Source: a virus (lineage: Duplodnaviria > Heunggongvirae > Uroviricota > Caudoviricetes). Taken from it: a stretch of 47,754 nucleotides of DNA. The position numbers and the translations under genes were made by a program. This document shows positions 1 to 47,754 of the stretch, piece after piece. The stretch is taken from the IMG/VR virus record IMGVR_UViG_2778261224_000004; one strand, given 5' to 3'. The notes under the pieces were generated by a model, which saw nothing but the letters and a program-made list of their open reading frames with translations, had not been told where the DNA came from and searched no databases. How positions within the stretch are numbered: the stretch's first letter is position 1; the number at the start of each line of letters is the position of its first letter.

Positions 1-77
1 GATATTGTTATAGGGCATAATGTGACCATTGGTTGTAATGCCACCATTCTTGGTGGCAAAGTGCGTATAGGAAACAA
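1..77. repeat. Terminal duplication: bases 1-77 identical to 47678-47754 (circular-closure overlap)
   Basis: Same 77-nt string at both window ends, in the same reading frame of the acetyltransferase gene. Confidence 0.9.
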
Positions 78-183
78 TGTCACAATAGGTGCTCATGCAT
101 TGGTATTGCATGATATTCCTGATGATTCAACATTCATCACTAAATTTCAGTCTGAAGTTATCTGCTCGTCCTCCCGAACATAA
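1..183 (+). CDS. Hexapeptide-repeat (left-handed beta-helix) O-acetyltransferase, C-terminal part; same gene as 47297..47754 across the circular junction
   Basis: Frame-1 translation [42 protein letters not shown]... shows hexapeptide repeats; stop TAA at 181-183. Confidence 0.7.
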
Positions 184-764
184 CCCTGATTCATCAGCTC
201 TGGCCATACGATATCCGGAGCTGTACTGGTGTCAATTCTACTCACTAATACTCTGTATTTTCTCCAGGAATCCAGTTGTGAATTTTCCTCGTTTGTTGCT
301 ATTTCAAGATTAACTGCATCCTGCAGAATTGCGATGTTATCTGTTGCTTCCTGGATCAACCTTGCCTTTTTCTCTTCCGCTTCCCGTATCCGAAACAGTT
401 TTTCTGCTTCCTCATCATTCACCCAGGATACGCCGTCCCACTTCTGATACTCCCCTGCTGGCGACAACCAGGTGACATTCTCTGGTAGCGGTCCGAGTTC
501 AGAAATAAACAATGCGTCCCCCGACGCCACGTCATAGACCGTTTTACCACGATGGTCTTCAACAATATTCCACGATTCATTTTCACTGTTAAAAACTGCC
601 ACAAAGCCAGCAGGAATTTCCGGTGGGGCGATATCTGTAGAATTAGCTGGCAGCCCTGTATGAGGTGGAATATATGCGTCACCTTCACCAATAAACTCAT
701 TAGTTCCGGCCAGCAGGTTATAAATTTTTACGGTACGTGATTGTTCACTCATTCTGAATGCCAT
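147..764 (-). CDS. Tail fibre assembly protein (Tfa-like chaperone)
   Basis: 205-aa ORF immediately downstream of the tail fibre gene; size, position and composition typical of lambda Tfa / P2 G / Mu U chaperones; 3' end overlaps the acetyltransferase 3' end convergently (147-183). Confidence 0.7.
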
Positions 765-3610
765 TATGCAAGCCTCACAATATAATTAAATGCGATGTTT
801 TTAACGGTGTTTTCCGCGTTACCAGCAGCGTTAACGGTGATGGTGTGTCCATGTGAACCAATCTTAACAGAGTGCGTATGAGCGCCAATACCAACAGTGT
901 GTGCATGTGCCCCAGCACTTGTAGCGGTACCTGATACTGAGTGGGTATGTGCGCCAGAAGAAGGCACAGTTCCATTCCCCACCACCGTGCCACTTGATGA
1001 ACCATCCAGCCAGTCGAAATTCATACCGCCACTGTTTGGTCTCCTTAATGGAACGGTATGAGTATGTGCGCCAGCACTATTTGCAGTACCAGATACATTG
1101 TGGGTATGTGCACCTGTGTTATTCGTTGATTTAGTACCGTAATCAAACGACGATGTGGTTTTCGTACCCAAATCCGTACTGGATGCGCTGGCACTGTGGG
1201 TGTGCGATTTAATGCCATCCTGTTCCTGAGACAATACGGCCCGACCACTGGCGGGTTTGCCCTTGATTGTCCAGCCGCGCATATCTGGAATAACACCAGA
1301 AGGATAGGCAATAGCCAGTTTCGGATATGCTGCCTTATCAAACGTCTGCCCCTGCATGATTGCATAACCTGCAGGTGGCGTATCTGATGGCCACGGCAGC
1401 GGAACACCTGGCGGAAACGCTTCAATATTTGCCGAGCCGTCAAATTTTACGCCGTTAATTGTCCTTGCCGTTTTCAGCTTTGTTGCTGTCGCCGCATTGC
1501 CGGACAGTTCACCAGAAAGGCCAGCACTGAATGTCTGTTTCGCGCCCCATGTCTGGGCTTCGTCAATGATTGGTACTCGTCTTGTTGTGATCGTGCGGCT
1601 CCCCGGATTTCCTGAAATGCGCACCATAAAAAAGCGGTAGTTGGCTTTACTTACAGTGCTGCGCCATACATGCATTGAGCGCCCCGTACCGGAATCATCA
1701 CTCGGACCAACTGCGATATTTATCAGGTTGCCATCAATGACGCCCCAGTCCATACCGTCGGGAATATTGGTCATATTATCCAGCCGAACGGTTATCAGAC
1801 TGCCCGGAACAAAGTCGTAGGTCTGCCAGTCCAGGCTGGTGAGCTTTGCCACAGCACCGCCGATACCCAGATTCAGGGGAAGTGAATACGAGGTGTAGAC
1901 TTCCCGCCATTCGCTCCACGAGCTACCGGTATAGGCGCGCTCAAACGTGCGACCTTTAAGGGTTGCACCTGTTCCGGCGGTTGTATAACGTTGCCATACG
2001 TTAACGCCATCAAAGCGCCTCAGCACTTCCAGAATACCGAGTACAGTCACGCCGTTTCCGTCCAGTATTGGACCATTGGTCGCTTTACCTGTAACGCTGT
2101 AAATACCTGGTGAGGTTACATCATTCAAATCACCGTCGTAATAACGGCTTTCTGACTGATGACCGACTCTTAACCACGGTTCCCACTGCGGATTTGATGC
2201 ATCCCAGCTTGCCGCAAGGCAGCGGACATACATATTTCCACGGCGAGTGGTATAACGTTGCGTTCTTCCATAATTTCCGCCTTCGAGGATCTCAAGCATC
2301 CCCTGAGCAAAGCCGCCTTCCTCTGGATAATTGCGTTCATATGAAGCTATAGCTGAGCTACTGTTACGCCATAAACCAAGATGCTCGGCGGCTCCAAGCG
2401 TATTCAGGTCTATAGTCGTACTCAAAGGGCGGGTAGCAGATTGAGTGTGACGCCATACGCCCCACGGACCATCAGTGCCATTCCACTTATTGGCGAGTTT
2501 ACGCATGTATACATTGCCGTCTCTCGTGGTAAAGCGTTGCGTACCTGCAAAATGGCCGGCAGCAAAAACCTCAAGCACACCGACAGCATTATCTTCCGGG
2601 AAATTTTTCTCCAGTGTTGCGTTGGTGGATGTTGCTTTAGACCAGATACCTGAATAAGCCTTAACAGGACCAAACGTATTCAGATCAGCATCAAGCGGCA
2701 TTTCGCCATTGTTTTTCATAAACGTCAGGCTGGTAACGCCAACATTGTCCAGAAAAGCTGATTTATCCTGGATATCTGCACCGTTCTGATTTTTCGCCAG
2801 ACGTGAATTTGCGTTGTCATTTGCTGCCTTGACCGCTTTTGGCGTTGCCGCCTGCGTTTCAGACGTACTGTTAGTGGCACTACTGAGCTGAACTATCCCT
2901 TTTTGTGCCGTGGTGGCATTCTGGGCGGTATATTTTCCGTCAGCCAGGTCATATGCAGCCTTAACAGCCTTAGGCGTCGCTGCGAGCTTTTCAGACGTGC
3001 TATTGGTGGCATTACTGAGTTGAACAATGCCTTTTGATGTTAAAGTTGCATCAGGATGATTACGTGATTGCTCATGTTTTACAATAGCTTGCTTAAGCCG
3101 CTTTGCTGAAACAGCCAGGGAATCATCTGTACCTGCATCAATTTCTTGTTCATTAGCAAATCTTGCTACTCCAACAACAGTTTCGGTTGCGGGAGGGTTA
3201 ATAAACTCAACATCACCAAATGTAATGTTTTTAGTATCAAGATTTTTAATTGCTATATCACTTGATATTAAAGCAATTGTAGAAGATGCTTTATTTATTA
3301 TTACTTGTTCTTGCGAGTATACAGCAAACAATGTTCCTTTATTTGTATACAAACCTATTGTATGGACAACATACTCATCTTTACTATCATCCTTCGCAGT
3401 TACATGAATGGTATCAGGAGAAACGACTTTGCCTCCTATTGTGGTAAGTCGCTTTATTTCATCTGTTATTTTTGTTTGTGTGGTTGATGTGGCATAATAT
3501 CTACTACCTAAACCAACAGAAACGATCTCAACTTTATTTGTTCCAGTCTTGTTGGCATTAACCAGCGCCTTACGCCCGGCGTCAGTCATCGTAAATAATA
3601 ATTTACTCAC
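764..3610 (-). CDS. Tail fibre protein with C-terminal His-x-His repeat tip domain
   Basis: 948-aa ORF; repeated collar-like motifs (KGIVQLSxATNSTSE..[10 protein letters not shown] twice), three paralogous internal modules (..[15 protein letters not shown].. / ..[16 protein letters not shown].. / ..[11 protein letters not shown]..), and C-terminal GAHTHxVSGTA..HTHSV HxH repeats as in T4 gp37-type and lambda Stf-type fibre tips. Confidence 0.85.
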
Positions 3611-3640
3611 GCTTAATTCCTTGGATTAACAAATCGCAAA

Positions 3641-4222
3641 TTAGCACTCACCAATTAATCGTACATAAGACACAGGCTGGAAAGCACCGACAATACCAAC
3701 ACCACCTGAAACATTGGTTGCTTGCGAAAATGTAAATAGTGTTCTTGCCGACTTTGCACTCTTGATACTTCTTAACGTATCCTCCAACATCTCTTTCGAA
3801 GGAACAGCACCATCAAAAGAGTTAATCGAAGCAACAATTGAGGCTGTATATGGTTCGCCAGGTGGTGATGTTTCAAACCATTCTGTTATGTTTACCTCTC
3901 CACCCAAGCTATTTACTACATCTTCAACCGCTGCCCTTGTACCCTTTATTCGCTTTGTTCGTATTATTGATTTAAAAACAGAACGCTTTAACAATACAGG
4001 CCAACTATCCCTCCATGTATCAGCATTCCATTGCCAAGCTAAATGATCGAGAACAACTGAGTCCAGGTTATCAACAACGCTATATATTTCTGTCTTATAT
4101 ATTAAATTGTTAATTGCTTGTAGTTCATCATCAATAGCTTTCGACATAGCTATCACGTTGGGATCGCTAGCTAAGTTAGGAGGTAAAACATCCAACAAGC
4201 TAACATTAAAGATATCAGCCAT
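3641..4222 (-). CDS. Baseplate assembly protein, P2 gpI-like
   Basis: 193-aa ORF between J-like baseplate gene and tail fibre gene, conserved P2/Mu synteny. Confidence 0.6.
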   Translation of the reverse strand: MADIFNVSLLDVLPPNLASDPNVIAMSKAIDDELQAINNLIYKTEIYSVVDNLDSVVLDHLAWQWNADTWRDSWPVLLKRSVFKSIIRTKRIKGTRAAVEDVVNSLGGEVNITEWFETSPPGEPYTASIVASINSFDGAVPSKEMLEDTLRSIKSAKSARTLFTFSQATNVSGGVGIVGAFQPVSYVRLIGEC

Positions 4223-5339
4223 CCTCTAACCCCGCATACTGGCAATTTATATTTCTCTCTCTGGCGACCTGTGTCTCTCCAATCACAGTAAAAACAGGAC
4301 TTGATATTTCTAATCTTTTAGCCCCAGCATTTTTTAAACGTTGAATAATTTCATCTGGATTTATATCTCTTCCCATAACCGAACGTTGCCATTGTTTATA
4401 CTCATCAATAGCTTTCTCAACCTCACTTTGAATTAAAGTTGTTCTGTTTTTGTCCGATGAGTTAATCCAGTATTTAATTATTATATCGTATTCAATGCTC
4501 TCTGGTTTCTTAACAAGAACTTTATCTGTGAATGGTCGAATATTAGTTGCAGAGAGAACGCTATTTATCTGCTCTAATAGTTCATTAGAAGGTATATCTC
4601 CGTTCTCTAACAAAGAACGGATTTCTACAATTCCGGGCGATGGTGTATATACATTCACATCTTTTATATTCTGATTGGCTGTTCTTGTCCAATATTTATA
4701 AGAATCCTCCGGCCCTGCTGTAGACAGTTTTTCCGGCGACAGTTTTATTCTTTCAGCATAATTATCATCTGACTCCGTATCAGCACCAGAATTAGATGTT
4801 GTTACATTCCTTACGCTGGAAACATACGGCAACGGAGTCACCAACTCATTTATTTGCCCTGGTAAAAAGCCATTCCCAGATAAACCAGGTATAACAGCAT
4901 ATCCTGAGACTGTACCAACTGTTTTCCCAGCAGGTATTTCCAACAAAATATCTGTTTGGAAAATAACACCATTTCCAGTTGAAACTTGAGTGCCAGCAGG
5001 TATTGTATATATCCCCGATAATTTTGTTGACAGATTAAACTCAAATGTAGTCAAGGCAGATTGAGCTTCCAGCCTAGGCGTATCCGTCAGATAGCCTATA
5101 TGGTCGAGATATTCACCTTCACCATATGTAAGAAGGTTTTGTTTTGCAGAAAAATCGATAGCTTTTCTTTGCTGTATAATAATCTCACACAATGATAAGA
5201 TGAATAATCTACGTGGATCAGCAGGTGCTAATGTTTCACCTGTTATACTCTCAAAAGCCCTGATTGAACGAGTTGTTATATCAGTCGGGTTAGAATCTGC
5301 GAAAGTAATATCTGGCAAACCACCACGCGGCAACGTCAT
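4215..5339 (-). CDS. Baseplate protein J-like (P2 gpJ / Mu gp47 family)
   Basis: 374-aa ORF, position after gp25-like W gene; size and synteny. Confidence 0.7.
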   Translation of the reverse strand: MTLPRGGLPDITFADSNPTDITTRSIRAFESITGETLAPADPRRLFILSLCEIIIQQRKAIDFSAKQNLLTYGEGEYLDHIGYLTDTPRLEAQSALTTFEFNLSTKLSGIYTIPAGTQVSTGNGVIFQTDILLEIPAGKTVGTVSGYAVIPGLSGNGFLPGQINELVTPLPYVSSVRNVTTSNSGADTESDDNYAERIKLSPEKLSTAGPEDSYKYWTRTANQNIKDVNVYTPSPGIVEIRSLLENGDIPSNELLEQINSVLSATNIRPFTDKVLVKKPESIEYDIIIKYWINSSDKNRTTLIQSEVEKAIDEYKQWQRSVMGRDINPDEIIQRLKNAGAKRLEISSPVFTVIGETQVARERNINCQYAGLEDG

Positions 5340-5656
5340 TCTCTAACTCCTATCACAAGTTTTGGCCTAATAAAACCATCAGAAACGTCCGTTCTTTCAA
5401 AAGTAACAGAATGGATAATCGCTCTAGGCTCAAACTCACTAATTTTTTGAATTATTTCTCGTGTTGCTGTAGCAATAAAAATTGGACTAGGGCTATCAAC
5501 AAGACTTGAATTAATTCCTAATTTTCTGGCATATGGTACAGTGCCAATTTGAGTATTAATAATAGTAGAGACATTTTGCAAAACTTCTTCTACAACTGTT
5601 TTGGGCGACCAATCAATCGAGTAAGAAGGTGATGATATGGTAAACGTATTATTCAT
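5336..5656 (-). CDS. Baseplate wedge protein, GPW/gp25-like
   Basis: 106-aa ORF with gp25/W-like size and motif pattern (..EPRAII..), directly upstream of J-like gene. Confidence 0.65.
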   Translation of the reverse strand: MNNTFTISSPSYSIDWSPKTVVEEVLQNVSTIINTQIGTVPYARKLGINSSLVDSPSPIFIATATREIIQKISEFEPRAIIHSVTFERTDVSDGFIRPKLVIGVRE

Positions 5657-6120
5657 AATAATTTACCTAACGCACTTCTAGTTTTTGACTCTATATTGCC
5701 AGCAATATCAACTAATGCTTCTTTCAGAGAGGTCTGTCCGACTTCCTGTAATTTAATGCCGACGATAATCACTCGTGGATTCCCAGTTGGACCGAAATAA
5801 GTCCATGATTCCTCTATATCTGTAATTATAAAATTACCAAAATACTGAATACCAATTACAACAGGATTTACTTCCTGAATTGATTGCATTGTCCTAAGTA
5901 ATGAAAGCGCAGCCAATGGAACAATGCCAAGTGTTGTATCCAACCGCATATTAAAACTAACTTCATCCAGATCTGGACCTATATCCTCCAGAACAGGTTT
6001 AAGCCCAATAACATCATGGCGCGCTACACGACGCTTTGACGTCCTTTTAAAATTGTTGAACGTATTCACCACTATTGATGAGGCAACAAAAGGCATTGTA
6101 CCAAGCATACCCACAATCAT
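5653..6120 (-). CDS. Hypothetical baseplate-region protein
   Basis: 155-aa ORF between spike and W-like genes, overlapping stop/start coupling with neighbours. Confidence 0.4.
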   Translation of the reverse strand: MIVGMLGTMPFVASSIVVNTFNNFKRTSKRRVARHDVIGLKPVLEDIGPDLDEVSFNMRLDTTLGIVPLAALSLLRTMQSIQEVNPVVIGIQYFGNFIITDIEESWTYFGPTGNPRVIIVGIKLQEVGQTSLKEALVDIAGNIESKTRSALGKLL

Positions 6121-6737
6121 GCCTGAGCCTCCGTTGTCGGAGCGTATTCCCCCTGAGCTGTGTGATGGTGGCCTTTAGATTTAATCCCATCAACATCTAT
6201 ATCACCACCAACAACCTTAACATTCCCAGAAATTGTAGCTGCAACACCTCCAGCAGAAGATCCTTTCATTCCACCTTTGAAGGTTAGTAATCCTTCAACT
6301 GTAGCATTTCCGGTAATGATGGTTTCTGGAGCATCAATAGTTACGGTTCCTGTAGCCTTAATGGTTACATCTCCGACAGCATCAACAAGGAGTAAATTAG
6401 ATTCTCTGTCTATCTCAATACGAGTTCCGTTATTAAATCTAATGACGCGTTTATTAACAGTATTAGATGGCGGCTTCTGTGTTTCATCATAAAAACTACC
6501 AAGAATAAAACCTTGTTGCGGCCCCGCGGGATGAAAGATACACAAAACTTGCTCACCAATATCTGGCATCCAGTAATCAGCATTCTTATCTGTATTTTTC
6601 ACAATAACTGATAACTTTGCCGAAGTGACGTTATCCTGATCATCGAAAGTAACTCTTGCTGTAACATCACCATCATCAATATCAGAAACAACGCCAACTC
6701 TTATAGTCTGACGTAATAATGTTTCTAAATCATTCAT
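6117..6737 (-). CDS. Baseplate central spike protein (P2 gpV / Mu gp45-like)
   Basis: 206-aa ORF; C-terminal Gly/Val-rich beta-helix-like repeats (TIDAPETIITGNATVEG...GGVAATISGNVKVVGGDIDVDG) and His cluster (KGHHHT) typical of spike tips. Confidence 0.65.
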   Translation of the reverse strand: MNDLETLLRQTIRVGVVSDIDDGDVTARVTFDDQDNVTSAKLSVIVKNTDKNADYWMPDIGEQVLCIFHPAGPQQGFILGSFYDETQKPPSNTVNKRVIRFNNGTRIEIDRESNLLLVDAVGDVTIKATGTVTIDAPETIITGNATVEGLLTFKGGMKGSSAGGVAATISGNVKVVGGDIDVDGIKSKGHHHTAQGEYAPTTEAQA

Positions 6738-6739
6738 AA

Positions 6740-7741
6740 TTAATACCCATTAATTACTCTTCGGACATCAATCGAGGTGGTATAACCACTAGTCCCAATT
6801 GAATGCACAGCTTTCGATATAAGATATTTTCCAGAAAATGAACCGAATCCCTCCAGATTTATAGTTACACCAGCTACCAATCTGGTGTCTCCAACCAATA
6901 CTAAAGATCCGGTATTTTGATATCTATTTTTAAGCCGCAAAGCAGCCTTTGCCTTACGTTTTGCTTCATCTAAATTAGCTACCAGTTTTCTTATCTTAAG
7001 ATTCGACCCTTCTTCTACGGATGGATCTACCCAAGTATACGAAAGCGACTTTCTTTTTTTAGGTACGCGATATTTGCACGTGCAACTTTTATACAAATCT
7101 GTAGATTGTGTGCTAAAGCTATATCTGATTATCTCATCAATACCTAACGTAAGCGTAGCGATAGGATCTTTTTGCTCAAACATCTCTTGAGCAAATATTA
7201 TTAATTGGCTATCAGTGACCTTTAACGACAACCCTTCATCCTGGCAAAGTCGATGGAGAAATTTTAAATCGCTTTCCTCCATTTGATCTTCACGCGCATA
7301 ATATGGATTACTATCACCATCAATAAGAAACAACAGTTCAAGGTTAGCTAATTTAGCTATAGAAGTTGCTATATCTTTAAGAGTTGTTTTTTCCCATGCA
7401 TTACTTTTTAAATCACGTCTAATGCCTGATGAAACAGGAACAGAAACAGCAGTTACCTCAACCACAGAAGGTGGTCCAGAGCAAGTTATGCCATCTACCT
7501 GGAATTTCCCGCACTCAAGGACGATTTGATTTATAGGCTTAAAGCTCAAATCAATAAAATCACCCTTTTTAGGTGTCCAGTCTCCAGACCATTTCCCATC
7601 ATCATTTTTTAATATAATAGAAATATCATCGACCTGACCATCTTCATTATCTGTATAAGACATTGACAAAACATCAGGTGACATATGAGCGGTAATATTT
7701 ACATTCTGATATATAACATCAAAAAGCGTTTTACGTAACAC
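6740..7741 (-). CDS. Tail/baseplate hub protein, P2 gpD-like (late control D family)
   Basis: 333-aa ORF downstream of tape measure and LysM-like gene; size and synteny. Confidence 0.5.
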   Translation of the reverse strand: MLRKTLFDVIYQNVNITAHMSPDVLSMSYTDNEDGQVDDISIILKNDDGKWSGDWTPKKGDFIDLSFKPINQIVLECGKFQVDGITCSGPPSVVEVTAVSVPVSSGIRRDLKSNAWEKTTLKDIATSIAKLANLELLFLIDGDSNPYYAREDQMEESDLKFLHRLCQDEGLSLKVTDSQLIIFAQEMFEQKDPIATLTLGIDEIIRYSFSTQSTDLYKSCTCKYRVPKKRKSLSYTWVDPSVEEGSNLKIRKLVANLDEAKRKAKAALRLKNRYQNTGSLVLVGDTRLVAGVTINLEGFGSFSGKYLISKAVHSIGTSGYTTSIDVRRVINGY

Positions 7742-7949
7742 TATTGCGTCTCCACGGAGGAAAATTGTTTACTGATATTGGCATAACCGGAGCATCAGGA
7801 ACTTTAAGAATAATTCCCGCAGAAAAAAGCACCGTAAAGCGGTGCTCAGTATTAGCATCAATAAGAAGATAAGACAGGTACTCATTACCATACAACTTTA
7901 AAGCGATACTATCCCATGAGTCCCCTTGAACCGTTCTATAATCATCCAA
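7731..7949 (-). CDS. Tail protein X-like (LysM-like)
   Basis: 72-aa ORF immediately after tape measure; pattern ..QGDSWDSIALKLYG.. resembles P2 gpX/LysM-type tail proteins. Confidence 0.5.
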   Translation of the reverse strand: MDDYRTVQGDSWDSIALKLYGNEYLSYLLIDANTEHRFTVLFSAGIILKVPDAPVMPISVNNFPPWRRNSVT

Positions 7950-10734
7950 AACTTAATCTCCGTTGTTGGAACATATGAGCACTCAATTTCTTCTCAAAAT
8001 CAGAATATCCCGCATCTAATGCTCTTTTAGCTGCCGCCTCAGTTTCCTTTGGTGAACCAGCCGGAAGATTGATTACAGGTGAATAGGTTATTCCACCAGT
8101 CACAGCGTTAACGTTCTGGCGAGGTCCAGAAGTCCCGGCGGCAGATATCCCGTGAGGTGATAAATTTGATTGCCCGAACTTGCTTGCTATTGCATTCTGT
8201 AAGCTGTTATTCCTGCTAACACCTGATGCCAGAGTAGTCATTATTGCACCACCTGACTTTGTTAGCTGTGAGAATGGACCTTTTTTCGCGTCAGAGAACG
8301 GTAAATACTCACGTACAGAAGAAAAAACGCCTTTCACTTCATTAATTAAAGCATTTGCTTTTGATTTTATCCCAGTGATTAACGTCTCAATTATTTTTGC
8401 GCCTGACTCACTCCAGTTTATTCCAGATAAATAAGTCGTTACAGATTGGAATGCTCTTATAAAGAGTCCAACTGGTGAAAAACGCATAAAAACAGATACC
8501 AGTGTATCTATGATTTTCTTTCCTGTTTCGCTCCAGTTAATGCCAGAAAGGTAATTTGTTGTAATTTTAAATGCTTTAATTAAGAACGGAAGCGGAGACA
8601 TCCATTTAAAAGCACTAATTAATGTACTGTAAATTCTTACACCTGCCGAACTCCAGTTTATGTTGGAAAGATAATCCCATGCTTTACCAAACATAGATAT
8701 AATCCATCCATTGAGGTCAAAGTTTAAGATAAAGTTTTTTATAGCCTCAAATGATTTAACTGTATATTCCTTAACAGAAGGCCAAACTCTGACAGCATAA
8801 TCTCTGATCTTATCCCAATTCTGATAGAGCAATATTCCTGCGGCAACCAGCGCAGATATAGCCATCTGAATCCACCCGAAGGGTGTTAGCTTTGTCGCTA
8901 CAGATAAAGCCAGCATAGCTACCCTACACGCTATAACCACACTTTTCATGGTTAGAAACGCACCTGCCGCCATCACTATCTGAGACACAAAATTGGGGTT
9001 GTTAGCTACAAATTCACTAATTTTTGTAATCAGCGGAACCAAAACACTAAGCGCGGCATTCAAAGCAGGTTGCAAGGCCTGACCAAAACTTAATGATGCA
9101 TTGCTAGCCTGAATACGTAATTGTTTCAATCGCTCCGCATTATCTTTCGTTATGTTGGCAAAATCGCGGTCAATAACAGCACTTCCAGCTCCAAGAGATG
9201 TTGCTTTGATTCTCTGGTATTCCTTCCAGTTTTGAATCATCGGACGAACAAAGTTCTGAACCTGCATATCGCCAAATAGTTCACCAAGTAACTTCTGATC
9301 TCCGTTCTTAGTCATTTTCATGACAGAATGCATTGCAGCTTCGAATGGATTCTTCCCTTTTTTCTGCGCTGTTGTAACAATTTTATATAAATCTACACCG
9401 AAATTTTTCTTTGCTTTTTTTAGTGTTTCAGGGGAAAGTATTTTTGCCAAAAAGTTGTTCATATTATTAGCAGCCTCATCCGAAGTTGCAGCCCCCTTGC
9501 GAGCTATCTGCAAAGCTGCACCCATCGTCGCGGCTGCTTCTTTACCTCCCATTTTTAATGCCTGGAACTGAGCACCAAGCACAGGAAGATTTTTGGCCAT
9601 ATCTTTAAATTCAAAGTTCCCCTCTTTCCCTGCCTGAACCAGAATCCCCATTGCAGACTTCATTTGAGATGGATCAATCTTCAATGAGTCACTTAATGTA
9701 AATGATGCTTTCGAGACATCGAGGATATCAGAGCCAGTAGCTGTAGCTGTTCGCCCAATAGTTAGTAGATTCGCCTGAGCCTCTTTATAATCCTGCCCAG
9801 CAGCGACGAGAAAACCCTGAGCGGCCTGAATATCAGATGCAAACTGGTTGGTAGCCGTTCCGGTAACAAGCATCGCCTGCCCCATCGCCTGAACTTCTTC
9901 CGGCTTCATATCTGCCGTAAGACCAATCATTTTGTTTTCACGATTGAAATTTGCTGCATTGTTAGCAGCAGCAAATGCACCAGCCGCTACAGCACCAGTT
10001 TGTAATCCTGACCTTACAAGTTGACTCTTTGCCTCACCAAGATGCTCTCGCTTCAATTCACGCTGCCTTTCCAACGCGCGGTTTAACTCCTCCTGAGCAC
10101 GTTTTACTGCAAGAACATTTTTCCGTGCTTCAGCCAACGCATTTTTATAGCTGTTAATTTTATCAATACGTTGTTTTTCTAATGCCCGGTTAAGTTCCTC
10201 CTGCTGTTTTTTCACTTGCTGAACATTTGCTCTGGCTAAAGCCAAAGCCGTTCTGTAGCGGTTAACCTGCTCAACGCTACGGGCCTGAGCCTCACGATTA
10301 CGATCAATGCTGGCTTTAAGCTCTTTCTCTCTTGAGGCCAAAGCTCTGGCAGATGTATCAGCTCCCTGATAGGCAGACTTTAAAGCGGCCAGTTCTTCAC
10401 GCTGAGAACGTAGTGATGCTCGTAAATTCGATGAATGTGTTTTTGCCTTCTCAAAGTCACGAAGCATCGCTCTGGTTGGATTGGCCGTGTTTTTTATTTG
10501 CTTCTGTAACTCTTCAACGCGAGCGGCAGCTTTATGATATTCGAGGGCAGTCTGTCCAACCTTTACTTTTACAGATTGTAGCTTTTGAATTTCCCCATGT
10601 TCTTTCGTTAATCCAGCAAGCTCGGCATTTAATTTAGCAACAGCCTGATTAGCTGTAGTAAAACTTTTGGGGAGAGAGGCGGCAACTTTGCCGCCAATTT
10701 CAAAAGCCAGCTTAAAGTTCTTATTGCTGGCCAT
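7942..10734 (-). CDS. Tail tape measure protein
   Basis: 930-aa ORF; long N-terminal coiled-coil-like repeats (..EELNRALE.. repeated), central hydrophobic segments; follows frameshifted chaperone gene. Confidence 0.8.
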   Translation of the reverse strand: MASNKNFKLAFEIGGKVAASLPKSFTTANQAVAKLNAELAGLTKEHGEIQKLQSVKVKVGQTALEYHKAAARVEELQKQIKNTANPTRAMLRDFEKAKTHSSNLRASLRSQREELAALKSAYQGADTSARALASREKELKASIDRNREAQARSVEQVNRYRTALALARANVQQVKKQQEELNRALEKQRIDKINSYKNALAEARKNVLAVKRAQEELNRALERQRELKREHLGEAKSQLVRSGLQTGAVAAGAFAAANNAANFNRENKMIGLTADMKPEEVQAMGQAMLVTGTATNQFASDIQAAQGFLVAAGQDYKEAQANLLTIGRTATATGSDILDVSKASFTLSDSLKIDPSQMKSAMGILVQAGKEGNFEFKDMAKNLPVLGAQFQALKMGGKEAAATMGAALQIARKGAATSDEAANNMNNFLAKILSPETLKKAKKNFGVDLYKIVTTAQKKGKNPFEAAMHSVMKMTKNGDQKLLGELFGDMQVQNFVRPMIQNWKEYQRIKATSLGAGSAVIDRDFANITKDNAERLKQLRIQASNASLSFGQALQPALNAALSVLVPLITKISEFVANNPNFVSQIVMAAGAFLTMKSVVIACRVAMLALSVATKLTPFGWIQMAISALVAAGILLYQNWDKIRDYAVRVWPSVKEYTVKSFEAIKNFILNFDLNGWIISMFGKAWDYLSNINWSSAGVRIYSTLISAFKWMSPLPFLIKAFKITTNYLSGINWSETGKKIIDTLVSVFMRFSPVGLFIRAFQSVTTYLSGINWSESGAKIIETLITGIKSKANALINEVKGVFSSVREYLPFSDAKKGPFSQLTKSGGAIMTTLASGVSRNNSLQNAIASKFGQSNLSPHGISAAGTSGPRQNVNAVTGGITYSPVINLPAGSPKETEAAAKRALDAGYSDFEKKLSAHMFQQRRLSFG

Positions 10735-10739
10735 TAGTA

Positions 10740-10922
10740 TTAATCCTCATTAAACACGTCAATCCATGCGACGATTCGCCTCAACCGAAGCGAAAGCCAG
10801 TAGGATATAGGTGTTGATTGAGATGATTGAGATAGAGAACTCGCGGCCCTCATTATTTGCTTATCAATAGGTTTTTGCTCATCAAAACCTACGAGAGCAA
10901 AAAATTCTGTACCTTTTGACAA
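10740..10922 (-). CDS. E-prime-like C-terminal extension reached by -1 frameshift from the tail assembly chaperone ORF
   Basis: ORF in the -1 frame overlapping the 3' end of 10889..11170 by 34 nt; the track start is TTG, not ATG, so it is unlikely to be independently initiated. Confidence 0.5.
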   Translation of the reverse strand: MSKGTEFFALVGFDEQKPIDKQIMRAASSLSQSSQSTPISYWLSLRLRRIVAWIDVFNED

Positions 10923-11170
10923 ACTTTAACAAAGTCTTTCGCTGGTAATCCATTCAGATACTCTATTGGACGACCAATACAGCGAGCAGCCAAGGCTGCA
11001 TGGACTTTATTATCAAGTGATGTTTGAACTGAAACATGCCCTTGAGATTGCAGTAAGTCCGATACCTCTAAAATATCACTGCCTTTTAGGTTGTCTAAAT
11101 CAAGGTTGAGTTCAGTCACTGGCTCAAAGTCTTCAAAACGATATTCTTTACTTAATTTAACGGTTTCCAT
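10889..11170 (-). CDS. Tail assembly chaperone (P2 gpE-like)
   Basis: 93-aa ORF between tail tube and tape measure genes, with frameshift partner downstream. Confidence 0.6.
   Translation of the reverse strand: METVKLSKEYRFEDFEPVTELNLDLDNLKGSDILEVSDLLQSQGHVSVQTSLDNKVHAALAARCIGRPIEYLNGLPAKDFVKVCQKVQNFLLS
10898..10904 (-). other. Slippery heptamer T_TTT_TTG for programmed -1 ribosomal frameshift
   Basis: Minus-strand codons AAT TTT TTG 5 codons before the chaperone stop; same heptamer as the P2 E/E' shift site. Confidence 0.55.
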
Positions 11171-11179
11171 TTTTTCACC

Positions 11180-11701
11180 TTATAAACCTAAATCATCACG
11201 AACAGTTTTTAATATATCTTCGCCATCAAAGATACAAATAAAGTTCAACTTATCAATTTCTAAGACTTCTTTCCCATCAATAAATAATTTGATATAGAGA
11301 ACTTCGAATTCATTTTCTGAATCAGTGGCCTTTGCTACCTGTAGCGAACCTAAATCCAGTTTTTTAGGGTTTAGCTTCATTGAAGCCCGAATAGGAACCG
11401 TTTTATATTTTCCTGTTCCTGCATCATAAACCTGCTGGCTACCGCGAAAATCTACCTGATGCGATGAGGATAGAAATAATTTTGTACCAGCAGAGGTCAG
11501 AGTTCGCCATTTAAGAGAGACAGTCATTGGTTTGAAATGCCCCAGCGTTCCGCTCTCAAGCTCTCCAGCGATACCTGCACCACTAACAGTTTCTGTCATC
11601 ATCTCAATTGATGGCAGCTTTGCGTCAGCAACACCGATAATACGGTTTCCTTCACCGTATACTGTAAAGTTAATAAGTCTCTCAGGAATTTGATTGCTCA
11701 A
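11180..11701 (-). CDS. Major tail tube protein (P2 FII / Mu gp40-like)
   Basis: 173-aa ORF directly downstream of sheath gene. Confidence 0.7.
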   Translation of the reverse strand: MSNQIPERLINFTVYGEGNRIIGVADAKLPSIEMMTETVSGAGIAGELESGTLGHFKPMTVSLKWRTLTSAGTKLFLSSSHQVDFRGSQQVYDAGTGKYKTVPIRASMKLNPKKLDLGSLQVAKATDSENEFEVLYIKLFIDGKEVLEIDKLNFICIFDGEDILKTVRDDLGL

Positions 11702-11717
11702 AGCAACCTCCTATTAT

Positions 11718-13181
11718 TTATTCAGAAAACAAGTTCAGCAGATAATCAGGATTATATTCCATGACGAACTCTATATCTCTGGCAGGTGAGAATGGTGTCA
11801 TTTTCACATGGAATTTAACAATCCCGTCCATCAATGACGTAATCGTGTTTTCAGACTGATCAAAGGTAACAACACCACCTGCAATATCCTGATTACCAGT
11901 GAGGCCGTTAAGCCAAATATTCGCACTAGTAACAATCGATTCAATTAATCGACGGTTTGCAGGATTGTCTATTTTTGACCAATGCGAAAGAATTAACGTA
12001 TTACCCACCCAGTTAAACATACGTCGGCAAACACGAAATGCGTCTTTGGGGTCTGTAGATGTTGGATAAATAGCATTACGGTTTCCCCATGATTTCCAAC
12101 CATCAAAATTAAGGCTTGTTACAATCCCCTGTCCATTTAAGTAGTTTGCCTGGCTAATGTTAAGCCATACCTCACTGCCATCTTTACGTACAGCACCGTC
12201 CATCTGTAGTTTTATATTTGACGGAGAACGTGATGGAATATCACCATACTGACTATCCAGCAAGCATGTTGCTGCCGCTAAATGGGTTGAGTGATGGTAA
12301 ATATTGTCACCAAGTTTCACCATCGGCCAGCACACTGTCTGGTTAGCTGCCATATGATTATTGTTCTGCTTCCATTCAGGAACAGCAGAATAATCACTGA
12401 TAGTAGATTTATCAGTCGGCGCATCGGTGATAGCTTCTGCTTTGAACAATTCACTAATCAGCGCAGCTTTAGCCGCCATTAGCTGGCCAACTTCACTATC
12501 AGAACTAAATCCAGGCGCAATCACTTGTCCTGGAACTAGTTTGAAGCGGGGATAAACATCCGACAGTAACTCAAGCCCCGTATTCGCTTTAGTGTTGGAA
12601 TCCACGCCACCAATAATATCGTTTTTAGTTACAGCCCCGGGATCAAGATACGTATAACTAACCTTAAGAGTGGCGTCTTTTTCAGTAACTTTTCCTCCGC
12701 TAATAGCGGTAATGACCGTATAGCCATTATCATCCAGCGCCAGTACATAATCTGTATCAACCGTTAACCCTGGAGAATCACCATCTGCTTTTTTCACAAC
12801 AACAGATTTATATAAGACACCATCGTTAGAGAGCGTACCTTTCCCGCCAGAAAGTTTTACTACCTCATCAGTTACGTCTTTCTTATGCTTTGCTGGATCA
12901 AGCACATTGATAAATACAACTGGCGCAACACCATATATTCCAAATGCGACTTTAATTACTTCGCTTAAAGTATATTTCTCGAAGTTTGTGCTATATCCTA
13001 TTTTAGATACGGCCTCTGCGTATGTATAAGCAATGATAGGTTTATTTACCGCTGAGGCTGGATCTTCTAACTGATTAACAGGAGCTGTACCAAATGCGAC
13101 AATCAACCCAGCACTAACTTGTACTGGAGGAGTTATAGATGTAGCCAGCTCAGATATATAAATACCGTGGCGATATCCCAT
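11718..13181 (-). CDS. Contractile tail sheath protein
   Basis: 487-aa ORF, sheath-like size and composition, upstream of tube gene. Confidence 0.8.
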   Translation of the reverse strand: MGYRHGIYISELATSITPPVQVSAGLIVAFGTAPVNQLEDPASAVNKPIIAYTYAEAVSKIGYSTNFEKYTLSEVIKVAFGIYGVAPVVFINVLDPAKHKKDVTDEVVKLSGGKGTLSNDGVLYKSVVVKKADGDSPGLTVDTDYVLALDDNGYTVITAISGGKVTEKDATLKVSYTYLDPGAVTKNDIIGGVDSNTKANTGLELLSDVYPRFKLVPGQVIAPGFSSDSEVGQLMAAKAALISELFKAEAITDAPTDKSTISDYSAVPEWKQNNNHMAANQTVCWPMVKLGDNIYHHSTHLAAATCLLDSQYGDIPSRSPSNIKLQMDGAVRKDGSEVWLNISQANYLNGQGIVTSLNFDGWKSWGNRNAIYPTSTDPKDAFRVCRRMFNWVGNTLILSHWSKIDNPANRRLIESIVTSANIWLNGLTGNQDIAGGVVTFDQSENTITSLMDGIVKFHVKMTPFSPARDIEFVMEYNPDYLLNLFSE

Positions 13182-13471
13182 TATTTAATCTCCATGATAG
13201 AAGAAGAAACTCTAGAGTACATTACATACTCGACACTGGTTTTATCAGAAAGTCTTTTTTCTGCATCTGAAAAATCACTGGTTGCCACAAACAAACACTT
13301 TGCACCAGGAATATGTGATATTAATTTTTCACACTCTGGAGATAAGCCATTCTTAAATAGTTTATGCTTCAAAATTGAGAGTTGAGGGATTGTTGGCCCT
13401 ATATATACAAATGTTTGAGCAACATCTTCCTTCTTTTCTATATCTTCTTTACTACTTTTCTTATTAGCCAT
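13181..13471 (-). CDS. Hypothetical protein (head-tail joining region)
   Basis: 96-aa ORF, start overlaps sheath gene stop. Confidence 0.4.
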   Translation of the reverse strand: MANKKSSKEDIEKKEDVAQTFVYIGPTIPQLSILKHKLFKNGLSPECEKLISHIPGAKCLFVATSDFSDAEKRLSDKTSVEYVMYSRVSSSIMEIK

Positions 13472-13957
13472 TTAGATAAACTCCTGAGACTGAATATTCT
13501 GAGGCTTTAATACTAGCCACGTTCCAGTTGCTTCCGTTATCCAATATGGATATGGTTGATCATCAAACATTCGCCATCTGATATCACCCTGAAAGAGAAA
13601 TTTCTCTTCAAGTAAAGGCTTCTCCTGAAAATGAAACATCATCCTTTCAAGAAGAGCCATTACCCATTCATATCCAGTATGGTCCTCACAAAAACCACCT
13701 AGAAGAAACTTAACCTTAACTTCATCCGTTTCAGGCTGCATTCCTCCTTCCGTGGGCCTGATAATCACATGAGGAAATTCTGGCGGTTTATCTGGAGATG
13801 GTTGTGATTTAGGAGGCAAGTACCCTTTAAATATTGTTGGAACAAACAATTTAATATCGCTGTCTGTTTCATCATAAGGAGGCCCCTGCACTAATAAATC
13901 ATGGAAAACCTCATGTTCCAACCGATTTTTTATTGCATCTATCAAAAGATTAATCAA
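13472..13957 (-). CDS. Hypothetical protein (possible tail completion/terminator)
   Basis: 161-aa ORF in head-tail connector block. Confidence 0.4.
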   Translation of the reverse strand: MINLLIDAIKNRLEHEVFHDLLVQGPPYDETDSDIKLFVPTIFKGYLPPKSQPSPDKPPEFPHVIIRPTEGGMQPETDEVKVKFLLGGFCEDHTGYEWVMALLERMMFHFQEKPLLEEKFLFQGDIRWRMFDDQPYPYWITEATGTWLVLKPQNIQSQEFI

Positions 13958-14298
13958 ATCGGCATTCCTCTGTTAGTATTAACAGTGAGAGTTATTTCCA
14001 ATACACCAACATTATCTGATACTTCATCAACAATATAATTTTTACCGTTGATTTTCATTGACTGGTCTTTGACAGGGAGAACAGGAAAATCTTTTCTTGA
14101 AACAAATAATATTATTTGCCCCTGATTTATTCCCTCTGCAAACTCAGCATATGAGCGTTTATTCCGCTCATGAATAAGGTCTGTATCAATAACGGCAAGG
14201 ATATCCTTGCCGTCTATGTTATATGTATCGGCAAACTCTTTTTCATTGAGGAATATTGCAGAAATATCTTGCGCTATAACCTCTTTGAAGGAGTTCAT
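13954..14298 (-). CDS. Hypothetical protein (possible head-tail adaptor)
   Basis: 114-aa ORF, overlapping start/stop coupling. Confidence 0.4.
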   Translation of the reverse strand: MNSFKEVIAQDISAIFLNEKEFADTYNIDGKDILAVIDTDLIHERNKRSYAEFAEGINQGQIILFVSRKDFPVLPVKDQSMKINGKNYIVDEVSDNVGVLEITLTVNTNRGMPI

Positions 14299-14690
14299 TA
14301 CTTCTTATTACCTTTTTTTTGCGTTGATTTTTTCGCATTACTGGTATCAGAAGTAGCTACAGATTCAGATGAATCATCAGCAACCATTTCCTCATTGCCG
14401 CCATCATCCTCAAACTCAACCTCGAATACACAGCTACCCGCCTCCGTTCGCGTAATCAACCCCGCGTCCACAGCATCATTAACAGCAGATGCGTATCCAT
14501 GCTCAAAAGCTAACTTAGCAGCATCATAGCCCCCAGCCGATGCCAAATCACCATCCTCTTCGGTGGCAATAGCATGTCCTGACGCAATCAGTTCGGCAAT
14601 TCTGGAGTTATCCATTAGCCCATTAAGCAAACGGCCCGCTTTTAGCGAGCCGTGGCTTATCGTATCAATGTTTTTAATCAGTCTGGCCAT
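14298..14690 (-). CDS. Hypothetical acidic protein downstream of capsid gene
   Basis: 130-aa ORF with acidic C-terminal tail. Confidence 0.4.
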   Translation of the reverse strand: MARLIKNIDTISHGSLKAGRLLNGLMDNSRIAELIASGHAIATEEDGDLASAGGYDAAKLAFEHGYASAVNDAVDAGLITRTEAGSCVFEVEFEDDGGNEEMVADDSSESVATSDTSNAKKSTQKKGNKK

Positions 14691-15734
14691 TTAAACCACC
14701 TTAGCCACCAGATAGGCATCAGCCACACCAGGATTAGGCAGTGGAGATGACTTCATGGCAACATAACGGCCAGCCGGCTTACGAGTTACCCAGGTGTCTG
14801 GAACTCGTGGTGACTCAACAATCGTTAGAGTCTTTTCGGCGTCATCTACAAGCTCTACAGCACCATACAGCATCGTTCCTCGACCAGGAGAGCCAAAGAG
14901 GATCTTATCTTCCGGTACTAATGGTTCAGGTTTTCCTGTTTTATCATTGCGAATAAGTTCGTCGTAACCATAAAAATCGACACCTTCAAGATTGCCATAA
15001 TGAGTTACGCCTTCTTCTAACTCTTTAGGCTCAATATACCCAAGCTCTTTTCGGCGATTATCAAGATATTTAGTTACTGCTTCATTTTTAACGAAGGCAT
15101 CAACAACTTTTGCGCCCATTACGGCAACACGAGGTGTAAAACCTGAAGTTAGTGATACCCGACGTTTCCAGTTGCGAACATTGACTAACGGATCTGATTT
15201 TGCTGCACTCCATAAATCATCACCTGTCAGTTCAAGATATGGTTTATCTCCTTCCTCTTCAGGCCAAAAATAAACTGTGTCATCCACTCCTTCACCAACA
15301 ATATCAACCTGCCCCGTAAACAAGACTTGTGCACACATCCATTCTTCACGGCGGTTAACCATTTCATCAAGCTCAAGCAAATCTTTACCTAATTGCTCGG
15401 CGGCTCGTTCTGCTGGCGATTTTGCGTTGTAAATATTCTCACCCGGAAGCCTGTTTAAAAGCAGCTCGGCTGTTGTTACCAAATCAGGTGCAACAAGTGG
15501 TGGCTCCAGAGTTCTCGTTACAAAGCCGCGTCGCTCAACGGTTTTTGAGCCAAAACCTTTACCAACAAACGGAGCCATAGTACGGCCACCGCGAACAAAA
15601 TCCAGATCAACTTTCTTTGTATTAAAGGTCTGAACACCAGGAAAAAAGGTACGAAGAAGAAAACGACGAGCCTTGAAATTCTGAATAACAGGCTCAAGCA
15701 TCGTACGTCGTTCAAAAATATCAATATTCGGCAT
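14691..15734 (-). CDS. Major capsid protein, lambda gpE-like
   Basis: 347-aa ORF; size and position after decoration gene match the lambda E family. Confidence 0.8.
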   Translation of the reverse strand: MPNIDIFERRTMLEPVIQNFKARRFLLRTFFPGVQTFNTKKVDLDFVRGGRTMAPFVGKGFGSKTVERRGFVTRTLEPPLVAPDLVTTAELLLNRLPGENIYNAKSPAERAAEQLGKDLLELDEMVNRREEWMCAQVLFTGQVDIVGEGVDDTVYFWPEEEGDKPYLELTGDDLWSAAKSDPLVNVRNWKRRVSLTSGFTPRVAVMGAKVVDAFVKNEAVTKYLDNRRKELGYIEPKELEEGVTHYGNLEGVDFYGYDELIRNDKTGKPEPLVPEDKILFGSPGRGTMLYGAVELVDDAEKTLTIVESPRVPDTWVTRKPAGRYVAMKSSPLPNPGVADAYLVAKVV

Positions 15735-15754
15735 AAAAATACGACCTCTTTATA

Positions 15755-16138
15755 TTATGCAGATGGATTTTGTTGTGCGGTATTAAGGAATATTCCAACC
15801 TTCCGGCAAGCCAGATATACATCGGCAACTTTTGCTGATTCAGGAAGGATAACCGCATGTGCATTGAACATTCCGGTCAGCCATGCTGTTCCGACTTGCG
15901 CTGAATCAGTCGCATCAATATTGTGTTGAGCGATACAATACGGTTCTTTTGCCTCCCCTTCACCAGAGAGATTTATTGGCGCCACAGTGACAACATTTGT
16001 TGTCTGATCAATACTGACAAAAGCAAGTAACTCACCCCGTTTTACTTTACCGCTGGCAAGTTTAATACTTGTTGGAATTGCTGGCATACCACCAGAAATA
16101 ATCAGATTATCTGGTTCAAATGAAAAAGACTCTCGCAT
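15755..16138 (-). CDS. Head decoration protein, lambda gpD-like
   Basis: 127-aa ORF between protease and capsid genes. Confidence 0.65.
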   Translation of the reverse strand: MRESFSFEPDNLIISGGMPAIPTSIKLASGKVKRGELLAFVSIDQTTNVVTVAPINLSGEGEAKEPYCIAQHNIDATDSAQVGTAWLTGMFNAHAVILPESAKVADVYLACRKVGIFLNTAQQNPSA

Positions 16139-16147
16139 AAACTCACC

Positions 16148-17236
16148 TTAATTTTTATCGCGGTTTTTAAATACTGACCCAATAACATTTTTTACTGCTT
16201 CAGCCTGTTTGTTGCCGTTGTTTTCTGGTTGATTAACATCAACTGAATCATTCACCTCACTTGCGTCTTCTTGCCGTTGATTAAGAAAGTTTTTGTTACG
16301 CGCTCGCTCTGCATTCATAATTTCCAAAGCAAGTTCAGCCGCAGAAACTCCTGTTTTGAATTTTGCATTCTTAACCAGGTCGTCATGACCAGGAATCACG
16401 CTATTCTCGATTGTTTCAATGCGCTCGCGTTCTGATTTAACGCCCTCGTCTTTACCAGCATTAAAAACCTGATTGTATAATTCTGGATATTTATTTTTTA
16501 ATTCATCAAGAGTCACAATATCGTCCTCATTTTGTTCATTTGATTCAGTAGATAACTCATTTTTATTTTGCGGCAACTTTGCGAGTGAATCAGGTAATTT
16601 TGAAAACCTTGATGCTTCAAAAGTTATTCCATTAAGCGAAAGCATCCCTTCCTTTATAGAAGCGGATAAGCGTATTGGTTTTTCAACTTCGTCAGCAAAT
16701 CCAAGCTCTACAGCCTCTTCTGCATTTAGCCATGTTTCCTGATCCATTAGTTCAATTAATTTATCCTCAGAAAGCCCTGTTTTCTCCTTATATGCAGATA
16801 AAATACTATTGCGTATCTTATCCATCATCTCAGCAATATCACGCAATTCATCCGCATCGCCAGCAGCAAATGTCCACGGATTATGGATCATCATCATAGC
16901 ATTAGATGGGATAATAATTTTATCACCCGCCATTGCAATAATAGTTGCAGCCGATGCAGCAATCCCGTCGATATAAACCGTAATATTCGCCTTATGACGC
17001 TTCAATGATGAAAGAATAGCTTGAGCAGTAAAAACAGAACCACCATAACTATTAATTTTTACGTTGATAGTATTTGATGAAATATCCTTTAATTTATTAA
17101 CTATGTCAGAAGAAGAAACCTCATCAAATTCACCAATATACCCGTAAATTAAAAGTTCAGCCGGAGAGTCATCTTCACCCGTGCTATTTTTTATTTCCCA
17201 CCAATTAGGCATCATCAGTCTCCATATTTTGTTCAT
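16148..17236 (-). CDS. Prohead protease / scaffold (ClpP/S49-like, lambda gpC-like)
   Basis: 362-aa ORF; N-terminal ClpP-like core (IYGYIGEF...NSYGGSV...DGIAASAA) followed by charged scaffold-like C-terminus. Confidence 0.75.
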   Translation of the reverse strand: MNKIWRLMMPNWWEIKNSTGEDDSPAELLIYGYIGEFDEVSSSDIVNKLKDISSNTINVKINSYGGSVFTAQAILSSLKRHKANITVYIDGIAASAATIIAMAGDKIIIPSNAMMMIHNPWTFAAGDADELRDIAEMMDKIRNSILSAYKEKTGLSEDKLIELMDQETWLNAEEAVELGFADEVEKPIRLSASIKEGMLSLNGITFEASRFSKLPDSLAKLPQNKNELSTESNEQNEDDIVTLDELKNKYPELYNQVFNAGKDEGVKSERERIETIENSVIPGHDDLVKNAKFKTGVSAAELALEIMNAERARNKNFLNQRQEDASEVNDSVDVNQPENNGNKQAEAVKNVIGSVFKNRDKN

Positions 17237-18779
17237 TTACCTCAGAAACAGGAGGTGTAATAAGCCCCAACTCACGGCGAGCATTCTCTTCTCTGCCACA
17301 GATTTGTGCGGTTTCTTCCCAGTTAAGACCTGACATTTCAGCCGCTTCTTTTTCACGGGTAGAGAATGTTTCCTCAACACGCAGTTTTGCAGCTTTGACT
17401 TCTTTAAGGGGATCTAATTGGCCTTGTGATGGGCCATACCATTGAGCGCCACTCCATGCAGCGCGATATTTAGGCCCATAAAAAAAACCAGGGGCAATAA
17501 CACGACCTTTAGCAACGGCTTCGGCCAACCATTCCTCATAGATCGGTTGGCAAAATGACTGAACCATCCAGTCACGTCGCATACGGAACATTTTCCAGGC
17601 TTCAAGTAATGCGGCCCTGCTTGCGCTATAACTTGCTGTAAAATGCTTTACCAAGAGTTCGTAAGGGAGTTCTAAAGCAGCCCCAATTTGACGGCATATG
17701 GCGACAACAAAACCATCAAATGCCGTATTTGGTCGCCCGGGATTTGCTGTATCTATCGACTCACCTTCACCCAAACTTACTATGGAGCCATTCCCCATTT
17801 CTTGGGTGTTATCATCATGGTTATCGATCTGCTCGTACTGAGGGATACCCGATTCACCGACTGGCCCATCAGGAGCGTCTGTTTTAATAAAGACAGTAAA
17901 CATCCCTGACACAACCGCAGCAACCAATTCAGCATCGGTGTATCGTCCTAACTGCTTCAATGCTTCAATTACAGGAGCAAGGACAGGAACGCCACGGCGT
18001 TGCCCAGGCCTTTCAAAATCCTGCATGACATGCAGAATATTTCTTCTTCCTGTTTTACTCCCATATGCGGGAATACGTTCCCACTTGCGGGTTACAAAAC
18101 CAGAAGTCCCGGCTGGGTGATGTTTTGCAACCCAGTACGCCACAGGCTCGCTAAATTCACCAACCTCTACGCCACCGTAAAGATTTGGTATAAAACGATC
18201 CTCTGGATTGCAAACACGATCACCTTCAATTAAATAGACGCACAAATCATATATAACACCCTTACGCTTAATAACTGGTAGCGCAGCAAATATATCGCCA
18301 GATGTTAACGCAGATATTTGGACCAATGATTGCAATTGTCCAAAAGTACACATTCTTGATGCATCACAATTTGGAGAATCAGCCCATAATCTAAACTCAC
18401 GCTCAACATGCTTTTCCCATGCTCGCGCTTCTTCCTGCGTCATCCCCAAGAAATCGGCATCAATGTTCGCATTTAGTTTTAAACCGGAACCAACAACGTT
18501 TGTCCTGATAGTTTTTATTGCGCCAACAGATAGCGGGTTTCCCATGAAGAGATCACGAGAACGCTCACGCAATTTATCTATATTTTTAACAATATCATCA
18601 TCAGGAGAACCAGCTTTACTAAACCAACCCCTTAATGATTTTTTATGAGTGCTTGCACCATGACGTGAATATCCAAGGTTATTAATACCTTCAAGTGCTT
18701 CTAACCGTTTTCTTGCCAAAGCTCGATTTAATGCCCTCTGAGGTGAAAACGGCGCAATAACTCGATCAAGAATATTCAT
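17205..18779 (-). CDS. Portal protein, lambda gpB-like
   Basis: 524-aa ORF between gpW-like and protease genes. Confidence 0.8.
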   Translation of the reverse strand: MNILDRVIAPFSPQRALNRALARKRLEALEGINNLGYSRHGASTHKKSLRGWFSKAGSPDDDIVKNIDKLRERSRDLFMGNPLSVGAIKTIRTNVVGSGLKLNANIDADFLGMTQEEARAWEKHVEREFRLWADSPNCDASRMCTFGQLQSLVQISALTSGDIFAALPVIKRKGVIYDLCVYLIEGDRVCNPEDRFIPNLYGGVEVGEFSEPVAYWVAKHHPAGTSGFVTRKWERIPAYGSKTGRRNILHVMQDFERPGQRRGVPVLAPVIEALKQLGRYTDAELVAAVVSGMFTVFIKTDAPDGPVGESGIPQYEQIDNHDDNTQEMGNGSIVSLGEGESIDTANPGRPNTAFDGFVVAICRQIGAALELPYELLVKHFTASYSASRAALLEAWKMFRMRRDWMVQSFCQPIYEEWLAEAVAKGRVIAPGFFYGPKYRAAWSGAQWYGPSQGQLDPLKEVKAAKLRVEETFSTREKEAAEMSGLNWEETAQICGREENARRELGLITPPVSEVNEQNMETDDA

Positions 18780-19015
18780 AAATCTCTTATCACCACTCGT
18801 TTAATTCGTGGGCCTCGGCGTACACCTGCTGATAATCTTTCTACTTCATTACGCCAGTAATCCATCTCTTTTCTGACTTCTGATAAATCCGCACGAGTTA
18901 ACTGCCGCGTACCAAATTTATATGACTGACCGCCAATAGCAATAGCGCGATATGCTTCCCGCCAGACAGATAACATCTCTCTGGCTTCAGTCAGAGAAAA
19001 TGCTTCATTGTTCAT
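18776..19015 (-). CDS. Head-tail joining protein, lambda gpW-like
   Basis: 79-aa ORF between terminase large subunit and portal. Confidence 0.6.
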   Translation of the reverse strand: MNNEAFSLTEAREMLSVWREAYRAIAIGGQSYKFGTRQLTRADLSEVRKEMDYWRNEVERLSAGVRRGPRIKRVVIRDL

Positions 19016-19026
19016 TTATATTTCCT

Positions 19027-20883
19027 CTATATGGTTACGCCTTTACTTATAACTCTACGGCGTCTTCTACGTATACCTGACGAGTTCTGCACATACACAT
19101 TACCTCGCATTTCCTGTTCGGCAAGCCAGTTAAAATTAGGGTTCAGAATTTCCATCGCGGCAGTTGCATAGTTACGGCAATCAAGAGGCTCGTTACGCTC
19201 GTAGACTTTCACCCACTTTTCTTTTGTCTGCCCATTTTTATATTCAAATATTTTTTTCTCTGATAATAATCCTTTAAAGTATTCGGTATCATATCCTCTG
19301 TCAGAATCTAATGGGAAATGCATATAACCAGGACCAGGATCATGTAGTTTAATTCTTGCCATGATGGTCCCTTTACCATCATCAACCCCCAAATTAAACA
19401 ACATAGCACCCACACGGTTATTATTACTTGGCTTTCCTATAAATGGTAAACCTACCCCACCACGCCCCCTGATAGAGTATATTCGCCTTGATTCTCTCGG
19501 CTTAGTAAAGCGATATACCTCTGTCGTAAAATGCCCACCAGAGTCAATACAAACGGAAGAAATCTGTAATTTTCGACCGTCACGGAATGACCAGCTACGG
19601 AGTAAGTATTCATCAAGTTGTTTCCAGACAACATCTTGTGCGGGATCACCTGGGAATATTTTATATTCTATCCCCCATGACTCCTTACCTTTTCCCCAAC
19701 CGACCAATTCACAAACTAAATACGTGTCCTGTACGTCAACACCAGCACTTAACAATAAAACATCATCTGGTAAAAACTCTTCAAACCTTATTCTGCGTTG
19801 CAACAAGTATTCAGGATCGATATCGTCTTTAGCATCCTCTTTCCATGGCTCACCCAGCTTAAGGTTAATAAACTCCATTAATCCATTTTTATCGCGGTTT
19901 CTGGTTGCTTCCGTAAATTCTTCAACCAGCTCTGACAATGCAACCCACGGGGAGTAAAGACTGTTAATATGAAAACCAACAATACCTTTAACTCCAGTAT
20001 GTTCAGCTATCCATACCCCCTTCGCCAACCAATCAACGTCTGGTTTACCAGATCCGCGCATAATCCCGCCGCACTCACAGCACTCATATCTGGCCGTTTC
20101 CGGTAACGCCTCACCTGAATCGCTCTTATCCCATCTGACTTGCGACCATTTCATCACCTGCATGGTGCCACAACATGGGCAAGGAACATGGTAGTAACGC
20201 TGATCGGAGAGCTTAAACCACTTGTGGATTTTGCTTGTTTCCTCCAAAACAGGAGTAGAAACAAAAACTTTCTTACGATTATGAAAGTTGGTAGTACGCT
20301 GAATACCTAGTTTTAGTGGGTCGCCCTCCTGCGTCACACCGTAACGATCAATCTCATCAGCTAACAGTATTCGAATTGGCCTGGATGCAAGACCTGCTGG
20401 GGAATTAGCACCAACAAGTGCTATATATCCACCAGCGTAATGCTTCATACGTATAGTCGTGCTGGACTTTTTGGCTGCACCGCGCCCCTCTTTCCCTTCA
20501 TGCAGCTTGTGTTTCAAACCAGGGGAATATTTGAACGTCGGATCAATACGCTCTTTTGAAAAAGCCTCAGCCGCCTCTACCGTTGGATAAATCATCAACT
20601 GAGGAGATGGCTCCTGATCTGCAAAGTAACCCATAACATTTAGCTGTAATTCGGATTTACCAATTTGCGAGCTACATTGCATCACTACTGTTTCTGTATC
20701 AGCGTCACCAATAACATCCATTGGTTCACGCAAATATGGCACTCGGCTTGTACGCCACGGCCCTGGCTCTGGAGACGTTCCCGGCGCTACATGACGATAC
20801 TTATCAGCCCATTCGGAAACAGTTAGCCGTGATTTAGGGCGAAGCGCACGGAAAAAAGCGGTGCTCCATACTGTTTCGCCCAT
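19027..20883 (-). CDS. Terminase large subunit, lambda gpA-like
   Basis: 618-aa ORF; N-terminal ..TVSEWADKY.. and ATPase region resemble the GpA terminase family. Confidence 0.85.
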   Translation of the reverse strand: MGETVWSTAFFRALRPKSRLTVSEWADKYRHVAPGTSPEPGPWRTSRVPYLREPMDVIGDADTETVVMQCSSQIGKSELQLNVMGYFADQEPSPQLMIYPTVEAAEAFSKERIDPTFKYSPGLKHKLHEGKEGRGAAKKSSTTIRMKHYAGGYIALVGANSPAGLASRPIRILLADEIDRYGVTQEGDPLKLGIQRTTNFHNRKKVFVSTPVLEETSKIHKWFKLSDQRYYHVPCPCCGTMQVMKWSQVRWDKSDSGEALPETARYECCECGGIMRGSGKPDVDWLAKGVWIAEHTGVKGIVGFHINSLYSPWVALSELVEEFTEATRNRDKNGLMEFINLKLGEPWKEDAKDDIDPEYLLQRRIRFEEFLPDDVLLLSAGVDVQDTYLVCELVGWGKGKESWGIEYKIFPGDPAQDVVWKQLDEYLLRSWSFRDGRKLQISSVCIDSGGHFTTEVYRFTKPRESRRIYSIRGRGGVGLPFIGKPSNNNRVGAMLFNLGVDDGKGTIMARIKLHDPGPGYMHFPLDSDRGYDTEYFKGLLSEKKIFEYKNGQTKEKWVKVYERNEPLDCRNYATAAMEILNPNFNWLAEQEMRGNVYVQNSSGIRRRRRRVISKGVTI

Positions 20884-20888
20884 GAGGT

Positions 20889-21449
20889 TTATTCTTCCTG
20901 CTTAATAAATCGGGATTCCTGGAGCGCCTGAAGCGCAAAATTAATCTCGTCTTCAATAATGCGCTCGATCTCCCTGGCTGTTTTGCCTTCACAACGGGGA
21001 GCTGCTCTTGGAGCAATACTAAATAAGCGGCTACGCAATTCATTAGCTGCCAGAAATGCATCATCCCTGACCGCATCTTTAGCGATGAGAGAGCCTTCCT
21101 TTTCTTCAAATTCAAGGCGTTTCAGCTTTGCCTGATAAATTTTTTCTGCGGTCTTAGCCTTGTTGAATTGCACCGCAACACCGGAAGTACCACCAGCTAA
21201 TCCGGCATCATCAGCGGGTAACTCTGGTTGTTCCGAAGATATCCCATGCCCTCTTTTTCCATTTTCAGCAGATACCTCACGACCAACCTGTCGGCTCGCT
21301 TCATAAGCCGCACTGGCTTTATCAAAATCCAGCTTGCCGCTTTTCAGCACTGGAATGCGACCGGAACGACAGAGCTTCGTAACCATTGCCGGAGAAATAC
21401 CTTTCCGGCGGGCAAACTCTGACTTACTGACGATGGCCATTACTTGCAA
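20889..21449 (-). CDS. Terminase small subunit (Nu1-like, N-terminal HTH)
   Basis: 186-aa ORF directly upstream of large terminase; N-terminal HTH-like SKSEFARRKGISPAMVTKL. Confidence 0.6.
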   Translation of the reverse strand: MQVMAIVSKSEFARRKGISPAMVTKLCRSGRIPVLKSGKLDFDKASAAYEASRQVGREVSAENGKRGHGISSEQPELPADDAGLAGGTSGVAVQFNKAKTAEKIYQAKLKRLEFEEKEGSLIAKDAVRDDAFLAANELRSRLFSIAPRAAPRCEGKTAREIERIIEDEINFALQALQESRFIKQEE

Positions 21450-22030
21450 CCATTAGCAAGATACTGAACAAATCCCTCATGCGTTTCATGCGCGTCGTGG
21501 TACTGACGATAAACATCCAGCAACAATGCAATTTCCATATCCGTCGCGGGAATACGTTCTTTATCAATAGCCAGGTACTTAATTTGAACAACAGGGGAAG
21601 AATTATCGTCTTCTTCCTGCGGCTGTTCATCGCTTAACATTTCGTCAAGCTCTGCATCATTAAACCCAAGCAGATCAATATCAAAATCATCATCCATTAA
21701 CTCTTTGACTTCTTCGGCCAGAAGCTGCATATCCCAGCCAGCATTTAAGGCCAGCTTGTTATCTGCAATCCTGTAAGCCTTCTTCTGTTTTTCAGAAAGG
21801 TTACTCAACCGAATCGCCGGAACTTTATCCATTTCCAGAATTTCGGCTGCTGCAAGCCGCCCATGCCCCGCAATCAGTTCATTCTTTTCATCGATCAGCA
21901 CAGGATTAGTGAAACCGAACTCACGGATACTGTTCACCAACTGTTCAACTTGCTCATCTGAATGAGTCCGTGAATTTTTGGCATATCTGAGCAACTTACC
22001 GACTGGTAAATATTCGATTTTTAGAGCCAT
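21440..22030 (-). CDS. ParB-like nuclease domain (ParB/Srx fold) protein
   Basis: 196-aa ORF; motif ..YAKNSRTHSDEQVEQLVNSIREFGFTNPVLIDE..LIAGHGRLAAA..; paralog of 24697..25320. Confidence 0.7.
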   Translation of the reverse strand: MALKIEYLPVGKLLRYAKNSRTHSDEQVEQLVNSIREFGFTNPVLIDEKNELIAGHGRLAAAEILEMDKVPAIRLSNLSEKQKKAYRIADNKLALNAGWDMQLLAEEVKELMDDDFDIDLLGFNDAELDEMLSDEQPQEEDDNSSPVVQIKYLAIDKERIPATDMEIALLLDVYRQYHDAHETHEGFVQYLANGCK

Positions 22031-22587
22031 TTTTTAACCGCCATAACACAACAGGTTAAAGAAAACTGTTTAACTTATTGATACTAAAAGAGAAAAATGA
22101 CGATCTTTTTACTCATAAAAAATCACACAAACCAGCATAATTATCTGATTTTATTAAGTTTTTATAAGTAAAAAGGATCTTGCGATGGTGTTTTGGTTAA
22201 AAGATTGGATGTATTTGCATGATTTATAACGATTTTTATCAGAACAACATTACATTGGTTAAAGATCTGCGCGTATCTTGATGATCTAAAAGAAAATTTT
22301 CTACTTTCTTTTTACCAGCACAAATACAGCAAAAAATCACGTTTTCCCGATATTTTTCAATGAGATGAGTAAATTTCTTTTACCGCAACTTTTAACCTAA
22401 CTTTTTTCACGTTTAGCTAGCCGAACATCGGGGTTCGAATGACCCGCATCCAACGCTTTTGGCCAGAAGGACCCAATTCTGCCGGACGATGAAACGATGC
22501 TCGTGCTCCCCCACAGACAGCCAGCGAGCGACGCTACAGAACACAGTGAATACACTCTGCATAACAACACCATCAACCACACGATGA
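22031..22587. other. 557-bp AT-rich non-coding gap inside the late gene block (candidate cos/packaging or regulatory region)
   Basis: No convincing ORF; AT-rich with several GATC sites. Confidence 0.3.
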
Positions 22588-23307
22588 TTAACGAGAGAAG
22601 GTCTTAGAAAGAATGTCATCAATCGCCTTTGTGACTTCATCAGCAAACGCATCCTCACCAGCACGCAGCGCCACGCCATGCCAATCAAGACGCTGCGAAT
22701 AGTTAGGTTGCTGGATAAACGTAAGGATCAACGTAGGACGCCGCCCAACGCGCTGCCAGACGCCTGGTTGAAGCGGGTTACTTGTACCAGGTCGAACAAC
22801 AAAAAACTCCGTAGGCTTGCCCTGACGGCGATTTTGATGCGCATCTCGCTGAACTCTTAGGCCAGATAAGACCTGCTGTAATTGCCCCCGCGAAATATTC
22901 CCGTATTTGTCCAGCTTTGCGCCGGGACCAGGAGCAAGCTGCCAGCCGTTAGGCAAATATCCACCAGCCCTTAGCGCCCCTTCTGAGCGTTTGTACTGTC
23001 GTTGGCCACCTTCGATTTGCGGAGTCAACGTTACAGGGGCTGGCGTTCCTCCCCATTCACGAGCATACACAATGGCTGTAGGATCACTCTTCTTTGCGGC
23101 CAAAACGTAAGTAGAGTTCTGAATCCACGGCGTGGGCCTGTCAAATACCCGATTAATTTCATTCTTAATCGCAGCCTGAGAAGCCTTTGCCGTTCTGGTT
23201 GCCGCAAGCGCCATTGCGAACGGCAATTCGCGTTCTTCAAGGCGCTGGAGTTGTCGTTGAATATCCTGAGAAGAAAAATCCATCTTTATCTCAATTCTGT
23301 CAGCCAC
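22588..23307 (-). CDS. Hypothetical protein
   Basis: 239-aa ORF between ParB-methyltransferase fusion and the AT-rich gap. Confidence 0.45.
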   Translation of the reverse strand: MADRIEIKMDFSSQDIQRQLQRLEERELPFAMALAATRTAKASQAAIKNEINRVFDRPTPWIQNSTYVLAAKKSDPTAIVYAREWGGTPAPVTLTPQIEGGQRQYKRSEGALRAGGYLPNGWQLAPGPGAKLDKYGNISRGQLQQVLSGLRVQRDAHQNRRQGKPTEFFVVRPGTSNPLQPGVWQRVGRRPTLILTFIQQPNYSQRLDWHGVALRAGEDAFADEVTKAIDDILSKTFSR

Positions 23308-23323
23308 CAGCGCCTCCTACACA

Positions 23324-24703
23324 CTACTTAATCAACGGCCGGAAAGCCGCCAGCACATCATCAGATCGTCCGATTGTTGAACCACCAGGCAACGGCAACT
23401 CAAACTCAAAACGAACAGCTTTCTCCAGACTCGCCCAACTAAGGGAATCATCGTTAATAACGTGCAAATACCAGCTCTTACAGTTGAATATTGACCGCTT
23501 AATCCTGAAACCATGTACACGACACAACTGCTTCACTTCATCATCAGAGTGAAACTTCTGGTAAAACCAGTGCCCCTTCCGGTACAACGCGGTAAAACCG
23601 TTATGATCAATAAAATAAAGCCGGCTTTTGGAACTCGCAGCTTGTGTTTGCTTCAGGACTGTTTCCAGCTCTCCACGGCTACGGCCAGAAAAGAATATTG
23701 ACCCACCAGCTTTACACAAGCCTTTCAGAACCGTCAGAACGGACCATTCAGCCTCGACACTATCGACCGAGTTCAAAACGCTATCGCAAATCACGTAGTC
23801 GTAACGCCCTCGCGTTTTTAAGTCGTCCACCAGCGTATCAATCATCCGGTTTGTTGCGGTCCTATCCAGAGTGTTTCCAGCGCCCTTACGGCGGAAAAGC
23901 TCGAGATCATGCAGGTTATATCCCTTTGCCCTGAGCATTCGCGCGTAGTCTCCCTGCCCCGAACCAAAATCAATTCCTCTTGGCGTCTTGGCAACGATCG
24001 GGAGGATCAACGACTCATACAGATTTGATTTCAGGCTGCCACCATTACGCAACCGCATAAGCTGCGCATACGTCTGGATGTATGTTGTTTTCTCCAGATG
24101 AGAATACTCAAATACACCATAAGTTTTATTCAGATAACTTTGGTATTTTTCCTTCTCAACATCAGGGATCACAAACACCGTTAGCGGTGTGCGCGTCATT
24201 TTCGCTGCTAATGCATACTGAGCACAGTGAATAACCTCACCAGACTGAGTAGCAACACAACCACCCCACGGACCATACTTGATAACCAGTTCCGCTATGT
24301 TCTTTCGAACATATGCCATTTTCGCGCGCATATTGCCTGAGATCTGGCTTGCCGATACCTGAACAAAACCATGCTTATCTTCCAGACCGGACACCCTGCA
24401 ACGCTCATCTCCGCTATCAAAATCCGTTCCGTTATGCAGTTGGTTAAACCGTACTTCGTCGTATACCGTCGTTTCACAGGGCAACACATACACCGCAGCA
24501 CGCGTTATTCCCAACTTACGTAGCGCCTTCGTCCTTTGGTGTCCCGCCACCAGCAAATCGCCGCGCACTATCAATGGCTTCACAAGCCCCAGCTCCCTGA
24601 CGCTTTCCGCCAGCCTCGCAAGATCATCCTCACCGATAAAACGCGGGTTATATTCCGCGCCGCGTAGGTGCGTTATGTCGTAATTGAGGTGAAGCATCAG
24701 CAC
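23324..24703 (-). CDS. ParB-like N-terminal domain fused to a class I SAM-dependent methyltransferase domain
   Basis: 459-aa ORF; N-terminal ParB-like ..LVAGHQRTKAL..; C-terminal Rossmann methyltransferase motif I GIDFGSGQGDYA and motif II-like YDYVICDSVL; no DPPY/DPPW or PCQ motif seen. Confidence 0.65.
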   Translation of the reverse strand: MLMLHLNYDITHLRGAEYNPRFIGEDDLARLAESVRELGLVKPLIVRGDLLVAGHQRTKALRKLGITRAAVYVLPCETTVYDEVRFNQLHNGTDFDSGDERCRVSGLEDKHGFVQVSASQISGNMRAKMAYVRKNIAELVIKYGPWGGCVATQSGEVIHCAQYALAAKMTRTPLTVFVIPDVEKEKYQSYLNKTYGVFEYSHLEKTTYIQTYAQLMRLRNGGSLKSNLYESLILPIVAKTPRGIDFGSGQGDYARMLRAKGYNLHDLELFRRKGAGNTLDRTATNRMIDTLVDDLKTRGRYDYVICDSVLNSVDSVEAEWSVLTVLKGLCKAGGSIFFSGRSRGELETVLKQTQAASSKSRLYFIDHNGFTALYRKGHWFYQKFHSDDEVKQLCRVHGFRIKRSIFNCKSWYLHVINDDSLSWASLEKAVRFEFELPLPGGSTIGRSDDVLAAFRPLIK

Positions 24704-25320
24704 ACCTCCCCAGCCAGCAATGCGGATACAAATCCGATATAGCTGCCATTATCATCAACATAACGAGACACCGCGCAGTCAAAACGATCCGCTTCCTCAT
24801 CCGTTGCCGGGATTTTATGACCTCCAAATGACAGGTACTGAACTTTTACGCCTGATTTGGCCTCATCCTTCTCAAATGGGATATCCATACCCTCTGTGTC
24901 ATCGTAGACCGCCGCACTCAATAAGTTATCCAGTTCGCGCTGAGTAAAACCAATTGAGTCCAGAGAAAAATCATCGGCCGCAAGATCTGCAAGCTCCGCG
25001 CTTAACAACTCTTCATCCCAACCAGCATTCAGCGGAATACGGTTGTCGGCCAGACGATATGCCTTCTTCTGATTCTCCGTTAGCCCAGCCAGAACAATGC
25101 AGGGAACATCATCCATCCCCAACTGAGTGGCCGCAGCAATTCGACCATGACCAGCAATTACAACGTTGTTCTCGTCTATCAGGATCGGATTAGTCCATCC
25201 GTACTCCTGTATGCTGGCAACAATCTGATCTACCTGCTCCACGGAGTGTGTGCGAGCGTTCTTTTCATAACCAATCAACACAGAAAGTGGTAAAGAAACC
25301 ACATTAAGTTGTTTTGTCAT
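24697..25320 (-). CDS. ParB-like nuclease domain (ParB/Srx fold) protein
   Basis: 207-aa ORF; ..YEKNARTHSVEQVDQIVASIQEYGWTNPILIDE..VIAGHGRIAAA.. Confidence 0.7.
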   Translation of the reverse strand: MTKQLNVVSLPLSVLIGYEKNARTHSVEQVDQIVASIQEYGWTNPILIDENNVVIAGHGRIAAATQLGMDDVPCIVLAGLTENQKKAYRLADNRIPLNAGWDEELLSAELADLAADDFSLDSIGFTQRELDNLLSAAVYDDTEGMDIPFEKDEAKSGVKVQYLSFGGHKIPATDEEADRFDCAVSRYVDDNGSYIGFVSALLAGEVC

Positions 25321-25554
25321 GCCGTTTATCCGCTAAAATCCCCTCGCTTGTGCAAGCAAGTGGGCCTCGGTTTGTATCCACGGCACCCTGTGGGTATGAA
25401 TGACTGTCGTCAGGTCGCAACTGACGGCGGTCGCCCACCTTCCAGTAATAAAAAAGCCACCAGCATTAACTCCACAATGAGCTGGAGTTAATGAGGCAGC
25501 TTTGGTTTGCGCATTATCGCAGCCCCTGATAAGCACAAGAGCTGCTGTAATGCG

Positions 25555-25965
25555 TTACTCTGGTATCAAACAGATGTGGCCGTTATTTACCTCAATACGG
25601 GAATATTCCGGCTTACCATCCACGATTCCGGTAATGACAAGTTCGCCATCAGGCGACCATTCTTCTTTGTCGTCTTCAAGTACCGCGCCTTCTGGCAAAT
25701 CAATACAGGCAAAAACAGGGCAGCCAGGATGACGTTTATCCTCCATCGCAATCAGCATCGACTCACCGAACCACTCTGTGGTAGCACGGCCATCAGCCGC
25801 CTGATAGTGAATCAGATACTGGTTTTCGCCATTTGCATACTGAGCACGGGCTTTAACTTCTCCCCATTCGTCACTGATACGCATTGTTACCAGTTGGGAT
25901 AATTCAAACTTAAACGGAACAGCATCTGCACCAATGGCAATCGGTTTATCTTCTTTCTTTTCCAT
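25555..25965 (-). CDS. Hypothetical protein (start moved to Met preceded by AGGTGA RBS)
   Basis: ORF track gives 25555..26034; the upstream part overlaps an intrinsic terminator, and the Met at 25965 has an RBS 5 nt upstream. Confidence 0.45.
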   Translation of the reverse strand: MEKKEDKPIAIGADAVPFKFELSQLVTMRISDEWGEVKARAQYANGENQYLIHYQAADGRATTEWFGESMLIAMEDKRHPGCPVFACIDLPEGAVLEDDKEEWSPDGELVITGIVDGKPEYSRIEVNNGHICLIPE

Positions 25966-25975
25966 AACATCACCT

Positions 25976-26006
25976 GAAAATAAAAAGCCCCGCGACACCG
26001 CGAGGC
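25976..26006 (-). terminator. Rho-independent terminator (minus strand)
   Basis: 8-bp GC-rich stem (one mismatch) with 4-nt loop followed by TTTTTATTTT on the minus strand. Confidence 0.55.
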
Positions 26007-26014
26007 TGTAAGAG

Positions 26015-26167
26015 TTACTTTCGATAGAAATCAAGGCGCAATTGCTCCCGCTTACGCCGAAAAGCTCTCTGCGCCACTAAGATGCGCCACAGGACACCAG
26101 CGATAACCACCAGCGAGATACAAAAACACACGGCCACAACCATCAGAAAAATGCCAACACCATTCAT
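26015..26167 (-). CDS. Small hydrophobic (membrane) protein, 50 aa
   Basis: Hand translation MNGVGIFLMVVAVCFCISLVVIAGVLWRILVAQRAFRRKREQLRLDFYRK; ATGA start/stop overlap with upstream ORF; not in ORF track (<60 aa). Confidence 0.4.
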   Translation of the reverse strand: MNGVGIFLMVVAVCFCISLVVIAGVLWRILVAQRAFRRKREQLRLDFYRK

Positions 26168-26421
26168 GAAACTATCCATTCTTCAATGAATATCTCCAGT
26201 AATATCAAGAGATACGCCGTTCCCAGCGCGGTTCCTACCGATATAGCTAAGACAAACCTCAAAGATAACGAGGTGTCCTTCGCTTTTCTCCAGACGTAAG
26301 CGCCAGCCAGAAATACCAACAAATCTCTTATTGGAAGCGGAAACCAGAACAAATCACTCGGCAAGTCCACGGTTATATCCTTCCATTCATTTTTATCGGG
26401 TGACCAGATAGCCTTAGGCAA
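26164..26421 (-). CDS. Hypothetical membrane protein
   Basis: 85-aa ORF with hydrophobic C-terminal half; start uncertain (overlaps previous ORF by 49 nt). Confidence 0.4.
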   Translation of the reverse strand: MPKAIWSPDKNEWKDITVDLPSDLFWFPLPIRDLLVFLAGAYVWRKAKDTSLSLRFVLAISVGTALGTAYLLILLEIFIEEWIVS

Positions 26422-26828
26422 TTGAGCTGTAAAGCTCCTGTATCAACTAAATGATCAACTAACATGATTAGAGATTCATATTCAGCCAGATAGCTAACCT
26501 GACGCATTCGACCGCCGTTGTTCTCCAGAATGTCAGCCACCTTTGCAGCCAACTCGCTTAGACAGAAGAACTTATTCCCATATATCGTTTTATACTCGCG
26601 CTTCTGGCATTCTTCGGCTTGCGGCTGGTTATCGAGAGCTATCAGCGACCGATGGCTATCAATGAAGTCCACAATCTCATTCAGGCATTCTTTAGCTGCC
26701 TCATCGTGACTTTTTCCGTATGCTTCACGGAGGACTTTCATCCTCATCATTGCTCCGTCACATATAGTCGAAAGCGCGTAAAGCACATCACTAACCGCCA
26801 TTTCTTTTTTGGTGCTTGTCGAAGGCAT
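26373..26828 (-). CDS. Hypothetical protein
   Basis: 151-aa ORF in accessory block. Confidence 0.45.
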   Translation of the reverse strand: MPSTSTKKEMAVSDVLYALSTICDGAMMRMKVLREAYGKSHDEAAKECLNEIVDFIDSHRSLIALDNQPQAEECQKREYKTIYGNKFFCLSELAAKVADILENNGGRMRQVSYLAEYESLIMLVDHLVDTGALQLNCLRLSGHPIKMNGRI

Positions 26829-26902
26829 CCCATGTTCTCCTTTGTCTGGATGTAAAAAAGCCCCGGCAATTGCCGAGGCTCGTTGTTCGTTATCGTTACG
26901 GT

Positions 26903-27103
26903 TTAATGCTCGCGTCGTCCGGCGACAACTTCGGATTTGTATTTCAGGTCGCCCAGCAAGAATTGCAGTTTAAGCATCTTTGCCGCCGTGTAGTTCCCTG
27001 ATTCCACAACCTCTTTCATGAGGTCATAAACGGCCGCTACATCATCAGCCAGGAACTCTTTGCGTTGCTGCTCAGTCGCACGTTTGAAGGAAATACGCAT
27101 CAC
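26903..27103 (-). CDS. Hypothetical protein
   Basis: 66-aa ORF, ATGA overlap with upstream gene. Confidence 0.4.
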   Translation of the reverse strand: MMRISFKRATEQQRKEFLADDVAAVYDLMKEVVESGNYTAAKMLKLQFLLGDLKYKSEVVAGRREH

Positions 27104-27369
27104 TCATCATCTCCTGCCGCACATACAACCTCACAAAAAAAATCAGCAGAATGTTTCTCCTTGAACGAATGACGCTCAAAACCGCACTCAATATCAGGCG
27201 CAAAAACATCCACCACATACGGTCTTTCAGAATGTTTGTTTTCCCAACGATAAACCGTAGTGACGTTGAAATGTTTTAACGCTTCACGGAACTCAACGCT
27301 GCCCGTCAGGTTTTTTGAGGTCAGGTATTGCAGGAGGTTTTTTACTACTTCACGGTCTTGTACTTTCAT
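27100..27369 (-). CDS. Hypothetical protein, first gene after repeat copy A
   Basis: 89-aa ORF; GGAG RBS 8 nt upstream of ATG inside the conserved 112-bp cassette. Confidence 0.45.
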   Translation of the reverse strand: MKVQDREVVKNLLQYLTSKNLTGSVEFREALKHFNVTTVYRWENKHSERPYVVDVFAPDIECGFERHSFKEKHSADFFCEVVCAAGDDE

Positions 27370-27478
27370 CGGGTTATCTCCGGTTTAACCAGGGCGGGTA
27401 TCGCTCGGTTTCGGGTATAACCATAGGAAATTTTTTCCCATCTGTAAAGCACTTTTTATATAAATCTATAATTATATA
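27367..27478 (-). promoter_or_regulatory. Conserved ~112-bp promoter/leader cassette, copy A
   Basis: More than 95 percent identical to 34245..34355 and 43156..43267; contains AT-rich motif, TTTACA-N17-TATGGT promoter-like hexamers, leader and RBS. Confidence 0.55.
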
Positions 27479-27481
27479 ATT

Positions 27482-28069
27482 CTATGACACTTGCCAGAGA
27501 GCATCATGCAACTGGATACCTCCGTTGCACTGGTTGCCCCAGCCATGCCAGCCATCAGGTAAATCACCGCGAGCAAACAGCTCAATACGAGGAACATCGC
27601 CTAACAGCTTTACCAGCTTGTCACGGACCACATCAGGCTTCCGAGAATGCTCCAGACGAGGCGATGTAAACGACTGAATGATCCCCGCATCAAGACGTGT
27701 CGGTAGTTTGCCTTTCACTGCAAACAAGCAATCTTCACTGTTTGCACGAGTCATATGCCCCATCCCCATCACCAGCTTATCTGGTTGTCGGCTACCACAT
27801 TTGTTCCATGTGAAGCCCTTCATGGTCATCAGCCTGAATCCCCATGCTTTCACCACCAGCAACGCTTCTTCTGGCTGAGTCGGAACCCACCACATGGCCA
27901 ACAAACACGATTCAGGATTAGCAAGCTGCCAGACAGGAATACGAGCAATATCCTCAGCTTTCATCGTTGGATACTTAAAACCAGCGCCACGATTCCCATC
28001 CTTACACTTGTCTTTGTATTCCCAGGGGGGATCTGCATAAATCAGATTAAACAATGCAATTGCCTCCAT
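27482..28069 (-). CDS. MT-A70-family N6-adenine DNA methyltransferase
   Basis: 195-aa ORF with catalytic motif YADPPWEY near the N-terminus. Confidence 0.7.
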   Translation of the reverse strand: MEAIALFNLIYADPPWEYKDKCKDGNRGAGFKYPTMKAEDIARIPVWQLANPESCLLAMWWVPTQPEEALLVVKAWGFRLMTMKGFTWNKCGSRQPDKLVMGMGHMTRANSEDCLFAVKGKLPTRLDAGIIQSFTSPRLEHSRKPDVVRDKLVKLLGDVPRIELFARGDLPDGWHGWGNQCNGGIQLHDALWQVS

Positions 28070-28376
28070 GTTAGTTGTGTCTCCGGCGCTTATCTCCGGC
28101 AGTCATAACGCTGGCCAGCTCTACAGCAAACACAACGAAAAGGGCGCTAACCAGACTGATTAATGCCCTTGCCTGTTGTGTGCCGGATATCGCCCGACAA
28201 CGCTGTTTTGGTAACACGGCTACAGTTCCGTGCCGCTCCAGCTTTTACCCCTTTGCGGATAACAGGCCCTGCCTGTAACTTAGCCCCACGTTCGCCCGAA
28301 ATGCGCACCAGGCACGCATAAAGATGAGCACGAAGAAGTAACTCCACCGCGCTTATCTTTATGTGTGAGAGTGAAT

Positions 28377-28452
28377 TGGTGGCCCCTACCGGATTTGAAC
28401 CGATGACCGTGCGATTATGAGTCGCCTGCTCTAACCACTGAGCTAAGGGGCC
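28377..28452 (-). tRNA. tRNA with CAT anticodon (Met or lysidine-type Ile2), encoded CCA end
   Basis: Hand-folded cloverleaf GGCCCCTTAGCTCAGTGGTTAGAGCAGGCGACTCATAATCGCACGGTCATCGGTTCAAATCCGGTAGGGGCCACCA: 7-bp acceptor stem, D arm, anticodon loop CTCATAA, T loop TTCAAAT. Confidence 0.85.
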
Positions 28453-28461
28453 ATATTTGAT

Positions 28462-28545
28462 TTGTTTGTCTGGTGTGGCGCCGCGCACGAAAATCCCAGC
28501 CAATAAATTCAGGATTTTTGGGCGCGGCGGCATATCAGACAAACA
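28462..28545. repeat. 84-bp imperfect palindrome (nested inverted repeats) next to the tRNA 5' end
   Basis: Inner arms 28477-28496 and 28512-28530 (about 19 bp, GC-rich), outer arms 28462-28472 and 28536-28545. Confidence 0.5.
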
Positions 28546-28621
28546 TGGTTGATGCGTGCGCCCATGAGAAAAGCGCATAGAATGTTGTAACTATATATTT
28601 ATATAATTATAGAAATATATA

Positions 28622-28831
28622 TTACTTTGGACAGTTGATTTCCCATGCCATGTTATGAGCCAGAATATCTTTCTTTGTCTGGCGGTCCATAACATCGATG
28701 TCGTGATCAGTCAGGTAGATGGGCTTTACCCAATCACAGGCGGTATCAACCACCACCGGGACGCTTCCACGACTCCCGCAGCTCGCGATCAACATCGTCA
28801 TCAGCCATATGGTTAACACTCTGCTGTACAT
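28622..28831 (-). CDS. Rz1-like outer-membrane lipoprotein (o-spanin candidate)
   Basis: 69-aa ORF with signal peptide and lipobox LIASC, in the +1 frame overlapping the 3' end of the Rz-like gene. Confidence 0.5.
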   Translation of the reverse strand: MYSRVLTIWLMTMLIASCGSRGSVPVVVDTACDWVKPIYLTDHDIDVMDRQTKKDILAHNMAWEINCPK

Positions 28832-29024
28832 TCCCCACCTCTTTTGTCACTTCTATACGCCGCTCCGCAGTGGCTTTTACGGCGGCTGCATTCTCATTAA
28901 TGCGCTGCTTTTCAGCTTCATCTTCGGCCTTTTCTCGCCCTTTCATACGACCAAAACCAAACGCGCCGAATGCAACCAATATAATTGTGCCAATAAATGA
29001 CAACACGGCCTTCAAACCAGTCAT
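28746..29024 (-). CDS. Rz-like inner-membrane spanin (i-spanin candidate)
   Basis: 92-aa ORF with N-terminal TM segment and charged periplasmic part, ATGA overlap with endolysin stop. Confidence 0.5.
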   Translation of the reverse strand: MTGLKAVLSFIGTIILVAFGAFGFGRMKGREKAEDEAEKQRINENAAAVKATAERRIEVTKEVGNVQQSVNHMADDDVDRELRESWKRPGGG

Positions 29025-29563
29025 ACCACCACTCGCTCTTTCATCCAGCCGTAGACAAACGACTCATTAGCCTCGCGCTTCTCCGCCAACTCCAGATAGC
29101 GTTCGCCCTGCGTACAGTTCAGCGACGTCAGCATCACCCGTTCGCCGTCTTTTCCCCGATTCCCAAGATAAGCACGTAGCGCATTAATGGTACGTGGACC
29201 GATTCGTCCGTCTGCATCCAAATCGGGATACAGCTTCCCGCGCAGGTTGAACACATTCAGCCAGCGTTGAAGCATTTTTGACGCCACTATTGGCCCCATG
29301 TTCACCCCCGTGTCACACAGCTCTGCGGCAATATCAGAGGATAATGCGGCCACCTGATCAAAGCGTGGTCCGTACCAGTAATCAGCCTCAAGGATTTCCA
29401 GTGCCTGTTCGCGGGTTAAATCGCGCATATCGCCACGGTATCCATGAGCACGGGCAGAGTTCTGAGTAATGCCCCACTTTGTTGGGCCTCCCTTGTCGTC
29501 AGGGTGATCCACATAGCCGCCCTCTTTTCCAAGAACGCTGTTAAAAATCTCATCTTTGGTCAT
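29021..29563 (-). CDS. Endolysin, GH108 family with peptidoglycan-binding domain
   Basis: 180-aa ORF; N-terminal ..GKEGGYVDHPDDKGGPTKWGIT.. typical of GH108 lysozymes. Confidence 0.75.
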   Translation of the reverse strand: MTKDEIFNSVLGKEGGYVDHPDDKGGPTKWGITQNSARAHGYRGDMRDLTREQALEILEADYWYGPRFDQVAALSSDIAAELCDTGVNMGPIVASKMLQRWLNVFNLRGKLYPDLDADGRIGPRTINALRAYLGNRGKDGERVMLTSLNCTQGERYLELAEKREANESFVYGWMKERVVV

Positions 29564-29882
29564 GATTAAACCCTAATGCGTCAACTATCCGCGCCAGATT
29601 GCCCCTGAAATACAGAACAACGATGCAGATAATCAGATTTCCAATAACCACCAGCCAGTGGGATTCTTGATAAAGACCGAACACATAACGGAAGGGAACA
29701 TTGGCGTATACAATGACGTAGATATAAGCCAGAAAGGAAACAAATGGACGATGCCTGGAGTCTTTCCGTCGATAAAGCATCAGCGCCATTACTATTACTG
29801 TGCAAAGCACCGCATTAATCAGTGCTGACGGGTCACTGCTTACCATTTGAACCCCCTCCACGTAATCGGGAAAGCATTCCAA
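29550..29882 (-). CDS. Holin/antiholin-like membrane protein (start uncertain)
   Basis: 110-aa ORF with hydrophobic helices; internal Met at MVSSDPSAL is an alternative start. Confidence 0.45.
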   Translation of the reverse strand: MECFPDYVEGVQMVSSDPSALINAVLCTVIVMALMLYRRKDSRHRPFVSFLAYIYVIVYANVPFRYVFGLYQESHWLVVIGNLIICIVVLYFRGNLARIVDALGFNHDQR

Positions 29883-30228
29883 AGATGCTACCGAGATCCT
29901 GGCTGTTTACGAACGTGAGGATTTTAATGGTCAATGCAGCCACAATAACCGCACCAAGCGCATCCAGAGGACGATCGTTGTAGCTGGTCCATTTGGCAAG
30001 AAATGAGCCAACTAACGGCGCTCCAATCACTCCAACAATGAACGATGTAAAGAAATAGCCAATCAGCTTGAGACGGCTAATATTCACCGCTGTAGCAACA
30101 TAGAAAACAGCGCCAGCAAATGCCCCGAATACAACGCCGTAATCAATACCAGTTGCAATACCAAAAACGCTGGCACCCATCAGGCCACCAGCAGCAACGG
30201 CCGTACCGGAAATTGGTTCTGCTGACAT
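29833..30228 (-). CDS. Holin-like membrane protein
   Basis: 131-aa ORF, Gly/Ala-rich TM segments, first gene of lysis block. Confidence 0.5.
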   Translation of the reverse strand: MSAEPISGTAVAAGGLMGASVFGIATGIDYGVVFGAFAGAVFYVATAVNISRLKLIGYFFTSFIVGVIGAPLVGSFLAKWTSYNDRPLDALGAVIVAALTIKILTFVNSQDLGSIFGMLSRLRGGGSNGKQ

Positions 30229-30241
30229 TGAAATCCTCGTT

Positions 30242-30272
30242 AAAAAAAAAGCCCCGCCGAAAAAGGCAGGGC
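30242..30272 (-). terminator. Rho-independent terminator (minus strand) just upstream of the lysis cassette
   Basis: Minus strand GCCCTGCC-TTTTTC-GGCGGGGC stem-loop (8 bp incl. one G-U) followed by nine T. Confidence 0.7.
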
Positions 30273-30418
30273 TTCATAAAGCAACAAATTACGCGGTAAT
30301 CGCTTAACGCAGTTTTACTACGTTAAATGAAACACTACACCCAGTTACCACCTAAAACAAGGTTTCCCCATAAAAAAACCTTCATATCGTGGTTAATCGA
30401 TCAATAAAAAAGCAATGT

Positions 30419-30610
30419 TCAACTTTTTACCAACTGAACATCCCGACCAGGACTTCCATAATATTCGCCGATATTCCACTGCTTAAGTTGAGTAATCTTC
30501 TCCAACTTAACTCCCACAGAATCCAATTTCTGCCATGTTTTCGGTTGTATGTGCCTCATTACCCGCTCTGAATATCTAAATACTGCTCGTAGCCTCGCTA
30601 AATTGCTCAC
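30419..30610 (-). CDS. Hypothetical protein
   Basis: 63-aa ORF, ATGA overlap with upstream gene. Confidence 0.35.
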   Translation of the reverse strand: MSNLARLRAVFRYSERVMRHIQPKTWQKLDSVGVKLEKITQLKQWNIGEYYGSPGRDVQLVKS

Positions 30611-31368
30611 TTGTCGCCTCCTTTACGAATCTGTTCCGCCCACTCCTCAAGAGATTTCTCCGCATATTCACCGGACAGGCCATCAATCGGGTGCGGTTCA
30701 TTAGCCAACTCTTCTTTCGCTGACAAAATCATGCGTGTAACGTCGAAAACTTCACGCAAAGACTTATTGATAAATCCGTGATTGAACGCAGCAGCAAGAC
30801 GGCTTGCGGTGTAGTTAATCCCCTCGTTGCGTGCCTCCGCACGTATTTCAGCCAGGAAAGCATCGGTGGCTGGAATGGGCTTTTGTGGTGATATAGCAAT
30901 GCGAATTGTCTCAAGGTCTGGAGCTGTTTCCGCTGTTGGCACCTTGATATAACCCGTCTGCACCCCATTCATGATGAACCTGCGACGGTCATCACATATC
31001 GCCTTAAGCCCTGCATTCTCCGCCGCCAGCGCCGCACGACTGGCCTCCAGTTCAGCAATGCGTTTGCTTTGTGCTTCCCGTTCATTCAGCAACGCCTGCA
31101 CTACTTCTGGGTTGAAAGCTGCGATATAACGAGCGTTGTTCTCTGCGTTTTTCTGTCCGTCAAAGCCGGTCCATTTGATAACGTCTTCACATCGTTTATC
31201 ACCGGGTGTATGCACCGCATATGTACCAGTACCCGACGAAATAAATGCGACCCATTCGCCCTGTGTTGCCTGTTTTGCTATCTCACGTAGTGCCTGATAG
31301 TTAATTGCTGTGCTGTTAGTCATTCCAGGCCTCCAGCTCGTTCTGAATCTCCTCGTCAACCTCGTCAT
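30607..31368 (-). CDS. Hypothetical protein (possibly Ead/Ea22-like; start may be at Met 31323)
   Basis: 253-aa ORF with central coiled-coil-like segment; family assignment by recollection only. Confidence 0.4.
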   Translation of the reverse strand: MTRLTRRFRTSWRPGMTNSTAINYQALREIAKQATQGEWVAFISSGTGTYAVHTPGDKRCEDVIKWTGFDGQKNAENNARYIAAFNPEVVQALLNEREAQSKRIAELEASRAALAAENAGLKAICDDRRRFIMNGVQTGYIKVPTAETAPDLETIRIAISPQKPIPATDAFLAEIRAEARNEGINYTASRLAAAFNHGFINKSLREVFDVTRMILSAKEELANEPHPIDGLSGEYAEKSLEEWAEQIRKGGDK

Positions 31369-31660
31369 TGGTGGCGTCTTCGTTCAGATGGTCGCGCGCC
31401 TCTTTGAGATACTGTTCACGGCGTTCGTGGTACCAGGCTGAGAACTCCGGCGACCATCCTCGATTAGCCCCCTGAAAATCTACCATCGCATTATCCTCGG
31501 CCATACGCTCGACCATGCAATCCGCGGTGTTCAGTGCAACCTCACGGATGTACCCCCGCAGGTCGCGCTTACGCCAATACGGGCTATATTTTGAGTCGCA
31601 GCGGCCTTTAAATTCGACGGTCCAGCGACGGATGCAGCGTGCGTTAAGTGATTTGCTCAT
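31316..31660 (-). CDS. Hypothetical protein
   Basis: 114-aa ORF with acidic C-terminus. Confidence 0.4.
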   Translation of the reverse strand: MSKSLNARCIRRWTVEFKGRCDSKYSPYWRKRDLRGYIREVALNTADCMVERMAEDNAMVDFQGANRGWSPEFSAWYHERREQYLKEARDHLNEDATNDEVDEEIQNELEAWND

Positions 31661-31662
31661 AG

Positions 31663-32274
31663 TTATGCTTCCTTAATACGCTTAAACTCAATTACCCATA
31701 CCCACGGGTTAGATAGCCAGTTCTCTTGCCCGTAAATACCGCGCCAGATATCACCAAAGCCAACGCGATAAACAGCTTCCGGCGGTGTAATCTTGTACGT
31801 CACCGGAGATGCGCCTTCTGCTTTAGCATCTGCCTCGCTCATGTCATGTAGCCGTTCCACACGCACGTCGGTTATTTCCAACAGAATACGGCTGGCCCAA
31901 CGTGGCATGTGAATTGATGGGGTCCAACCCTCAGCTGGCTTGCTACTATCTGAGTAATCAGCCTTGTAATCACACAGTTCAGAAGCCAGAGAGACACCAT
32001 CTTTGATTTCCTGAATGACATCGTTATCCAGCCAAAAAGCGTTGAATGTTTCACGTACCCATATGCGATCACCAACGTTACCGAACGGGCATAAACCATG
32101 TTCCGGTGCATCCATAACGTGGGTATAGACACCATTGCGTTTCTTTGTCGGTTTACGGATAACCAGGCAGTTATCGGCCCTGACATTTTTTACAGGTCGG
32201 CGAGTCTGCGTCTTCCTTCCTTCGAGGATGGCCCTAACCATATCGTCATTAAAAACAACACCACGTTCTTTCAT
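31663..32274 (-). CDS. Hypothetical protein (possible ASCH/PUA-like fold)
   Basis: 203-aa ORF; N-terminal ..MVRAILEGRKTQTRRP.. pattern. Confidence 0.4.
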   Translation of the reverse strand: MKERGVVFNDDMVRAILEGRKTQTRRPVKNVRADNCLVIRKPTKKRNGVYTHVMDAPEHGLCPFGNVGDRIWVRETFNAFWLDNDVIQEIKDGVSLASELCDYKADYSDSSKPAEGWTPSIHMPRWASRILLEITDVRVERLHDMSEADAKAEGASPVTYKITPPEAVYRVGFGDIWRGIYGQENWLSNPWVWVIEFKRIKEA

Positions 32275-32525
32275 TTAGAAGCCACCTTGTTCAATTTCCG
32301 GCGACAAGACACGCAATCATCAGGACTCTCAAAAGTGTCTGGCTCACGGTAATCACCAAAATACATCCAACGGCCGCAAATGCTGGTTACTTCACCTTCA
32401 TTAAAATAATGATGTTTATTCGCCTTCATTGGCCTGACCCATCCGGCATTTTTCTTGCTCACTTCAACTCCTCCCGACGACGTTCCTGAAGCTCTAGCAT
32501 TGCGGCTCGGAAATCCTGCCACCAT
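32271..32525 (-). CDS. Hypothetical Cys-containing small protein
   Basis: 84-aa ORF; likely shorter from an internal Met. Confidence 0.35.
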   Translation of the reverse strand: MVAGFPSRNARASGTSSGGVEVSKKNAGWVRPMKANKHHYFNEGEVTSICGRWMYFGDYREPDTFESPDDCVSCRRKLNKVASK

Positions 32526-32824
32526 TCCTCATCGGCTACTGGGGTGTTCCGCTCCAGCACCTTGTCCGCATCGGCGATCAGGTTTGCCAGACTCTTGTCT
32601 GAAATCTTCGTTACCGGAGTCGTTGGTTGCTCAACCTGCCCGATAGGTTTTATCGTGCTCAAAAGGAGGCGACGGCGGGAAAGTGGTGCCCCACAACGAC
32701 GGCCATCTTCCTTGCGATATGTTTCTTTCGGACCAACACACCAGGTTGTCGGCGTCTCGCGCAACTTCACTTTTTTCTCACCATCATTGGTAATGATTAT
32801 TCCGGTATGGGTTTTGATGCTCAT
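32459..32824 (-). CDS. Hypothetical protein
   Basis: 121-aa ORF. Confidence 0.4.
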   Translation of the reverse strand: MSIKTHTGIIITNDGEKKVKLRETPTTWCVGPKETYRKEDGRRCGAPLSRRRLLLSTIKPIGQVEQPTTPVTKISDKSLANLIADADKVLERNTPVADEEWWQDFRAAMLELQERRREELK

Positions 32825-33123
32825 GCCACAGCCCCTCTCAACGGCTTAACTTTGGCTAATAAGGTGTTAAACAACATGGAGTTAGGATTCATGCCAAATG
32901 GCAATTCCGGTTTAGCGGAGTAGTACAGGCAACCATTTATTTTCCTGGTTGTTATCTGTCCTTCGGCAACCATGCTTCTCAGTCTGCAACGCATAGAGTT
33001 CTGCGACACACCAATGTGCTCCGCGATTACGTCCACTTTTGAACATGGGTGATCGGTCAGGAAATTAATCACATCTTGGGGGTTAATAATTTTGCGTTTC
33101 ATTGTCGAGGCGTCCTTATACAT
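32821..33123 (-). CDS. Hypothetical protein, possible winged-helix DNA-binding regulator
   Basis: 100-aa ORF; own AT-rich motif copy immediately upstream (33125-33150). Confidence 0.4.
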   Translation of the reverse strand: MYKDASTMKRKIINPQDVINFLTDHPCSKVDVIAEHIGVSQNSMRCRLRSMVAEGQITTRKINGCLYYSAKPELPFGMNPNSMLFNTLLAKVKPLRGAVA

Positions 33124-33179
33124 TTATATAAATATATAATTCTATATATGGCGGGAGACGTCCCGCCGTAGGCTTACTG

Positions 33180-34247
33180 TCAGGCTTTCAATAGCGATTC
33201 TTTTAGATATCGGGCATCAGCCAGGGCGTTTGGAGTAATCTTGCGAACCCATGCATTACGGGTTGGACTCCACTTAAAGGCGCGTGATTTAAGCAGCGAA
33301 CGAATGTTTGCCTCTGGTTTGCCAGGGAAATAAAACAGGATGCGGTTATCCTCTGGATCTATCTCCATAGAAAAGCCGTCGTATTCTTCGCGCTGTGCTC
33401 CTGTTACAGACTTGACCGATTCAAGCTCCTTAATACGGCTCTGTAGTCGTTTGATTTCGGCGTTATTGTTGCTCAGTGCGTATGAAGGGAATCCGATGCG
33501 CCCACAGAAATCTCCGGCCAGTAACTCTTTGGCTTCGCTTTCTGTAAACCTGAGATCGATTAATGCAGAAAGCTGCTGTATTTGGTCTTTTTTGTATTTG
33601 CGAATGGCCTTATTTGCGGCCTTCATTTTGACGTGTGACTTCATGCAGCCTTGCAGCTTACGAAGCAACTTAAATAGCGCATCAGGATCATCAGACGAAA
33701 TTCCATTACGACCAACACCTGCGGCTTTGCTCTCGTAGTGTGATGCTTTACTTTCGCATTCAACAAACGCTTTTCTGAATAACGCATCAGCTTTAGACAA
33801 ACGGCGGCGATGGCCTTTCGCGCTATAATGGTCAACTAAAATCGGCTGGCCTAACGGGATCACATCCAACAGGTCATGCGCTCGCTTATGCGCTACCGCA
33901 CCTTCTTTTCTGGCTTTTTCTGCACGAGCAATATATCGGGCAAGACGCGCGTTCTGGCGTTCCTGATAGGTGTTTACGTAATCATCTCCGCGCTGCTGCT
34001 GTTCAAGCCATGCTTTGCGCAGATCTTCTGTTACGTCCACCAGCTCCGCAGGGATACAACCAGTTTGGGCTTCATAAGAGTAACCATCCTCATAGATACG
34101 CCCATCGTCTTCAACAAAGAAAAAGGTTTCGTGCTCATCGCTTTTGACCATACGACCATTAACATGGCGTAATAGGTAGCCAGTATCAGTGCTTAACAGG
34201 CTGTTAGGGTTGTTGATCCAGTCAGAAATAATTACTTGTTTATTCAT
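33180..34247 (-). CDS. Hypothetical protein (DUF3560-like by recollection), first gene after repeat copy B
   Basis: ORF track gives 33180..34301; start moved to Met 34247, which aligns with the start codons of the other two cassette copies and has a GGAG RBS. Confidence 0.45.
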   Translation of the reverse strand: MNKQVIISDWINNPNSLLSTDTGYLLRHVNGRMVKSDEHETFFFVEDDGRIYEDGYSYEAQTGCIPAELVDVTEDLRKAWLEQQQRGDDYVNTYQERQNARLARYIARAEKARKEGAVAHKRAHDLLDVIPLGQPILVDHYSAKGHRRRLSKADALFRKAFVECESKASHYESKAAGVGRNGISSDDPDALFKLLRKLQGCMKSHVKMKAANKAIRKYKKDQIQQLSALIDLRFTESEAKELLAGDFCGRIGFPSYALSNNNAEIKRLQSRIKELESVKSVTGAQREEYDGFSMEIDPEDNRILFYFPGKPEANIRSLLKSRAFKWSPTRNAWVRKITPNALADARYLKESLLKA

Positions 34248-34355
34248 CAGATTTCTCCGGTTTAACCAGGGCGGGTATCGCTCGGTTTCGGGCATAACCA
34301 TAGGAAATTTTTTCCCACCTGTAAAGCACTTTTTATATAAATCTATAATTATATA
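34245..34355 (-). promoter_or_regulatory. Conserved ~112-bp promoter/leader cassette, copy B (immediately downstream of Q-like gene)
   Basis: Near-identical to copies A and C. Confidence 0.55.
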
Positions 34356-34416
34356 TTTATAGATTTTCGATGTTCCCGATGTCTACACACCATCAAAACA
34401 GCTCAAAATGACACTT

Positions 34417-34794
34417 TTACTCTCTTCGCTTTTTCAAATAGTCGACAACATACGCCCTGGCTTTTGCCAGCTTCCGGCGATACTGTCTGAGGCTAAGAGA
34501 AAGGGCGTGGGCTTTATCAATATGCGGTGCATTTATGTCGAGGCCCCGAATCTCCCACGCCCCGTATTCAATTCGGACAACCAGCGCCGCAGTCTCATCA
34601 ACTACCGTGAGGGCCGTCACCGCTCCCTCTATACTGGTTTCCAGTGAGTCATTTGGTGCGCCGCCCCCTCCGGTAAACTGGCAGCGCGTAACCATCATCA
34701 TTTCTAACATCGACGCGAAACCGCTACGGGCGTTGCAGCCATTGCGCACCCACAGCGCCCATAGCTCAAACAAGCTATCCAGATCGCGTCTCAC
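34417..34794 (-). CDS. Putative late antiterminator, QuuD-like (Phage_antitermQ family)
   Basis: 125-aa ORF; N-terminus MRRDLDSLFELWALWVRNG resembles the QuuD-type start MRDIQMVLERWGAW as recalled; followed by promoter cassette B. Confidence 0.45.
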   Translation of the reverse strand: MRRDLDSLFELWALWVRNGCNARSGFASMLEMMMVTRCQFTGGGGAPNDSLETSIEGAVTALTVVDETAALVVRIEYGAWEIRGLDINAPHIDKAHALSLSLRQYRRKLAKARAYVVDYLKKRRE

Positions 34795-34797
34795 TGT

Positions 34798-35130
34798 TCA
34801 GATCTCCCGTATCGTGACGGGATAAAGCGCCTCTACCTGCTTTTTCTTCATGATGTAGACGTCTGTTCGCACACCTTTAGTGTCGACACAATCAATCGTC
34901 CCATCGTCATAAAACACCATGAAATCAAGTTTATAAACGACACCACCTGGCAGATGAAAAGGCACCTGCATAAGAAACGTCACAACGCGGCCAGCTTTTC
35001 TCAGTAGCTTCAGTTCGCAGTAGTAATCAGCCTCTTTTTTGCTATCAAAAGCGATATCATCGACAACCGTTTTTTTATTGCCGTATTTGCTTTTCCTTGT
35101 CGCTGGTTTGCGAAAGCCGGTATATCTCAT
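34798..35130 (-). CDS. DUF1064-like lambdoid nin-region protein
   Basis: 110-aa ORF, MRYTGFRK..KYGNKKT..DSKKEADYY pattern. Confidence 0.5.
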   Translation of the reverse strand: MRYTGFRKPATRKSKYGNKKTVVDDIAFDSKKEADYYCELKLLRKAGRVVTFLMQVPFHLPGGVVYKLDFMVFYDDGTIDCVDTKGVRTDVYIMKKKQVEALYPVTIREI

Positions 35131-35531
35131 TTGGTATCCCCTGGTACTTCACCAAGACTAAGATCAAACCCAATTTCGTCTTTAACTGACTGCGGCAACA
35201 GCTCCCACGTCTGCGCACACAAAAATTCATCTGTGCCATAACGCTCAACAAAGCGAGCACAATTACTCAGGGGAGGGTGACGAACGGCAATATGCGGAGG
35301 CACACGCCCACCACCAGGCACAACACCGCGATGATGTGGTGCGCACAACCCAAAGCTATGGAAGTGGCAATTCTCATCAACGCTGCCGTAATCAGGATCG
35401 TGATGTAGCTCCGTCCACAGCTCTGGATTCTCAATTTCACGGCCATCAATAATGCAAGCTATGCAACCCACGTGAGTGAGCACCGCTTGTATATAAAGTT
35501 TCTCTTTCTTCGTTGGTGTACGTCCGTTCAT
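35127..35531 (-). CDS. Hypothetical Cys/His-rich protein (possible metal-binding nuclease-like)
   Basis: 134-aa ORF with CxxC and HH clusters. Confidence 0.4.
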   Translation of the reverse strand: MNGRTPTKKEKLYIQAVLTHVGCIACIIDGREIENPELWTELHHDPDYGSVDENCHFHSFGLCAPHHRGVVPGGGRVPPHIAVRHPPLSNCARFVERYGTDEFLCAQTWELLPQSVKDEIGFDLSLGEVPGDTK

Positions 35532-35764
35532 CAGCGCCCCTTACCATTGATAAAGAGGTTGAACTCGTTGATTAACTGGACATACATGCTTCTGGCCGCG
35601 TAGTTCTTTGCCAGCTCTTTACGGGATGAGATCCCGCAAAACTCACGCAGAATCACAGAGGCCTCAGAACTGTTTGAAACGTTCTTCCCTGTTTTACTGG
35701 TCAGAAAGCGCCAGAATTGGGGATTCTGGCAATGCATCGCAGCACCGCGAACATAACTACTCAT
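35531..35764 (-). CDS. Hypothetical protein
   Basis: 77-aa ORF. Confidence 0.35.
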   Translation of the reverse strand: MSSYVRGAAMHCQNPQFWRFLTSKTGKNVSNSSEASVILREFCGISSRKELAKNYAARSMYVQLINEFNLFINGKGR

Positions 35765-36276
35765 TGATGGCCCCCGTCATTTCTGGTGCTTTTCACCGTG
35801 CGGCTTCTTAAAAACCTGCCATCACGAACAACAGACACTTCTCGTTTACCCAACCTCATTTCACGGCGGTAACATTCAGAAAATGCCTCGTCCGGCATCA
35901 TATAAATGCGACGCTTCGCCTCCGTATCCAGAAGGGAACGGCTTGGGGTTACATATAAGAACGACTCATCAATAGGGACAAAACCACGAGCAAGAATTGC
36001 TGGCAGAATACCAGGAAGAACGCAGAAAACAGCTCCACGATGCAGCAACATCTGGTACTCCATGACCTCCGTAATCCCCGTAACGACTGTTACGGTGTCA
36101 CGTCTGTTACGGCTGGCAACCAGTCGCTGCACACCTCCAATTTTCTGCTCTACAGATAGACGTTTGCTATCGTTATCAATATGATCGATAACAAATCCTT
36201 TAATCGTTTGATCAAGGTAGTGCACCACCTGCGATTGAATCTGGTGATTATCACCAAAGAAGGCCAGAATCATCAT
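35761..36276 (-). CDS. Hypothetical protein
   Basis: 171-aa ORF in early operon. Confidence 0.4.
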   Translation of the reverse strand: MMILAFFGDNHQIQSQVVHYLDQTIKGFVIDHIDNDSKRLSVEQKIGGVQRLVASRNRRDTVTVVTGITEVMEYQMLLHRGAVFCVLPGILPAILARGFVPIDESFLYVTPSRSLLDTEAKRRIYMMPDEAFSECYRREMRLGKREVSVVRDGRFLRSRTVKSTRNDGGHQ

Positions 36277-36767
36277 TCCTCAAGCCTCCCAAGTGCTGAA
36301 CGCCGGGCGTTGCTAATCTCCTTATGAATCAGCTCGATATCGCTGGAATCTTTATTCTTAAGCTCCAGCACGGTAATCGCATCACGAACCTCTGAAACGG
36401 TTACGTGTGAGTGTTTCCAGCGAGCAATGAATCGCGGACCGCGTAGATTGCAACGCTCCGCAGGCATCCCCAGCTCAGAGAAAACCGCTTTCAGCCTTGA
36501 TAAGCAGTTAACAGGGAGATTCCCTTTGATCTTGTTCTGCCGAACCGATGTGCCATCGCTACGCTGGCGCTGACGTTCGGCAAAATCTGCCGCCCATTGC
36601 TGGACGTTAATCCGGCCTTCCGAATACGCCACCAGCAGCGTCAGGTTATCCGCACGAGGGAATCTCTCGAAGCGATACCAGGCACCAATCAGTGATGACG
36701 TAAAGCCAAACTTTCTGGCAACACCAATTTGGCCTCCATTTTCGTCAACCCACTCCTGAAAGGTCAT
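36273..36767 (-). CDS. Cro/CII-like early regulator (N-terminal HTH), divergent from repressor gene
   Basis: 164-aa ORF transcribed away from the CI-like gene; N-terminal ..GGQIGVARKFGFTSSLIGAWY.. HTH-like. Confidence 0.45.
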   Translation of the reverse strand: MTFQEWVDENGGQIGVARKFGFTSSLIGAWYRFERFPRADNLTLLVAYSEGRINVQQWAADFAERQRQRSDGTSVRQNKIKGNLPVNCLSRLKAVFSELGMPAERCNLRGPRFIARWKHSHVTVSEVRDAITVLELKNKDSSDIELIHKEISNARRSALGRLEE

Positions 36768-36786
36768 TTAACGAACTCCAGTTAAA

Positions 36787-36904
36787 ACCACGATACGTGG
36801 TATTAAAACCACATATCGTGAGTTTTTCAATGGGCGAAACAAAAAATAACCTTCTATTTGTGGTCCACCTCTCGTCTTACCATGTGAAAACCACTAAATG
36901 TGGT
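36787..36904. promoter_or_regulatory. Immunity-region operators: palindromes ACCAC-N5-GTGGT between divergent repressor and Cro-like genes
   Basis: Sites at 36787-36801 (ACCACGATACGTGGT), 36808-36822 (imperfect) and 36890-36904 (ACCACTAAATGTGGT). Confidence 0.6.
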
Positions 36905-36941
36905 AATGTATAAATAACCCACCATTCACGATTGATGAGAC

Positions 36942-37598
36942 ATGAAAAGCAACGACGAGAACATCAAGAAAGAAATAGGTCTGCGCATTCAGACTCTACG
37001 GAAACAATCCGGCATGACTGCCGGAGATCTCCAGCAAGTCACTGGAATAGGCTTAAGCACCTTGCAGAACTATGAGGCCGGATTAAGACAACCATCTATA
37101 CCTGCCATCAAGAAAATCGCGCACGCCCTGAAAGCATCAGCGCCTTATATCGCGTGCTTAACAGATAACCCGTTCCCACCCCAGAATACTAACGCTCCTG
37201 TTATTCCTGGGCTTGTAGCTATAAAAAATGACATAGCATCGCACGCCGGAGAAAAGCCAGTGCTGGCGATAGAACAGGAGATTCTACGAAGCAAGAACAT
37301 CAACCCATCGTCTCTGTCAGTTCTCCAGAGCAACGATGAGTTAATGTCACCAACAATATCCCCAGGCTCCCAAGTCCTGATTAATACAGACGATACAGAG
37401 ATTCATGAGGGGATCTATGCCCTTGAAGACAGAAATGGCCTGGTTGTTTTGAGGCACTGTAGAGTCATACCGGGTGACAATGCTGTTATGCTGTCAACCG
37501 AAAGGGATGCTGAAATGAACACTAAGCATCTGAATAACGAGGAATTTAAGCGTTATAAAGTTCTTGGCCGCGTAGTTAGTGTTGTCAACTGGTTATGA
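36942..37598 (+). CDS. CI-like repressor (HTH_XRE N-terminus, LexA/S24-like C-terminal domain)
   Basis: 218-aa ORF; ..QTLRKQSGMTAGDLQQVTGIGLSTLQNYEAG.. HTH and S24-like C-terminal domain. Confidence 0.8.
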   Translation: MKSNDENIKKEIGLRIQTLRKQSGMTAGDLQQVTGIGLSTLQNYEAGLRQPSIPAIKKIAHALKASAPYIACLTDNPFPPQNTNAPVIPGLVAIKNDIASHAGEKPVLAIEQEILRSKNINPSSLSVLQSNDELMSPTISPGSQVLINTDDTEIHEGIYALEDRNGLVVLRHCRVIPGDNAVMLSTERDAEMNTKHLNNEEFKRYKVLGRVVSVVNWL

Positions 37599-37640
37599 TA
37601 CACAGCACGGCGAAAGCCGTGCATTTCTACGCTCAAAAAA

Positions 37641-37655
37641 ACCACATTTTGTGGT
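37641..37655. promoter_or_regulatory. Operator-like palindrome ACCACATTTTGTGGT between repressor gene and downstream ORF
   Basis: Perfect outer half-sites; adjacent TTGACA at 37657-37662. Confidence 0.45.
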
Positions 37656-37690
37656 TTTGACAACATGTAAAAGTATAAAAGAGGCTACGC

Positions 37691-38065
37691 ATGGAATTAC
37701 ATACAGCCAATAAAAACGAAACTCTGATCACTGCTGGAATCGAAATCCAAGCGTTGAACATAGCGATTGAGTGTATGTTATGCCAAATCATTGATAATGA
37801 GAAAGATATCGACTGGATAGAATCTATCCTTCATCTGGCATCAGAACAAAAAGTCTGCCTCAAAACGGCCTTACAATACGATGTGCCAGCGGTATCGAAG
37901 CTGTGCCAGCCATTGATGGCATATAACAGGGCTATTATTTCTGTATGCCTCATGATTCTTGATGAAACCCCCCCTCTTAGCGACCGCTCAGAAGCTGCTC
38001 TAACCCTCTCACGTAAACAGCGACAGCTAGCAAATCAACTGATATCAACGATAGCTGACCTCTGA
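37691..38065 (+). CDS. Hypothetical protein encoded directly downstream of the repressor
   Basis: 124-aa ORF followed by a hairpin terminator. Confidence 0.45.
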   Translation: MELHTANKNETLITAGIEIQALNIAIECMLCQIIDNEKDIDWIESILHLASEQKVCLKTALQYDVPAVSKLCQPLMAYNRAIISVCLMILDETPPLSDRSEAALTLSRKQRQLANQLISTIADL

Positions 38066-38069
38066 CTGC

Positions 38070-38089
38070 AAGCGGGCTAACGCCCGCTT
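38070..38089 (+). terminator. Hairpin (candidate terminator) after the 124-aa ORF
   Basis: AAGCGGGC-TAAC-GCCCGCTT perfect 8-bp stem; downstream tract AT-rich rather than a clean T run. Confidence 0.45.
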
Positions 38090-38200
38090 ATATGATTATA
38101 GATTTATATAATTATATAAAACGCTTTTCATCAGCCAAAAAGTTGGTTATGCTTACCTCGTTCTATAAATATAGATTTATAGAATTATATAACCAAACAC
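38085..38200 (+). promoter_or_regulatory. Two copies of the AT-rich ATTATAGATTTATAtAA motif upstream of parA (promoter/centromere candidate)
   Basis: Motif at about 38090-38115 and 38165-38190; a third copy lies upstream of parG at 38861-38900. Confidence 0.45.
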
Positions 38201-45852: not shown

Positions 45853-46830
45853 TTAATGTTGGAGTGATTTCCAGGTCTTTCTTAACCTGTTATAACGCTG
45901 CTCAACGAGGGATCGTAAATATGCAAGGTCAGCTCCAGGATACATGCCATCAGCAAATTCCTGGCTAACCTCTCTAGTGATTTGATGACGAAGTTCGGCC
46001 TCTCCCTTTTCCCGAACAAGACGCGCAGCTCTCTCCGCTGCTTTCTGTTTTGCCTTTATCTCTCTGGCCGTCTTCCTCTGATGCCATACATTCTCCATCT
46101 GCTCCTGAATAACAATACGCTTATAATCAGCCTCCGTTATCGCTTTTTTAAGCCGTTCGCTATTCTTCGCATTGAAGTAATTAAGTTTCTGGCTAACCGC
46201 ACGTCTCCATGCTTGTTCAGTAATACCAACGGTTTCCAGCAGTTGATCACGAATCTCTATTTTCGCTGGCCAATACTGTTTATTCACCCGATCCCAGCGA
46301 CGTTCATAATCAATAAAACCTAACGCTTTCAGTTGCGACAATGCCCTTGTACAGCGCGTTATAGACTTGTTCCCAGCTTCGGATACGGTAGACAGGCCGC
46401 AAAAATCAGCCAACGCCTCAGCACTGGCCAGAACCCGCTTAGAAATGATGTTTACATGGTGCAAAATCGCAGCGATCACAGCATTAATCGCCCGACGACG
46501 ATGCTCGTTTATCCGGCGCTTCCGCTCTGACGGTTGATTAACGTAGAACGCAACCTCACACGTAAGATCACGCCCATTAATGCGCTGTAAAGCATCAGAT
46601 AACACCAGCGGCAGCTTGTGCGTATGGTGCTTTGGAGGCTGGAACTCCGGCGACAAATTACAAACGTAAGCTGAACGTAGAGACGGCATTGGTCTATCCA
46701 TATGTTCGCTCTTGCGTCCACGGAAAACCAACGTATAATGGGAGTTGTCGAGGCGCCCATGGTTAGTTGTTGGTTTTCCGTGGATGTCGCAAGAAGCCCG
46801 CAGATTTATCTGCGGGCTTTTTGTTTCCAT
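45853..46830 (-). CDS. repA: Plasmid replication initiator RepA, IncFII (RepFIIA)-like; true start probably internal (Met 46701 or 46692)
   Basis: 325-aa ORF; ..FCGLSTVSEAGNKSITRCTRALSQLKALGFIDYERRWD.. resembles the RepA1 core as recalled; the N-terminal 43 codons overlap the antisense-RNA/leader structures. Confidence 0.6.
   Translation of the reverse strand: METKSPQINLRASCDIHGKPTTNHGRLDNSHYTLVFRGRKSEHMDRPMPSLRSAYVCNLSPEFQPPKHHTHKLPLVLSDALQRINGRDLTCEVAFYVNQPSERKRRINEHRRRAINAVIAAILHHVNIISKRVLASAEALADFCGLSTVSEAGNKSITRCTRALSQLKALGFIDYERRWDRVNKQYWPAKIEIRDQLLETVGITEQAWRRAVSQKLNYFNAKNSERLKKAITEADYKRIVIQEQMENVWHQRKTAREIKAKQKAAERAARLVREKGEAELRHQITREVSQEFADGMYPGADLAYLRSLVEQRYNRLRKTWKSLQH
46746..46826 (+). 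ncRNA. Candidate CopA-like antisense RNA opposite the repA leader
   Basis: Plus-strand TTGCGT-N16-TATAAT (46712-46739) and, about 80 nt downstream, terminator GCCCGCAGA-TTTA-TCTGCGGGC plus TTTTGTTT (46796-46826); perfect 15-bp inverted repeat 46718-46732 / 46768-46782 in the leader. Confidence 0.5.
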
Positions 46831-46866
46831 ATCTGGTCACTTTCCAACCAGACACCCACAATCATA

Positions 46867-46881
46867 ACCACGTTACGTGGT
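46867..46881. promoter_or_regulatory. Operator-like palindrome ACCACGTTACGTGGT in the repA promoter region
   Basis: Same ACCAC-N5-GTGGT architecture as the immunity-region operators. Confidence 0.45.
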
Positions 46882-47296
46882 TTTAAGAGAACTCTACCAC
46901 AACACTTTCGGTCATGCACGAAGTCTCTCACTGATCGAACGATAATCCACCAGTAAAAGGATCTAAATTGGATCTCGTTTTGCGAGCATCATACTACTGG
47001 CCTAACTCCAGTCAATGATTCCCAGCCAGAAACCTGCGGTAAACTCATCGTTCAGCAATATGCTGTCCGGCTTCAAAGATAAGGTGACATCATCCCTTAA
47101 CAGCGCGGCCAGTTCAGTTAAAGGGCTGTTCTGATTTAATGCTGGCCACTCATACCTGGTAATAAGTGGTCAGTCTTAACACTCACCATTTGATTGCACC
47201 CGTGTTGACGATTTGTTACTGGATATCAGACACGCTGGATAGCCAGTAGAAACATACCATTAAAATTATTACAATAATTGGTCACATGATTATCTT

Positions 47297-47754
47297 ATGC
47301 TGAATAATAAAGATATGAATATTAATGAACTTAAAGACTGTATTCACTATGAAGTAATCGGTAGCGAGCGTCCTTTCTCCTGGCGAAAGGCAATTGTTCG
47401 CGCAATAAAACATAGAAGGGTTCGTTATTTATTTTGGTGGCGCATAGCCAAATACCTTTTTGATAAAGGCGGATACTGTCGGAAGATTGCGGGAAAAATA
47501 GAACGTTTCATTCTTGATAAATATAATGTAACAGTCCCTTTAACTGTAAATATAGGGAAAGGCTTTGATATTTCTTATCTCAACAGTGTTGTTATCGGTC
47601 ACAAAGTAACAATCGGTGAAAATTGTTCAATTAAGCCCGGAGTAACTATTGGACTTCGCGGGGAATTTAATGATATGGATATTGTTATAGGGCATAATGT
47701 GACCATTGGTTGTAATGCCACCATTCTTGGTGGCAAAGTGCGTATAGGAAACAA
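47297..47754 (+). CDS. Hexapeptide-repeat O-acetyltransferase, N-terminal part (continues at 78..183 across the circular junction; about 187 aa in total)
   Basis: ATG at 47297; translation MLNNKDMNINELKDC...GKGFDISYLNSVVIGHKVTIGENCSIKPGVTIGL... with hexapeptide repeats; reads in frame into the terminal duplication. Confidence 0.75.
   Translation, partial: MLNNKDMNINELKDCIHYEVIGSERPFSWRKAIVRAIKHRRVRYLFWWRIAKYLFDKGGYCRKIAGKIERFILDKYNVTVPLTVNIGKGFDISYLNSVVIGHKVTIGENCSIKPGVTIGLRGEFNDMDIVIGHNVTIGCNATILGGKVRIGN

Follow-up and report, generated by a model that had tools for sequence, protein, structure and literature searches.

Canonical P2 gpH is a fibre of 669 residues that ends in a Mu-type tip and is not known to carry the knobs described below, and the Tfa chaperone of phage lambda can substitute for gp38 of T4. 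For T4 and its relatives, recognition of OmpC or LPS depends on determinant residues in the distal tip of the fibre needle (PMC9603124), and the HxH sites of gp37 and of pyocin fibres bind iron (PMC6116203). The chaperones of Ur-lambda and Mu belong to the TFA family and stay in the virion (PMC9608196). How does the fibre locus of a circular phage-plasmid compare with these systems? The window that we analysed, 47,754 nucleotides in all, is a complete circular phage-plasmid of about 47.7 kb whose ends overlap by 77 nt, and the coordinates of the features discussed here are collected in Table 1.

The fibre gene is an uninterrupted reading frame that starts with GTG, has a GGAA ribosome-binding site upstream of the start and matches PHROG 295 ("tail fiber protein", E 2e-221), in agreement with the 948-residue fibre proposed in the first-pass annotation. 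Its stop codon is overlapped by the tfa start in a TAATG junction at nt 764, and tfa is probably translationally coupled to it. The gene that precedes the fibre gene (3641..4222) matches Tail_P2_I in Pfam. The fibre gene is an ordinary, well-preserved phage tail fibre gene, built by recombination from modules that are all of known kinds. Our overall reading, to which we assign a probability of roughly 0.85, is that it encodes the receptor-binding fibre of a contractile-tailed temperate phage-plasmid, with a lambda/T4-type tip acquired in an imported cassette. The element would be a temperate phage with a P2/Mu-like baseplate that is kept as a circular plasmid, and the fibre, by homology, would be a homotrimer. 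Its parts appear to be a backbone-specific anchor, a row of pyocin-type knobs and a lambda/T4-type HxH needle tip, with a chaperone gene adjoining.

Table 1. Features of the fibre locus and its surroundings (nucleotide positions in the window).
Feature	Residues	Position	Strand	Basis
Hexapeptide-repeat (LbetaH) O-acetyltransferase gene, 5' part		47315..47754	+	Pfam Hexapep E 1e-12; PHROG 2154 E 3e-78
Same O-acetyltransferase gene, 3' part		1..183 (78..183 beyond overlap)	+	Terminal overlap, ORF
Tail fibre assembly (Tfa) chaperone gene	205 aa	147..764	-	PF02413, PHROG 105, TAATG junction
Tail fibre gene	948 aa	764..3610	-	ORF list, PHROG 295, start context
N-terminal baseplate-attachment region	approx. 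1-135	3206..3610	-	39% GC, specific to phage-plasmid backbone
Two PF03406 "phage tail fibre repeat" units	approx. 190-274	2789..3043	-	Pfam E 4.5e-41, two stretches
Knob-type domain 1	approx. 303-395	2426..2704	-	40% identity to domain 2; AF2 pLDDT about 77-84
Knob-type domain 2	approx. 396-489	2144..2425	-	hhalign 99.8% with domain 1; AF2; array fold matches
Knob-type domain 3, diverged	approx. 490-577	1880..2143	-	hhalign, BLAST, AF2 pLDDT about 71-85, similar strand pattern
Fourth beta domain, about 100 aa	578-700	1511..1879	-	No detectable sequence relation to domains 1-3
Conserved linker, ATKLKTAR...FDGSANI	701-730	1421..1510	-	Peduovirus similarity stops, lambda Stf similarity starts
Collar domain	approx. 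731-800	1211..1420	-	PF07484 E 3.4e-10; aligned to 2XGF collar
Needle with seven HxH motifs	801-925	836..1210	-	HxH register with gp37; PF03335 repeat
Distal tip insert, predicted receptor-contact region	852-881	968..1057	-	Diverged from T4 and lambda
DNA-invertase remnant, left cassette edge	last 10 codons	47015..47044	-	tblastn with Hin of vB_YpM_41

The C-terminal part of the fibre is closely related to the tip of T4 gp37 (2XGF), which matches residues 716-948 in phmmer (E 2.8e-82, chain residues 16-242) and is 62% identical over 232 residues in BLASTP. There are exactly seven HxH motifs, at residues 803, 835, 849, 888, 902, 911 and 920 (five HTH, one HAH and one HGH), where at least six HTH/AHTH repeats had been proposed; 20,000 shuffles of the last 169 residues averaged 1.06 such motifs and never exceeded 6. 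All seven are in register with the seven iron-site HxH motifs of gp37, and the collar and the C-terminal strand are conserved as well. Because the C-terminus is a close homologue of both the 2XGF needle and lambda Stf, the suggestion that it bears the signature of metal-binding HxH tips, which was to be checked by alignment with these two proteins, holds. By analogy with gp37, the C-terminal 230 residues would fold into a collar followed by a long needle, where HxH motifs from three chains bind one iron ion per motif. The chain would turn at the 30-residue distal tip, which would contact the receptor.

Differences from the two reference tips are concentrated in that distal region. The insert has 3 identical positions when aligned to residues 932-959 of T4 gp37, whose OmpC/LPS-binding distal 28-30 residues are unrelated to it, and the match to lambda DNA is interrupted at 896-1124. 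Since the distal tip is unlike those of T4 and lambda, the receptor probably differs from theirs too. The needle also contains a DNA duplication (893-955 / 1052-1114). The long gp37 shaft is unrelated to the rest of the fibre, and T4 uses gp38/gp57A where a Tfa chaperone is encoded here. The tip of Ur-lambda Stf is 64% identical (orf-314), with about 83% DNA identity across stf-tfa, but lambda has a longer needle that contains insertions and, in the alignment, eight HxH motifs, and its tip insert differs. In addition, the tail that carries lambda Stf as a side fibre is non-contractile, whereas the tail here would be contractile. A 132-residue reading frame (1045..1443, minus strand) lies in another frame within the fibre gene, and nothing that we saw favours its being a gene.

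The Tfa-type gene that had been annotated immediately downstream is confirmed by matches to Caudo_TAP (PF02413; 136 bits against a cut-off of 22.1, E 1.1e-39) and PHROG 105 (E 1e-93), and its product is 81% identical to lambda Tfa over 188 residues. The stf-tfa gene order is the same in lambda, although the last 17 or so Tfa residues differ. By analogy with the described chaperones, Tfa is probably needed for folding and trimerisation of the tip.

The middle of the fibre is repetitive in a way that a self-BLAST of the whole protein, which gave no off-diagonal pairs, did not reveal; the repeats emerged from segment-wise BLAST with shuffled controls. Copies 1 and 2 are clear duplicates, with 40% identity over 90 residues (E 1.7e-22, z = 30 against shuffles) and an hhalign probability of 99.8%. 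Copy 3 gave BLAST E values of 0.005 (to domain 1) and 0.15, and hhalign probabilities of 84% and 66% against domains 1 and 2 (E 8e-6 and 6e-5) over about 45 columns, which points to a weak relationship at the profile level. The first-pass annotation had described three diverged copies of a module of about 60 residues sharing a QR[FY]TTR.G..Y.R core. The repetition stands, firmly for copies 1 and 2 and weakly for copy 3, but the modules are about 90 residues long and in tandem, and while QR[FY]TT is present in all three (at residues 358, 451 and 540), the TTR.G..Y.R part is absent from copy 3.

Structure prediction, which had also been suggested, relates these modules to known fibre knobs. The AF2 model of the three-domain array has a pLDDT of 70-85 and an overall pTM of 0.33, and it is a model of a monomer, though the native protein would be an intertwined trimer. 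Foldseek matched the array as a whole, rather than domain by domain, to the knob-bearing parts of R-type pyocin and staphylococcal phage fibres (6CL6, 6CL5, 5EFV, 6V8I, 9EUF and 6IAB; E 1e-6 to 2e-4), with probability 1.00 and E values of 1.3e-6 for the R2 pyocin fibre 6CL6, 4.5e-6 for the R1 pyocin fibre 6CL5 and 2.3e-6 for 5EFV; TM-scores were low because the relative orientation of the domains is not modelled. Homologues carry the NCBI name "pyocin knob domain-containing protein". No Pfam or NCBIfam family matched any knob module at E values up to 1-10, and the middle region had only chance-level matches among PDB sequences. Weak YTH and lipocalin matches in the Pfam/NCBIfam scans of the modules and the fourth domain were taken as chance.

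A deeper profile did not let hhalign connect the fourth domain to domains 1-3 either; Pfam/NCBIfam scans gave nothing usable, and its profile gave only chance-level matches among PDB sequences. It may be knob-like, and, as a more doubtful idea, it may represent an uncatalogued family of fibre knob domains. Three homologous knobs and a fourth probable one would form a beaded shaft that may add sugar contacts. The R-type pyocin fibres PA0620 and PLES_06171 (6CL6, 6CL5, 6CU2) have two knobs, compared with three to four here, and end in a lectin-fold foot instead of a gp37-type needle. With these fibres and with the staphylococcal receptor-binding proteins (5EFV, 6V8I, 9EUF; phi11/80alpha) the likeness is one of fold, sequence similarity being undetectable (structural alignments give 12-16% identity).

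An alternative possibility is that the knob array, by binding sugars along the shaft, is what mainly sets host specificity, and that the HxH tip is secondary. In R1/R2 pyocin fibres, Knob2 is the most variable surface and seems to carry more weight than the C-terminal domain for the killing spectrum (PMC6116203), and in our locus the array travels with the tip in the cassette. We consider this possibility unlikely, however, in view of where the recognition residues of T4 and its relatives lie and of the pattern of variation in the fibre itself: the tip insert is the part most diverged from T4 and lambda, whereas the knobs keep 88-98% identity among many E. coli fibres with other C-termini.

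The N-terminal region has relatives of its own. Yersinia phage vB_YpM_41 has a fibre whose N-terminus is 86% identical to it in protein sequence; a match to PF12571 is weak and under the cut-off. The N-terminal 135 or so residues would dock on the baseplate wedge protein, the gpI/Tail_P2_I homologue encoded just upstream. Two PF03406 repeats come after this anchor, and at the DNA level they form a direct repeat (2816-2903 / 2948-3035) with 80% identity and a spacing of 132 nt. These had been described as duplicated collar-like motifs; the duplication is real, but the collar identity is not, as both units are PF03406 repeats and there is a single true Collar domain (PF07484), which covers residues 735-782.

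The PF03406 repeats also mark one border of the imported cassette. Sister plasmids match the fibre region only from nt 2816 onward, at 94-96% nucleotide identity, while P2-like similarity ends at 2907, which places the homologous crossover between backbone and cassette in the distal PF03406 unit. At the other border, the sisters match up to 47043, and the donor-like match takes over at 47044. GC content is 39% in the fibre gene's N-terminal part, 50-51% in the knob and tip parts and 46% in tfa. DNA encoding fibre residues 240-718, approximately, is 92-94% identical to the fibre genes of several Peduovirus records, and within the fibre the P2-like DNA match stops at nt 1455 and the lambda match starts at nt 1420. 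Over its whole length, the cassette has 94-96% identity to its counterpart in a P2-like plasmid and 95% to those in P1-like phage-plasmids. Such Peduovirus gpH and P1-like S fibres have the variable part in common with our fibre, whereas the N-terminal anchor here comes from a different, low-GC phage-plasmid backbone. The domain map of canonical gpH in a preprint on the P2 virion was not transferred to this fibre because the Peduovirus P2 records OU784746 and NC_070906 carry a 919-residue variant fibre.

Sister elements, among them the ATCC 25922 plasmid, have at the same site an Sv/U-U'/Sv' arrangement with an invertase gene and gix-like inverted repeats 3 kb apart. An ancestor of the element most likely had a fibre end switched by a DNA invertase, and the stretch that runs from the second PF03406 repeat almost to the end of the invertase gene was later replaced. 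The incoming cassette, fixed and of about 50% GC, brought the knobs, tip, tfa and acetyltransferase gene, and it circulates in E. coli on P2-like and P1-like elements. Since the P2- and P1-like records, at about 94-95% identity, belong to relatives and not to the donor itself, we infer the direction of transfer and the number of events. Comparison of fibre C-termini among related elements, as the first-pass annotation had advised, finds the same backbone with a different C-terminus and the same cassette on other backbones. Its proposal of recombinational host-range switching is therefore right as to exchange, with the correction that the switching here is an evolutionary replacement that removed an active invertase switch, and the element has no ongoing mechanism.

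Could the chimeric fibre be a non-functional relic in a defective phage-plasmid? We saw no virion evidence for this exact element, whose production of infectious particles would be a prediction; the closest phage record, vB_EcoM-613R2, is at most that of a putative isolated virion, and the replacement left a truncated invertase gene behind. A relic would be hard to reconcile with an intact frame of 948 codons that retains its ribosome-binding site, a coupled tfa, every one of the seven HxH motifs and the C-terminal strand, and with junctions at domain boundaries that other natural fibres use. The same configuration is present at no less than 98.7% identity in 19 independent plasmids of PLSDB, and 25 complete E. 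coli genomes carry it at a coverage of at least 80% (98.6-98.7% identity among the 15 matches listed). E. coli AR_0015 and MS14385 are examples of strains with near-identical plasmids. A relic is accordingly quite improbable. Least probable is that the locus is an active programmed host-range switch (an invertible segment or other diversity generator) as in the sisters of the same backbone, a living invertible switch being ruled out by the lack of any invertase in the window beyond 10 C-terminal codons, of inverted repeats in nt 1-3700 and of gix-like sites in the whole window at up to 3 mismatches, with a single fibre end and a single tfa, and no opposed second copy, in the window. Mu (G/Gin), P1 (C/Cin) and the sister switches occupy the same genomic position and have the same …NQNGADI… motif near the border of constant and variable parts, but here the switch is deleted, leaving no invertase, no crossover sites and one fibre end.

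The cassette has a further component in the acetyltransferase gene, which runs towards tfa from the opposite side and shares 37 nt with the 3' end of that gene. About 210 E. coli genomes carry the transferase-tfa pair. Because the ends of the window overlap by 77 nt, this gene runs on at 78..183, and near-identical plasmids annotate it as "transferase / serine acetyltransferase". A tentative idea, and a rather doubtful one, is that the fibre tip, the chaperone and the LbetaH O-acetyltransferase form a functional unit in which the enzyme modifies the surface polysaccharide that the fibre targets. If that is the case, the enzyme would shield lysogens against superinfection and keep released virions from being lost to sibling cells. 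The three genes would then be held together by selection as they move between three kinds of element that are unrelated to each other, 47-kb IncFII-RepA phage-plasmids, P2-like and P1-like elements, and in each type of element the cassette would replace or stand in for invertase-driven fibre switches.

Mosaic tail fibres, needles with HxH motifs, knob domains and Tfa chaperones are already established, and the locus opens no new question about them. What the imported fibre end provides is a clean worked example of one backbone with two solutions to host recognition, a pair of ends switched by an invertase in the sister elements and, in ours, a fixed lambda/T4-type tip, and both junctions of the recombination are resolvable to a single base. 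For host-range engineering and prediction, the PF03406 repeat and the ATKLKTAR...FDGSANI linker are natural, tolerated splice points, and the 30-residue tip insert is the likely receptor determinant.

The variable end of this tail fibre is an imported cassette, occupying the position at which sister phage-plasmids of the same backbone carry an invertible fibre module. Sisters such as Yersinia phage vB_YpM_41 and the 48.5-kb plasmid of E. coli ATCC 25922 share sequence with the window only from nt 2816 to the right and, on the other side, up to nt 47043. Between those points the sisters have a different fibre end plus tfa, a second such end with an opposed tfa', and also a DNA invertase, with gix-like inverted repeats 3 kb apart; the alternative fibre end is without annotation in the PLSDB table. 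The window instead holds a segment running from 47044 through the origin to about 2900, which is 94-96% identical to the P2-like plasmid pZ1323PEC0009-2 and, from 47227 to 2742, 95% identical to P1-like phage-plasmids. The left junction (47043/47044) is abrupt and without evident homology, and an invertase remnant is left over there from the cassette replacement. The right junction falls inside the second PF03406 repeat, where donor and backbone are similar. Of the switch, the window retains neither an invertase nor a crossover site, nor any inverted repeat. Against reference phages a further boundary lies at a conserved linker, where Peduovirus similarity stops at nt 1455 and lambda similarity starts at nt 1420. 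With these junctions mapped against sisters and P2-like and P1-like elements, the recombinational modularity proposed in the first-pass annotation is borne out. For the P1-like phage-plasmid NZ_LR890336.1, the incomplete gene table of PLSDB lists no invertase or second fibre end in the 14.7-kb stretch, and it is possible that a fixed cassette replaced the switch there too.

Features of the fibre region and of related elements (nucleotide positions in the window unless marked as fibre residues or assigned to another element)
Feature	Position	Strand	Description
Tail fibre gene	764..3610	-	Intact 948-codon ORF
Unit 1	about residues 303-395		Tandem repeat of fibre
Unit 2	about residues 396-489		Tandem repeat of fibre
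Unit 3	about residues 490-577		Tandem repeat of fibre, diverged
Collar domain	residues 735-782		PF07484 (Pfam)
Tfa chaperone ORF	147..764	-	PF02413, PHROG 105, lambda Tfa identity
Hexapeptide-repeat (LbetaH) O-acetyltransferase gene	47315-47754 + 78-183	+	In cassette; EpsC/CysE/WcaB-like
Hin/Gin-type DNA invertase remnant	47015-47044	-	Last ten codons
IncFII-type RepA replication initiator	45853-46830	-	PF02387, E 1e-43
Sister invertible fibre module	L003 (vB_YpM_41) 1317-1371 and 4380-4434; L008 (ATCC 25922 plasmid) 1647-6795		Complete
Same variable fibre part + tfa + acetyltransferase	L007 (P1-like, NZ_LR890336.1) 5638-10309

Since nucleotides 1-77 of the window are identical to its last 77 (47678-47754), it is an entire circular element of about 47,677 bp (~47.68 kb), cut inside the acetyltransferase gene. 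The element is a tailed-phage genome maintained as a plasmid, and GC is low (37-40%) in its structural genes. GC content is 39% in the fibre's N-terminal portion and the baseplate genes, 50-51% where the fibre gene encodes the knobs and tip, and 46% in tfa. Circular plasmids of 47-49 kb that are nearly identical to the element are present in 25 complete E. coli genomes and in 19 PLSDB records; a RelE/ParE toxin-antitoxin pair adjoins RepA in such plasmids. Near-identical genes are already in databases, annotated Stf/Tfa.

The fibre gene starts with GTG, preceded at eight bases by GGAA, and its TAA stop shares bases with the tfa ATG (TAATG). A 132-aa ORF lies in another frame within the gene (1045-1443, minus strand), with no sign that it is itself a gene. 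The fibre matches PHROG 295 'tail fiber protein' (E 2e-221), and many other fibre families match different sub-regions. Tail_P2_I and Baseplate_J homologues are encoded upstream, and therefore the fibre belongs to a contractile tail of the P2/Mu type. Duplicated motifs previously described as collar-like are indeed duplicated, as a DNA direct repeat (2816-2903 / 2948-3035), but they are two PF03406 fibre repeats.

The three occurrences of QR[FY]TT are at residues 358, 451 and 540, and a triplicated module was rightly noted, although each copy spans about 90 residues rather than ~60 and the third is weak. Units 1 and 2 share 40% identity over 90 residues (E 1.7e-22; z = 30 against shuffles; hhalign probability 99.8%). 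Unit 3 is much more diverged, reaching E 0.005 to unit 1 by BLAST without significance to unit 2, and profile comparison to units 1 and 2 gave probabilities of 84% and 66% over about 45 columns. The units have no match in curated HMM libraries or PDB sequences. An AlphaFold2 monomer model (25 homologues) has pLDDT of about 70-85 over each unit and an overall pTM of 0.33. Its top Foldseek PDB matches, all at probability 1.00, are the receptor-binding proteins of phages 80alpha and phi11, pyocin fibres (R2, 6CL6, E 1.3e-6; R1, 6CL5, E 4.5e-6), phi812 baseplate proteins and the P68 fibre. Many close homologues carry the NCBI name 'pyocin knob domain-containing protein'. On the strength of the modelled fold and these names, the units are read as tandem knob domains, unit 3 less certainly than units 1 and 2.

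The C-terminus, as had been claimed, is clearly similar to HxH fibre tips. The T4 gp37 receptor-binding tip crystal (2XGF) matches residues 716-948 (E 2.8e-82; 62% identity over 232 residues by BLASTP), lambda Stf orf-314 is 64% identical to the fibre tip, and Pfam also detects the short gp37/Stf repeat PF03335. Exactly seven HxH motifs (residues 803, 835, 849, 888, 902, 911 and 920) pair one-to-one with the seven of gp37; over 20,000 shuffling trials the last 169 residues averaged 1.06 motifs and at no point reached seven. Such motifs in gp37 and pyocin fibres build octahedral His6 sites for iron, lying on the trimer axis (PMC6116203). The needle halves are an old internal duplication, with a DNA repeat (893-955 vs 1052-1114) 78% identical. 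Receptor contacts in T4 involve residues 932-959 (PMC9603124), which align with fibre residues 852-881 at only three identical positions, and the lambda DNA match is broken over the same stretch (896-1124). Therefore, the needle scaffold is conserved and the predicted receptor-contact tip differs.

The expected Tfa-type chaperone lies directly downstream, matching PF02413 (136 bits, E 1e-39) and PHROG 105 (E 1e-93), and lambda Tfa is 81% identical to it across 188 residues. The acetyltransferase gene is convergent with tfa, overlapping it by 37 nt. Its EpsC/CysE/WcaB-like matches are all below curated cut-offs, and it falls in PHROG 2154 (unknown function). In P2-like and P1-like elements it accompanies the tip-tfa cassette. 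Among 5,426 complete E. coli genomes, 210 have the transferase-tfa pair, in most cases on a chromosome. It is possible that the gene serves in surface-polysaccharide modification or exclusion.

These comparisons establish the domain homologies, gene arrangement and recombinant structure; the initial observation as a whole is confirmed and its interpretation supported, with corrections. By analogy with homologues, the fibre would be a homotrimer whose N-terminus attaches it to the gpI homologue, with the knobs forming a beaded shaft that may touch surface sugars. The seven HxH layers would bind iron, and the 30-residue tip insert may bind a receptor other than the OmpC/LPS site of T4. Tip folding would need Tfa. 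T4 gp38 can be replaced by lambda Tfa. The TFAs of Ur-lambda and Mu remain on the virion (PMC9608196). Every component comes from a known family, and the finding is not a surprising one; it illustrates fibre mosaicism well and offers an instructive case of the replacement of an invertase switch.

What the first reader, a model, noticed from the sequence alone, without database searches (positions are those of the whole stretch)
10740..11170. Programmed -1 frameshift in the tail assembly chaperone (E/E'-like)
The 93-aa chaperone ORF contains the slippery heptamer T_TTT_TTG (10898-10904, minus strand) 5 codons before its stop, and the overlapping -1 frame stays open for another ~52 codons to just before the tape measure gene. 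The downstream ORF has no ATG of its own (track start is TTG). This matches the conserved chaperone frameshift of long-tailed phages and predicts a fusion product of about 140 aa.
Basis: partly seen in the sequence, partly recalled or inferred. Interest (0 to 1): 0.4.

Follow-up and report, generated by a model that had tools for sequence, protein, structure and literature searches.

The report
Tail chaperone −1 frameshift, P2 type
This is the ordinary, well-known ribosomal frameshift site that lets long-tailed phages make a short and a long version of their tail assembly chaperone; it is present, intact and unannotated in a 48-kb E. coli phage-plasmid.

Summary
A 93-aa ORF (11170..10889, minus strand) lies between the tail tube gene and the tape measure gene. 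It carries T_TTT_TTG (10904..10898) as codons 89-91 (AAT TTT TTG), followed by two more sense codons and a stop. The −1 frame then stays open for 52 codons, to a TAA 5 nt before the tape measure ATG, which predicts a 143-aa fusion.

The heptamer alone is no more frequent than chance. The case rests on other evidence:
- The ORF belongs to Pfam Phage_TAC_7, the family of P2 gpE.
- P2 E/E+E' uses the identical heptamer in the identical frame.
- The same T6G (T6C once) sits in the same frame, 2-6 codons before the stop, in eight further distinct relatives. They have 29-97% amino-acid identity and come from Proteobacteria and Firmicutes phages.
- One relative, Vibrio phage X29, is already annotated with the frameshift.
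- The extension peptide is a conserved family (phrog_30074, E 2e-31) and shows third-codon-position substitution bias.
- No start codon in the −1 frame has a Shine-Dalgarno sequence.

No strong stimulatory RNA structure is present here, as in P2, although the Vibrio relatives have one. This is a new, unannotated member of a known kind, of low novelty.

The parts
10889..11170 (-). Tail assembly chaperone ORF (gpE/gpG analogue), 93 aa, zero frame. ATG at 11170, preceded by AGGTGA (11180-11175). Stop TAG at 10891-10889.
   Evidence: PF10109 Phage_TAC_7, 25.4 bits against a cut-off of 25. phrog_3140 'tail assembly chaperone', E 8.7e-43. RefSeq names the identical protein 'phage tail assembly protein'.
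10898..10904 (-). Slippery heptamer T_TTT_TTG: third base of codon 89 (AAT), then codon 90 (TTT) and codon 91 (TTG).
   Evidence: Identical heptamer and register in P2 E/E+E'. The same motif is found in eight further distinct relatives: TTTTTTG in seven and TTTTTTC in Faecalibacterium phage Epona.
10740..10904 (-). −1 frame extension (E'/T analogue): 54 codons from the heptamer, 52 of them new residues, ALVGFDEQ...WIDVFNED. Stop TAA at 10742-10740.
   Evidence: phrog_30074, E 1.7e-31. Substitutions against the L017/L018 relatives by −1 codon position are 8/5/21; amino-acid identity is 73% in this frame against 51% and 47% in the others, which contain stops.
10740..11170 (-). Predicted frameshift fusion product, 143 aa (residues 1-91 from the zero frame plus 52 from the −1 frame).
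   Evidence: The fusion matches phrog_3140 continuously across the junction (residues 1-137). AlphaFold model with pLDDT 88.6 has a helix (77-96) running through the junction.
10867..10892 (-). Weak AU-rich hairpin (9 bp, 8-nt loop, about −8.5 kcal/mol) starting 5 nt after the heptamer and containing the UAG stop. Its role is doubtful.
   Evidence: Not better than shuffles (z −0.2 to −1.1). Not conserved in the relatives with 76% nucleotide identity.
7942..10734 (-). Tape measure protein gene, 930 aa. Its Shine-Dalgarno sequence (GAGGA) lies inside the end of the extension ORF.
   Evidence: PF10145 and phrog_28. Shine-Dalgarno energy −6.1 kcal/mol.
11180..11701 (-). Tail tube protein gene (FII family), immediately upstream.
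   Evidence: PF04985, E 5e-44.
11718..13181 (-). Tail sheath protein gene.
   Evidence: phrog_23, E 2.8e-96. RefSeq 'phage tail sheath family protein'.

Best explanation
This is a programmed −1 ribosomal frameshift in the tail assembly chaperone gene of a contractile-tailed phage-plasmid.

Proposed mechanism:
1. Most ribosomes translate the 93-aa chaperone and stop at TAG 10891-10889.
2. A minority slip back one base on U_UUU_UUG, when tRNA-Phe (P site, UUU) and tRNA-Leu (A site, UUG) re-pair on UUU UUU.
3. Those ribosomes read 52 further codons in the −1 frame and release a 143-aa fusion just before the tape measure start codon.

By analogy with lambda gpG/gpGT and P2 gpE/gpE+E', the common N-terminal domain coats the tape measure protein. 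The rare C-terminal extension recruits the tube protein, and neither product ends up in the virion.

Shown here: the anatomy, the homology, the conservation of the site and of the extension frame, and the absence of an independent start. Inferred: that the shift occurs, its frequency, and the roles of the two products.
For: 1. Position and gene order: sheath, tube, chaperone, −1 ORF, tape measure.
2. The zero-frame ORF is in PF10109 together with P2 gpE.
3. P2's annotated shift site is GGT TTT TTG, the same heptamer in the same register. PMC3091744 states that the P2 shift at TTTTTTG yields 91-aa E and 142-aa E+E'.
4. The heptamer is present in the same frame, 2-6 codons before the stop, in eight further distinct relatives with 29-97% amino-acid identity. 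These are enterobacterial relatives and Vibrio X29, XM1 and PVP-XSN, Pararheinheimera KLER1-1, Paenibacillus Lily and Acinetobacter HFM1, with TTTTTTC in Faecalibacterium Epona.
5. Given N-F-L, this element's codon usage would give AAT TTT TTG only about 9% of the time. The synonymous positions are therefore conserved.
6. In X29 the −1 frame opens only one codon before the heptamer, which pins the shift site there. X29 is annotated with the join as a 'lambda gpGT analog' (PMC5690320).
7. The extension is a conserved protein. It matches phrog_30074 at E 1.7e-31, and the fusion matches phrog_3140 across the junction. The motif TPI.YWLSL.L is shared among relatives. Substitutions by codon position are 8/5/21, and the other two frames contain stops.
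8. The candidate starts in the −1 frame have anti-Shine-Dalgarno energies of −0.7 to −3.1 kcal/mol. The six neighbouring real genes scored give −3.7 to −10.9.
9. Of 144 library representatives at 50% clustering or less, about 100 carry F-[LF] within their last 14 residues, mostly 1-5 residues from the end.
Against: - There is no experimental evidence for this element; everything is comparative.
- No significant stimulatory RNA structure follows the heptamer (z −0.2 to −1.1). P2 also lacks one (PMC3091744).
- A UUG A-site codon is not among the most efficient E. coli slippery A sites (own knowledge).
- The Pfam score of the ORF is only just above the cut-off (25.4 against 25).
- The extension has no detectable similarity to the P2 E' family PF06528.
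Confidence: 0.9

Rival explanations
1. The frame change is made by RNA polymerase rather than the ribosome. Transcriptional slippage on the T6 run would insert one extra U in a fraction of mRNAs, and normal translation of those would give the same fusion.
For: The site is a homopolymeric T run. One extra T does give an in-frame fusion: a metagenome relative (L046) carries T7 and encodes a 166-aa in-frame E-E' fusion.
Against: The run is only 6 nt. From my own knowledge, efficient bacterial transcriptional slippage needs runs of roughly 8-9 or more. No selection for a longer run is visible: the nine distinct sequences examined (window plus eight relatives) keep exactly T6 in the X_XXY_YYZ register. 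P2's identical site is described as a translational frameshift.
Confidence: 0.05
2. The −1 ORF is an independent small gene, started at TTG 10922 or at ATG 10853 (the latter would give a 37-aa product). No frameshift occurs.
For: Gene callers do annotate separate small ORFs there in some relatives: XM1, PVP-XSN, KLER1-1 and Lily. A 37-aa cluster starting at the internal Met exists in the protein library (P0021).
Against: None of the four in-frame start codons has a Shine-Dalgarno sequence (−0.7 to −3.1 kcal/mol). The start positions are not conserved among relatives, and in X29 the frame opens only at the heptamer. This model does not explain why the heptamer's synonymous positions are conserved, or why the zero frame always ends 2-6 codons later.
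Confidence: 0.03
3. The coincidence is non-functional: a chance T-run and a chance open frame in the spacer between the chaperone and tape measure genes.
For: TTTTTTG is not enriched in the window (17 copies against 21.6 expected). The sequence is AT-rich.
Against: Heptamer, frame, extension length and extension sequence are conserved across relatives from different phyla. The extension matches a PHROG family at E 1.7e-31.
Confidence: 0.02

Closest known systems
Bacteriophage P2 gpE / gpE+E' (−1 frameshift in the FETUD tail operon; Christie et al. 2002, as cited in PMC3091744)
   Same: [quoted passage not shown] Almost the same product sizes: 91 and 142 aa in P2, 93 and 143 aa here. The same position between the tube gene (FII) and the tape measure gene. 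The N-terminal domain is in the same Pfam family, PF10109. No stimulatory downstream structure.
   Different: The PHROG families differ: P2 is in phrog_103, 1756 and 6416, the window in phrog_3140 and 30074. The extension is not a PF06528 member, and hhalign gives only a weak colinear match (E 0.026, probability 1.9%). Here the stop follows 2 codons after the heptamer, against 6 in P2. The surrounding phage is not P2-like: it has lambda-type head genes and an IncFII plasmid replicon.
Vibrio phage X29 / phi 2 'lambda gpG / gpGT analogs' (NC_024369; PMC5690320)
   Same: The same protein subfamily: 45% identity in the chaperone and 38% over the fusion, phrog_3140 and phrog_30074. The sequence AAT TTT TTG followed by 2 codons and a stop is the same. 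The frameshift is already annotated as a joined CDS.
   Different: X29 and its Vibrio and Pararheinheimera relatives have a strong hairpin starting 8 nt after the heptamer (−25 to −32 kcal/mol, z −4.5 to −8). The window has only a weak 9-bp AU-rich hairpin.
Phage lambda gpG / gpGT (Levin 1993; Xu, Hendrix & Duda 2004, 2013, 2014, as reviewed in PMC5009743)
   Same: The same logic: two products share an N terminus and are made at a fixed ratio by a −1 shift near the end of the gene upstream of the tape measure gene. The extension has no start of its own.
   Different: Lambda is a siphovirus. From my own knowledge its slippery sequence is G_GGA_AAG. No detectable sequence similarity was found here.
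B. subtilis skin-prophage YqbN (PDB 3klu) and the HK97 tail assembly chaperone (PDB 2ob9)
   Different: The scores are low, sequence identity is 10-12%, and Foldseek finds no significant PDB match. This is a fold-level resemblance only.

Membership tests
Conserved tail-assembly-chaperone −1 frameshift pair (lambda G/GT, P2 E/E+E'; Xu et al. 2004) | Two overlapping ORFs located between the major tail (tube) gene and the tape measure gene | tested here: met
   Tube 11701-11180, chaperone 11170-10889, −1 ORF to 10740, tape measure from 10734.
Conserved tail-assembly-chaperone −1 frameshift pair (lambda G/GT, P2 E/E+E'; Xu et al. 2004) | Canonical slippery heptamer X_XXY_YYZ in the zero frame within the overlap | tested here: met
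   T_TTT_TTG at 10904-10898. It is the only such heptamer in the 12-codon overlap.
Conserved tail-assembly-chaperone −1 frameshift pair (lambda G/GT, P2 E/E+E'; Xu et al. 2004) | The downstream ORF lacks its own translation initiation signals | tested here: met
   The four in-frame start codons have anti-Shine-Dalgarno energies of −0.7 to −3.1 kcal/mol. The six neighbouring genes scored give −3.7 to −10.9.
Conserved tail-assembly-chaperone −1 frameshift pair (lambda G/GT, P2 E/E+E'; Xu et al. 2004) | Shift site and extension frame conserved among relatives | tested here: met
   T6G or T6C in the same register in eight further distinct relatives. The extension is open to the tape measure gene and shares motifs; codon-position substitution bias is 8/5/21.
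Conserved tail-assembly-chaperone −1 frameshift pair (lambda G/GT, P2 E/E+E'; Xu et al. 2004) | Both the short and the fused product are made, at a low fixed ratio, and both are needed for tail assembly | not testable with these tools
   This requires mass spectrometry, western blot, reporter assays and genetics. No proteomic data for this element were found in the literature searches.
Pfam PF10109 Phage_TAC_7 (P2 gpE, Mu gp41 family) | N-terminal domain scores above the Pfam gathering threshold | tested here: met
   25.4 bits against a cut-off of 25 for the 93-aa ORF. The 143-aa fusion alone scores 23.7. All 8 members of alignment A2 match, best E 1e-7. P2 gpE scores 47.8 bits.
Pfam PF06528 Phage_P2_GpE (the E' extension domain of P2) | The −1 extension matches the family model | tested here: not met
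   No hit at E up to 10 for the extension or at E up to 1 for any A2 member, whereas P2 E+E' scores 76 bits. hhalign against P2 E+E' gives E 0.026 and probability 1.9%.
PHROG 3140 / 30074 (X29-type tail assembly chaperone and its frameshift extension) | Significant match of the chaperone, and of the extension, to the family profiles | tested here: met
   phrog_3140 at E 2.8e-47 over residues 1-137 of the fusion. phrog_30074 at E 1.7e-31 for the extension alone. The X29 fusion hits the same two families.

The most novel reading that the evidence does not exclude
Within one chaperone subfamily that shares the same T6G shift site, lineages differ in their stimulators. Vibrio and Pararheinheimera phages carry a strong hairpin 8 nt downstream. 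The enterobacterial phage-plasmid clade, like P2, has none, or only a weak stop-codon-containing hairpin 5 nt downstream. The ratio of short to long chaperone may therefore be tuned in a lineage-specific way, or the weak hairpin at 10867-10892 may be a real but modest stimulator. A relative with T7 (L046) may even make only the fused form.
Probability: 0.3. Interest if true: 0.3.

Novelty: new member of a known kind. Interest (0 to 1): 0.15.

Why it matters
The main value is annotation quality. None of the public records inspected that are near-identical to this element annotates the 143-aa fusion. These are a RefSeq E. coli plasmid (PGAP) and Yersinia phage vB_YpM_39. The tables for the two other near-identical phage record groups list only 'hypothetical protein' under the match. 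An essential tail assembly protein is therefore missing from the proteomes of a widespread phage-plasmid family, found in 71 of 5,426 complete E. coli genomes. The site also adds a data point that T_TTT_TTG is reused as the shift site well beyond P2-like phages, including Firmicutes phages. It teaches nothing new about mechanism.

Tried and rejected
- **Genome-contig scan:** the scan with the family alignment returned one irrelevant Planctomycete locus. The back-translated patterns were too specific.
- **NCBIfam:** no model matched.
- **tblastn of the extension alone against phages:** it found only the near-identical records plus one marginal Clostridium phage hit (E 0.5). The extension is too short and too divergent for pairwise search; the PHROG profile was needed.
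- **Christie et al. 2002 (PMC135442):** the paper is not held, so the P2 data are cited through PMC3091744 and the P2 RefSeq annotation.
- **Internal Shine-Dalgarno-like stimulator:** I considered one upstream, as in dnaX. AAGGT lies 6 nt 5' of the heptamer here and in P2. I rejected it as evidence because it coincides with conserved Lys/Arg-Val codons, and from my own knowledge the spacing is shorter than the 10-14 nt optimum.
- **Promoter and terminator scan of the region:** nothing above shuffles.
- **L016, L036 and L037:** excluded from the comparison as truncated or disrupted copies.

Full report
**1. What is in the sequence**

On the minus strand, an ATG at 11170 preceded by AGGTGA opens a 93-aa ORF that ends at TAG 10891-10889. 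Its last codons are CAG AAT TTT TTG CTC TCG TAG. The run TTTTTTG at 10904..10898 therefore sits in the register X_XXY_YYZ (T_TTT_TTG), with UUU in the P site and UUG in the A site.

The −1 frame is closed upstream by a stop and opens at 10925. It runs through the heptamer and stays open to TAA 10742-10740, a total of 61 codons with 52 after the slipped pair. The 930-aa tape measure gene starts at ATG 10734, 5 nt later, and its GAGGA Shine-Dalgarno sequence lies inside the end of the extension. A shift at the heptamer gives a 143-aa product.

There are two small corrections:
- The −1 ORF does contain an internal ATG, at 10853.
- '5 codons before the stop' counts from the codon in which the heptamer begins.

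**2. Is it more than chance?**

The heptamer alone is not. There are 17 copies on both strands, against 21.6 ± 4.6 in shuffles.

The combination is unusual. Mechanical ORFs of at least 60 aa contain 107 in-frame X_XXY_YYZ heptamers, and the −1 frame after them stays open for a median of 9 codons. Only two heptamers lie within 15 codons of the stop with at least 30 open −1 codons. The second one (41260) belongs to a spurious ORF nested in the real gene 40654-41835. The real weight comes from position and conservation.

**3. Context**

The neighbouring genes run in this order:

| Gene | Coordinates (minus strand) | Evidence |
|---|---|---|
| Tail sheath | 13181-11718 | phrog_23 |
| Tail tube FII | 11701-11180 | PF04985, E 5e-44 |
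| 93-aa ORF and −1 ORF | 11170-10740 | see below |
| Tape measure | 10734-7942 | PF10145, phrog_28 |
| gpX-like | 7949-7731 | PF05489 Phage_tail_X, E 2.3e-4, 21.1 bits (cut-off 22) |
| gpD-like | 7741-6740 | PF05954 Phage_GPD, E 2.7e-9 |
| gpV-like | 6737-6117 | PF04717 Phage_base_V, E 3.1e-7; PF18715 Phage_spike, E 3.4e-7 |

The 93-aa ORF matches Pfam PF10109 ('Phage tail assembly chaperone proteins, E, or 41 or 14') at 25.4 bits, against a cut-off of 25. It matches phrog_3140 'tail assembly chaperone' at E 8.7e-43.

The window as a whole is a roughly 48-kb phage-plasmid:
- It carries an IncFII RepA.
- All 75 matching places in 71 complete E. coli genomes lie on plasmids of about 47-51 kb.
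- Near-identical records exist as Escherichia phage vB_EcoM-613R2 and Yersinia phages vB_YpM_39, 41 and 44.
- Neither the RefSeq record nor the Yersinia phage vB_YpM_39 record inspected annotates the extension or a joined CDS.

**4. Evidence from relatives**

P2 itself carries GGT TTT TTG. RefSeq marks the −1 shift site there and gives a joined E+E' CDS. PMC3091744 states that the P2 shift occurs at TTTTTTG and yields the 91-aa E and 142-aa E+E' proteins, that related Burkholderia phages conserve the site, and that no downstream hairpin is present.

I collected DNA of relatives from IMG/VR and GenBank phages and scanned each for in-frame heptamers. Every intact relative has one:

| Relatives | Heptamer |
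|---|---|
| Enterobacterial relatives L008, L017, L018 and L033 (chaperone 69-96% aa identity) | TTTTTTG |
| Vibrio phages X29, XM1, PVP-XSN | TTTTTTG |
| Pararheinheimera phage KLER1-1 | TTTTTTG |
| Paenibacillus phage Lily | TTTTTTG |
| Acinetobacter phage HFM1 | TTTTTTG |
| Faecalibacterium phage Epona | TTTTTTC |

Further points from these relatives:
- The heptamer is always 2-6 codons before the zero-frame stop.
- The −1 frame always stays open for 54-62 codons, to just before the tape measure gene.
- In X29 the −1 frame opens only one codon before the heptamer, which pins the shift site there.
- X29 is already annotated as 'lambda gpG analog / gpGT analog' with a joined CDS (PMC5690320).
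- Given the residues N-F-L, this element's own codon usage would give AAT TTT TTG about 9% of the time. Conservation of these synonymous positions across lineages with fusion proteins 29-71% identical is therefore strong evidence of selection on the nucleotide sequence. The estimate is rough, because the lineages are not independent and codon usage differs between hosts.
- In the 1.84-billion-protein library the fusion finds 147 cluster representatives. Nearly all alignments end at query residue 91-92 and near the subject's C-terminus.
- About 100 of 144 representatives carry F-[LF] within their last 14 residues, mostly 1-5 residues from the end.

**5. The extension is a real protein-coding frame**

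- The 52-residue extension alone matches phrog_30074 at E 1.7e-31, and the fusion matches phrog_3140 continuously over residues 1-137, across the junction.
- Aligned extensions share the motif T-P-I-x-Y-W-L-S-L-x-L, followed by an amphipathic stretch.
- I compared the window with the L017/L018 relatives in the part beyond the zero-frame stop, where nucleotide identity is 76%. Differences fall 8/5/21 on −1-frame codon positions 1/2/3.
- In that same stretch, amino-acid identity is 73% in the −1 frame. It is 51% and 47% in the other two frames, both of which contain stops.
- An AlphaFold2 model of the fusion, built on a 67-sequence alignment, has mean pLDDT 88.6. It shows a β-hairpin plus helices in residues 1-96, one helix (77-96) that runs through the junction, and two further helices in the extension with pLDDT 65-90.
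- Its best match among predicted viral structures is a 147-aa protein aligned over 142 columns at 37% identity (E 3e-10). Weaker matches are named tail assembly chaperone or tape measure chaperone.

**6. Rival explanations**

*Independent initiation.* The four in-frame start codons of the −1 ORF (TTG 10922, ATG 10853, TTG 10784, GTG 10757) pair with the anti-Shine-Dalgarno sequence at only −0.7 to −3.1 kcal/mol. The six neighbouring genes scored give −3.7 to −10.9. These starts are also not conserved in relatives.

*Transcriptional slippage.* It cannot be excluded by computation. However, the run is only six T. All sequences examined keep exactly T6 in the ribosomal register rather than lengthening the run, and the identical P2 site is described as translational.

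*Chance.* This is excluded by the conservation data.

**7. Stimulatory elements**

In the window a 9-bp AU-rich hairpin (10892-10867, about −8.5 kcal/mol) starts 5 nt after the heptamer and includes the UAG stop. The region folds no better than shuffles (z −0.2 to −1.1). The stem is not kept in the relatives with 76% nucleotide identity. P2 also shows nothing (z 0.1).

The Vibrio and Pararheinheimera relatives are different. They have strong hairpins starting 8 nt after the heptamer (−25 to −32 kcal/mol, z −4.5 to −8), with G-U to G-C changes between XM1 and PVP-XSN. This lineage difference is the only mildly interesting point in the finding.

**8. Comparison with known systems**

Mechanistically this is the P2 E/E+E' and lambda G/GT device. 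For membership:
- The N-terminal domain is in PF10109 with P2 gpE.
- The extension is not in the P2 E' family PF06528.
- The PHROG families differ from those of P2 (phrog_103, 1756 and 6416) and are shared with X29 (phrog_3140 and 30074).
- hhalign of the family against P2 E+E' gives a colinear but non-significant match across the junction (E 0.026, probability 1.9%).

It is best described as an X29-type member of the Phage_TAC_7 chaperones that uses the P2-type heptamer.

**9. Verdict**

This is a new, unannotated member of a well-known kind. Confidence that a −1 ribosomal frameshift produces a 143-aa fusion is about 0.9. Interest is low (0.15). The practical value is in correcting the annotation of a common E. 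coli phage-plasmid family.

Noticed in passing
window 45853-46830 (-), and the whole window: The window is essentially a complete phage-plasmid of about 48 kb. It combines an IncFII RepA replicon, lambda-type head genes (portal 17205-18779, terminase gpA 19027-20883, capsid E 14691-15734) and a contractile tail. All 75 matching places, in 71 of 5,426 complete E. coli genomes, lie on plasmids and none on chromosomes.
   Followed up: partly
window 40227-40412 (+) and 40654-41835 (+): Rfam finds isrK (40227-40299) and a C4 antisense RNA (40324-40412) directly upstream of a gene with ORF6N and pRha domains. From my own knowledge this layout resembles the P1/P7 immI antirepressor control region.
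   Followed up: no
window 39559-39855 (-): A full-length match to the ryfA RNA family (142 bits against a gathering score of 80) on a phage-plasmid.
   Followed up: no
window 28377-28452 (-): A tRNA-Met (anticodon CAT) gene is carried by the element.
   Followed up: no
window 23324-24703 (-): A 459-aa ORF combines a ParB N-terminal domain (just below the Pfam cut-off) with a methyltransferase domain.
   Followed up: no
L002 2779-2830, L039 and L043 1764-1815, L038 about 1779-1827: Vibrio phages X29, XM1 and PVP-XSN and Pararheinheimera phage KLER1-1 have a strong hairpin starting 8 nt after the same TTTTTTG (−25 to −32 kcal/mol, z −4.5 to −8), with G-U to G-C changes between XM1 and PVP-XSN. 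The window and P2 lack such a structure.
   Followed up: partly
L046 128-628 (protein P0037): A metagenome relative carries T7 instead of T6 at the shift site (GAT TTT TTT GAA). It is called as a single 166-aa in-frame chaperone-extension fusion directly upstream of its tape measure gene. It may be a homopolymer error or a natural fusion-only variant.
   Followed up: partly
proteins P0025, P0029, P0036, P0045, P0047, P0061 and others: More than a dozen library representatives of 166-210 aa match the chaperone domain in two stretches, which suggests tandemly duplicated Phage_TAC_7 domains in some phages.
   Followed up: no
L016 1767-1823; L036 and L037 about 1548-1586: One IMG/VR relative (L016) loses the extension frame 18 codons after the heptamer, where similarity to the phage ends; it looks like a truncated remnant. 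Two others (L036, L037) have the chaperone ORF broken at an A-run near codon 20.
   Followed up: partly
window 10911-10915 (-); L045 2668-2672: AAGGT lies exactly 6 nt upstream of the heptamer both here and in P2, and (A/G)GG(T/C) is in the same place in most relatives. It coincides with conserved Lys/Arg-Val codons, so a Shine-Dalgarno-like stimulator cannot be separated from protein conservation.
   Followed up: partly

What the first reader, a model, noticed from the sequence alone, without database searches (positions are those of the whole stretch)
21440..25320. Three paralogous ParB-like nuclease-domain genes clustered just upstream of the terminase
Genes 24697..25320 and 21440..22030 are clear paralogs, and the fusion gene between them carries a third ParB-like domain. 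The last one overlaps the start of the small terminase gene. No HNH endonuclease gene is visible next to the terminase, so ParB-like nucleases may take part in genome end processing/packaging, or they may be a DNA-modification/anti-defence module riding in the late operon.
Basis: inference. Interest (0 to 1): 0.6.

Follow-up and report, generated by a model that had tools for sequence, protein, structure and literature searches.

The report
ParB-fold DNA-modification helpers flanking cos
Three genes with the ParB fold lie on either side of the DNA-packaging start site of a 48-kb E. coli phage-plasmid, and comparison with other phages indicates that they work with DNA-modifying (anti-restriction) enzymes and do not cut genome ends; this is an uncharacterised example of a known kind of system.

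Summary
Genes 21440..22030 (A1) and 24697..25320 (A2) are 48% identical paralogues. Gene 23324..24697 carries a third, distant ParB_N domain fused to a class-I SAM methyltransferase.

They do not form one block upstream of the terminase. A 239-aa gene and the cos site separate A2 and the fusion from A1. The probable 12-nt cohesive end is GGTCATTCGAAC, at 22433..22444.

The element is a ~48-kb phage-plasmid with its own ParA/RHH-like pair. Its lambda-type gpA terminase has its own nuclease domain, so no HNH is needed.

Among 80 related viral loci, 48 carry the module in a protein of 300 aa or more; all 9 tested were fusions to N6/N4 DNA methylases. Of 21 stand-alone copies outside this lineage, 17 are followed directly by a Dam, C5-methylase, N6/N4-methylase, Mom or TAGT gene. 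The module sits beside terminases of at least five families.

The pair A2 plus fusion recurs in Serratia, Bradyrhizobium and metagenomic phages. Recent papers show ParB-like proteins without a DNA-binding domain activating phage DNA-modifying enzymes, and list ParB–Methyltransf_23 fusions as phage-enriched.

Best reading: late-expressed helpers of DNA modification, not end-processing nucleases. A1's partner and the fusion's substrate are unknown. This is a new member of a known kind, of moderate interest.

The parts
24697..25320 (-). ParB-A2: stand-alone ParB/Srx-fold protein, 207 aa. It has a nucleotide-binding-type N-domain, a helical segment, an acidic linker and a small C-terminal domain. 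Its stop codon overlaps the start of the fusion gene (TGATG).
   Evidence: Orthologues directly precede the fusion gene in a metagenomic phage and in two Serratia contigs. In Bradyrhizobium one gene on the opposite strand lies between them.
23324..24697 (-). Fusion protein, 457 aa from the ATG at 24697 (459 aa from the GTG at 24703). It consists of an N-terminal ParB_N domain with GHQR in box II, a strongly conserved middle region, and a C-terminal class-I SAM methyltransferase (Methyltransf_23).
   Evidence: Pfam and PHROG phrog_5475 at 2.9e-265. 715 homologues; the 120 listed are 45-99% identical, mostly over 97-100% of the query. Conserved residues. AF2 model with pLDDT 94.1 and pTM 0.90. 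Foldseek hits are only generic class-I methyltransferases. No (D/N/S)PP(Y/F/W) motif.
22588..23307 (-). 239-aa gene, the last gene before cos. Its function is unknown, and the PHROG label 'minor tail protein' is unverified. Probably not part of the ParB system.
   Evidence: phrog_1924 at 2.5e-97, no Pfam hit and no PDB sequence hit. Homologues are the last gene before the genome end in Pseudomonas phages F10, MD8 and JBD68. Conserved upstream of A1 in relatives.
22429..22476 (-). Conserved cos core. It contains the probable 12-nt cohesive end GGTCATTCGAAC (minus strand, 22444..22433).
   Evidence: Genome records of three virion isolates start or end at 22444|22445 (vB_YpM_39, vB_YpM_41) or at 22432|22433 (vB_YpM_44), 12 nt apart. 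The 12-mer and its flanks are identical in five diverged relatives whose surrounding sequence differs. The ends were not measured here, so this is an inference.
22031..22428 (-). AT-rich (about 30% GC) cosB-like region between cosN and the A1 start codon. It holds all five window copies of GGTTAAARR, which are candidate binding sites for the small terminase, or less likely for A1.
   Evidence: (5 matches, all within 22031..22397; whole-window expectation 2.4).
21440..22030 (-). ParB-A1: stand-alone ParB/Srx-fold protein, 196 aa. It is the first gene after cos, and its stop codon overlaps the terS start (TAATG).
   Evidence: AF2 model (pLDDT 78.6): N-domain 1-93, helices 101-132, disordered 136-149, small C-domain 151-192, no helix-turn-helix. 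The nearest solved folds are the N-domains of Noc, ParB, PadC and KorB. Orthologues sit in the same position in L004-L009 and L186.
20889..21440 (-). Small terminase subunit, 183 aa from the ATG at 21440.
   Evidence: phrog_57 at 7.4e-42. N-terminal winged-helix-like similarity. PGAP gives the same start.
19027..20883 (-). Large terminase subunit, lambda gpA type, with its own endonuclease domain.
   Evidence: GpA_ATPase 7.1e-76 and GpA_nuclease 1.1e-84.
27482..28069 (-). MT-A70-family N6-adenine DNA methyltransferase with DPPW at residue 13. It lies in the same late transcription direction and is a candidate partner of a stand-alone ParB. The link is unproven.
   Evidence: MT-A70 at 4e-23. 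phrog_21315 is matched over its N-terminal part by A1 and A2 and over its C-terminal part by this protein, which is consistent with a ParB_N + MT-A70 fusion family. DPPW motif. The co-occurrence test was inconclusive.

Best explanation
The three genes belong to the phage branch of the ParB-CTPase/sulfiredoxin fold that works with enzymes modifying DNA after replication. They are not partition proteins, and they are probably not end-cutting nucleases.

A2 and the fusion form a conserved two-gene cassette. It consists of a stand-alone ParB-like protein without a DNA-binding domain and a SAM-dependent methyltransferase with its own ParB domain. A1 is a paralogue of A2, fixed as the first gene after cos and translationally coupled to the small terminase.

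Proposed mechanism (inferred, not shown). All these genes point the same way, downstream of the lysis genes, so they are probably made late. The ParB-fold proteins would dimerise through their small C-terminal domain and hold or activate a modifying enzyme on double-stranded DNA. This would happen shortly before or while the concatemer is packaged, so that progeny DNA leaves the cell modified and resists restriction in the next host. The enzyme could be the fused methyltransferase, or possibly the MT-A70 adenine methylase upstream.

Shown here: the domain architectures, the paralogy, the position of cos, and the gene-neighbourhood statistics. Inferred: DNA as the fusion's substrate, the identity of A1's partner, and the clamp or activator mode of action.
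For: (1) Closest relatives. Of 80 related viral loci, 48 carry the module in a protein of 300 aa or more. All 9 such proteins tested are ParB_N + N6_N4 DNA methylase.

(2) Neighbours of stand-alone copies. Of 21 stand-alone copies outside this lineage, 17 are followed directly by a DNA-modifying enzyme: D12 Dam, C5 methylase, N6_N4 methylase, Mom or TET-associated glycosyltransferase. Nine were identified by Pfam, the rest by similarity to those. One locus has a ParB-Mom fusion.

(3) The cassette recurs. The stand-alone ParB (201-213 aa) directly precedes the 459-468-aa fusion, with overlapping genes, in a metagenomic phage with a gpA terminase, a Serratia prophage with Terminase_2/6, and a second Serratia contig. 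Both genes are also present in Bradyrhizobium, with one opposite-strand gene between them.

(4) Architecture of A1 and A2. N-domain, short helical segment, disordered acidic linker and small C-domain, with no helix-turn-helix. This is the architecture described for ParB176, the obligatory activator of a phage thymine dioxygenase on dsDNA (PMC13229309).

(5) ParB + Methyltransf_23 and ParB + N6_N4 fusions are listed as phage- and prophage-enriched (PMC12704722).

(6) The module lies within 3 kb of a terminase in at least 45 of 80 loci, across the gpA, Terminase_2, Terminase_3, Terminase_6 and TerL_ATPase families. This fits a timing or position link better than one enzymatic partner.

(7) The idea that ParB directs modification machinery during packaging is already in the literature (PMC8256090, citing Iyer et al. 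2013).

(8) The stretch between the lysis genes and cos holds other anti-defence cargo: MT-A70 here and an Acb2/Tad1-like gene in Serratia.
Against: No experiment exists for these proteins.

The fusion's methyltransferase domain resembles only generic small-molecule and tRNA class-I methyltransferases at 10-17% identity. It lacks the (D/N/S)PP(Y/F/W) motif of DNA amino-methylases. DNA is therefore not an established substrate.

A1 is followed by terS, not by a modifying enzyme. Relatives L005, L007 and L008 keep A1 without A2, the fusion or MT-A70 within 6 kb. One of them does carry a Dam gene in its early region, but that is weak support. Four other loci (L029, L030, L031, L043) also have an orphan stand-alone ParB beside the terminase, so a packaging-related role for A1 remains possible.

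In the published ParB176 system, mutating the presumed NTP-binding residues had little effect and no stable complex was trapped. The mechanism is therefore unclear even in the best-studied case.
Confidence: 0.6

Rival explanations
1. Packaging accessory. One or more of the ParB-like proteins, A1 especially, nicks or cuts DNA at cos, or helps the terminase recognise or cut it, as the HNH protein does for HK97.
For: A1 is the first gene after cos and is translationally coupled to terS. This position is conserved in relatives that lack A2 and the fusion. In other phages the module sits inside the terS-terL-portal block. A ParB domain of a Bacillus ParB-methylase was reported to nick DNA non-specifically (PMC5512222). 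Repeats in the cos-A1 spacer could be binding sites.
Against: The gpA terminase has its own nuclease domain. The module accompanies at least five unrelated terminase families. Most relatives are fused to, or followed by, DNA-modifying enzymes. Pseudomonas cos phages that share the gene preceding cos here (the 239-aa gene) carry it at their genome end; whether they also encode A1 was not checked. No nuclease motif is defined or visible.
Confidence: 0.1
2. The fusion methylates something other than DNA, such as a small molecule, a nucleotide, RNA (tRNA) or a phage or host protein. Its ParB-fold domain and A2 would then act as a nucleotide-binding regulatory part.
For: The fold matches only generic class-I methyltransferases: Trm9, METTL6, glycine N-methyltransferase and natural-product methylases. 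No DNA-methylase catalytic motif is present. ParB-SAM-methyltransferase fusions bound ATP in vitro (PMC12704722). Sulfiredoxin and SerK show that this fold can act on non-DNA substrates.
Against: In relatives the neighbours and fusion partners of this ParB subfamily are, where identified, DNA-modifying enzymes. The cassette always lies in late or packaging-proximal phage regions.
Confidence: 0.15
3. Plasmid partition. Because the element lives as a plasmid, the ParB-like proteins would be its centromere-binding partition proteins.
For: The element is on 47-50-kb plasmids in 80 of 83 places in complete E. coli genomes. The fold is that of ParB. Depositors annotate the genes as partition proteins.
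Against: There is no helix-turn-helix domain and no ParA-binding motif, and box II reads GHGR/GHQR in place of GERR. The proteins score below the TIGR00180 cut-off. The element has its own small ParA (38201..38869) followed by an 82-aa protein that looks ribbon-helix-helix-like by eye, near the repressor gene and 13 kb away. A1 orthologues occur in a relative with the lambdoid early genes Q and RusA, and in Serratia elements. The genes lie in the late operon.
Confidence: 0.03
4. Conflict or regulatory role unrelated to modification. The ParB-fold proteins would act as DNA clamps that silence genes (KorB-like), as nucleases against host or rival DNA (Osa-like), or as virion-packaged anti-restriction proteins (P1 DdrB/Dar-like).
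For: These roles are documented or proposed for other members of the fold (PMC5512222; KorB appears among the fold hits). The genes sit in a late, virion-proximal position.
Against: No DNA-binding domain is present. Neither the DdrB-specific features nor a peptidase domain is seen. The neighbourhood statistics point to modifying enzymes.
Confidence: 0.07

Closest known systems
ParB-like activators of phage 5-methylpyrimidine (thymine) dioxygenases, e.g. ParB176 (O'Toole et al., PNAS 2026, PMC13229309)
   Same: Both are stand-alone phage proteins with a ParB nucleotide-binding-type N-domain, a short helical segment, a disordered linker and a small C-terminal domain, and no DNA-binding domain. 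Both are encoded next to a DNA-modifying enzyme and often near terminase genes. MxParB and CcParB are the closest solved folds.
   Different: No dioxygenase was seen among the window proteins scanned. The neighbouring enzyme of A2 is a methyltransferase that itself carries a ParB domain. A1 has no adjacent enzyme.
ParB_N + N6_N4 DNA methyltransferase fusions of phages, prophages and plasmids (phrog_498; Bacillus cereus Bce_0392 type)
   Same: A1 and A2 match the first ~150 residues of this family (phrog_498 positions 31-181, E about 1e-50). They are 50-64% identical to those N-termini. The genes occupy the same genomic slot next to the terminase.
   Different: A1 and A2 lack the methylase domain and have their own ~50-aa C-terminal domain. 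The window's fusion carries Methyltransf_23, not N6_N4_Mtase, and has no DPPY-type motif.
ParB-CTPase fold + Methyltransf_23 (PF13489) fusions catalogued as phage-enriched (Kaljevic et al., PNAS 2025, PMC12704722)
   Same: Same domain pair and the same prophage context. The window protein appears to be a member of this catalogued class.
   Different: The paper assigns no function or substrate. It does not describe the obligatory upstream stand-alone ParB partner or the conserved middle region, as far as the passages read show.
Canonical ParB/Noc/KorB CTP-dependent DNA clamps
   Same: Same N-terminal fold. The box II arginine (R58 in A1) and the box I N-x-R are kept.
   Different: No HTH domain, no ParA-binding motif and no adjacent parA. 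The catalytic Glu and the first Arg of GERR are replaced (GHGR/GHQR).
HK97 gp74-type HNH endonuclease, a packaging accessory encoded next to the terminase
   Same: A small gene placed beside the terminase genes.
   Different: The fold is different and there is no HNH motif. Here the terminase is gpA type with its own nuclease domain. That HNH helpers go with HK97-type terminases is from general knowledge, not tested here.

Membership tests
Canonical partition ParB (ParABS, TIGR00180) | ParB N-terminal (CTPase) fold | tested here: met
   Pfam ParB_N. PDB sequence hits to ParB, Noc and Spo0J. Foldseek hits for the A1 model to Noc, MxParB, CcParB, PadC and KorB.
Canonical partition ParB (ParABS, TIGR00180) | Box II GERRxR with the catalytic Glu | tested here: not met
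   GHGR in A1 and A2, GHQR in the fusion. Only the last Arg is kept.
Canonical partition ParB (ParABS, TIGR00180) | Central helix-turn-helix parS-binding domain and a full-length family score | tested here: not met
   No HTH family in Pfam. The AF2 model of A1 has only a short helical segment, a disordered linker and a small C-domain. TIGR00180 gives 40.1 and 29.6 bits against a cut-off of 58.45.
Canonical partition ParB (ParABS, TIGR00180) | N-terminal ParA-binding motif and an adjacent parA gene | tested here: not met
   No [LFI]G[KR]G[LFI] motif. The only ParA (38201..38869) is about 13 kb away and is followed by its own 82-aa partner candidate.
Phage ParB-like activators of DNA-modifying enzymes (PMC13229309) | Architecture: N-domain + short helical segment + unstructured linker + C-terminal domain, no DNA-binding domain | tested here: met
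   A1 model: 1-93, helices 101-132, disordered 136-149, C-domain 151-192. The family alignment shows the same blocks.
Phage ParB-like activators of DNA-modifying enzymes (PMC13229309) | Encoded next to the enzyme it serves | tested here: inconclusive
   A2: met, since its gene overlaps the methyltransferase fusion here and in three other lineages. A1: not met, since terS follows it. In 17 of 21 stand-alone relatives outside this lineage a modifying enzyme follows.
Phage ParB-like activators of DNA-modifying enzymes (PMC13229309) | The enzyme needs the ParB-like protein for activity on dsDNA | not testable with these tools
   This needs co-expression or in vitro assays.
ParB_N-methyltransferase fusions of phages (PMC12704722; phrog_498, phrog_5475) | ParB_N domain and a SAM-dependent methyltransferase domain in one polypeptide | tested here: met
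   Fusion: ParB_N at 9-70 and Methyltransf_23 at 238-400. Motif I D245-F-G-x-G249 and acidic E268 are invariant across the 60 aligned sequences. The model is a Rossmann-type methyltransferase.
DNA amino-methyltransferases (N6A/N4C) | Catalytic (D/N/S)PP(Y/F/W) motif | tested here: not met
   Absent from the fusion. Present as DPPW in the separate MT-A70 protein.
HNH packaging accessory endonucleases (HK97 gp74 type) | HNH motif, and pairing with a terminase that lacks self-sufficient cos cleavage | tested here: not met
   No HNH family hit and no CxxC in A1, A2, the fusion or the 239-aa protein. The terminase is gpA type with a GpA_nuclease domain.
ParB-like 'nuclease' (old Pfam name ParBc) | Demonstrable DNase or nicking activity | not testable with these tools
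   Only literature precedents for other members exist (PMC5512222). No defined catalytic signature is available to check.

The most novel reading that the evidence does not exclude
The A2-plus-fusion cassette would be a two-component, nucleotide-gated enzyme. It would put a non-canonical methyl mark on phage DNA, made by a methyltransferase fold not known to act on DNA bases. A1 would load at the GGTTAAARR repeats next to cos and, made together with the small terminase, would confine modification to the DNA being packaged. That would give cis-specific, packaging-coupled epigenetic protection.
Probability: 0.12. Interest if true: 0.7.

Novelty: new member of a known kind. Interest (0 to 1): 0.35.

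Why it matters
This element is common. It is present in 74 of 5,426 complete E. coli genomes, including the reference strain ATCC 25922, and infectious virions have been isolated on Yersinia pestis.

It therefore offers a tractable system for two open questions.
- How do ParB-fold proteins without a DNA-binding domain switch on DNA-modifying enzymes?
- What does the phage-enriched ParB–Methyltransf_23 fusion methylate?

If the proteins protect the DNA of a phage-plasmid that moves among Escherichia, Salmonella and Yersinia, they bear on host range and on gene flow carried by such elements.

For annotation, the practical point is that 'ParB-like nuclease' or 'partition protein' next to a terminase usually marks a DNA-modification module.

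Tried and rejected
- **Partition role: rejected.** There is no HTH and no ParA motif, a separate ParA/82-aa pair exists, and orthologues occur in a prophage with lambdoid early genes.
- **Second ParB fold in the fusion's middle region (residues ~100-235): not shown.** The secondary-structure pattern suggests it, but profile-profile comparison gives only 3.7% probability.
- **Fold search of the fusion model against the PDB: uninformative.** It returned only generic class-I methyltransferases.
- **MT-A70 as A1's partner: inconclusive.** Relative L007 has a Dam gene in its early region instead.
- **Published virion-end data for vB_YpM_39/41/44: none found**. cos therefore rests on record boundaries and conservation.
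- **Published description of this phage-plasmid group: none found.** A survey of P1, D6, SSU5 and N15 groups does not cover it.
- **ParB domain in the non-specific methylase M.EcoGII: nothing found**.
- **Promoter/terminator scan of the region: no signal above shuffled controls**.
- **Iyer et al. 2013 could not be read**. It is cited only through papers that quote it.

Full report
**What is there**

All genes in this part of the window are on the minus strand. In the direction of transcription the order is:

| Feature | Coordinates | Note |
|---|---|---|
| Lysis genes | upstream | |
| tRNA-Met (CAT) | 28377..28452 | |
| MT-A70 adenine methylase | 27482..28069 | |
| Several small unknown ORFs | between 28069 and 25320 | |
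| ParB-A2 | 24697..25320 | 207 aa |
| ParB–methyltransferase fusion | 23324..24697 | 457 aa from the ATG |
| 239-aa gene | 22588..23307 | function unknown |
| Non-coding gap | 22031..22587 | 557 bp |
| ParB-A1 | 21440..22030 | 196 aa |
| Small terminase | 20889..21440 | |
| Large terminase | 19027..20883 | |

A1 and A2 are clear paralogues, 48% identical over their whole length (E=2e-62). The fusion shares only its first ~75 residues with them, at about 30% identity (E=4e-5 and 2e-6). A profile-profile comparison confirms that homology (97.9% probability, E=3e-13).

The A1 stop codon overlaps the terS start as TAATG. The A2 stop codon overlaps the fusion start as TGATG. The caveats are that the genes are not contiguous and that 'nuclease' is only the historical name of the Pfam domain.

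**The element**

In complete E. coli genomes this region occurs in 74 of 5,426 genomes. Eighty of 83 places are on circular plasmids of 47-50 kb, including the plasmid of ATCC 25922. That plasmid encodes:
- an IncFII-type RepA;
- a small ParA followed by an 82-aa protein;
- a RelE/HigB toxin pair;
- a Hin-type invertase;
- a contractile tail and a lambda-like head module.

Nearly identical genomes were deposited as virions isolated on Yersinia pestis EV76 (vB_YpM_39, 41, 44). It is thus a functional phage-plasmid.

**cos lies inside the 'cluster'**

The records of vB_YpM_39 and vB_YpM_41 begin and end at window 22444|22445. The record of vB_YpM_44 begins and ends at 22432|22433, exactly 12 nt away. 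A 12-nt offset is what a lambda-type 12-nt cohesive end gives when either strand end is taken as the boundary.

The 12-mer GGTCATTCGAAC and about 35 flanking bases are identical in five diverged relatives, although the surrounding spacer has drifted. In all of them it lies about 412 nt upstream of the A1 start.

The spacer between it and A1 has about 30% GC. It holds all five window matches to GGTTAAARR, against a whole-window expectation of 2.4. This arrangement recalls lambda cosB; that comparison is from general knowledge, not a test.

In the virion chromosome, then, A1 is the first gene at one end. A2, the fusion and the 239-aa gene are the last genes at the other end. The ends were not measured here, so cos remains a strong inference.

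**Why an end-processing nuclease is unlikely**

- The large terminase has both the GpA_ATPase domain and the GpA_nuclease domain (7e-76 and 1e-84). From general knowledge, lambda-type terminases cut cos themselves and HNH helpers belong to HK97-type systems. The missing HNH therefore needs no explanation.
- A1, A2, the fusion and the 239-aa protein show no HNH-like motif.
- The same ParB module is found beside terminases of the gpA, Terminase_2, Terminase_3, Terminase_6 and TerL_ATPase/TerL_nuclease families. This does not fit a dedicated partner of one nuclease.

**What the relatives say**

A pattern search with the A1/A2 alignment returned 80 viral loci.

- **Fused copies.** In 48 loci the homologous module is the N-terminus of a protein of 300 aa or more, and in 29 it is stand-alone. 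All 9 long proteins tested are ParB_N + N6_N4 DNA methylase.
- **Stand-alone copies.** I tested the gene immediately downstream of nine stand-alone copies. It was a D12 Dam methylase (1), a TET-associated glycosyltransferase (1), an N6_N4 methylase (2), Mom (4) or a C5 cytosine methylase (1).
- **Extended count.** Using those nine as seeds, 17 of the 21 stand-alone copies outside this lineage are followed by such an enzyme. One locus has a ParB-Mom fusion.
- **Terminase proximity.** A terminase lies within 3 kb in at least 45 of 80 loci. Six of ten further loci tested had other terminase families two genes downstream.
- **Position in the genome.** In GenBank phages the gene is often gene 1 or among the last genes of the record.
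- **Family size.** The family has 17,950 cluster representatives at E≤1e-10.

**The A2–fusion cassette**

The fusion family is well conserved: 715 hits, and the 120 listed are 45-99% identical, mostly over nearly the full query length. Many residues are at least 90% conserved across the 60 aligned sequences:
- GHQR in box II;
- a block E83-F86-N87-Q88-H90-N91-G92-T93-D94-D96 at the end of the ParB domain;
- methyltransferase motif I, D245-F-G-x-G.

The AlphaFold model is confident (pLDDT 94.1, pTM 0.90). Its methyltransferase part resembles only generic class-I enzymes at 10-17% identity. The (D/N/S)PP(Y/F/W) motif of DNA amino-methylases is absent, whereas the separate MT-A70 protein has DPPW.

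A stand-alone ParB of 201-213 aa directly precedes the fusion, with overlapping genes, in three other places:
- a metagenomic phage with a gpA terminase;
- a Serratia prophage with a Terminase_2/Terminase_6 pair;
- a second Serratia contig with the same order as here.

In Bradyrhizobium both genes are present with one opposite-strand gene between them. The two genes are therefore a unit, which moves between phages with different packaging machinery. Relatives L005, L007 and L008 have A1 but lack this unit.

**A1 and A2 architecture**

The A1 model (pLDDT 78.6) has four parts:
- a ParB-type N-domain (1-93);
- helices (101-132);
- a disordered acidic linker (136-149);
- a small C-terminal domain (151-192).

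There is no helix-turn-helix. Its nearest solved folds are the N-domains of Noc, ParB, PadC and KorB. Box II reads GHGR rather than GERR, so the catalytic Glu of CTPase ParBs is missing. The box II Arg and an N-x-R in box I are kept.

**Literature**

- O'Toole et al. (PNAS 2026, PMC13229309) showed that a phage ParB-like protein with this architecture, lacking a DNA-binding domain, is required for a thymine dioxygenase to act on double-stranded DNA. They also found that such pathways often co-occur with terminases.
- Kaljevic et al. (PNAS 2025, PMC12704722) list N6_N4 methylase and Methyltransf_23 among the domains most often fused to the ParB fold in phages. They suggest an anti-defence role and found ATP binding in some ParB–SAM-methyltransferase fusions.
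- Burke et al. (PMC8256090) quote the earlier proposal by Aravind's group that ParB proteins direct modification machinery during packaging.
- Iyer et al. 2017 (PMC5512222) summarise reports of nicking and NTPase activity in other ParB domains.

**Conclusion**

The best-supported reading is that A2 and the fusion form a late-expressed DNA-modification cassette. A1 would be a paralogous helper placed at the head of the packaging operon. The likely purpose is to modify progeny DNA before or during packaging.

Confidence is about 0.6 overall. It is higher for A2 and the fusion than for A1, whose partner is not identified. The main open points are:
- the fusion's substrate, which may not be DNA;
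- whether A1 acts with MT-A70, with the fusion, or with the terminase.

A partition role is rejected. The proteins lack the HTH and ParA-binding features, the element has its own ParA pair, and A1 orthologues occur in a relative carrying the lambdoid early genes Q and RusA.

The finding is a new member of a known kind. It is useful as an experimental system but would not surprise a specialist.

Noticed in passing
window 22429..22476 (core), 22031..22428 (spacer): Probable cos site with a 12-nt end, GGTCATTCGAAC. It is perfectly conserved in five diverged relatives. An AT-rich spacer follows that holds all five window copies of GGTTAAARR, in mixed orientation as in lambda cosB.
   Followed up: yes
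window 22588..23307 (minus): The 239-aa gene has no Pfam or PDB sequence match. Its homologues are the last gene before the genome end in Pseudomonas phages F10, MD8, JBD68 and LPPA36, and they occur in Ralstonia, Sinorhizobium and Paracoccus phages. The PHROG label 'minor tail protein' looks unverified. A conserved gene that always precedes cos may deserve its own look.
   Followed up: partly
whole window; RepA 45853..46830 (minus), ParA 38201..38869 (plus), 82-aa ORF 38913..39161 (plus): The window is a ~48-kb phage-plasmid with an IncFII-type RepA, a small ParA and an 82-aa protein that looks RHH-like by eye. It is found on plasmids in 74 of 5,426 complete E. coli genomes, including ATCC 25922, and as virions on Yersinia pestis. 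It is not one of the P1, D6, SSU5 or N15 groups screened in the one survey read.
   Followed up: partly
L186 2821..3099 (Serratia relative); window 25321..27481: In the Serratia relative, the stretch between the lysis genes and the A2 orthologue holds an Acb2/Tad1-hairpin family gene, an anti-CBASS/anti-Thoeris sponge family. The window has MT-A70 and several unknown small ORFs in that stretch, which looks like an exchangeable anti-defence island.
   Followed up: partly
L006 3753..5404: One relative has an IS200/IS605 element (tnpA plus tnpB/Cas12f-like) inserted between the 239-aa gene and cos.
   Followed up: no
L069 75..3844: A viral contig stacks ParB (143 aa), Mom, a ParB-Mom fusion (434 aa) and a C5 methylase directly upstream of the large terminase. 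Several modification enzymes each appear to have their own ParB module.
   Followed up: no
L029, L031, L043 (ParB 195 aa between terL and the portal gene): Related phages (for example L036 and L062) carry a 412-aa ParB-N6_N4 methylase between the large terminase and the portal gene. These three contigs carry only a 195-aa ParB in that slot. This suggests that stand-alone ParB genes can arise by loss of the methylase half.
   Followed up: partly
window 28377..28452 (minus): A tRNA gene with anticodon CAT. ARAGORN and the Yersinia phage record call it Met, whereas PGAP calls it Ile (lysidine type). It lies between the lysis genes and MT-A70.
   Followed up: no
window 25986..26007 (minus): A strong terminator-like hairpin (9 pairs, 7 of them G-C, followed by a T run). 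It lies within the first codons of the long version of the 159-aa ORF, upstream of the shorter start that PGAP annotates, and about 670 nt upstream of A2.
   Followed up: no

What the first reader, a model, noticed from the sequence alone, without database searches (positions are those of the whole stretch)
22031..22587. Unusual 557-bp AT-rich non-coding gap inside the otherwise tightly packed late operon
Late genes overlap or abut almost everywhere, yet a 0.56-kb ORF-free, AT-rich stretch with several GATC sites separates the hypothetical 239-aa gene from the ParB-like/terminase genes. With a lambda-type terminase, a cos site with its terminase-binding sites is the obvious candidate; a late promoter or replication element are alternatives.
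Basis: inference. Interest (0 to 1): 0.35.

Follow-up and report, generated by a model that had tools for sequence, protein, structure and literature searches.

The report
Lambda-type cos site of a phage-plasmid
The 557-bp gene-free gap is the phage's cos site, where its terminase cuts replicated DNA to make 12-base sticky ends and starts filling the head; this is an ordinary, well-understood element, now placed to the base.

Summary
22031-22587 is the largest gene-free gap in the late region, and 22031-22400 is the lowest-GC stretch of the window (28% against 45%).

- **Virion ends.** Three 99%-identical Yersinia phages and five Vibrio relatives (TerL 63-65% identical) have record ends inside this gap, on either side of one homologous 12-mer. 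In the window it is 22433-22444, minus strand GGTCATTCGAAC.
- **Physical ends.** One relative carries the 12-mer at both record ends. A metagenomic contig still has Illumina adapter fused to its first base. Phage X29 is published as having defined ends.
- **Match to lambda.** Aligned on the nick, the window has lambda's cosQ heptamer GGGTCCT (22468-22474, its only copy) at the same 23-bp distance. It also has a similar right flank and the same degree of two-fold symmetry.
- **cosB-like array.** The AT-rich part carries GGT(T)AAAAG-type repeats. Relatives have them at the same offsets but with a concertedly changed sequence. These are most likely binding sites for the small terminase subunit.

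No promoter, terminator, RNA family or coding signal was found. RepA and ParA lie elsewhere. The element is a common ~48-kb E. coli phage-plasmid. Verdict: new member of a known kind, low interest.

The parts
22031..22587 (-). Whole intergenic gap, the cos region (cosQ, cosN and a cosB-like array), read on the minus strand, which is the strand of all flanking genes.
22484..22587 (.). Variable GC-rich spacer after the stop of the 239-aa gene. It is poorly conserved, with indels, and shows no sign of function.
   Evidence: Identity to 19 relatives is 0.19-0.57, against 0.7-0.9 in the flanking genes. Indels are visible in the alignment. The RNA fold z-score is -0.5.
22468..22474 (-). cosQ-like heptamer GGGTCCT, the candidate packaging-termination signal.
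   Evidence: It is the only copy in the window. It is identical to the heptamer at lambda bp 48473-48479 and lies the same 23 nt from the left nick. It is conserved at that offset in XM1, X29, Rostov 7, L045 and L046, and within 1 nt in BZS1. The function is inferred from lambda (PMC4669245).
22445..22467 (-). 23-bp spacer between cosQ and the left nick, ending in ...ATGCG. It forms the left flank of cosN.
   Evidence: conservation 0.89
22433..22444 (-). cosN cohesive-end sequence, 5'-GGTCATTCGAAC-3' on the minus strand. The inferred nicks fall between 22445 and 22444 on the minus strand and between 22432 and 22433 on the plus strand.
   Evidence: vB_YpM_39 and 41 start with this 12-mer, and vB_YpM_44 ends with it. 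The homologous 12-mer bounds the XM1, PVP-XSN, R20L, R19R and X29 records. It begins contig L015 and is fused to adapter in L016. It is invariant in 18 relatives with TerL 87-91% identical. It is unique in the window.
22411..22432 (-). Conserved right flank of cosN, in the position of lambda's I2: CCCGATGTTCGGCTAGCTAAAC.
   Evidence: The CCCG...(T)CTAGCTA pattern is conserved from BZS1 and L016 to the window. Lambda has CGCGGGTTTTCGCTA in the same place. I2 is needed for termination in lambda (PMC4669245).
22377..22410 (-). Three tandem 12-bp-spaced R-like sites in forward orientation: GTGAAAAAAG (22401-22410), GGTTAAAAG (22389-22397) and GGTAAAAG (22377-22384). This is the cosN-proximal part of the cosB-like array.
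   Evidence: TRF reports period 12 with 2.4 copies. The first strict site lies +35 nt from the nick, against +36 in L036 and +37 in XM1 and X29. Conservation is 0.90.
22308..22316 (-). R-like site GGTAAAAAG, forward, +116 from the nick.
   Evidence: L036 has GGTTAACAAAAG at +118.
22257..22264 (-). R-like site CTTTAACC, reversed, +168 from the nick, abutted by GATC.
   Evidence: L036 has TTGTTAACC at +170.
22195..22203 (-). R-like site CTTTTAACC, reversed, +229 from the nick.
   Evidence: It is positionally homologous to TTTGTTAACC in L036.
22168..22175 (-). Weaker R-like site CTTTTTAC, reversed, abutted by GATC.
   Evidence: Read. It does not match the strict pattern.
22105..22112 (-). Weaker R-like site GTAAAAAG, forward, overlapping GATC.
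   Evidence: GGGTAAAAAG in L022-type relatives
22054..22061 (-). R-like site CTTTAACC, reversed, +371 from the nick.
   Evidence: CTTTTACC in L022, TTGTTAACC in L036
22031..22039 (-). GGTTAAAAA immediately before the ATG of the ParB-like gene. It is a possible last site and overlaps the ribosome-binding region.
22071..22083 (-). The only perfect IHF-consensus match in the gap (TATCAATAAGTTA). Its relevance is uncertain.
   Evidence: It is one of 4 matches in the window against 3.4 expected. It lies about 350 bp from cosN, not between the oppositely oriented sites.
21440..22030 (-). ParB/Srx N-domain protein (196 aa), the first gene after cos. Its role is unknown.
   Evidence: Pfam ParB_N 3.8e-08; phrog_620 4.6e-75. 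The synteny ParB-like, terS, terL is conserved in X29 and XM1.
20889..21440 (-). Small terminase subunit (183 aa from the ATG at 21440), with an N-terminal Xis/Cox-like winged helix-turn-helix. It is the presumed binder of the R-like sites.
   Evidence: phrog_57 1.4e-41 and a Cox-like HTH at residues 3-36; P2 Cox 4LHF at E 0.0057; AF2 N-domain pLDDT 86-89; Xis 4J2N with TM 0.71 normalised to the target.
19027..20883 (-). Large terminase subunit of the lambda gpA family. It supplies the nuclease that nicks cosN and the packaging ATPase.
   Evidence: GpA_ATPase 7e-76 and GpA_nuclease 1e-84

Best explanation
The gap is the cos site of a temperate myovirus that lives as a ~48-kb plasmid, and it is built like lambda's cos.

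**Initiation.** On replicated DNA the small terminase subunit binds the GGT(T)AAAAG-type repeats in the AT-rich part (22031-22410). This region is in the position of cosB, and the binding is through the subunit's N-terminal winged helix-turn-helix. That places the gpA-type large subunit on cosN. Its nuclease makes two nicks 12 bp apart, between 22445 and 22444 on the minus strand and between 22432 and 22433 on the plus strand. The result is 5'-protruding 12-base ends, 5'-GGTCATTCGAAC at the terminase-proximal left end.

**Packaging and termination.** DNA enters the head starting with the ParB-like, terS and terL genes and continues round the genome. It stops at the next cos. There the heptamer GGGTCCT (22468-22474), 23 bp before the nick, acts with cosN and its right flank as the termination signal, like lambda's cosQ.

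**After injection.** The ends anneal and are ligated, which directly recreates the circular plasmid prophage.

**Shown and inferred.**
- Shown: the place of the ends, within the limits of public records, and the sequence homology to lambda's cos core.
- Inferred: the polarity of the overhang, the binding by TerS, and the role of the cosQ-like box.
For: 1. **Lambda-type packaging genes.** TerL has the GpA_ATPase and GpA_nuclease domains, and the portal is of the lambda family.
2. **Ends in near-identical phages.** The Yersinia phages vB_YpM_39, 41 and 44 are 99% identical here with TerL 100% identical. Phages 39 and 41 start GGTCATTCGAAC|CCCG and end ...GCG. Phage 44 starts CCCG and ends ...GCG|GGTCATTCGAAC. 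The two boundaries differ by exactly the 12-mer.
3. **Ends in Vibrio relatives.**
   - XM1 carries its 12-mer GGTGCTCGCGAC at both record ends, plus a trailing A.
   - PVP-XSN and R20L start with it.
   - R19R and X29 break 2 nt and 1 nt from its right edge.
4. **Metagenomic relatives.** Contig L015 starts exactly with its 12-mer. L016 has the Illumina adapter ...GCTCTTCCGATCT fused to the first base of its 12-mer, which marks a physical DNA end.
5. **Register with lambda.** GGGTCCT lies 23 nt before the nick in lambda, the window, XM1, X29, Rostov 7, L045 and L046. The flanks are also alike.CG|GG on the left and C.CG..TTCG.CTA on the right. Ten of 24 positions are two-fold symmetric in both the window and lambda. 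GGGTCCT occurs once in the window.
6. **Experimentally mapped relative.** BZS1 (TerL 37.5% identical) has 12-nt 5' cohesive ends shown by PhageTerm and PCR (PMC7556043). It shows the same boxes within 1 nt.
7. **Conservation.** There is a conserved island at 22364-22483 (0.75-0.90), flanked by a poorly conserved spacer.
8. **Repeat array.**
   - Offsets from the nick are +35, +48, +116, +168 and +229 in the window, and 36, 50, 118, 170 and 245 in L036.
   - The sequence has changed in concert to GGTTAACAA in L036.
   - L036 has 11 GTTAAC cores, and its best 7-mers recur 10 times (P = 0.003).
   - The Vibrio phages have five GTTAACA copies starting at +37 (P < 0.003).
   - L016, which has no ParB-like gene between cos and terS, still has three GGTAAC copies.
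9. **TerS.** It is a small terminase (phrog_57, 1.4e-41) with an N-terminal Cox/Xis-like HTH, and its putative recognition helix differs between the lineages that have different sites.
Against: - No read-level data were available for this exact element. Record boundaries are depositors' choices. The three Yersinia records are labelled circular, and no paper describing their termini was found.
- The 5' polarity rests on the 12-mer being present at both ends after library end-repair. A 12-bp direct terminal repeat with blunt ends is not formally excluded.
- In the window alone the repeat is not significantly enriched over shuffles of the same AT-rich sequence (P about 0.3). Its support comes from relatives.
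- The pattern used (7 matches against 0.48 expected) was chosen after seeing the data.
- TerS shows no BLASTP similarity to lambda Nu1. The hhalign match has only 6% probability, and no Foldseek match reaches E 0.001.
- The dinucleotide 5' of the second nick is GG, not the CG conserved in lambda-like phages.
- No good IHF site lies between the oppositely oriented repeats.
Confidence: 0.9

Rival explanations
1. The gap also, or mainly, holds a late promoter or regulatory region for the ParB-like, terS and terL operon. On this reading the AT-rich repeats are binding sites for a transcription activator rather than for terminase.
For: - AT-rich DNA lies directly upstream of the first gene after the gap, and GGTTAAAAA overlaps its ribosome-binding region.
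- In the Vibrio relatives a terminator-like hairpin with a T-run and a TATAAT box lie between the last gene and cosQ. This was read by eye and suggests that a new transcript starts near cos there.
- An activator-dependent promoter would escape the consensus scan.
Against: - No sigma-70-like promoter or terminator was found on either strand at 21900-22750, against 1.7 and 0.6 expected.
- The phage's own recurrent intergenic signal, tandem TTATATAA, is absent from the gap.
- This reading does not explain the virion ends or the cosQ/cosN homology, so at most it is an extra function.
Confidence: 0.2
2. The repeat array is a centromere-like or loading site for the ParB/Srx-domain proteins encoded on both sides of it. 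It would serve plasmid partition or replication of the phage-plasmid rather than packaging.
For: - The element is a plasmid in 71 of 72 E. coli genomes that carry it.
- Three ParB_N-domain proteins flank the gap.
- The array consists of short repeats in both orientations.
Against: - A separate RepA initiator and a ParA family protein lie elsewhere on the plasmid.
- The ParB-like proteins match only the N-terminal ParB/Srx domain in Pfam.
- Relative L016 has the repeat array but no ParB-like gene between cos and terS.
- The first repeat keeps a fixed distance of 35-37 nt from the nick across lineages, which ties the array to cosN.
Confidence: 0.05
3. It is a pac site for headful packaging, or a non-functional variable spacer. 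The record ends would then be arbitrary linearisation points.
For: The three Yersinia records are labelled circular. Depositors often open a genome just upstream of the terminase genes.
Against: - Eight virion-derived records and two metagenomic contigs, from several depositors, break within 2 nt of the same two homologous positions.
- One of them has adapter fused to the end.
- X29 has published defined ends.
- gpA-family terminases are cos enzymes.
- The core is as conserved as the flanking genes.
Confidence: 0.02

Closest known systems
Bacteriophage lambda cos (cosQ, cosN, I2, cosB), with terminase gpNu1/gpA
   Same: - The large terminase subunit belongs to the gpA family.
- The cohesive-end segment is 12 bp.
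- The heptamer GGGTCCT is identical and lies the same 23 bp before the nick.
- The left flank is CG|GG, and the right flank resembles C.CG..TTCG.CTA.
- Ten of 24 positions are two-fold symmetric in both.
- The repeated sites lie on the terminase-gene side in mixed orientation.
- cos sits in the late region between the lysis and accessory genes and the terminase genes.
   Different: - Only 3 of 12 bases of the cohesive end match lambda's GGGCGGCGACCT.
- The second nick is flanked by GG, not CG.
- The cosB-like part is about 400 bp with 6-9 sites, against 120 bp with three R sites in lambda.
- No convincing IHF site lies between the oppositely oriented sites.
- A ParB-like gene lies between cosB and terS.
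- TerS is not detectably similar to Nu1 by BLASTP.
- The virus is a myovirus with a P2-type tail and a plasmid prophage.
cos region of the Vibrio myophages X29, phi 2, vB_VpaM_XM1, PVP-XSN, R19R, R20L and Rostov 7
   Same: The locus is homologous. The gene order is ParB-like, terS, terL, with TerL 63-65% identical. GGGTCCT, the 23-nt spacer, a 12-mer and CCCG..TTCGTCTAGCTA are all present. The first repeat lies 37 nt from the nick. X29 has published defined ends.
   Different: The 12-mer is GGTGCTCGCGAC, sharing 6 of 12 bases with the window's. The array is only about 140 bp, with five direct GTTAACA(C/G) copies. The C-terminal part of the ParB-like protein is unrelated (15% identity). These phages are annotated with an integrase (XM1 ORF45, X29), and I did not look for plasmid genes in them. 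None of the three papers on this group that I checked describes the cos site.
Serratia phage vB_SspM_BZS1 cos
   Same: The terminase is of the gpA family (37.5% identical). Its 12-nt 5' cohesive ends were shown by PhageTerm and PCR (PMC7556043). It has the same GGGTCCT box and the same TCTAGCTA box.
   Different: The spacer to the annotated nick is 24 nt, 1 nt longer. The 12-mer is GCATTGCGCGCC. terS starts 75 bp from the end, with no ParB-like gene in between.
Phage-plasmid N15 cos
   Same: It is also a phage-plasmid with a lambda-type cos and a gpA terminase (TerL 27.5% identical to the window's). It has 12-base 5' ends and a conserved cosQ (PMC4669245).
   Different: Its prophage is a linear plasmid (from my own knowledge). 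Its cosB is of the simple type described in PMC4669245. Its cohesive ends are almost lambda's, differing at 2 of 12 positions.

Membership tests
lambda-type cos site | An adjacent terminase whose large subunit is of the gpA family (ATPase plus cos-nicking nuclease). | tested here: met
   GpA_ATPase 7.1e-76 and GpA_nuclease 1.1e-84 in the 618-aa protein at 19027-20883.
lambda-type cos site | Virion DNA has unique, non-permuted ends that map to the site. | tested here: met
   The test is indirect. Record ends of three 99%-identical Yersinia phages and five Vibrio relatives, one contig start and one adapter-fused contig end all fall at the homologous 12-mer. X29 has published defined ends. No raw reads for this element were available.
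lambda-type cos site | Staggered nicks 12 bp apart that give 5'-protruding cohesive ends. | tested here: inconclusive
   The 12-bp distance comes from the two alternative boundaries and from the 12-mer at both ends of XM1. The 5' polarity is inferred from fill-in by end-repair. It is directly shown only for BZS1 and lambda. A blunt 12-bp terminal repeat is not excluded.
lambda-type cos site | A cosQ heptamer upstream of cosN. | tested here: met
   GGGTCCT at 22468-22474, 23 nt from the nick as in lambda, and unique in the window. Sequence and position were tested. Function was not.
lambda-type cos site | Partial two-fold rotational symmetry of cosN, with conserved CG next to both nicks. | tested here: inconclusive
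   The symmetry is 10 of 24 positions, equal to lambda. The left nick is flanked by CG. The second nick is flanked by GG instead of CG.
lambda-type cos site | cosB: repeated TerS-binding R sites between cosN and the terminase genes. | tested here: inconclusive
   A repeat array is present, positionally conserved and concertedly changed in relatives. It is not significant in the window alone, and binding was not tested.
lambda-type cos site | An IHF site between oppositely oriented R sites (the complex cosB type). | tested here: not met
   There is one perfect consensus match, at 22071-22083, far from the orientation switch at 22264-22308. Lambda-like phages with a simple cosB, such as N15, also lack this feature, so it does not define the family as a whole.
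lambda-type cos site | A small subunit with an N-terminal winged helix-turn-helix, as in gpNu1. | tested here: inconclusive
   phrog_57 small terminase at 1.4e-41, with a Cox-like HTH at residues 3-36. P2 Cox 4LHF at E 0.0057. hhalign places residues 4-32 on Nu1 residues 3-30, but with only 6% probability. The AF2 N-domain has pLDDT 86-89, and Xis 4J2N gives TM 0.71 at a non-significant E-value. BLASTP against Nu1 is negative.
plasmid replication origin or parS centromere | Iterons next to the initiator gene, or a parS site next to a parA-parB operon. | tested here: not met
   RepA and ParA are annotated elsewhere on the homologous ATCC 25922 plasmid. I place them at about 45853-46830 and 36942-37598 in the window by matching ORF size and gene order. 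The flanking ParB-like proteins match only the ParB_N domain.
headful pac site | Permuted, terminally redundant virion DNA. | tested here: not met
   Records from independent depositors end at one site, and X29 has defined ends.

The most novel reading that the evidence does not exclude
The unusually long, roughly 400-bp array in the enterobacterial lineage may be more than a TerS platform. It could be shared with the ParB/Srx-domain proteins that bracket cos, three paralogues of which one is fused to a methyltransferase. It could also be gated by adenine methylation, because three of the four GATC sites directly abut repeat copies. Either would add a new accessory layer to lambda-type packaging, such as a ParB-like clamp or nuclease working with terminase, or Dam-controlled cos use as at P1 pac. 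Such a layer might link packaging to the plasmid state of the prophage.
Probability: 0.1. Interest if true: 0.6.

Novelty: new member of a known kind. Interest (0 to 1): 0.25.

Why it matters
- **Annotation.** It gives base-level coordinates of the packaging site for a very common E. coli phage-plasmid. The element is in 72 of 5,426 complete genomes, including the reference strain ATCC 25922, and its ParB-like protein is indexed in more than 11,000 blocks of the public assembly collection. This helps to annotate such plasmids correctly and to orient their genomes.
- **Transduction.** It helps to predict cos-dependent transduction, or hijacking by satellites that carry a matching cos.
- **Reach of the lambda cos core.** GGGTCCT, 23 bp, a 12-bp overhang and the CTAGCTA box are conserved far beyond lambdoid phages. 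They appear in Vibrio myophages and in phages on contigs binned with Rikenellaceae and other gut bacteria. That pattern can serve as a search pattern for cos sites of gpA-type terminases.
- **No new mechanism.** Nothing here changes what is known about how cos sites work.

Tried and rejected
- **Promoters and terminators.** The consensus scan of 21900-22750 found none.
- **RNA.** Rfam at E up to 1 gave no match. The RNA fold of 22440-22600 has a z-score of -0.5.
- **IHF.** There is one perfect consensus match, at chance frequency and poorly placed.
- **GATC.** Four sites are not significantly enriched.
- **Repeats in the window alone.** Unbiased k-mer enrichment is not significant (P about 0.3). 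The generic repeat finder returned mostly low-complexity AT-rich pairs.
- **TerS against lambda Nu1.**
  - BLASTP found no similarity.
  - NCBIfam gave no hit.
  - The PDB search with the single sequence found nothing.
  - Foldseek on the single-sequence AF2 model gave no hit at E 0.001 or better, only Xis/BldC-type N-domain matches by TM-score.
- **Literature.**
  - No paper was found that describes the termini of vB_YpM_39, 41 or 44.
  - The XM1 paper does not analyse termini.
  - Neither 12-mer appears in any relevant paper.
  - No paper was found on a ParB-like protein acting with a terminase.
- **Family guess.** I guessed the pSLy3 phage-plasmid group and dropped it, because pSLy3 belongs to the SSU5 supergroup. 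One preprint that cites pSLy3 could not be opened.
- **Iterons near repA.** None was clearly found with the settings used, so the true origin was not located.
- **Contigs ending at cos.** The look-up for this exact element returns the longest contigs first, and none ended at cos.
Full report
**1. The observation**

All genes around the finding lie on the minus strand. The 239-aa gene ends at 22588 and the ParB-like gene starts at 22030. Between them are 557 bp with only short ORFs.

- None of ten independent public annotations of the same locus calls a gene there. The PGAP annotation of the E. coli ATCC 25922 plasmid calls none either.
- It is the largest gap in the late gene chain. The next largest are 234, 200 and 154 bp, and most genes overlap or abut.
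- The composition falls into two parts. 22031-22400 is 28.4% GC, the lowest-GC 370-bp stretch of the window (mean 44.6%). 22401-22587 is 52% GC.
- There are four GATC sites. Seven percent of equal-sized windows have as many.

**2. What the element is**

The flanking genes are a packaging module. TerL has the GpA_ATPase and GpA_nuclease domains, and the portal is of the lambda family. The 183-aa protein is a small terminase (phrog_57, 1.4e-41).

The window as a whole is a phage-plasmid.

- The gap with its flanks is found in 72 of 5,426 complete E. coli genomes. In 71 of them it lies on a 47-52 kb plasmid, including that of ATCC 25922.
- That plasmid carries RepA, ParA, a toxin-antitoxin pair, lysis genes, a lambda-type head and a P2-type tail.
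- Free phages of the same family exist. Yersinia phages vB_YpM_39, 41 and 44 are 99% identical across the gap, with TerL 100% identical.

**3. Virion ends fall inside the gap**

Records vB_YpM_39 and 41 begin GGTCATTCGAAC|CCCGATG and end ...GGATGCG. Record 44 begins CCCGATG and ends ...GGATGCG|GGTCATTCGAAC. The two boundaries differ by exactly 12 nt, which is window 22433-22444 read on the minus strand.

The closest other phages are Vibrio myophages with TerL 63-65% identical and the same gene order, ParB-like then terS then terL. Their linear records break at the homologous place:

| Record | Where it breaks |
|---|---|
| XM1 | GGTGCTCGCGAC at both ends, plus a trailing A |
| PVP-XSN, R20L | start with the 12-mer and end just before it |
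| R19R | 2 nt from the right edge of the 12-mer |
| X29 | 1 nt from the right edge of the 12-mer |
| Rostov 7 | permuted record that runs through the site |

More distant relatives from metagenomes (TerL 50-61% identical) show the same thing.

- Contig L015 starts exactly with its 12-mer.
- L016 still has the Illumina adapter ...GCTCTTCCGATCT fused to the first base of its 12-mer, which marks a physical DNA end.
- L045 and L046 carry the same architecture internally.

The 12-mer is found at a left end (L016, XM1), at a right end (vB_YpM_44, XM1), and at both ends of one record (XM1). The simplest reading is 5' overhangs filled in during library preparation. A 3' overhang would have been trimmed away. 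This step is inference.

**4. Homology with lambda's cos**

I fetched lambda's ends and set them in register on the known nick:

| Phage | Left flank | 12-mer | Right flank |
|---|---|---|---|
| lambda | ..TTTACGGGTCCTTTCCGGTGATCCGACAGGTTACG | GGGCGGCGACCT | CGCGGGTTTTCGCTA.. |
| window | ..GAATTGGGTCCTTCTGGCCAAAAGCGTTGGATGCG | GGTCATTCGAAC | CCCGATGTTCGGCTAGCTA.. |

- The heptamer GGGTCCT sits 23 nt before the nick in both. It does so too in XM1, X29, Rostov 7, L045 and L046.
- In lambda this heptamer falls at bp 48473-48479, by arithmetic. From my own knowledge that is cosQ. Feiss et al. describe cosQ as a highly conserved 7-bp site needed, together with cosN and I2, for termination (PMC4669245).
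- GGGTCCT occurs only once in the window, and the composite pattern is unique.
- Two-fold symmetry around the 12-mer is 10 of 24 positions in both the window and lambda.
- Serratia phage BZS1 has 12-nt 5' cohesive ends shown by PhageTerm and PCR (PMC7556043). It has the same boxes, with the spacer 1 nt longer.
- There are differences from lambda. Only 3 of the 12 overhang bases match. The second nick is flanked by GG rather than the CG that is conserved in lambda-like phages.

**5. Conservation**

I compared the window with 19 distinct relatives from IMG/VR, most of them with TerL 77-91% identical. Identity to the window is 0.19-0.57 just after the stop codon (22484-22587). It rises to 0.75-0.90 over 22364-22483 and is 0.46-0.81 through the rest of the AT-rich part. 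The core GGGTCC...CTAGCT is present in all relatives with TerL 87-91% identical, and the 12-mer is invariant among them.

**6. The AT-rich part**

Read from the nick towards the terminase genes, it carries these sites:

| Orientation | Sequence | Offset from the right nick |
|---|---|---|
| forward | GGTTAAAAG | +35 |
| forward | GGTAAAAG | +48 |
| forward | GGTAAAAAG | +116 |
| reversed | CTTTAACC | +168 |
| reversed | CTTTTAACC | +229 |
| reversed | CTTTAACC | +371 |

- There are also weaker copies, and a 12-bp tandem arrangement next to cosN.
- In the window alone this is not significant against shuffles of the same AT-rich sequence (P about 0.3).
- Five of the twelve GGTTAAA in the window lie in this region.
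- The weight comes from relatives. L036 (TerL 77% identical) has 11 GTTAAC cores at offsets 36, 50, 118, 170, 245 and onwards, and all read GGTTAACAA (best 7-mers recur 10 times, P = 0.003).
- The Vibrio phages have five direct GTTAACA(C/G) copies starting at +37 (P < 0.003).
- The same positions with a concertedly changed sequence is what sites that co-evolve with one DNA-binding protein look like.
- L016 has no ParB-like gene between cos and terS, yet it has three GGTAAC copies in the same place. That points to TerS rather than the ParB-like protein as the binder.
- TerS has an N-terminal Cox/Xis-like helix-turn-helix. Its putative recognition helix differs between lineages with different sites: SPAMVTKL in the window, SRPAVTKL in L036, and SHVWVSKL in XM1.
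- Similarity to lambda Nu1 itself is not demonstrable.

**7. Alternatives**

- No sigma-70-like promoter or terminator was found.
- No Rfam family matched, and there is no unusual RNA structure.
- RepA and ParA are elsewhere.
- A promoter that depends on an activator could share the gap.
- A role for the ParB-like proteins at the array cannot be excluded.

**8. Mechanism, comparison and verdict**

The gap is a lambda-type cos.

- TerS is expected to bind the array.
- The gpA-type TerL nicks 12 bp apart at 22445/22444 (minus strand) and 22432/22433 (plus strand).
- Packaging runs towards the terminase and structural genes.
- It ends at the next cos with the help of the cosQ-like box.
- After injection the annealed ends recreate the plasmid.

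None of the papers I could find or search describes this cos. In kind, however, it is a well-known element. I rate it a new member of a known kind with low interest.

Noticed in passing
whole window; tested with 21900-22750: The window is essentially a whole ~48-kb phage-plasmid. The tested stretch occurs in 72 of 5,426 complete E. coli genomes, in 71 of them on a 47-52 kb plasmid, including the reference strain ATCC 25922. The homologous plasmid carries RepA, ParA and a RelE/ParE toxin-antitoxin pair beside a lambda-type head and a P2-type tail. The ParB-like protein is indexed in 11,341 blocks of the public assembly collection.
   Followed up: partly
24697-25320, 23324-24703, 21440-22030: Three ParB/Srx N-domain paralogues bracket the cos site, and one is fused to a methyltransferase domain. 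The order ParB-like, terS, terL directly after cos is conserved in Vibrio phages X29 and XM1. It is absent in more distant relatives (L015, L016, L045, L046). No published role in packaging was found.
   Followed up: partly
27456-27487, 28591-28622, 33116-33147, 34333-34364, 38088-38119, 38177-38192, 38885-38900, 43245-43268: The palindromic octamer TTATATAA occurs in tandem arrays of 2-4 copies at eight places in the early half of the element. There are 19 matches against 0.5 expected, and none in the cos gap. These are probably operator or promoter arrays of an unidentified regulator.
   Followed up: no
22102-22112, 22168-22179, 22257-22267: Three of the four GATC sites in the gap directly abut or overlap repeat copies: GTAAAAAGATC, GATCCTTTTTAC and GATCTTTAACC. 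The homologous ATCC 25922 plasmid encodes an MT-A70 methyltransferase, and the window encodes a ParB-methyltransferase fusion. Methylation control of terminase binding, as at P1 pac, is possible but untested.
   Followed up: no
L016 1-13 (CAAGIL010000179.1) and the right end of PP580404.1 (L013): Two public records carry library artefacts at their cos ends. A contig binned as Rikenellaceae retains Illumina adapter sequence fused to the phage DNA end. The XM1 record ends with an extra A after the 12-mer, probably an A-tail. The three Yersinia phage records are labelled circular although they are opened at cos.
   Followed up: partly
28377-28452: There is one tRNA gene with anticodon CAT on the minus strand. 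ARAGORN calls it tRNA-Met. PGAP annotates a tRNA-Ile in the matching place of the ATCC 25922 plasmid.
   Followed up: no
L045, L046, L015, L016 (relatives from metagenomes): The pattern GGGTCCT, 23 nt, GGT-N8-(A/G)C, CCC(G/A)...CTAG is kept in phages with TerL only 50-61% identical. Some of these lie on contigs binned with Rikenellaceae and Candidatus Spyradenecus. The pattern could serve to find cos sites of gpA-type terminases.
   Followed up: partly
ON470610.1 (vB_EcoM-473R2) record start, equal to window 22030: This partial 20.6-kb phage record begins exactly at the ATG of the ParB-like gene, at the edge of the AT-rich stretch. That looks like an assembly break in the low-GC region rather than a biological end.
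   Followed up: no

What the first reader, a model, noticed from the sequence alone, without database searches (positions are those of the whole stretch)
23324..24703. ParB-like domain fused to a SAM-dependent methyltransferase of unclear substrate
The 459-aa protein combines an N-terminal ParB/Srx-fold domain with a C-terminal class I methyltransferase fold (GIDFGSGQG motif I) that lacks the DPPY/DPPW or PCQ motifs of DNA amino- or C5-methyltransferases. It sits in the late operon just upstream of the packaging genes. The substrate could be DNA, a nucleotide or a protein; the position suggests DNA modification, packaging or counter-defence.
Basis: partly seen in the sequence, partly recalled or inferred. 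Interest (0 to 1): 0.7.

Follow-up and report, generated by a model that had tools for sequence, protein, structure and literature searches.

The report
Phage ParB-fused methyltransferase, likely DNA-modifying
A phage-plasmid late gene fuses ParB-like domains to an ordinary-looking SAM methyltransferase that is not of any known DNA-methylase type, yet its gene context across many phages points to phage DNA as its target, possibly with a new kind of methyl mark.

Summary

Three things are new here:
- The gene is half of a conserved two-gene module. A small acidic ParB-like protein (sParB, 24697-25320) lies directly upstream in 51 of 70 loci, and is fused to the enzyme in one metagenomic protein.
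- The module sits just before the terminase genes, whatever the terminase family, in phages of at least six bacterial phyla.
- In other phages, relatives of sParB are fused to N6/N4 DNA methylases (51 of 51) or are followed by Mom, TAGT, DNA methylases or PAPS-reductase-like genes (22 of 27).

I therefore read the protein as a ParB-assisted DNA-modifying methyltransferase with a non-canonical catalytic domain. Its chemistry is unknown, and I found no paper on the family. This is a new variant of a known kind, of moderate to high interest.

The parts
23324..24697 (-). ParB-MT gene: 457-aa fusion of ParB-like domains and a class I SAM methyltransferase (stop codon included)
   Evidence: ORF. The ATG start overlaps the upstream stop as TGATG, with a GGAGG 7 nt upstream. 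PHROG 5475 'unknown function' matches over the full length, E 2.9e-265. AF2 model pLDDT 94.5.
24413..24697 (-). aa 1-95: ParB/Srx N-terminal (nucleotide-pocket) domain, with invariant NPR, AGHQR and FNQLHNGTDxD motifs
   Evidence: Pfam ParB_N 24.3 bits. Profile match to Spo0J 6sdk, E 3.9e-8. hhalign to sParB, 97.8% probability. Invariant columns. AGHQR is present in 242 of 243 family proteins.
24122..24385 (-). aa 105-192: basic middle domain, probably a degenerate second ParB-like repeat
   Evidence: It has the same strand/helix order as aa 1-90 in the model. The hhalign match to sParB is weak but in register, E 0.011, so this is an inference. Family median pI 9.2.
23327..24121 (-). aa 193-457: conserved lid (193-236) plus the class I SAM methyltransferase domain. 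Invariant residues include DFGSGQG (motif I), E266 and D305-S-V-L-N309-S-V-D312.
24697..25320 (-). sParB: 207-aa acidic ParB-like partner. It has a nucleotide-pocket domain, an acidic disordered linker and a small C-terminal domain, and appears translationally coupled to ParB-MT.
   Evidence: PHROG 620, E 3.4e-74. AF2 model pLDDT 78.8, with aa 141-158 disordered. Foldseek top hits are CDP-bound ParB 7bnk and 6sdk. pI 4.25. It lies directly upstream of ParB-MT in 51 of 70 loci. It is fused to ParB-MT in P0386.
21440..22030 (-). Second sParB paralogue (196 aa, 48% identical to the first over its full length), overlapping the start of the small terminase gene
   Evidence: PHROG 620, E 4.6e-75. 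Alignment A2. The same arrangement occurs in L014 and L017.
22031..22587 (.). 557-bp non-coding region between the module and the second sParB/terminase genes. It is the probable cos region, and a possible loading site.
   Evidence: A block at about 22389-22474 is conserved even in a relative whose proteins are about 70% identical. The ends of the Yersinia phage vB_YpM_39 record fall inside it, at window 22445/22444. Five of the window's 33 TTAACC copies lie in 22034-22397. The function is inferred, not shown.
19027..21449 (-). Small (20889-21449) and large (19027-20883) terminase genes: the conserved downstream context, not part of the enzyme
   Evidence: PHROG 57 terminase small subunit, E 7.4e-42. 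The large subunit is annotated in public records.

Best explanation
ParB-MT and the small acidic ParB-like protein encoded just upstream (sParB) form a two-protein, late-expressed DNA-modification module.

Proposed mechanism:
- The methyltransferase domain binds SAM and transfers a methyl group.
- The ParB-type nucleotide-pocket domains of the two proteins act as the accessory part. With sParB's partner-specific C-terminal domain, they bring the enzyme onto replicated phage DNA before packaging, or switch it on there.
- The catalytic domain belongs to the UbiG/Trm9-like group and lacks the motifs used to methylate exocyclic amino groups or cytosine C5. The mark is therefore probably not m6A, m4C or 5mC, and its chemistry is unknown.
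- The likely benefit is protection of progeny DNA in the next host, as for Mom and other late phage DNA-modifying enzymes. A role in packaging is possible.

Shown here: the domain architecture, intact SAM motifs, the conserved gene pair, its position, and the company kept by this ParB clade.

Inferred: the physical complex, nucleotide dependence, DNA as substrate, and the biological benefit.

For: 2. Gene pair. sParB lies within 60 bp upstream in 51 of 70 loci and within 1.2 kb in 60 of 70, down to 32% identity. The two genes share a TGATG overlap. A natural fusion of sParB and ParB-MT exists (P0386, hhalign 96% probability to sParB positions 32-202). Full-length sParB homologues come from contigs of the same length as those of ParB-MT homologues, in 8 pairs.

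3. Census of this ParB clade in viral contigs. All 51 long ORFs are ParB plus an N6_N4 DNA methylase. Of 27 standalone sParBs, the next gene is Mom in 8, TAGT in 8, an N6_N4 methylase in 3, PAPS-reductase-like in 2 and a C5 methylase in 1.

4. Same slot. In other prophages the order is lysis genes, ParB, then TAGT or Mom, then the small terminase gene. In Serratia the same slot holds ParB-MT.

5. Precedents. Phage T-dioxygenases need a ParB-like partner that lacks the DNA-binding domain and carries the same Q-to-N and E-to-H/D substitutions (bioRxiv 10.1101/2025.08.14.668559). DpdB is a ParB-fold ATPase that serves the DNA transglycosylase DpdA (PMC10164549).

6. Invariant substrate. ParB-MT is basic (pI 9.2). 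About 60 residues are invariant across hosts from six phyla, while the neighbouring terminases belong to unrelated families.
Against: - No biochemical or methylome data exist for any member.
- The catalytic domain resembles small-molecule, RNA and protein methyltransferases. No DNA methylase appears in the top 50-60 structural matches.
- No helix-turn-helix or other DNA-binding domain was recognised in either protein. sParB is strongly acidic, with net charge -20.
- The residues that hydrolyse CTP in canonical ParB are replaced by N, H and F, so a ParB-like clamp cycle is not assured.
- The context argument is guilt by association. The census is a sample: the best 80 of the first 600 matches.
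- A distant homologue in Brochothrix phage BtpYZU02 has no sParB and lies in the replication module.
Confidence: 0.58

Rival explanations
1. Nucleotide or small-molecule methyltransferase. The ParB/Srx pocket binds a nucleotide such as CTP or ATP, and the UbiG-like domain methylates that nucleotide or another metabolite. The purpose could be to feed a modified precursor into DNA or to disable a host signalling molecule.
For: The closest structures and sequences are small-molecule methyltransferases: UbiG E 8.6e-7, and a toxoflavin N-methyltransferase and others. ParB/Srx folds include kinases and NTPases acting on small substrates (serine kinase and sulfiredoxin hits). The pocket motifs are invariant but not those of a CTPase.
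Against: This ParB clade is fused to, or paired with, enzymes that act on DNA polymers: N6_N4 methylases, Mom and TAGT. Late expression next to the packaging genes suits neither precursor synthesis nor early interception of a signal. No polymerase or nucleotide-metabolism genes accompany the module.
Confidence: 0.13
2. Protein methyltransferase. The enzyme methylates a packaging or virion protein, its own sParB partner, or a universal host protein.
For: The gene lies next to the terminase genes in most loci. There are weak sequence matches to protein methyltransferases: Rickettsia lysine methyltransferase E 0.0035 and CheR E 0.09.
Against: The neighbouring terminases and portals belong to unrelated families (GpA versus Terminase_6, and different small subunits), while the enzyme's conserved surface residues do not change. 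Other occupants of the same slot are DNA-modifying enzymes, not protein modifiers.
Confidence: 0.1
3. RNA methyltransferase acting on tRNA or rRNA to adjust translation late in infection.
For: Trm9, METTL6 and cap N7 methyltransferases are among the structural neighbours. The element carries a tRNA with a CAT anticodon.
Against: These matches are no better than those to small-molecule enzymes. No RNA-binding domain is present. The ParB clade's partners act on DNA. Most related loci show no tRNA gene next to the module in the called genes.
Confidence: 0.07
4. Ordinary plasmid partition: the ParB-like proteins segregate the phage-plasmid, and the methyltransferase domain is incidental.
For: The element is a plasmid in 73 of 74 E. 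coli occurrences. ParB_N is the partition-protein domain.
Against: The same module occurs in integrated prophages and in phages of many phyla. It is never next to a ParA gene in the loci read. The plasmid's ParA gene lies elsewhere and on the other strand. There is no DNA-binding helix-turn-helix domain. The module lies in the late operon.
Confidence: 0.03

Closest known systems
ParB-fused N6/N4 DNA methyltransferases (ParB_N + PF01555; PHROG 498, PADLOC PDLC03229; M.EcoGIX and its homologue from Burkholderia plasmid pBCA072, PMC7736820)
   Same: They have an N-terminal ParB domain of the same clade, with the NxRxH, GHGR and ADN motifs. sParB matches PDLC03229 positions 14-158 at E 2.5e-37. 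They are common in phages, and 51 of 51 long ORFs in the census have this architecture.
   Different: Their catalytic domain is a DNA amino-methylase with an invariant DPPY. Here it is a Methyltransf_23/UbiG-like domain with no such motif. This protein also has a second ParB-like domain and a separate sParB partner.
ParB-dependent phage thymine dioxygenases (5mYOX + ParB; bioRxiv 10.1101/2025.08.14.668559)
   Same: A separate small ParB-like protein with a nucleotide-pocket domain, a disordered linker in place of the DNA-binding domain, and a C-terminal domain. It has the same substitutions (Q to N, E to H or D) and the same closest structures (Myxococcus and Caulobacter ParB). It serves a DNA-modifying enzyme.
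   Different: The effector there is an Fe/2-oxoglutarate dioxygenase. Here it is a SAM methyltransferase that itself carries ParB-like domains. Dependence on the partner was shown there and not here.
sParB + Mom and sParB + TAGT gene pairs upstream of the terminase genes
   Same: The same ParB clade (about 60% identity over the first 135 residues) in the same slot, between the lysis genes and the small terminase gene.
   Different: The effector is an adenine-modifying Mom-family protein or a TET-associated glycosyltransferase. The sParB C-terminus differs with the partner.
DpdA-DpdB (7-deazaguanine insertion into DNA; PMC10164549)
   Same: A ParB-fold NTPase with a DGQQR-type motif assists a DNA-modifying enzyme. 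The motif here is AGHQR.
   Different: It is a bacterial defence system with a transglycosylase effector, and DpdB has a different C-terminal domain.
Canonical ParB/Spo0J/Noc/KorB CTP-dependent DNA clamps
   Same: The fold of the N-terminal domain and the GxxRxxA motif.
   Different: The catalytic Q, E and E are replaced. There is no helix-turn-helix domain, and no parS site or ParA partner was identified.
UbiG / Trm9 / METTL6-like class I SAM methyltransferases
   Same: The fold and SAM-binding motifs.
   Different: Identity is only 10-20%. This family has its own conserved lid and C-terminal hairpin, and a family-specific post-beta4 motif, D-S-V-L-N-S-V-D.

Membership tests
ParB/Srx superfamily (PF02195 ParB_N) | Sequence or profile match to the ParB N-terminal domain | tested here: met
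   Pfam gives 24.3 bits, under the cut-off of 26.3. The family profile hits Spo0J 6sdk at E 3.9e-8. Most homologues carry a precomputed PF02195 hit.
ParB/Srx superfamily (PF02195 ParB_N) | GxxRxxA nucleotide-binding motif | tested here: met
   G52-H-Q-R55-T-K-A58, aligned to GERRFRA of Spo0J. AGHQR occurs in 242 of 243 family proteins.
Canonical CTP-hydrolysing ParB clamps (ParB, Noc, KorB) | Catalytic residues for CTP hydrolysis (Q of QPR, E of GERR, E of ENxxR) | tested here: not met
   They are replaced by N17, H53 and F84, all invariant or nearly so.
Canonical CTP-hydrolysing ParB clamps (ParB, Noc, KorB) | Helix-turn-helix DNA-binding domain and a cognate parS site | tested here: not met
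   No such domain appears in Pfam or NCBIfam hits or in the models. No palindromic repeat stands out. The TTAACC cluster is unassigned.
ParB-fused DNA amino-methyltransferases (ParB_N + N6_N4_Mtase) | PF01555 catalytic domain with a (D/N/S)PP(Y/F/W) motif | tested here: not met
   There is no PF01555 hit. The motif is absent in 70 of 70 aligned relatives. True members show an invariant DPPY.
DNA cytosine-C5 methyltransferases (PF00145) | PCQ catalytic cysteine motif and ENV motif | tested here: not met
   There is no PF00145 hit. No PC[QK] occurs in 70 of 70 aligned relatives.
Class I SAM-dependent methyltransferases (Methyltransf_23 group) | Profile match above the curated cut-off | tested here: met
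   PF13489, 31.5 bits against a cut-off of 27.
Class I SAM-dependent methyltransferases (Methyltransf_23 group) | Rossmann-like fold with the glycine-rich motif I and an acidic residue after strand 2 | tested here: met
Class I SAM-dependent methyltransferases (Methyltransf_23 group) | SAM binding and methyl transfer | not testable with these tools
   This needs biochemistry.
ParB-assisted DNA-modification modules (5mYOX-ParB, DpdA-DpdB, sParB-Mom/TAGT) | A ParB-like accessory protein without a DNA-binding domain, encoded next to the effector | tested here: met
   sParB is adjacent in 51 of 70 loci. Its architecture is a nucleotide-pocket domain, a disordered linker and a C-terminal domain.
ParB-assisted DNA-modification modules (5mYOX-ParB, DpdA-DpdB, sParB-Mom/TAGT) | The effector modifies DNA, and its activity depends on the ParB partner | not testable with these tools
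   Only context supports it.

The most novel reading that the evidence does not exclude
The enzyme writes a kind of DNA methylation for which no phage enzyme has been identified to my knowledge: on a ring nitrogen or an oxygen (for example N7-G, N1-A or N3-C) rather than on an exocyclic amino group or C5. The ParB-type partner system would load it at a phage-specific site beside the packaging site, so that only phage DNA is marked before it is packaged. Old reports of a methylated guanine in Shigella phage DDVI DNA (cited in PMC11472151) show that such marks may exist, and I know of no assigned gene for them.
Probability: 0.25. Interest if true: 0.85.

Novelty: new variant of a known kind. Interest (0 to 1): 0.62.

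Why it matters
If the reading is right, this widespread phage family would extend the enzymes known to methylate DNA beyond the amino-methylase and C5-methylase families. The family has 238 clusters at 50% identity, with hosts in at least six phyla. It may also reveal a DNA mark that standard methylome pipelines do not look for.

It would add a third worked example, after the thymine dioxygenases and DpdA/DpdB, of ParB-fold proteins serving as accessory subunits of DNA-modifying enzymes.

The census made here suggests a general rule. A particular clade of small phage ParB proteins, annotated as 'nuclease' or 'partition protein' in thousands of prophages, marks the neighbouring gene as a DNA-modification enzyme.

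The element itself is a 48-kb phage-plasmid found in 71 of 5426 complete E. coli genomes, so any anti-restriction effect bears on its spread.

Tried and rejected
- Literature. Searches for the family, its accession, the carrying phages and combinations of ParB, methyltransferase and terminase found no study of it.
- Wrong lead. My recollection that the element belongs to the pSLy3 phage-plasmid group was wrong. pSLy3 is 114 kb and SSU5-like.
- Defence and curated libraries. PADLOC and NCBIfam gave only ParB-domain matches.
- Hen1-like 2'-O-methylation. This was considered because of the Methyltransf_23-type domain and possible metal ligands after strand 4 (D305, N309, D312).
- Internal duplication. 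A profile comparison of the first and middle domains found nothing (E 0.24). The middle domain against sParB gave only E 0.011, so the 'second ParB domain' rests mainly on secondary-structure order.
- parS-like site. No palindrome was found near the module, and Rfam found nothing in the non-coding region.
- Cultured phages. Only seven isolated phages carry a homologue, and none is well studied.
Full report
**Observation**

The mechanical ORF starts at a GTG. The ATG at 24697 is the better start for four reasons:
- It overlaps the stop codon of the upstream gene as TGATG.
- A GGAGG lies 7 nt upstream of it.
- Homologues begin at the same residue.
- Public annotations use it.

The protein is therefore 457 aa.

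Pfam gives Methyltransf_23 at aa 238-400 (31.5 bits, cut-off 27). It gives ParB_N at aa 9-70 (24.3 bits, just under the cut-off of 26.3). PHROGs places the whole protein in family 5475, 'unknown function' (E 2.9e-265).

**The element**

The window is a roughly 48-kb myovirus-type phage-plasmid.
- The gene is at least 99% identical in Yersinia phages vB_YpM_39, 41 and 44 and in Escherichia phage vB_EcoM-613R2.
- It occurs in 71 of 5426 complete E. coli genomes, and 73 of 74 copies are on plasmids of about 48 kb.
- One such plasmid is annotated with ParA, a RelE/ParE toxin, lysis genes, a tRNA, terminase, head and contractile-tail genes.

**Anatomy of the protein**

An alignment of 70 relatives (45-89% identical, alignment A1) gave an AlphaFold2 model with mean pLDDT 94.5 and pTM 0.90.

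*ParB domain, aa 1-95.* A profile of the family hits B. subtilis Spo0J/ParB (6sdk) at E 3.9e-8. A profile-profile comparison with the neighbouring small ParB gives 97.8% probability. The three motifs that line the nucleotide pocket of ParB are all present and invariant, but altered:
- NPR in place of QPR.
- AGHQR in place of GERR.
- FNQLH in place of ENLQR, followed by an invariant acidic loop NGTDxDxGDE.

The residues that hydrolyse CTP in canonical ParB are thus replaced. The phosphate-binding arginines and the asparagine remain.

*Middle domain, aa 105-192.* This stretch repeats the same order of strands and helices and is basic. Sequence support for a second ParB-like domain is weak (E 0.011, in register). 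I treat it as probable, not shown.

*Lid and methyltransferase, aa 193-457.* These residues form a conserved lid and a class I methyltransferase.
- By sequence profile the nearest solved relative is UbiG (E 8.6e-7).
- Motif I (DFGSGQG) and the acidic residue after strand 2 (E266) are invariant, so the enzyme should bind SAM.
- The stretch after strand 4 reads D-S-V-L-N-S-V-D, not (D/N/S)PP(Y/F/W).
- No such motif and no PCQ occur in any of the 70 relatives.

**A two-gene module**

The gene upstream (24697-25320) encodes a 207-aa ParB-like protein, here called sParB.
- Across 70 related loci with enough upstream sequence, a homologue of sParB lies within 60 bp upstream in 51 and within 1.2 kb in 60. 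This holds down to 32% identity of the methyltransferase protein.
- One metagenomic protein (P0386, 658 aa) is an in-frame fusion of sParB and ParB-MT. Its first 197 residues match the sParB profile over positions 32-202 (96% probability). It rests on a single contig.
- Full-length homologues of sParB, including its last 50 residues, come from contigs of the same length as those of ParB-MT homologues in eight cases, for example Serratia aquatilis and Pantoea osteomyelitidis.

The sParB model (pLDDT 78.8) has a ParB nucleotide-pocket domain with a helical extension, a disordered acidic linker (aa 141-158) and a small C-terminal domain. Its closest solved structures are CDP-bound Myxococcus and Bacillus ParB, Noc, PadC and KorB. 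sParB is very acidic (pI 4.25, net charge -20), whereas ParB-MT is basic (pI 9.2).

The window holds a second sParB paralogue (21440-22030, 48% identical over its full length). It overlaps the start of the small terminase gene.

**Position and spread**

The module sits directly upstream of the terminase genes in phages with unrelated packaging enzymes:
- GpA-type large terminase with Phage_portal_2.
- Terminase_2 plus Terminase_6 with other portals.
- The same order in Bacteroides phage BS-TP3.

At least 39 of 67 loci have one of three recognised large terminases within 4 kb downstream.

The family has 238 representatives at E <= 1e-30 among 1.84 billion 50%-identity clusters. Almost all are 455-490 aa and match over the full length. 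Hosts include Gamma- and Alphaproteobacteria, Bacillota, Bacteroidota, Chloroflexota, Planctomycetota and Myxococcota. About 60 residues are invariant in the 70-sequence alignment. That argues for a substrate that does not change between hosts or packaging systems.

**What the partner says about the substrate**

This is the main new evidence.

Close homologues of sParB (about 60% identical over the first 135 residues) occupy the same slot in other enterobacterial prophages. The gene that follows them is a DNA-modifying enzyme:
- A TET-associated glycosyltransferase (PF20691) in a Citrobacter prophage and in an unnamed sequencing-run contig (L137).
- A Mom-family protein (PF25680) in Yersinia enterocolitica.
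- ParB-MT in Serratia fonticola.

I then took the best 80 viral-contig loci encoding a relative of sParB, called the ParB-containing ORF and the next ORF, and scanned them against Pfam.
- All 51 long ORFs are ParB fused to an N6_N4 DNA methylase.
- Among 27 standalone sParBs with a downstream ORF of at least 150 aa, the following gene is Mom in 8, TAGT in 8, an N6_N4 methylase in 3, PAPS-reductase-like in 2 and a C5 DNA methylase in 1. Single cases have QueC/Asn-synthase-like, radical-SAM or other hits.

This clade of ParB domains is therefore, in this sample, almost always attached to or followed by an enzyme that modifies DNA. Its variable C-terminus changes with the partner.

The census is a sample: the scan stopped at 600 matches, and the best 80 were kept. 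It is evidence by association.

**Precedents**

[quoted passage not shown] Those ParBs lack the DNA-binding domain and have an unstructured 30-50-residue segment instead. They carry N at the Q52 position and D or H at the E93 position, and are closest in structure to Myxococcus and Caulobacter ParB. sParB fits each of these points.

DpdB, a ParB-fold ATPase with a DGQQR motif, is needed by the DNA transglycosylase DpdA. ParB-fused adenine methylases are known from plasmids and phages.

**Most likely mechanism**

sParB and ParB-MT act together late in infection on replicated phage DNA. The ParB-type pockets bind a nucleotide and control assembly or activity, and the methyltransferase domain adds a methyl group from SAM. 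Because the catalytic domain is of the UbiG/Trm9 type, the mark is probably not m6A, m4C or 5mC.

My confidence in each step:

| Step | Confidence |
|---|---|
| Two-gene module | about 0.9 |
| Active SAM enzyme | about 0.85 |
| DNA as target | about 0.6-0.65 |
| Unusual chemistry | about 0.4 |

The conserved place beside the terminase genes may simply reflect the usual slot for late accessory genes. It could also mean loading at a site near the packaging site.

The 557-bp non-coding region between the module and the second sParB has three notable features:
- It holds a block conserved even in a relative whose proteins are about 70% identical.
- The ends of the Yersinia phage record fall inside that block.
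- It holds a cluster of five TTAACC repeats.

It is probably the cos region. Whether the ParB proteins use it is unknown.

**Rivals**

- *Nucleotide or metabolite methyltransferase.* This fits the fold neighbours but not the partner census or the late position.
- *Protein methyltransferase acting on packaging proteins.* This fits the position but not the invariance of the enzyme across unrelated terminases.
- *RNA methyltransferase.* Only non-specific fold matches support it.
- *Plasmid partition.* This is excluded in practice, because the module occurs in integrated prophages, is not next to ParA, and lacks a DNA-binding domain.

**Novelty**

No paper on this family was found. Databases call it 'ParB N-terminal domain-containing protein', 'nuclease' or 'methyltransferase domain-containing protein'.

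It fails the defining test for the known ParB-fused DNA methylases, since it has neither a PF01555 domain nor DPPY. It does work within the known theme of ParB-assisted DNA modification. I rate it a new variant of a known kind.

The most novel reading still open is a new chemical class of enzymatic DNA methylation in phages. Old reports of a methylated guanine in phage DDVI DNA show that such marks may exist, and I know of no assigned gene for them.

Noticed in passing
window 22389-22474 (within the non-coding region 22031-22587): A block of about 85 bp (GGGTCCTTCTGG.CAAAAGCGTTGGATGCGGGTCATTCGAACCCCG...CTAGCTAAACG...AAAAGTTAGGTTAAAAG) is far better conserved than its surroundings, even in a relative whose proteins are about 70% identical. 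The Yersinia phage vB_YpM_39 record ends and begins inside it, at window 22445/22444. It is probably the cos cleavage region. Rfam finds nothing there.
   Followed up: partly
window 22034-22397: Five of the window's 33 TTAACC hexamers cluster in 364 bp between the conserved block and the second sParB gene, where about 0.25 would be expected. The 70% relative (L017) has even more (G/T)TTAACC copies there. They could be binding sites for the small terminase subunit or for the ParB-like proteins.
   Followed up: partly
window 21440-22030 and 24697-25320: Two paralogous small ParB-like genes (48% identical over their full length) flank the probable cos region. One is coupled to ParB-MT and the other overlaps the small terminase gene. 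Most related phages have only one.
   Followed up: partly
L136, L137, L139, L140 and the viral-contig loci L141-L220: Small phage ParB-like proteins of this clade are routinely annotated as 'nuclease' or 'partition protein'. They are followed by Mom, TAGT, DNA methylases or PAPS-reductase-like genes, or are fused to N6_N4 methylases. The ParB gene looks like a general marker for a neighbouring DNA-modification enzyme.
   Followed up: yes
window 27482-28069 (-): A separate MT-A70 family DNA methyltransferase (195 aa, YADPPWEY motif) lies about 3 kb upstream in the same operon. It is annotated as frameshifted in plasmid p142_C. The element may therefore carry two different methyltransferases expressed late.
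   Followed up: partly
window 28377-28452 (-): A tRNA gene with a CAT anticodon. ARAGORN and the Yersinia phage record call it tRNA-Met, while RefSeq calls it tRNA-Ile in p142_C, implying lysidine modification. The 143-aa ORF at 28147-28578 that overlaps it is probably spurious.
   Followed up: no
window 22588-23307 (-): A 239-aa protein matching PHROG 1924 'minor tail protein' (E 2.5e-97) sits between ParB-MT and the probable cos region, far from the tail genes. It is present only in close relatives (L014, L017). Its role is unknown.
   Followed up: no
L130 (metagenome contig, 1045-3021): A single 658-aa ORF fuses sParB and ParB-MT in frame, and is followed by small ORFs. It comes from one contig only, so a sequencing error cannot be excluded.
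   Followed up: partly
L132 (Brochothrix phage BtpYZU02, 4911-6245): A distant homologue (27% identity, 444 aa) lies in the replication and recombination module, next to an HNH nuclease gene. It has no small ParB upstream, which is a different context from the rest of the family.
   Followed up: no
L005/L006 (Bradyrhizobium prophage): Near the module are genes with Amidoligase_2, GGACT and AIG2_2 domains and a second small methyltransferase. This set is reminiscent of predicted peptide or base modification systems. A host-type adenylate/guanylate cyclase and an IalB-like gene interrupt the prophage there.
   Followed up: no

What the first reader, a model, noticed from the sequence alone, without database searches (positions are those of the whole stretch)
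25555..27369. Accessory block of six small genes (two membrane peptides) between late promoter cassette A and the packaging genes
Six ORFs of 50-151 aa with no recognisable family follow promoter cassette A; several overlap by ATGA, and two are small hydrophobic proteins (50 and 85 aa). An intrinsic terminator (25976-26006) sits inside the block. Cargo at such positions in lambdoid late operons is often superinfection-exclusion or defence/anti-defence genes; nothing here matches a system I can name.
Basis: inference. Interest (0 to 1): 0.55.

Follow-up and report, generated by a model that had tools for sequence, protein, structure and literature searches.

The report
Six small phage-plasmid accessory genes
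Six small genes of unknown function, divided into three units by transcription terminators, lie between the lysis and DNA-packaging genes of a 47.7-kb E. coli phage-plasmid; they are real, fast-evolving and individually dispensable, but nothing links them to any named defence, anti-defence or exclusion system.

Summary
All six ORFs lie on the minus strand: g1 89 aa, g2 65 aa, g3 151 aa, g4 (85 aa as read, more likely 68 aa from GTG 26370), g5 50 aa, g6 136 aa.

The window is a complete circular phage-plasmid. About 76 complete E. coli genomes, including ATCC 25922, carry near-identical copies.

Three intrinsic terminators, conserved in position, split the block into g1-g2 | g3-g4-g5 | g6.

All six genes recur in the same order in diverged Salmonella relatives. 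They share 25-53% amino-acid identity there, against 76-82% for the flanking methyltransferase and ParB genes. The never-annotated g4 shows pN/pS 0.23 in frame and 1.1-1.3 out of frame.

Among nine backbones that are more than 97% identical, the units are deleted, truncated or swapped. This includes phages deposited as isolates, so the genes are accessory, not morphogenetic.

g6 belongs to the phiP27 L33 family. That family typically sits at the lysis/terminase junction of lambdoid prophages and after lysB in P2-like prophages. g2-g5 are confined to this phage-plasmid family.

Pfam, NCBIfam, PADLOC, PDB, an exhaustive HMMER search, AlphaFold2 and Foldseek assigned no function.

Verdict: an ordinary but well-defined moron-like accessory region. 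The defence, anti-defence or exclusion roles remain untested guesses.

The parts
27370..27479 (-). Promoter cassette A: AT-rich 8-mer repeats, TTTACA-17-TATGGT with a GGAAA-N3-TTTCC dyad in the spacer, a roughly 47-nt structured 5'UTR, and GGAG 9 nt before the g1 ATG.
   Evidence: It is one of three 114-nt copies. The scan finds a promoter-like site at 27448-27420. The UTR folds with z = -3.3. It is about 90% nt identical in Salmonella relatives.
27100..27369 (-). g1: 89 aa, acidic (pI 5.5), soluble.
   Evidence: PHROG 6143, unknown function, E = 2.9e-53. It is 45% identical to a 97-aa Salmonella orthologue in the same position. Its N-terminal domain matches the N-terminus of Erwinia phage Pavtok gp62. 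It is absent from 3 of 9 close relatives. pN/pS is 0.22.
26903..27100 (-). g2: 65 aa, basic (pI 9.0), predicted helical. Its start overlaps the g1 stop (TGATG).
   Evidence: PHROG 6621, unknown function. The Salmonella orthologue is 36% identical and has the same start/stop overlap with g1. pN/pS is 0.05. It is found only in this phage-plasmid family.
26848..26881 (-). Terminator T1: 10-bp stem with 7 GC pairs and a T6 run. It is followed by ACATCCA and the g3 Shine-Dalgarno sequence.
   Evidence: Found by the scan. The hairpin is nearly identical in Salmonella Weltevreden plasmid 3 although g3 itself has diverged.
26373..26828 (-). g3: 151 aa, soluble, helical. It is a modular protein with 99-, 151-, 251- and 323-aa alleles.
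   Evidence: PHROG 14707. The word-indexed search found only 16 relatives and the exhaustive HMMER search only 6, all from contigs of about 45-49 kb or from fragments. The alignment shows alleles differing by whole modules. The AF2 model has pLDDT 49 with four helices.
26164..26370 (-). g4: 68 aa from the GTG start (85 aa from TTG 26421). It has two hydrophobic segments separated by a basic loop, RKAKDTSLSLR. It is not annotated in the four annotated relatives whose feature tables were read across this interval.
   Evidence: Hydropathy profile. ATCC 25922 carries an ATG-started 70-aa allele and Salmonella a 67-aa ATG allele with an ATGA overlap to g3. pN/pS is 0.23 in frame versus 1.13 and 1.29 out of frame. 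It is present in 59 plasmids and absent from lineage L031.
26015..26167 (-). g5: 50 aa, with one transmembrane helix and a conserved basic C-terminal tail (RILVAQRAFRRKREQ...). It shares an ATGA overlap with g4.
   Evidence: Maximum KD19 is 3.13 and pI is 11.3. Orthologues of 50 and 55 aa with the same tail motif occur in two Salmonella-type lineages. It is truncated in Yersinia phage vB_YpM_41.
25976..26007 (-). Terminator T2: 9-bp stem with 7 GC pairs, then TTTTTATTTT.
   Evidence: Found by the scan. Salmonella has a terminator with a different stem at the same g5|g6 position.
25555..25965 (-). g6: 136 aa, very acidic (pI 4.5, net charge -14), predicted beta-rich. It is a member of the phiP27 L33 family with a C-terminal extension of about 40 aa.
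   Evidence: PHROG 1935, E = 2.3e-66. 89 homologues were found. Their contexts are given. It is replaced by a DUF2513 gene in 3 of 9 close relatives. The AF2 model has pLDDT 42 and is all-beta.
25447..25553 (-). Tandem hairpins after g6: a long hairpin at 25553-25511, then terminator T3 (stem 25500-25456, T-run 25455-25450).
   Evidence: The intergenic region folds with z = -5.3. Four to five T3 base pairs show compensatory changes between the E. coli and Salmonella lineages.

Best explanation
The block is a string of three terminator-delimited, moron-like accessory units (g1-g2 | g3-g4-g5 | g6). They sit in the leader between the lysis module and the ParB/methyltransferase/packaging genes of a circular lambda-head, P2-tail phage-plasmid.

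Shown: all six are translated genes under purifying but relaxed selection. The units are dispensable one by one in phages deposited as isolates and in maintained plasmids. They evolve about twice as fast as their neighbours.

Inferred: transcription starts at the sigma-70-like cassette-A promoter. T1, T2 and T3 then grade it, so g1-g2 are made whenever the promoter fires. g3-g5, g6 and everything downstream would need read-through or antitermination.

Proposed roles, all inferred. g3-g4-g5 acts at the inner membrane. g4 would be an N-out/C-out hairpin, g5 a single-pass peptide with a conserved basic cytoplasmic tail, and the modular helical g3 their cytoplasmic partner. The most likely effect is on the host envelope or on incoming competitors, that is, superinfection exclusion or modulation of membrane energetics. 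g6 is a cytoplasmic, acidic late protein of the L33 family. Many temperate phages carry an L33 gene at the end of the lysis cassette, and it probably helps lytic development in some hosts. None of the six is a structural or assembly protein.
For: Coding status: synteny at 25-53% identity in Salmonella lineages, with start/stop coupling preserved; pN/pS values.

Dispensability and mosaicism: the presence/absence matrix and relatives' annotations. Yersinia phages vB_YpM_39 and vB_YpM_41 lack g6 or g1, or carry a broken g5.

Terminators: with covariation. Promoter cassette.

Membrane character and charge. Conserved g5 tail. Modular g3.

g6 position next to five different lysis/terminase module combinations and in P2-like prophages.

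No structural-protein or morphogenesis family hits.
Against: There is no expression data, so promoter timing and terminator efficiency are unknown. There is no sequence or structural similarity to any exclusion, holin, toxin or anti-defence protein. The AF2 models are of low confidence. GC content does not differ from the genome and the block is old in the family, which is unlike textbook recently acquired morons. T1 lies upstream of g3 with no room for a separate promoter, so g3-g5 is not an autonomous promoter-gene-terminator unit. g4 is missing in one lineage that keeps g3 and g5, which weakens the idea of an obligate three-part machine.
Confidence: 0.5

Rival explanations
1. Lysis-accessory module. 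g4 and g5 (a 68-aa two-segment peptide plus a 50-aa one-helix peptide with a charged tail) and g6 tune holin triggering or lysis timing, acting as antiholin or holin-modulator-like factors for the upstream lysis cassette.
For: The block lies 1.2-3 kb downstream of the holin-holin-endolysin-spanin cassette. L33-family genes directly follow spanin or lysB genes in lambdoid and P2-like prophages, sometimes with overlapping stop and start. The size and topology of g4 and g5 resemble small holins (the holin comparison is from general knowledge).
Against: No holin or antiholin family is hit. A tRNA, a methyltransferase gene and a separate promoter cassette separate the block from the lysis genes. 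In ESSI2-type phages L33 sits between terS and the head-completion gene, with no lysis genes nearby. g4, g5 and g6 are each lost in phages deposited as isolates or in relatives.
Confidence: 0.17
2. Anti-defence islet. Together with the flanking MT-A70 and ParB-methyltransferase genes, the small proteins neutralise host restriction or other defence systems during lytic growth. The very acidic g6 could act as a DNA mimic.
For: The block is flanked by two DNA methyltransferases that PADLOC classes as Type II MTases. g6 has pI 4.5 and net charge -14. The genes diverge fast relative to their neighbours and show allelic replacement, as in arms-race loci. g3 carries variable repeat modules.
Against: No known anti-defence family or fold is matched. 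pN/pS is below 1 for all six genes. Two of the six are membrane peptides, which is unusual for known anti-restriction proteins. Charge alone is not diagnostic.
Confidence: 0.17
3. Plasmid-maintenance or abortive toxin module. g5 is a hok/type-I-like membrane toxin whose translation is coupled to g4 (as hok is to mok). It serves post-segregational killing or abortive infection.
For: g5 is 50 aa, with a single helix and a basic tail, and its translation is coupled to an upstream overlapping ORF. The element lives as a plasmid and already carries ryfA- and RelE/ParE-type loci.
Against: No antisense-RNA family or promoter is detected in the block. The g5 tail is conserved in sequence, which suggests a specific partner and not generic pore formation. 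g5 is truncated in Yersinia phage vB_YpM_41.
Confidence: 0.08
4. Ordinary morphogenesis or packaging accessories, or non-functional ORFs.
For: The block lies in the late-gene direction, upstream of packaging genes. L33-like genes are often adjacent to terminase small-subunit genes or to an HNH endonuclease.
Against: Units are absent or swapped in phages deposited as isolates and in close relatives, and there are no structural-family hits. Against 'non-functional': the order is conserved across lineages, and pN/pS is below 1 only in the predicted frame.
Confidence: 0.05

Closest known systems
Morons of lambdoid phages (HK97/lambda sense: lambda bor and lom, HK97 gp15). Comparison from general knowledge.
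   Same: Small non-structural genes are embedded in the late-gene direction between conserved modules and bounded by intrinsic terminators. They are present or absent among close relatives. The first unit (cassette-A promoter, g1-g2, T1) has the promoter-gene-terminator layout.
   Different: Base composition does not deviate from the genome. The whole array is syntenic in diverged Salmonella relatives. g3-g5 and g6 have upstream terminators but no recognisable promoter of their own. Expression in the lysogen is untested.
phiP27 L33 / PHROG 1935 family (unknown function)
   Same: g6 matches at E = 2.3e-66 over residues 1-121 and is 84% identical to phiP27 L33 over 96 residues. It occupies the same place, after the lysis genes and before the packaging genes.
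   Different: g6 carries an extra C-terminal extension of about 40 aa that only some members share. Here a methyltransferase gene, a promoter cassette and five more genes separate it from the lysis cassette.
Small inner-membrane superinfection-exclusion proteins (T4 Imm and Sp, P22 SieA, HK97 gp15). Comparison from general knowledge.
   Same: g4 and g5 are short membrane proteins encoded in an accessory region of a temperate phage.
   Different: No sequence or profile similarity is found, and no function-annotated PHROG family is matched. No phenotype is known. A soluble modular partner, g3, is co-encoded.
Small holins and pinholins (for example S21-68). Comparison from general knowledge.
   Same: g4 is 68 aa with two hydrophobic segments. 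g5 has one transmembrane helix plus a highly basic C-terminal tail. Both lie near a lysis cassette.
   Different: No holin family is hit. Two bona fide holin genes already exist upstream. The charged tail and the two-helix hairpin are on separate polypeptides. g4 is dispensable in one lineage.
hok/mok-type type I toxin loci. Comparison from general knowledge.
   Same: g5 is a 50-aa single-helix peptide whose start overlaps the end of an upstream ORF.
   Different: No antisense RNA or Rfam family is found. The conserved cytoplasmic basic tail differs from Hok's periplasmic C-terminus.

Membership tests
Moron (autonomous accessory transcription unit in a phage late region) | Present or absent between otherwise near-identical relatives | tested here: met
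   g1 is absent from 3 of 9 close relatives, g6 is replaced in 3 of 9, g3 has long and short alleles, and g2-g5 are absent from pAR-0407-1.
Moron (autonomous accessory transcription unit in a phage late region) | Own promoter upstream | tested here: inconclusive
   Cassette A is a sigma-70-like match upstream of g1. No promoter-like site is found for g3-g5 or g6. Activity was not measured.
Moron (autonomous accessory transcription unit in a phage late region) | Intrinsic terminator downstream | tested here: met
   T1, T2 and T3 follow g2, g5 and g6.
Moron (autonomous accessory transcription unit in a phage late region) | Base composition distinct from neighbouring genes | tested here: not met
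   The genes have GC 0.43-0.50, against 0.446 for the genome and 0.48-0.50 for the flanks.
Moron (autonomous accessory transcription unit in a phage late region) | Expression from the repressed prophage | not testable with these tools
   This needs RNA-seq or reporter assays in a lysogen.
phiP27 L33 / PHROG 1935 (g6) | Significant full-length profile match | tested here: met
   E = 2.3e-66 over residues 1-121 of 136; 89 homologues.
Known anti-phage defence systems (PADLOC-DB v2) | Profile match of any component | tested here: not met
   None of the six proteins matches any family at E <= 0.1. Only the flanking methyltransferases match.
Holin or antiholin families | Pfam or PHROG holin profile match, and adjacency to the endolysin gene | tested here: not met
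   g4 and g5 have no holin hits. The endolysin lies about 3 kb upstream, beyond a tRNA, a methyltransferase gene and a promoter cassette.
Superinfection-exclusion protein families annotated in PHROGs | Profile match | tested here: not met
   g4 has no family. g5 has only a chance-level hit at E = 0.027 to an unknown-function family.
Type II toxin-antitoxin pair (g1-g2) | Match to a toxin or antitoxin family | tested here: not met
   There are no Pfam, NCBIfam or PADLOC hits. Only the two-gene overlap resembles a TA layout.
Virion or morphogenesis proteins | Indispensable in phages deposited as isolates, or a match to a structural family | tested here: not met
   Yersinia phages deposited as isolates lack g1 or g6 or have a broken g5. 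No structural-family hits.

The most novel reading that the evidence does not exclude
g3-g4-g5 is an undescribed three-component, membrane-anchored system: a modular cytoplasmic helical-repeat protein plus two tiny inner-membrane peptides. It would be specific to a clinically widespread E. coli/Salmonella phage-plasmid family and would mediate superinfection exclusion, abortive killing or control of membrane energetics. Its dose would be set by conserved terminators downstream of a promoter cassette that carries the same AT-rich 8-mer repeats as the plasmid's par locus. Separately, the L33 family (g6) would be a new, broadly distributed late-phase host-manipulation or anti-defence factor.
Probability: 0.2. 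Interest if true: 0.55.

Novelty: new member of a known kind. Interest (0 to 1): 0.3.

Why it matters
Plasmids of this family occur in about 1.4% of complete E. coli genomes, including the reference strain ATCC 25922. They also occur in Salmonella and Klebsiella, and as phages deposited as isolates on Yersinia pestis. If any unit proved to be an exclusion, anti-defence or lysis-control factor, it would affect how these phage-plasmids spread and how their hosts respond to other phages. The L33 family in particular is carried by many temperate phages of Enterobacteria at a fixed position and has no assigned role. As it stands, the region is a typical unknown-function accessory stretch. Its value is as a compact, well-delimited target for genetics: three units, natural knock-out alleles, and an accessible host strain.

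Tried and rejected
- **Profile searches.** Pfam, NCBIfam and PADLOC found nothing for the six proteins; PHROGs gave only unknown-function families.
- **PDB sequence and profile searches.** Nothing meaningful. g3 hit only de novo helical bundles at E >= 0.025.
- **Exhaustive HMMER search of 1.84 billion representatives with g3.** Six proteins were returned. One is a spurious repeat protein and the rest belong to the same family.
- **AlphaFold2.** The g6 model (35-sequence alignment) had pLDDT 41.8. The g3 model (13 sequences) had pLDDT 49.3. Both are too poor to interpret. Foldseek against BFVD gave no hit at E <= 0.001.
- **Domain-fusion clue for g1.** Pavtok gp62 has no Pfam domain in its C-terminal part.
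- **Possible HTH (TVYRWEN) and Cys/His motifs in g1.** Rejected, because they are not conserved in homologues.
- **Searches for relatives outside the family.** GTDB species genomes gave no g3 relatives and IMG/VR gave only close ones.
- **tblastn of g2 and g5 against phages.** Only the Yersinia phages matched.
- **Rfam, at gathering threshold and at E <= 0.1.** No RNA family in the block.
- **Literature.** No paper cites the RefSeq protein accessions searched for g1, g2, g3 and g6, or DUF2513, and none was found describing this phage-plasmid family. pSLy3 turned out to belong to the unrelated SSU5 supergroup.
- **Simple site counts for g4 across six close sequences.** Uninformative. They were replaced by Nei-Gojobori estimates with off-frame controls.
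Full report
**What the window is.**
Bases 1-77 repeat exactly at 47678-47754, so the window is one complete circular replicon of about 47.68 kb. A 98% identical E. coli plasmid, NZ_CP173594.1, is annotated with:
- RepA, ParA, an XRE-type repressor and a RelE/ParE toxin;
- lambda-like terminase, portal, ClpP-type protease and capsid genes;
- a P2-like contractile tail;
- two holins, a GH108 endolysin, an MT-A70 methyltransferase and three ParB/Srx-domain proteins.

The block region matches 76 of 5,426 complete E. coli genomes. Of the 220 matching places, 215 are on plasmids of about 47-49 kb. It also matches plasmids of Klebsiella aerogenes, E. fergusonii, E. albertii and Salmonella. Three phages deposited as isolates on Yersinia pestis match too: vB_YpM_39, 41 and 44. 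The element is therefore a phage-plasmid with a lambda-type head and a P2-type tail, not a classical lambdoid prophage.

**Checking the observation.**
All six ORFs are on the minus strand.

| gene | coordinates | length |
|---|---|---|
| g1 | 27369-27100 | 89 aa |
| g2 | 27100-26903 | 65 aa |
| g3 | 26828-26373 | 151 aa |
| g4 | 26421-26164 | 85 aa from TTG |
| g5 | 26167-26015 | 50 aa |
| g6 | 25965-25555 | 136 aa |

- The g1 stop and g2 start share one base (TGATG).
- g4 and g5 share ATGA.
- g5 has one strong hydrophobic helix (KD19 3.13) and a basic tail (pI 11.3).
- g4 has one strong and one weaker hydrophobic segment separated by RKAKDTSLSLR.
- g1, g3 and g6 are acidic and soluble, and g6 carries a net charge of -14.

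The reported terminator is real: stem 26007-25986, 7 GC pairs, then TTTTTATTTT. A second, stronger one lies at 26881-26858 between g2 and g3. A third follows g6, with stem 25500-25456 and a T-run, preceded by another long hairpin. That intergenic region folds with z = -5.3. The block is thus partitioned as g1-g2 | g3-g4-g5 | g6.

**Are the ORFs genes?**
Yes. In Salmonella Weltevreden plasmid 3, the flanking MT-A70 and ParB genes are 76% and 82% identical to the window's. The same six ORFs lie between them in the same order, at 25-53% identity (g4 about 50% by tblastn). They show the same g1/g2 and g3/g4 ATGA-type overlaps and an 11-nt g4/g5 overlap. Terminators sit in the same three gaps. Four to five T3 base pairs change on both sides between lineages while pairing is kept.

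g4 is not annotated in the four annotated relatives whose feature tables were read across this interval. Three lines of evidence support it:
- ATCC 25922 carries an ATG-started 70-aa allele behind a different g3 allele.
- Salmonella carries an ATG-started 67-aa allele, and a gene caller called 67-aa and 50-aa products in L034.
- Across nine close relatives, pN/pS is 0.23 in the g4 frame but 1.13 and 1.29 in the other two frames.

These alleles align from about residue 18 of the 85-aa reading. This favours the GTG at 26370, which has GGAAGGA 7 nt upstream and gives a 68-aa product.

pN/pS for the other genes:

| gene | pN/pS |
|---|---|
| g1 | 0.22 |
| g2 | 0.05 |
| g3 | 0.30-0.47 |
| g5 | 0.66 (few substitutions) |
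| g6 | 0.28 |
| the two methyltransferases | about 0.05 |

**Accessory and mosaic.**
Nine relatives have flanking genes 98-99% identical to the window's. Among them:
- g1 is missing in three.
- g6 is replaced by a DUF2513 gene in three.
- g3 occurs as a 151-aa or a 99-aa allele.
- The end of g5 is replaced by a tail-fibre-assembly fragment in one, and g5 is truncated in vB_YpM_41.

Salmonella pAR-0407-1 keeps only g1 and g6. Lineage L031 keeps g1, g2, g3, g5 and g6 but lacks g4. Several of these variants are deposited as phage isolates, so none of the six is required for making particles. GC content (0.43-0.50) does not differ from the genome's 0.446. Together with the Salmonella synteny, this means the array is an old, plastic part of the family's backbone and not recent cargo.

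**What the proteins resemble.**
Pfam, NCBIfam and PADLOC give nothing for any of the six. PHROGs gives only unknown-function families. PDB sequence and profile searches give nothing meaningful.

- **g6** belongs to the phiP27 L33 / PHROG 1935 family, with 89 homologues across E. coli, Salmonella, Enterobacter and Yersinia. More distant matches occur in Burkholderia and Bordetella phages. In lambdoid prophages the homologue lies between the lysis cassette and the small terminase gene. This holds for five different combinations of lysis and terminase modules. In P2-like prophages it starts at the stop codon of lysB. In ESSI2-type phages it lies between terS and the head-completion gene. It is therefore a widespread late-region gene of unknown role.
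- **g1**'s N-terminal 80 residues match the N-terminus of the 227-aa gp62 of Erwinia phages Pavtok, PEp14 and Stean, which has no known domain either.
- **g3** has relatives only in this phage-plasmid family, even in an exhaustive search of 1.84 billion representatives. Its alleles of 99, 151, 251 and 323 aa differ by whole helical modules of about 70 aa and by a C-terminal ITxNAPAVT-type tail.
- **g2, g4 and g5** are also confined to the family. The cytoplasmic tail of g5, RI(L/F)V(A/T)Q...(R/K)RE(Q/R)(F/L), is conserved in three lineages.

AlphaFold2 gave low-confidence models: g6 at pLDDT 41.8, all-beta, and g3 at pLDDT 49.3, four helices. Foldseek found nothing.

**Expression logic (inferred).**
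Directly upstream of g1 is one of three 114-nt cassettes, at 27366-27479, 34243-34356 and 43155-43268. Each consists of:
- AT-rich 8-mer repeats;
- TTTACA-17-TATGGT, with a GGAAA-N3-TTTCC dyad in the spacer;
- a structured 5'UTR (z = -3.3);
- a GGAG ribosome-binding site.

The cassette is about 90% identical between the E. coli and Salmonella lineages, although g1 itself is only 45% identical. It is therefore a constrained regulatory element. Whether it is 'late' cannot be told from sequence.

The same 8-mer repeats flank parA and precede two other genes. The CI-type operators in the immunity region (AAACCAC-N6-GTGGT) are different. A strong terminator lies about 20 nt upstream of the first holin gene, which recalls lambda pR'-tR'. 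No Q-like protein was recognised in the adjacent upstream genes scanned.

If cassette A fires, g1-g2 are made, and T1-T3 should progressively reduce transcription of g3-g5, g6 and the downstream ParB, methyltransferase and packaging genes. Antitermination could override this, or another promoter could serve the downstream genes. I could not resolve which.

**Best explanation and rivals.**
- **Best reading, confidence about 0.5 for the general part.** The block is three terminator-delimited, moron-like accessory units that are not morphogenetic. g3-g4-g5 acts at the inner membrane, and g6 is a cytoplasmic late-phase factor of the L33 family. The specific guess that g3-g5 mediates exclusion or alters membrane energetics is much less certain.
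- **Lysis-timing accessory, 0.17.** Position, and the size and topology of g4 and g5, argue for it. Missing family hits, the separating genes and the dispensability of the units argue against it.
- **Anti-defence islet with the flanking methyltransferases, 0.17.** The acidic g6, the fast divergence and the allelic swaps argue for it. The lack of any similarity and the presence of membrane peptides argue against it.
- **hok-like toxin or plasmid-maintenance module, 0.08.**
- **Morphogenesis accessories or non-genes, 0.05.** The mosaicism and the selection tests contradict these two readings respectively.

**Novelty and verdict.**
The genes are accessory and unnamed, but no positive evidence exists for defence, anti-defence or exclusion, and one gene belongs to a large known family of unknown function. 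This is a new member of a known kind, namely an accessory, moron-like stretch in a temperate phage late region. Interest is modest at 0.3. It would rise if the g3-g5 unit or the L33 family were shown to have a phenotype.

Noticed in passing
window 1-77 and 47678-47754: The two ends are identical 77-bp stretches, so the window is a complete circular replicon of about 47,677 bp. It is a phage-plasmid with RepA, ParA, a lambda-type head and a P2-type tail. Near-identical plasmids occur in 76 of 5,426 complete E. coli genomes, including ATCC 25922.
   Followed up: yes
window 27366-27479, 34243-34356, 43155-43268 (minus strand): There are three copies of a 114-nt promoter and 5'UTR cassette: TTTACA-17-TATGGT, a GGAAA-N3-TTTCC dyad in the spacer, a structured leader and GGAG. 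The cassette is about 90% nt identical in Salmonella relatives, far more conserved than the genes it precedes. It precedes g1, a DUF3560 gene and a 126-aa ORF.
   Followed up: partly
window 27456-27487, 28583-28630, 33108-33147, 34333-34364, 38088-38200, 38869-38908, about 43245: Arrays of AT-rich 8-bp repeats (TTATATAA / TTATAGAT) flank parA and its downstream 82-aa gene. They also sit at the upstream edge of all three promoter cassettes and before two other genes. They may be binding sites for a partition or global regulator protein, dispersed at promoters much as the centromere sites of N15 are.
   Followed up: partly
window 30248-30275 (minus strand): A very strong intrinsic terminator (11-bp stem, T9) lies about 20 nt upstream of the first holin gene (start 30228). 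It follows a 380-nt non-coding stretch. This is a lambda pR'-tR'-like layout that implies antitermination, but no Q-like protein was recognised.
   Followed up: partly
window 40227-40299, 40324-40412 (+), 39559-39855 (-): Rfam finds isrK and C4 antisense RNA, the P1/P7-type immunity I RNAs. They lie upstream of a 393-aa ORF (40654-41835) that is annotated as ORF6N/Rha-like in relatives. Rfam also finds a ryfA-type sRNA locus.
   Followed up: no
window 36767-36942: Three CI-type operators, AAACCAC-N6-GTGGT, lie in the divergent region between the XRE-family repressor gene (36942-37598) and the leftward early operon. They are distinct from the AT-rich 8-mer repeats.
   Followed up: no
window 28377-28452 (minus strand): A tRNA with a CAT anticodon lies between the lysis genes and the MT-A70 gene. 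ARAGORN calls it tRNA-Met. PGAP annotates the orthologue as tRNA-Ile, which implies a lysidine-modified anticodon.
   Followed up: no
window 25321-25553 (minus strand): The g6-ParB intergenic region is highly structured (MFE -96.7 kcal/mol, z = -5.3). It holds a long hairpin, terminator T3 with compensatory changes, and a conserved segment just upstream of the ParB start that contains a GCTTG-CA-CAAGC palindrome. No Rfam family matches.
   Followed up: partly
window 21440-25320 (minus strand): Three ParB/Srx N-terminal-domain proteins lie between the block and the terminase genes, at 24697-25320, 23324-24703 and 21440-22030. The second is fused to a SAM methyltransferase domain. A 239-aa ORF in the same stretch matches a PHROG annotated as 'minor tail protein'.
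   Followed up: partly
L017+L016 (Salmonella Weltevreden plasmid 3), L031, L034; window 26373-26828: g3 orthologues exist as 99-, 151-, 251- and 323-aa alleles. They differ by whole helical modules of about 70 aa and by the presence of a C-terminal ITxNAPAVT-like tail. The window's allele looks like a deletion derivative that lost this tail and the original ATG of g4.
   Followed up: partly
L007-L014, L018, L035-L039: L33-family (g6-like) genes sit at the lysis/terminase junction next to at least five different combinations of holin/endolysin and small-terminase families. In P2-like prophages they start exactly at the lysB stop codon. This is a strikingly fixed position for a gene with no known role.
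   Followed up: partly
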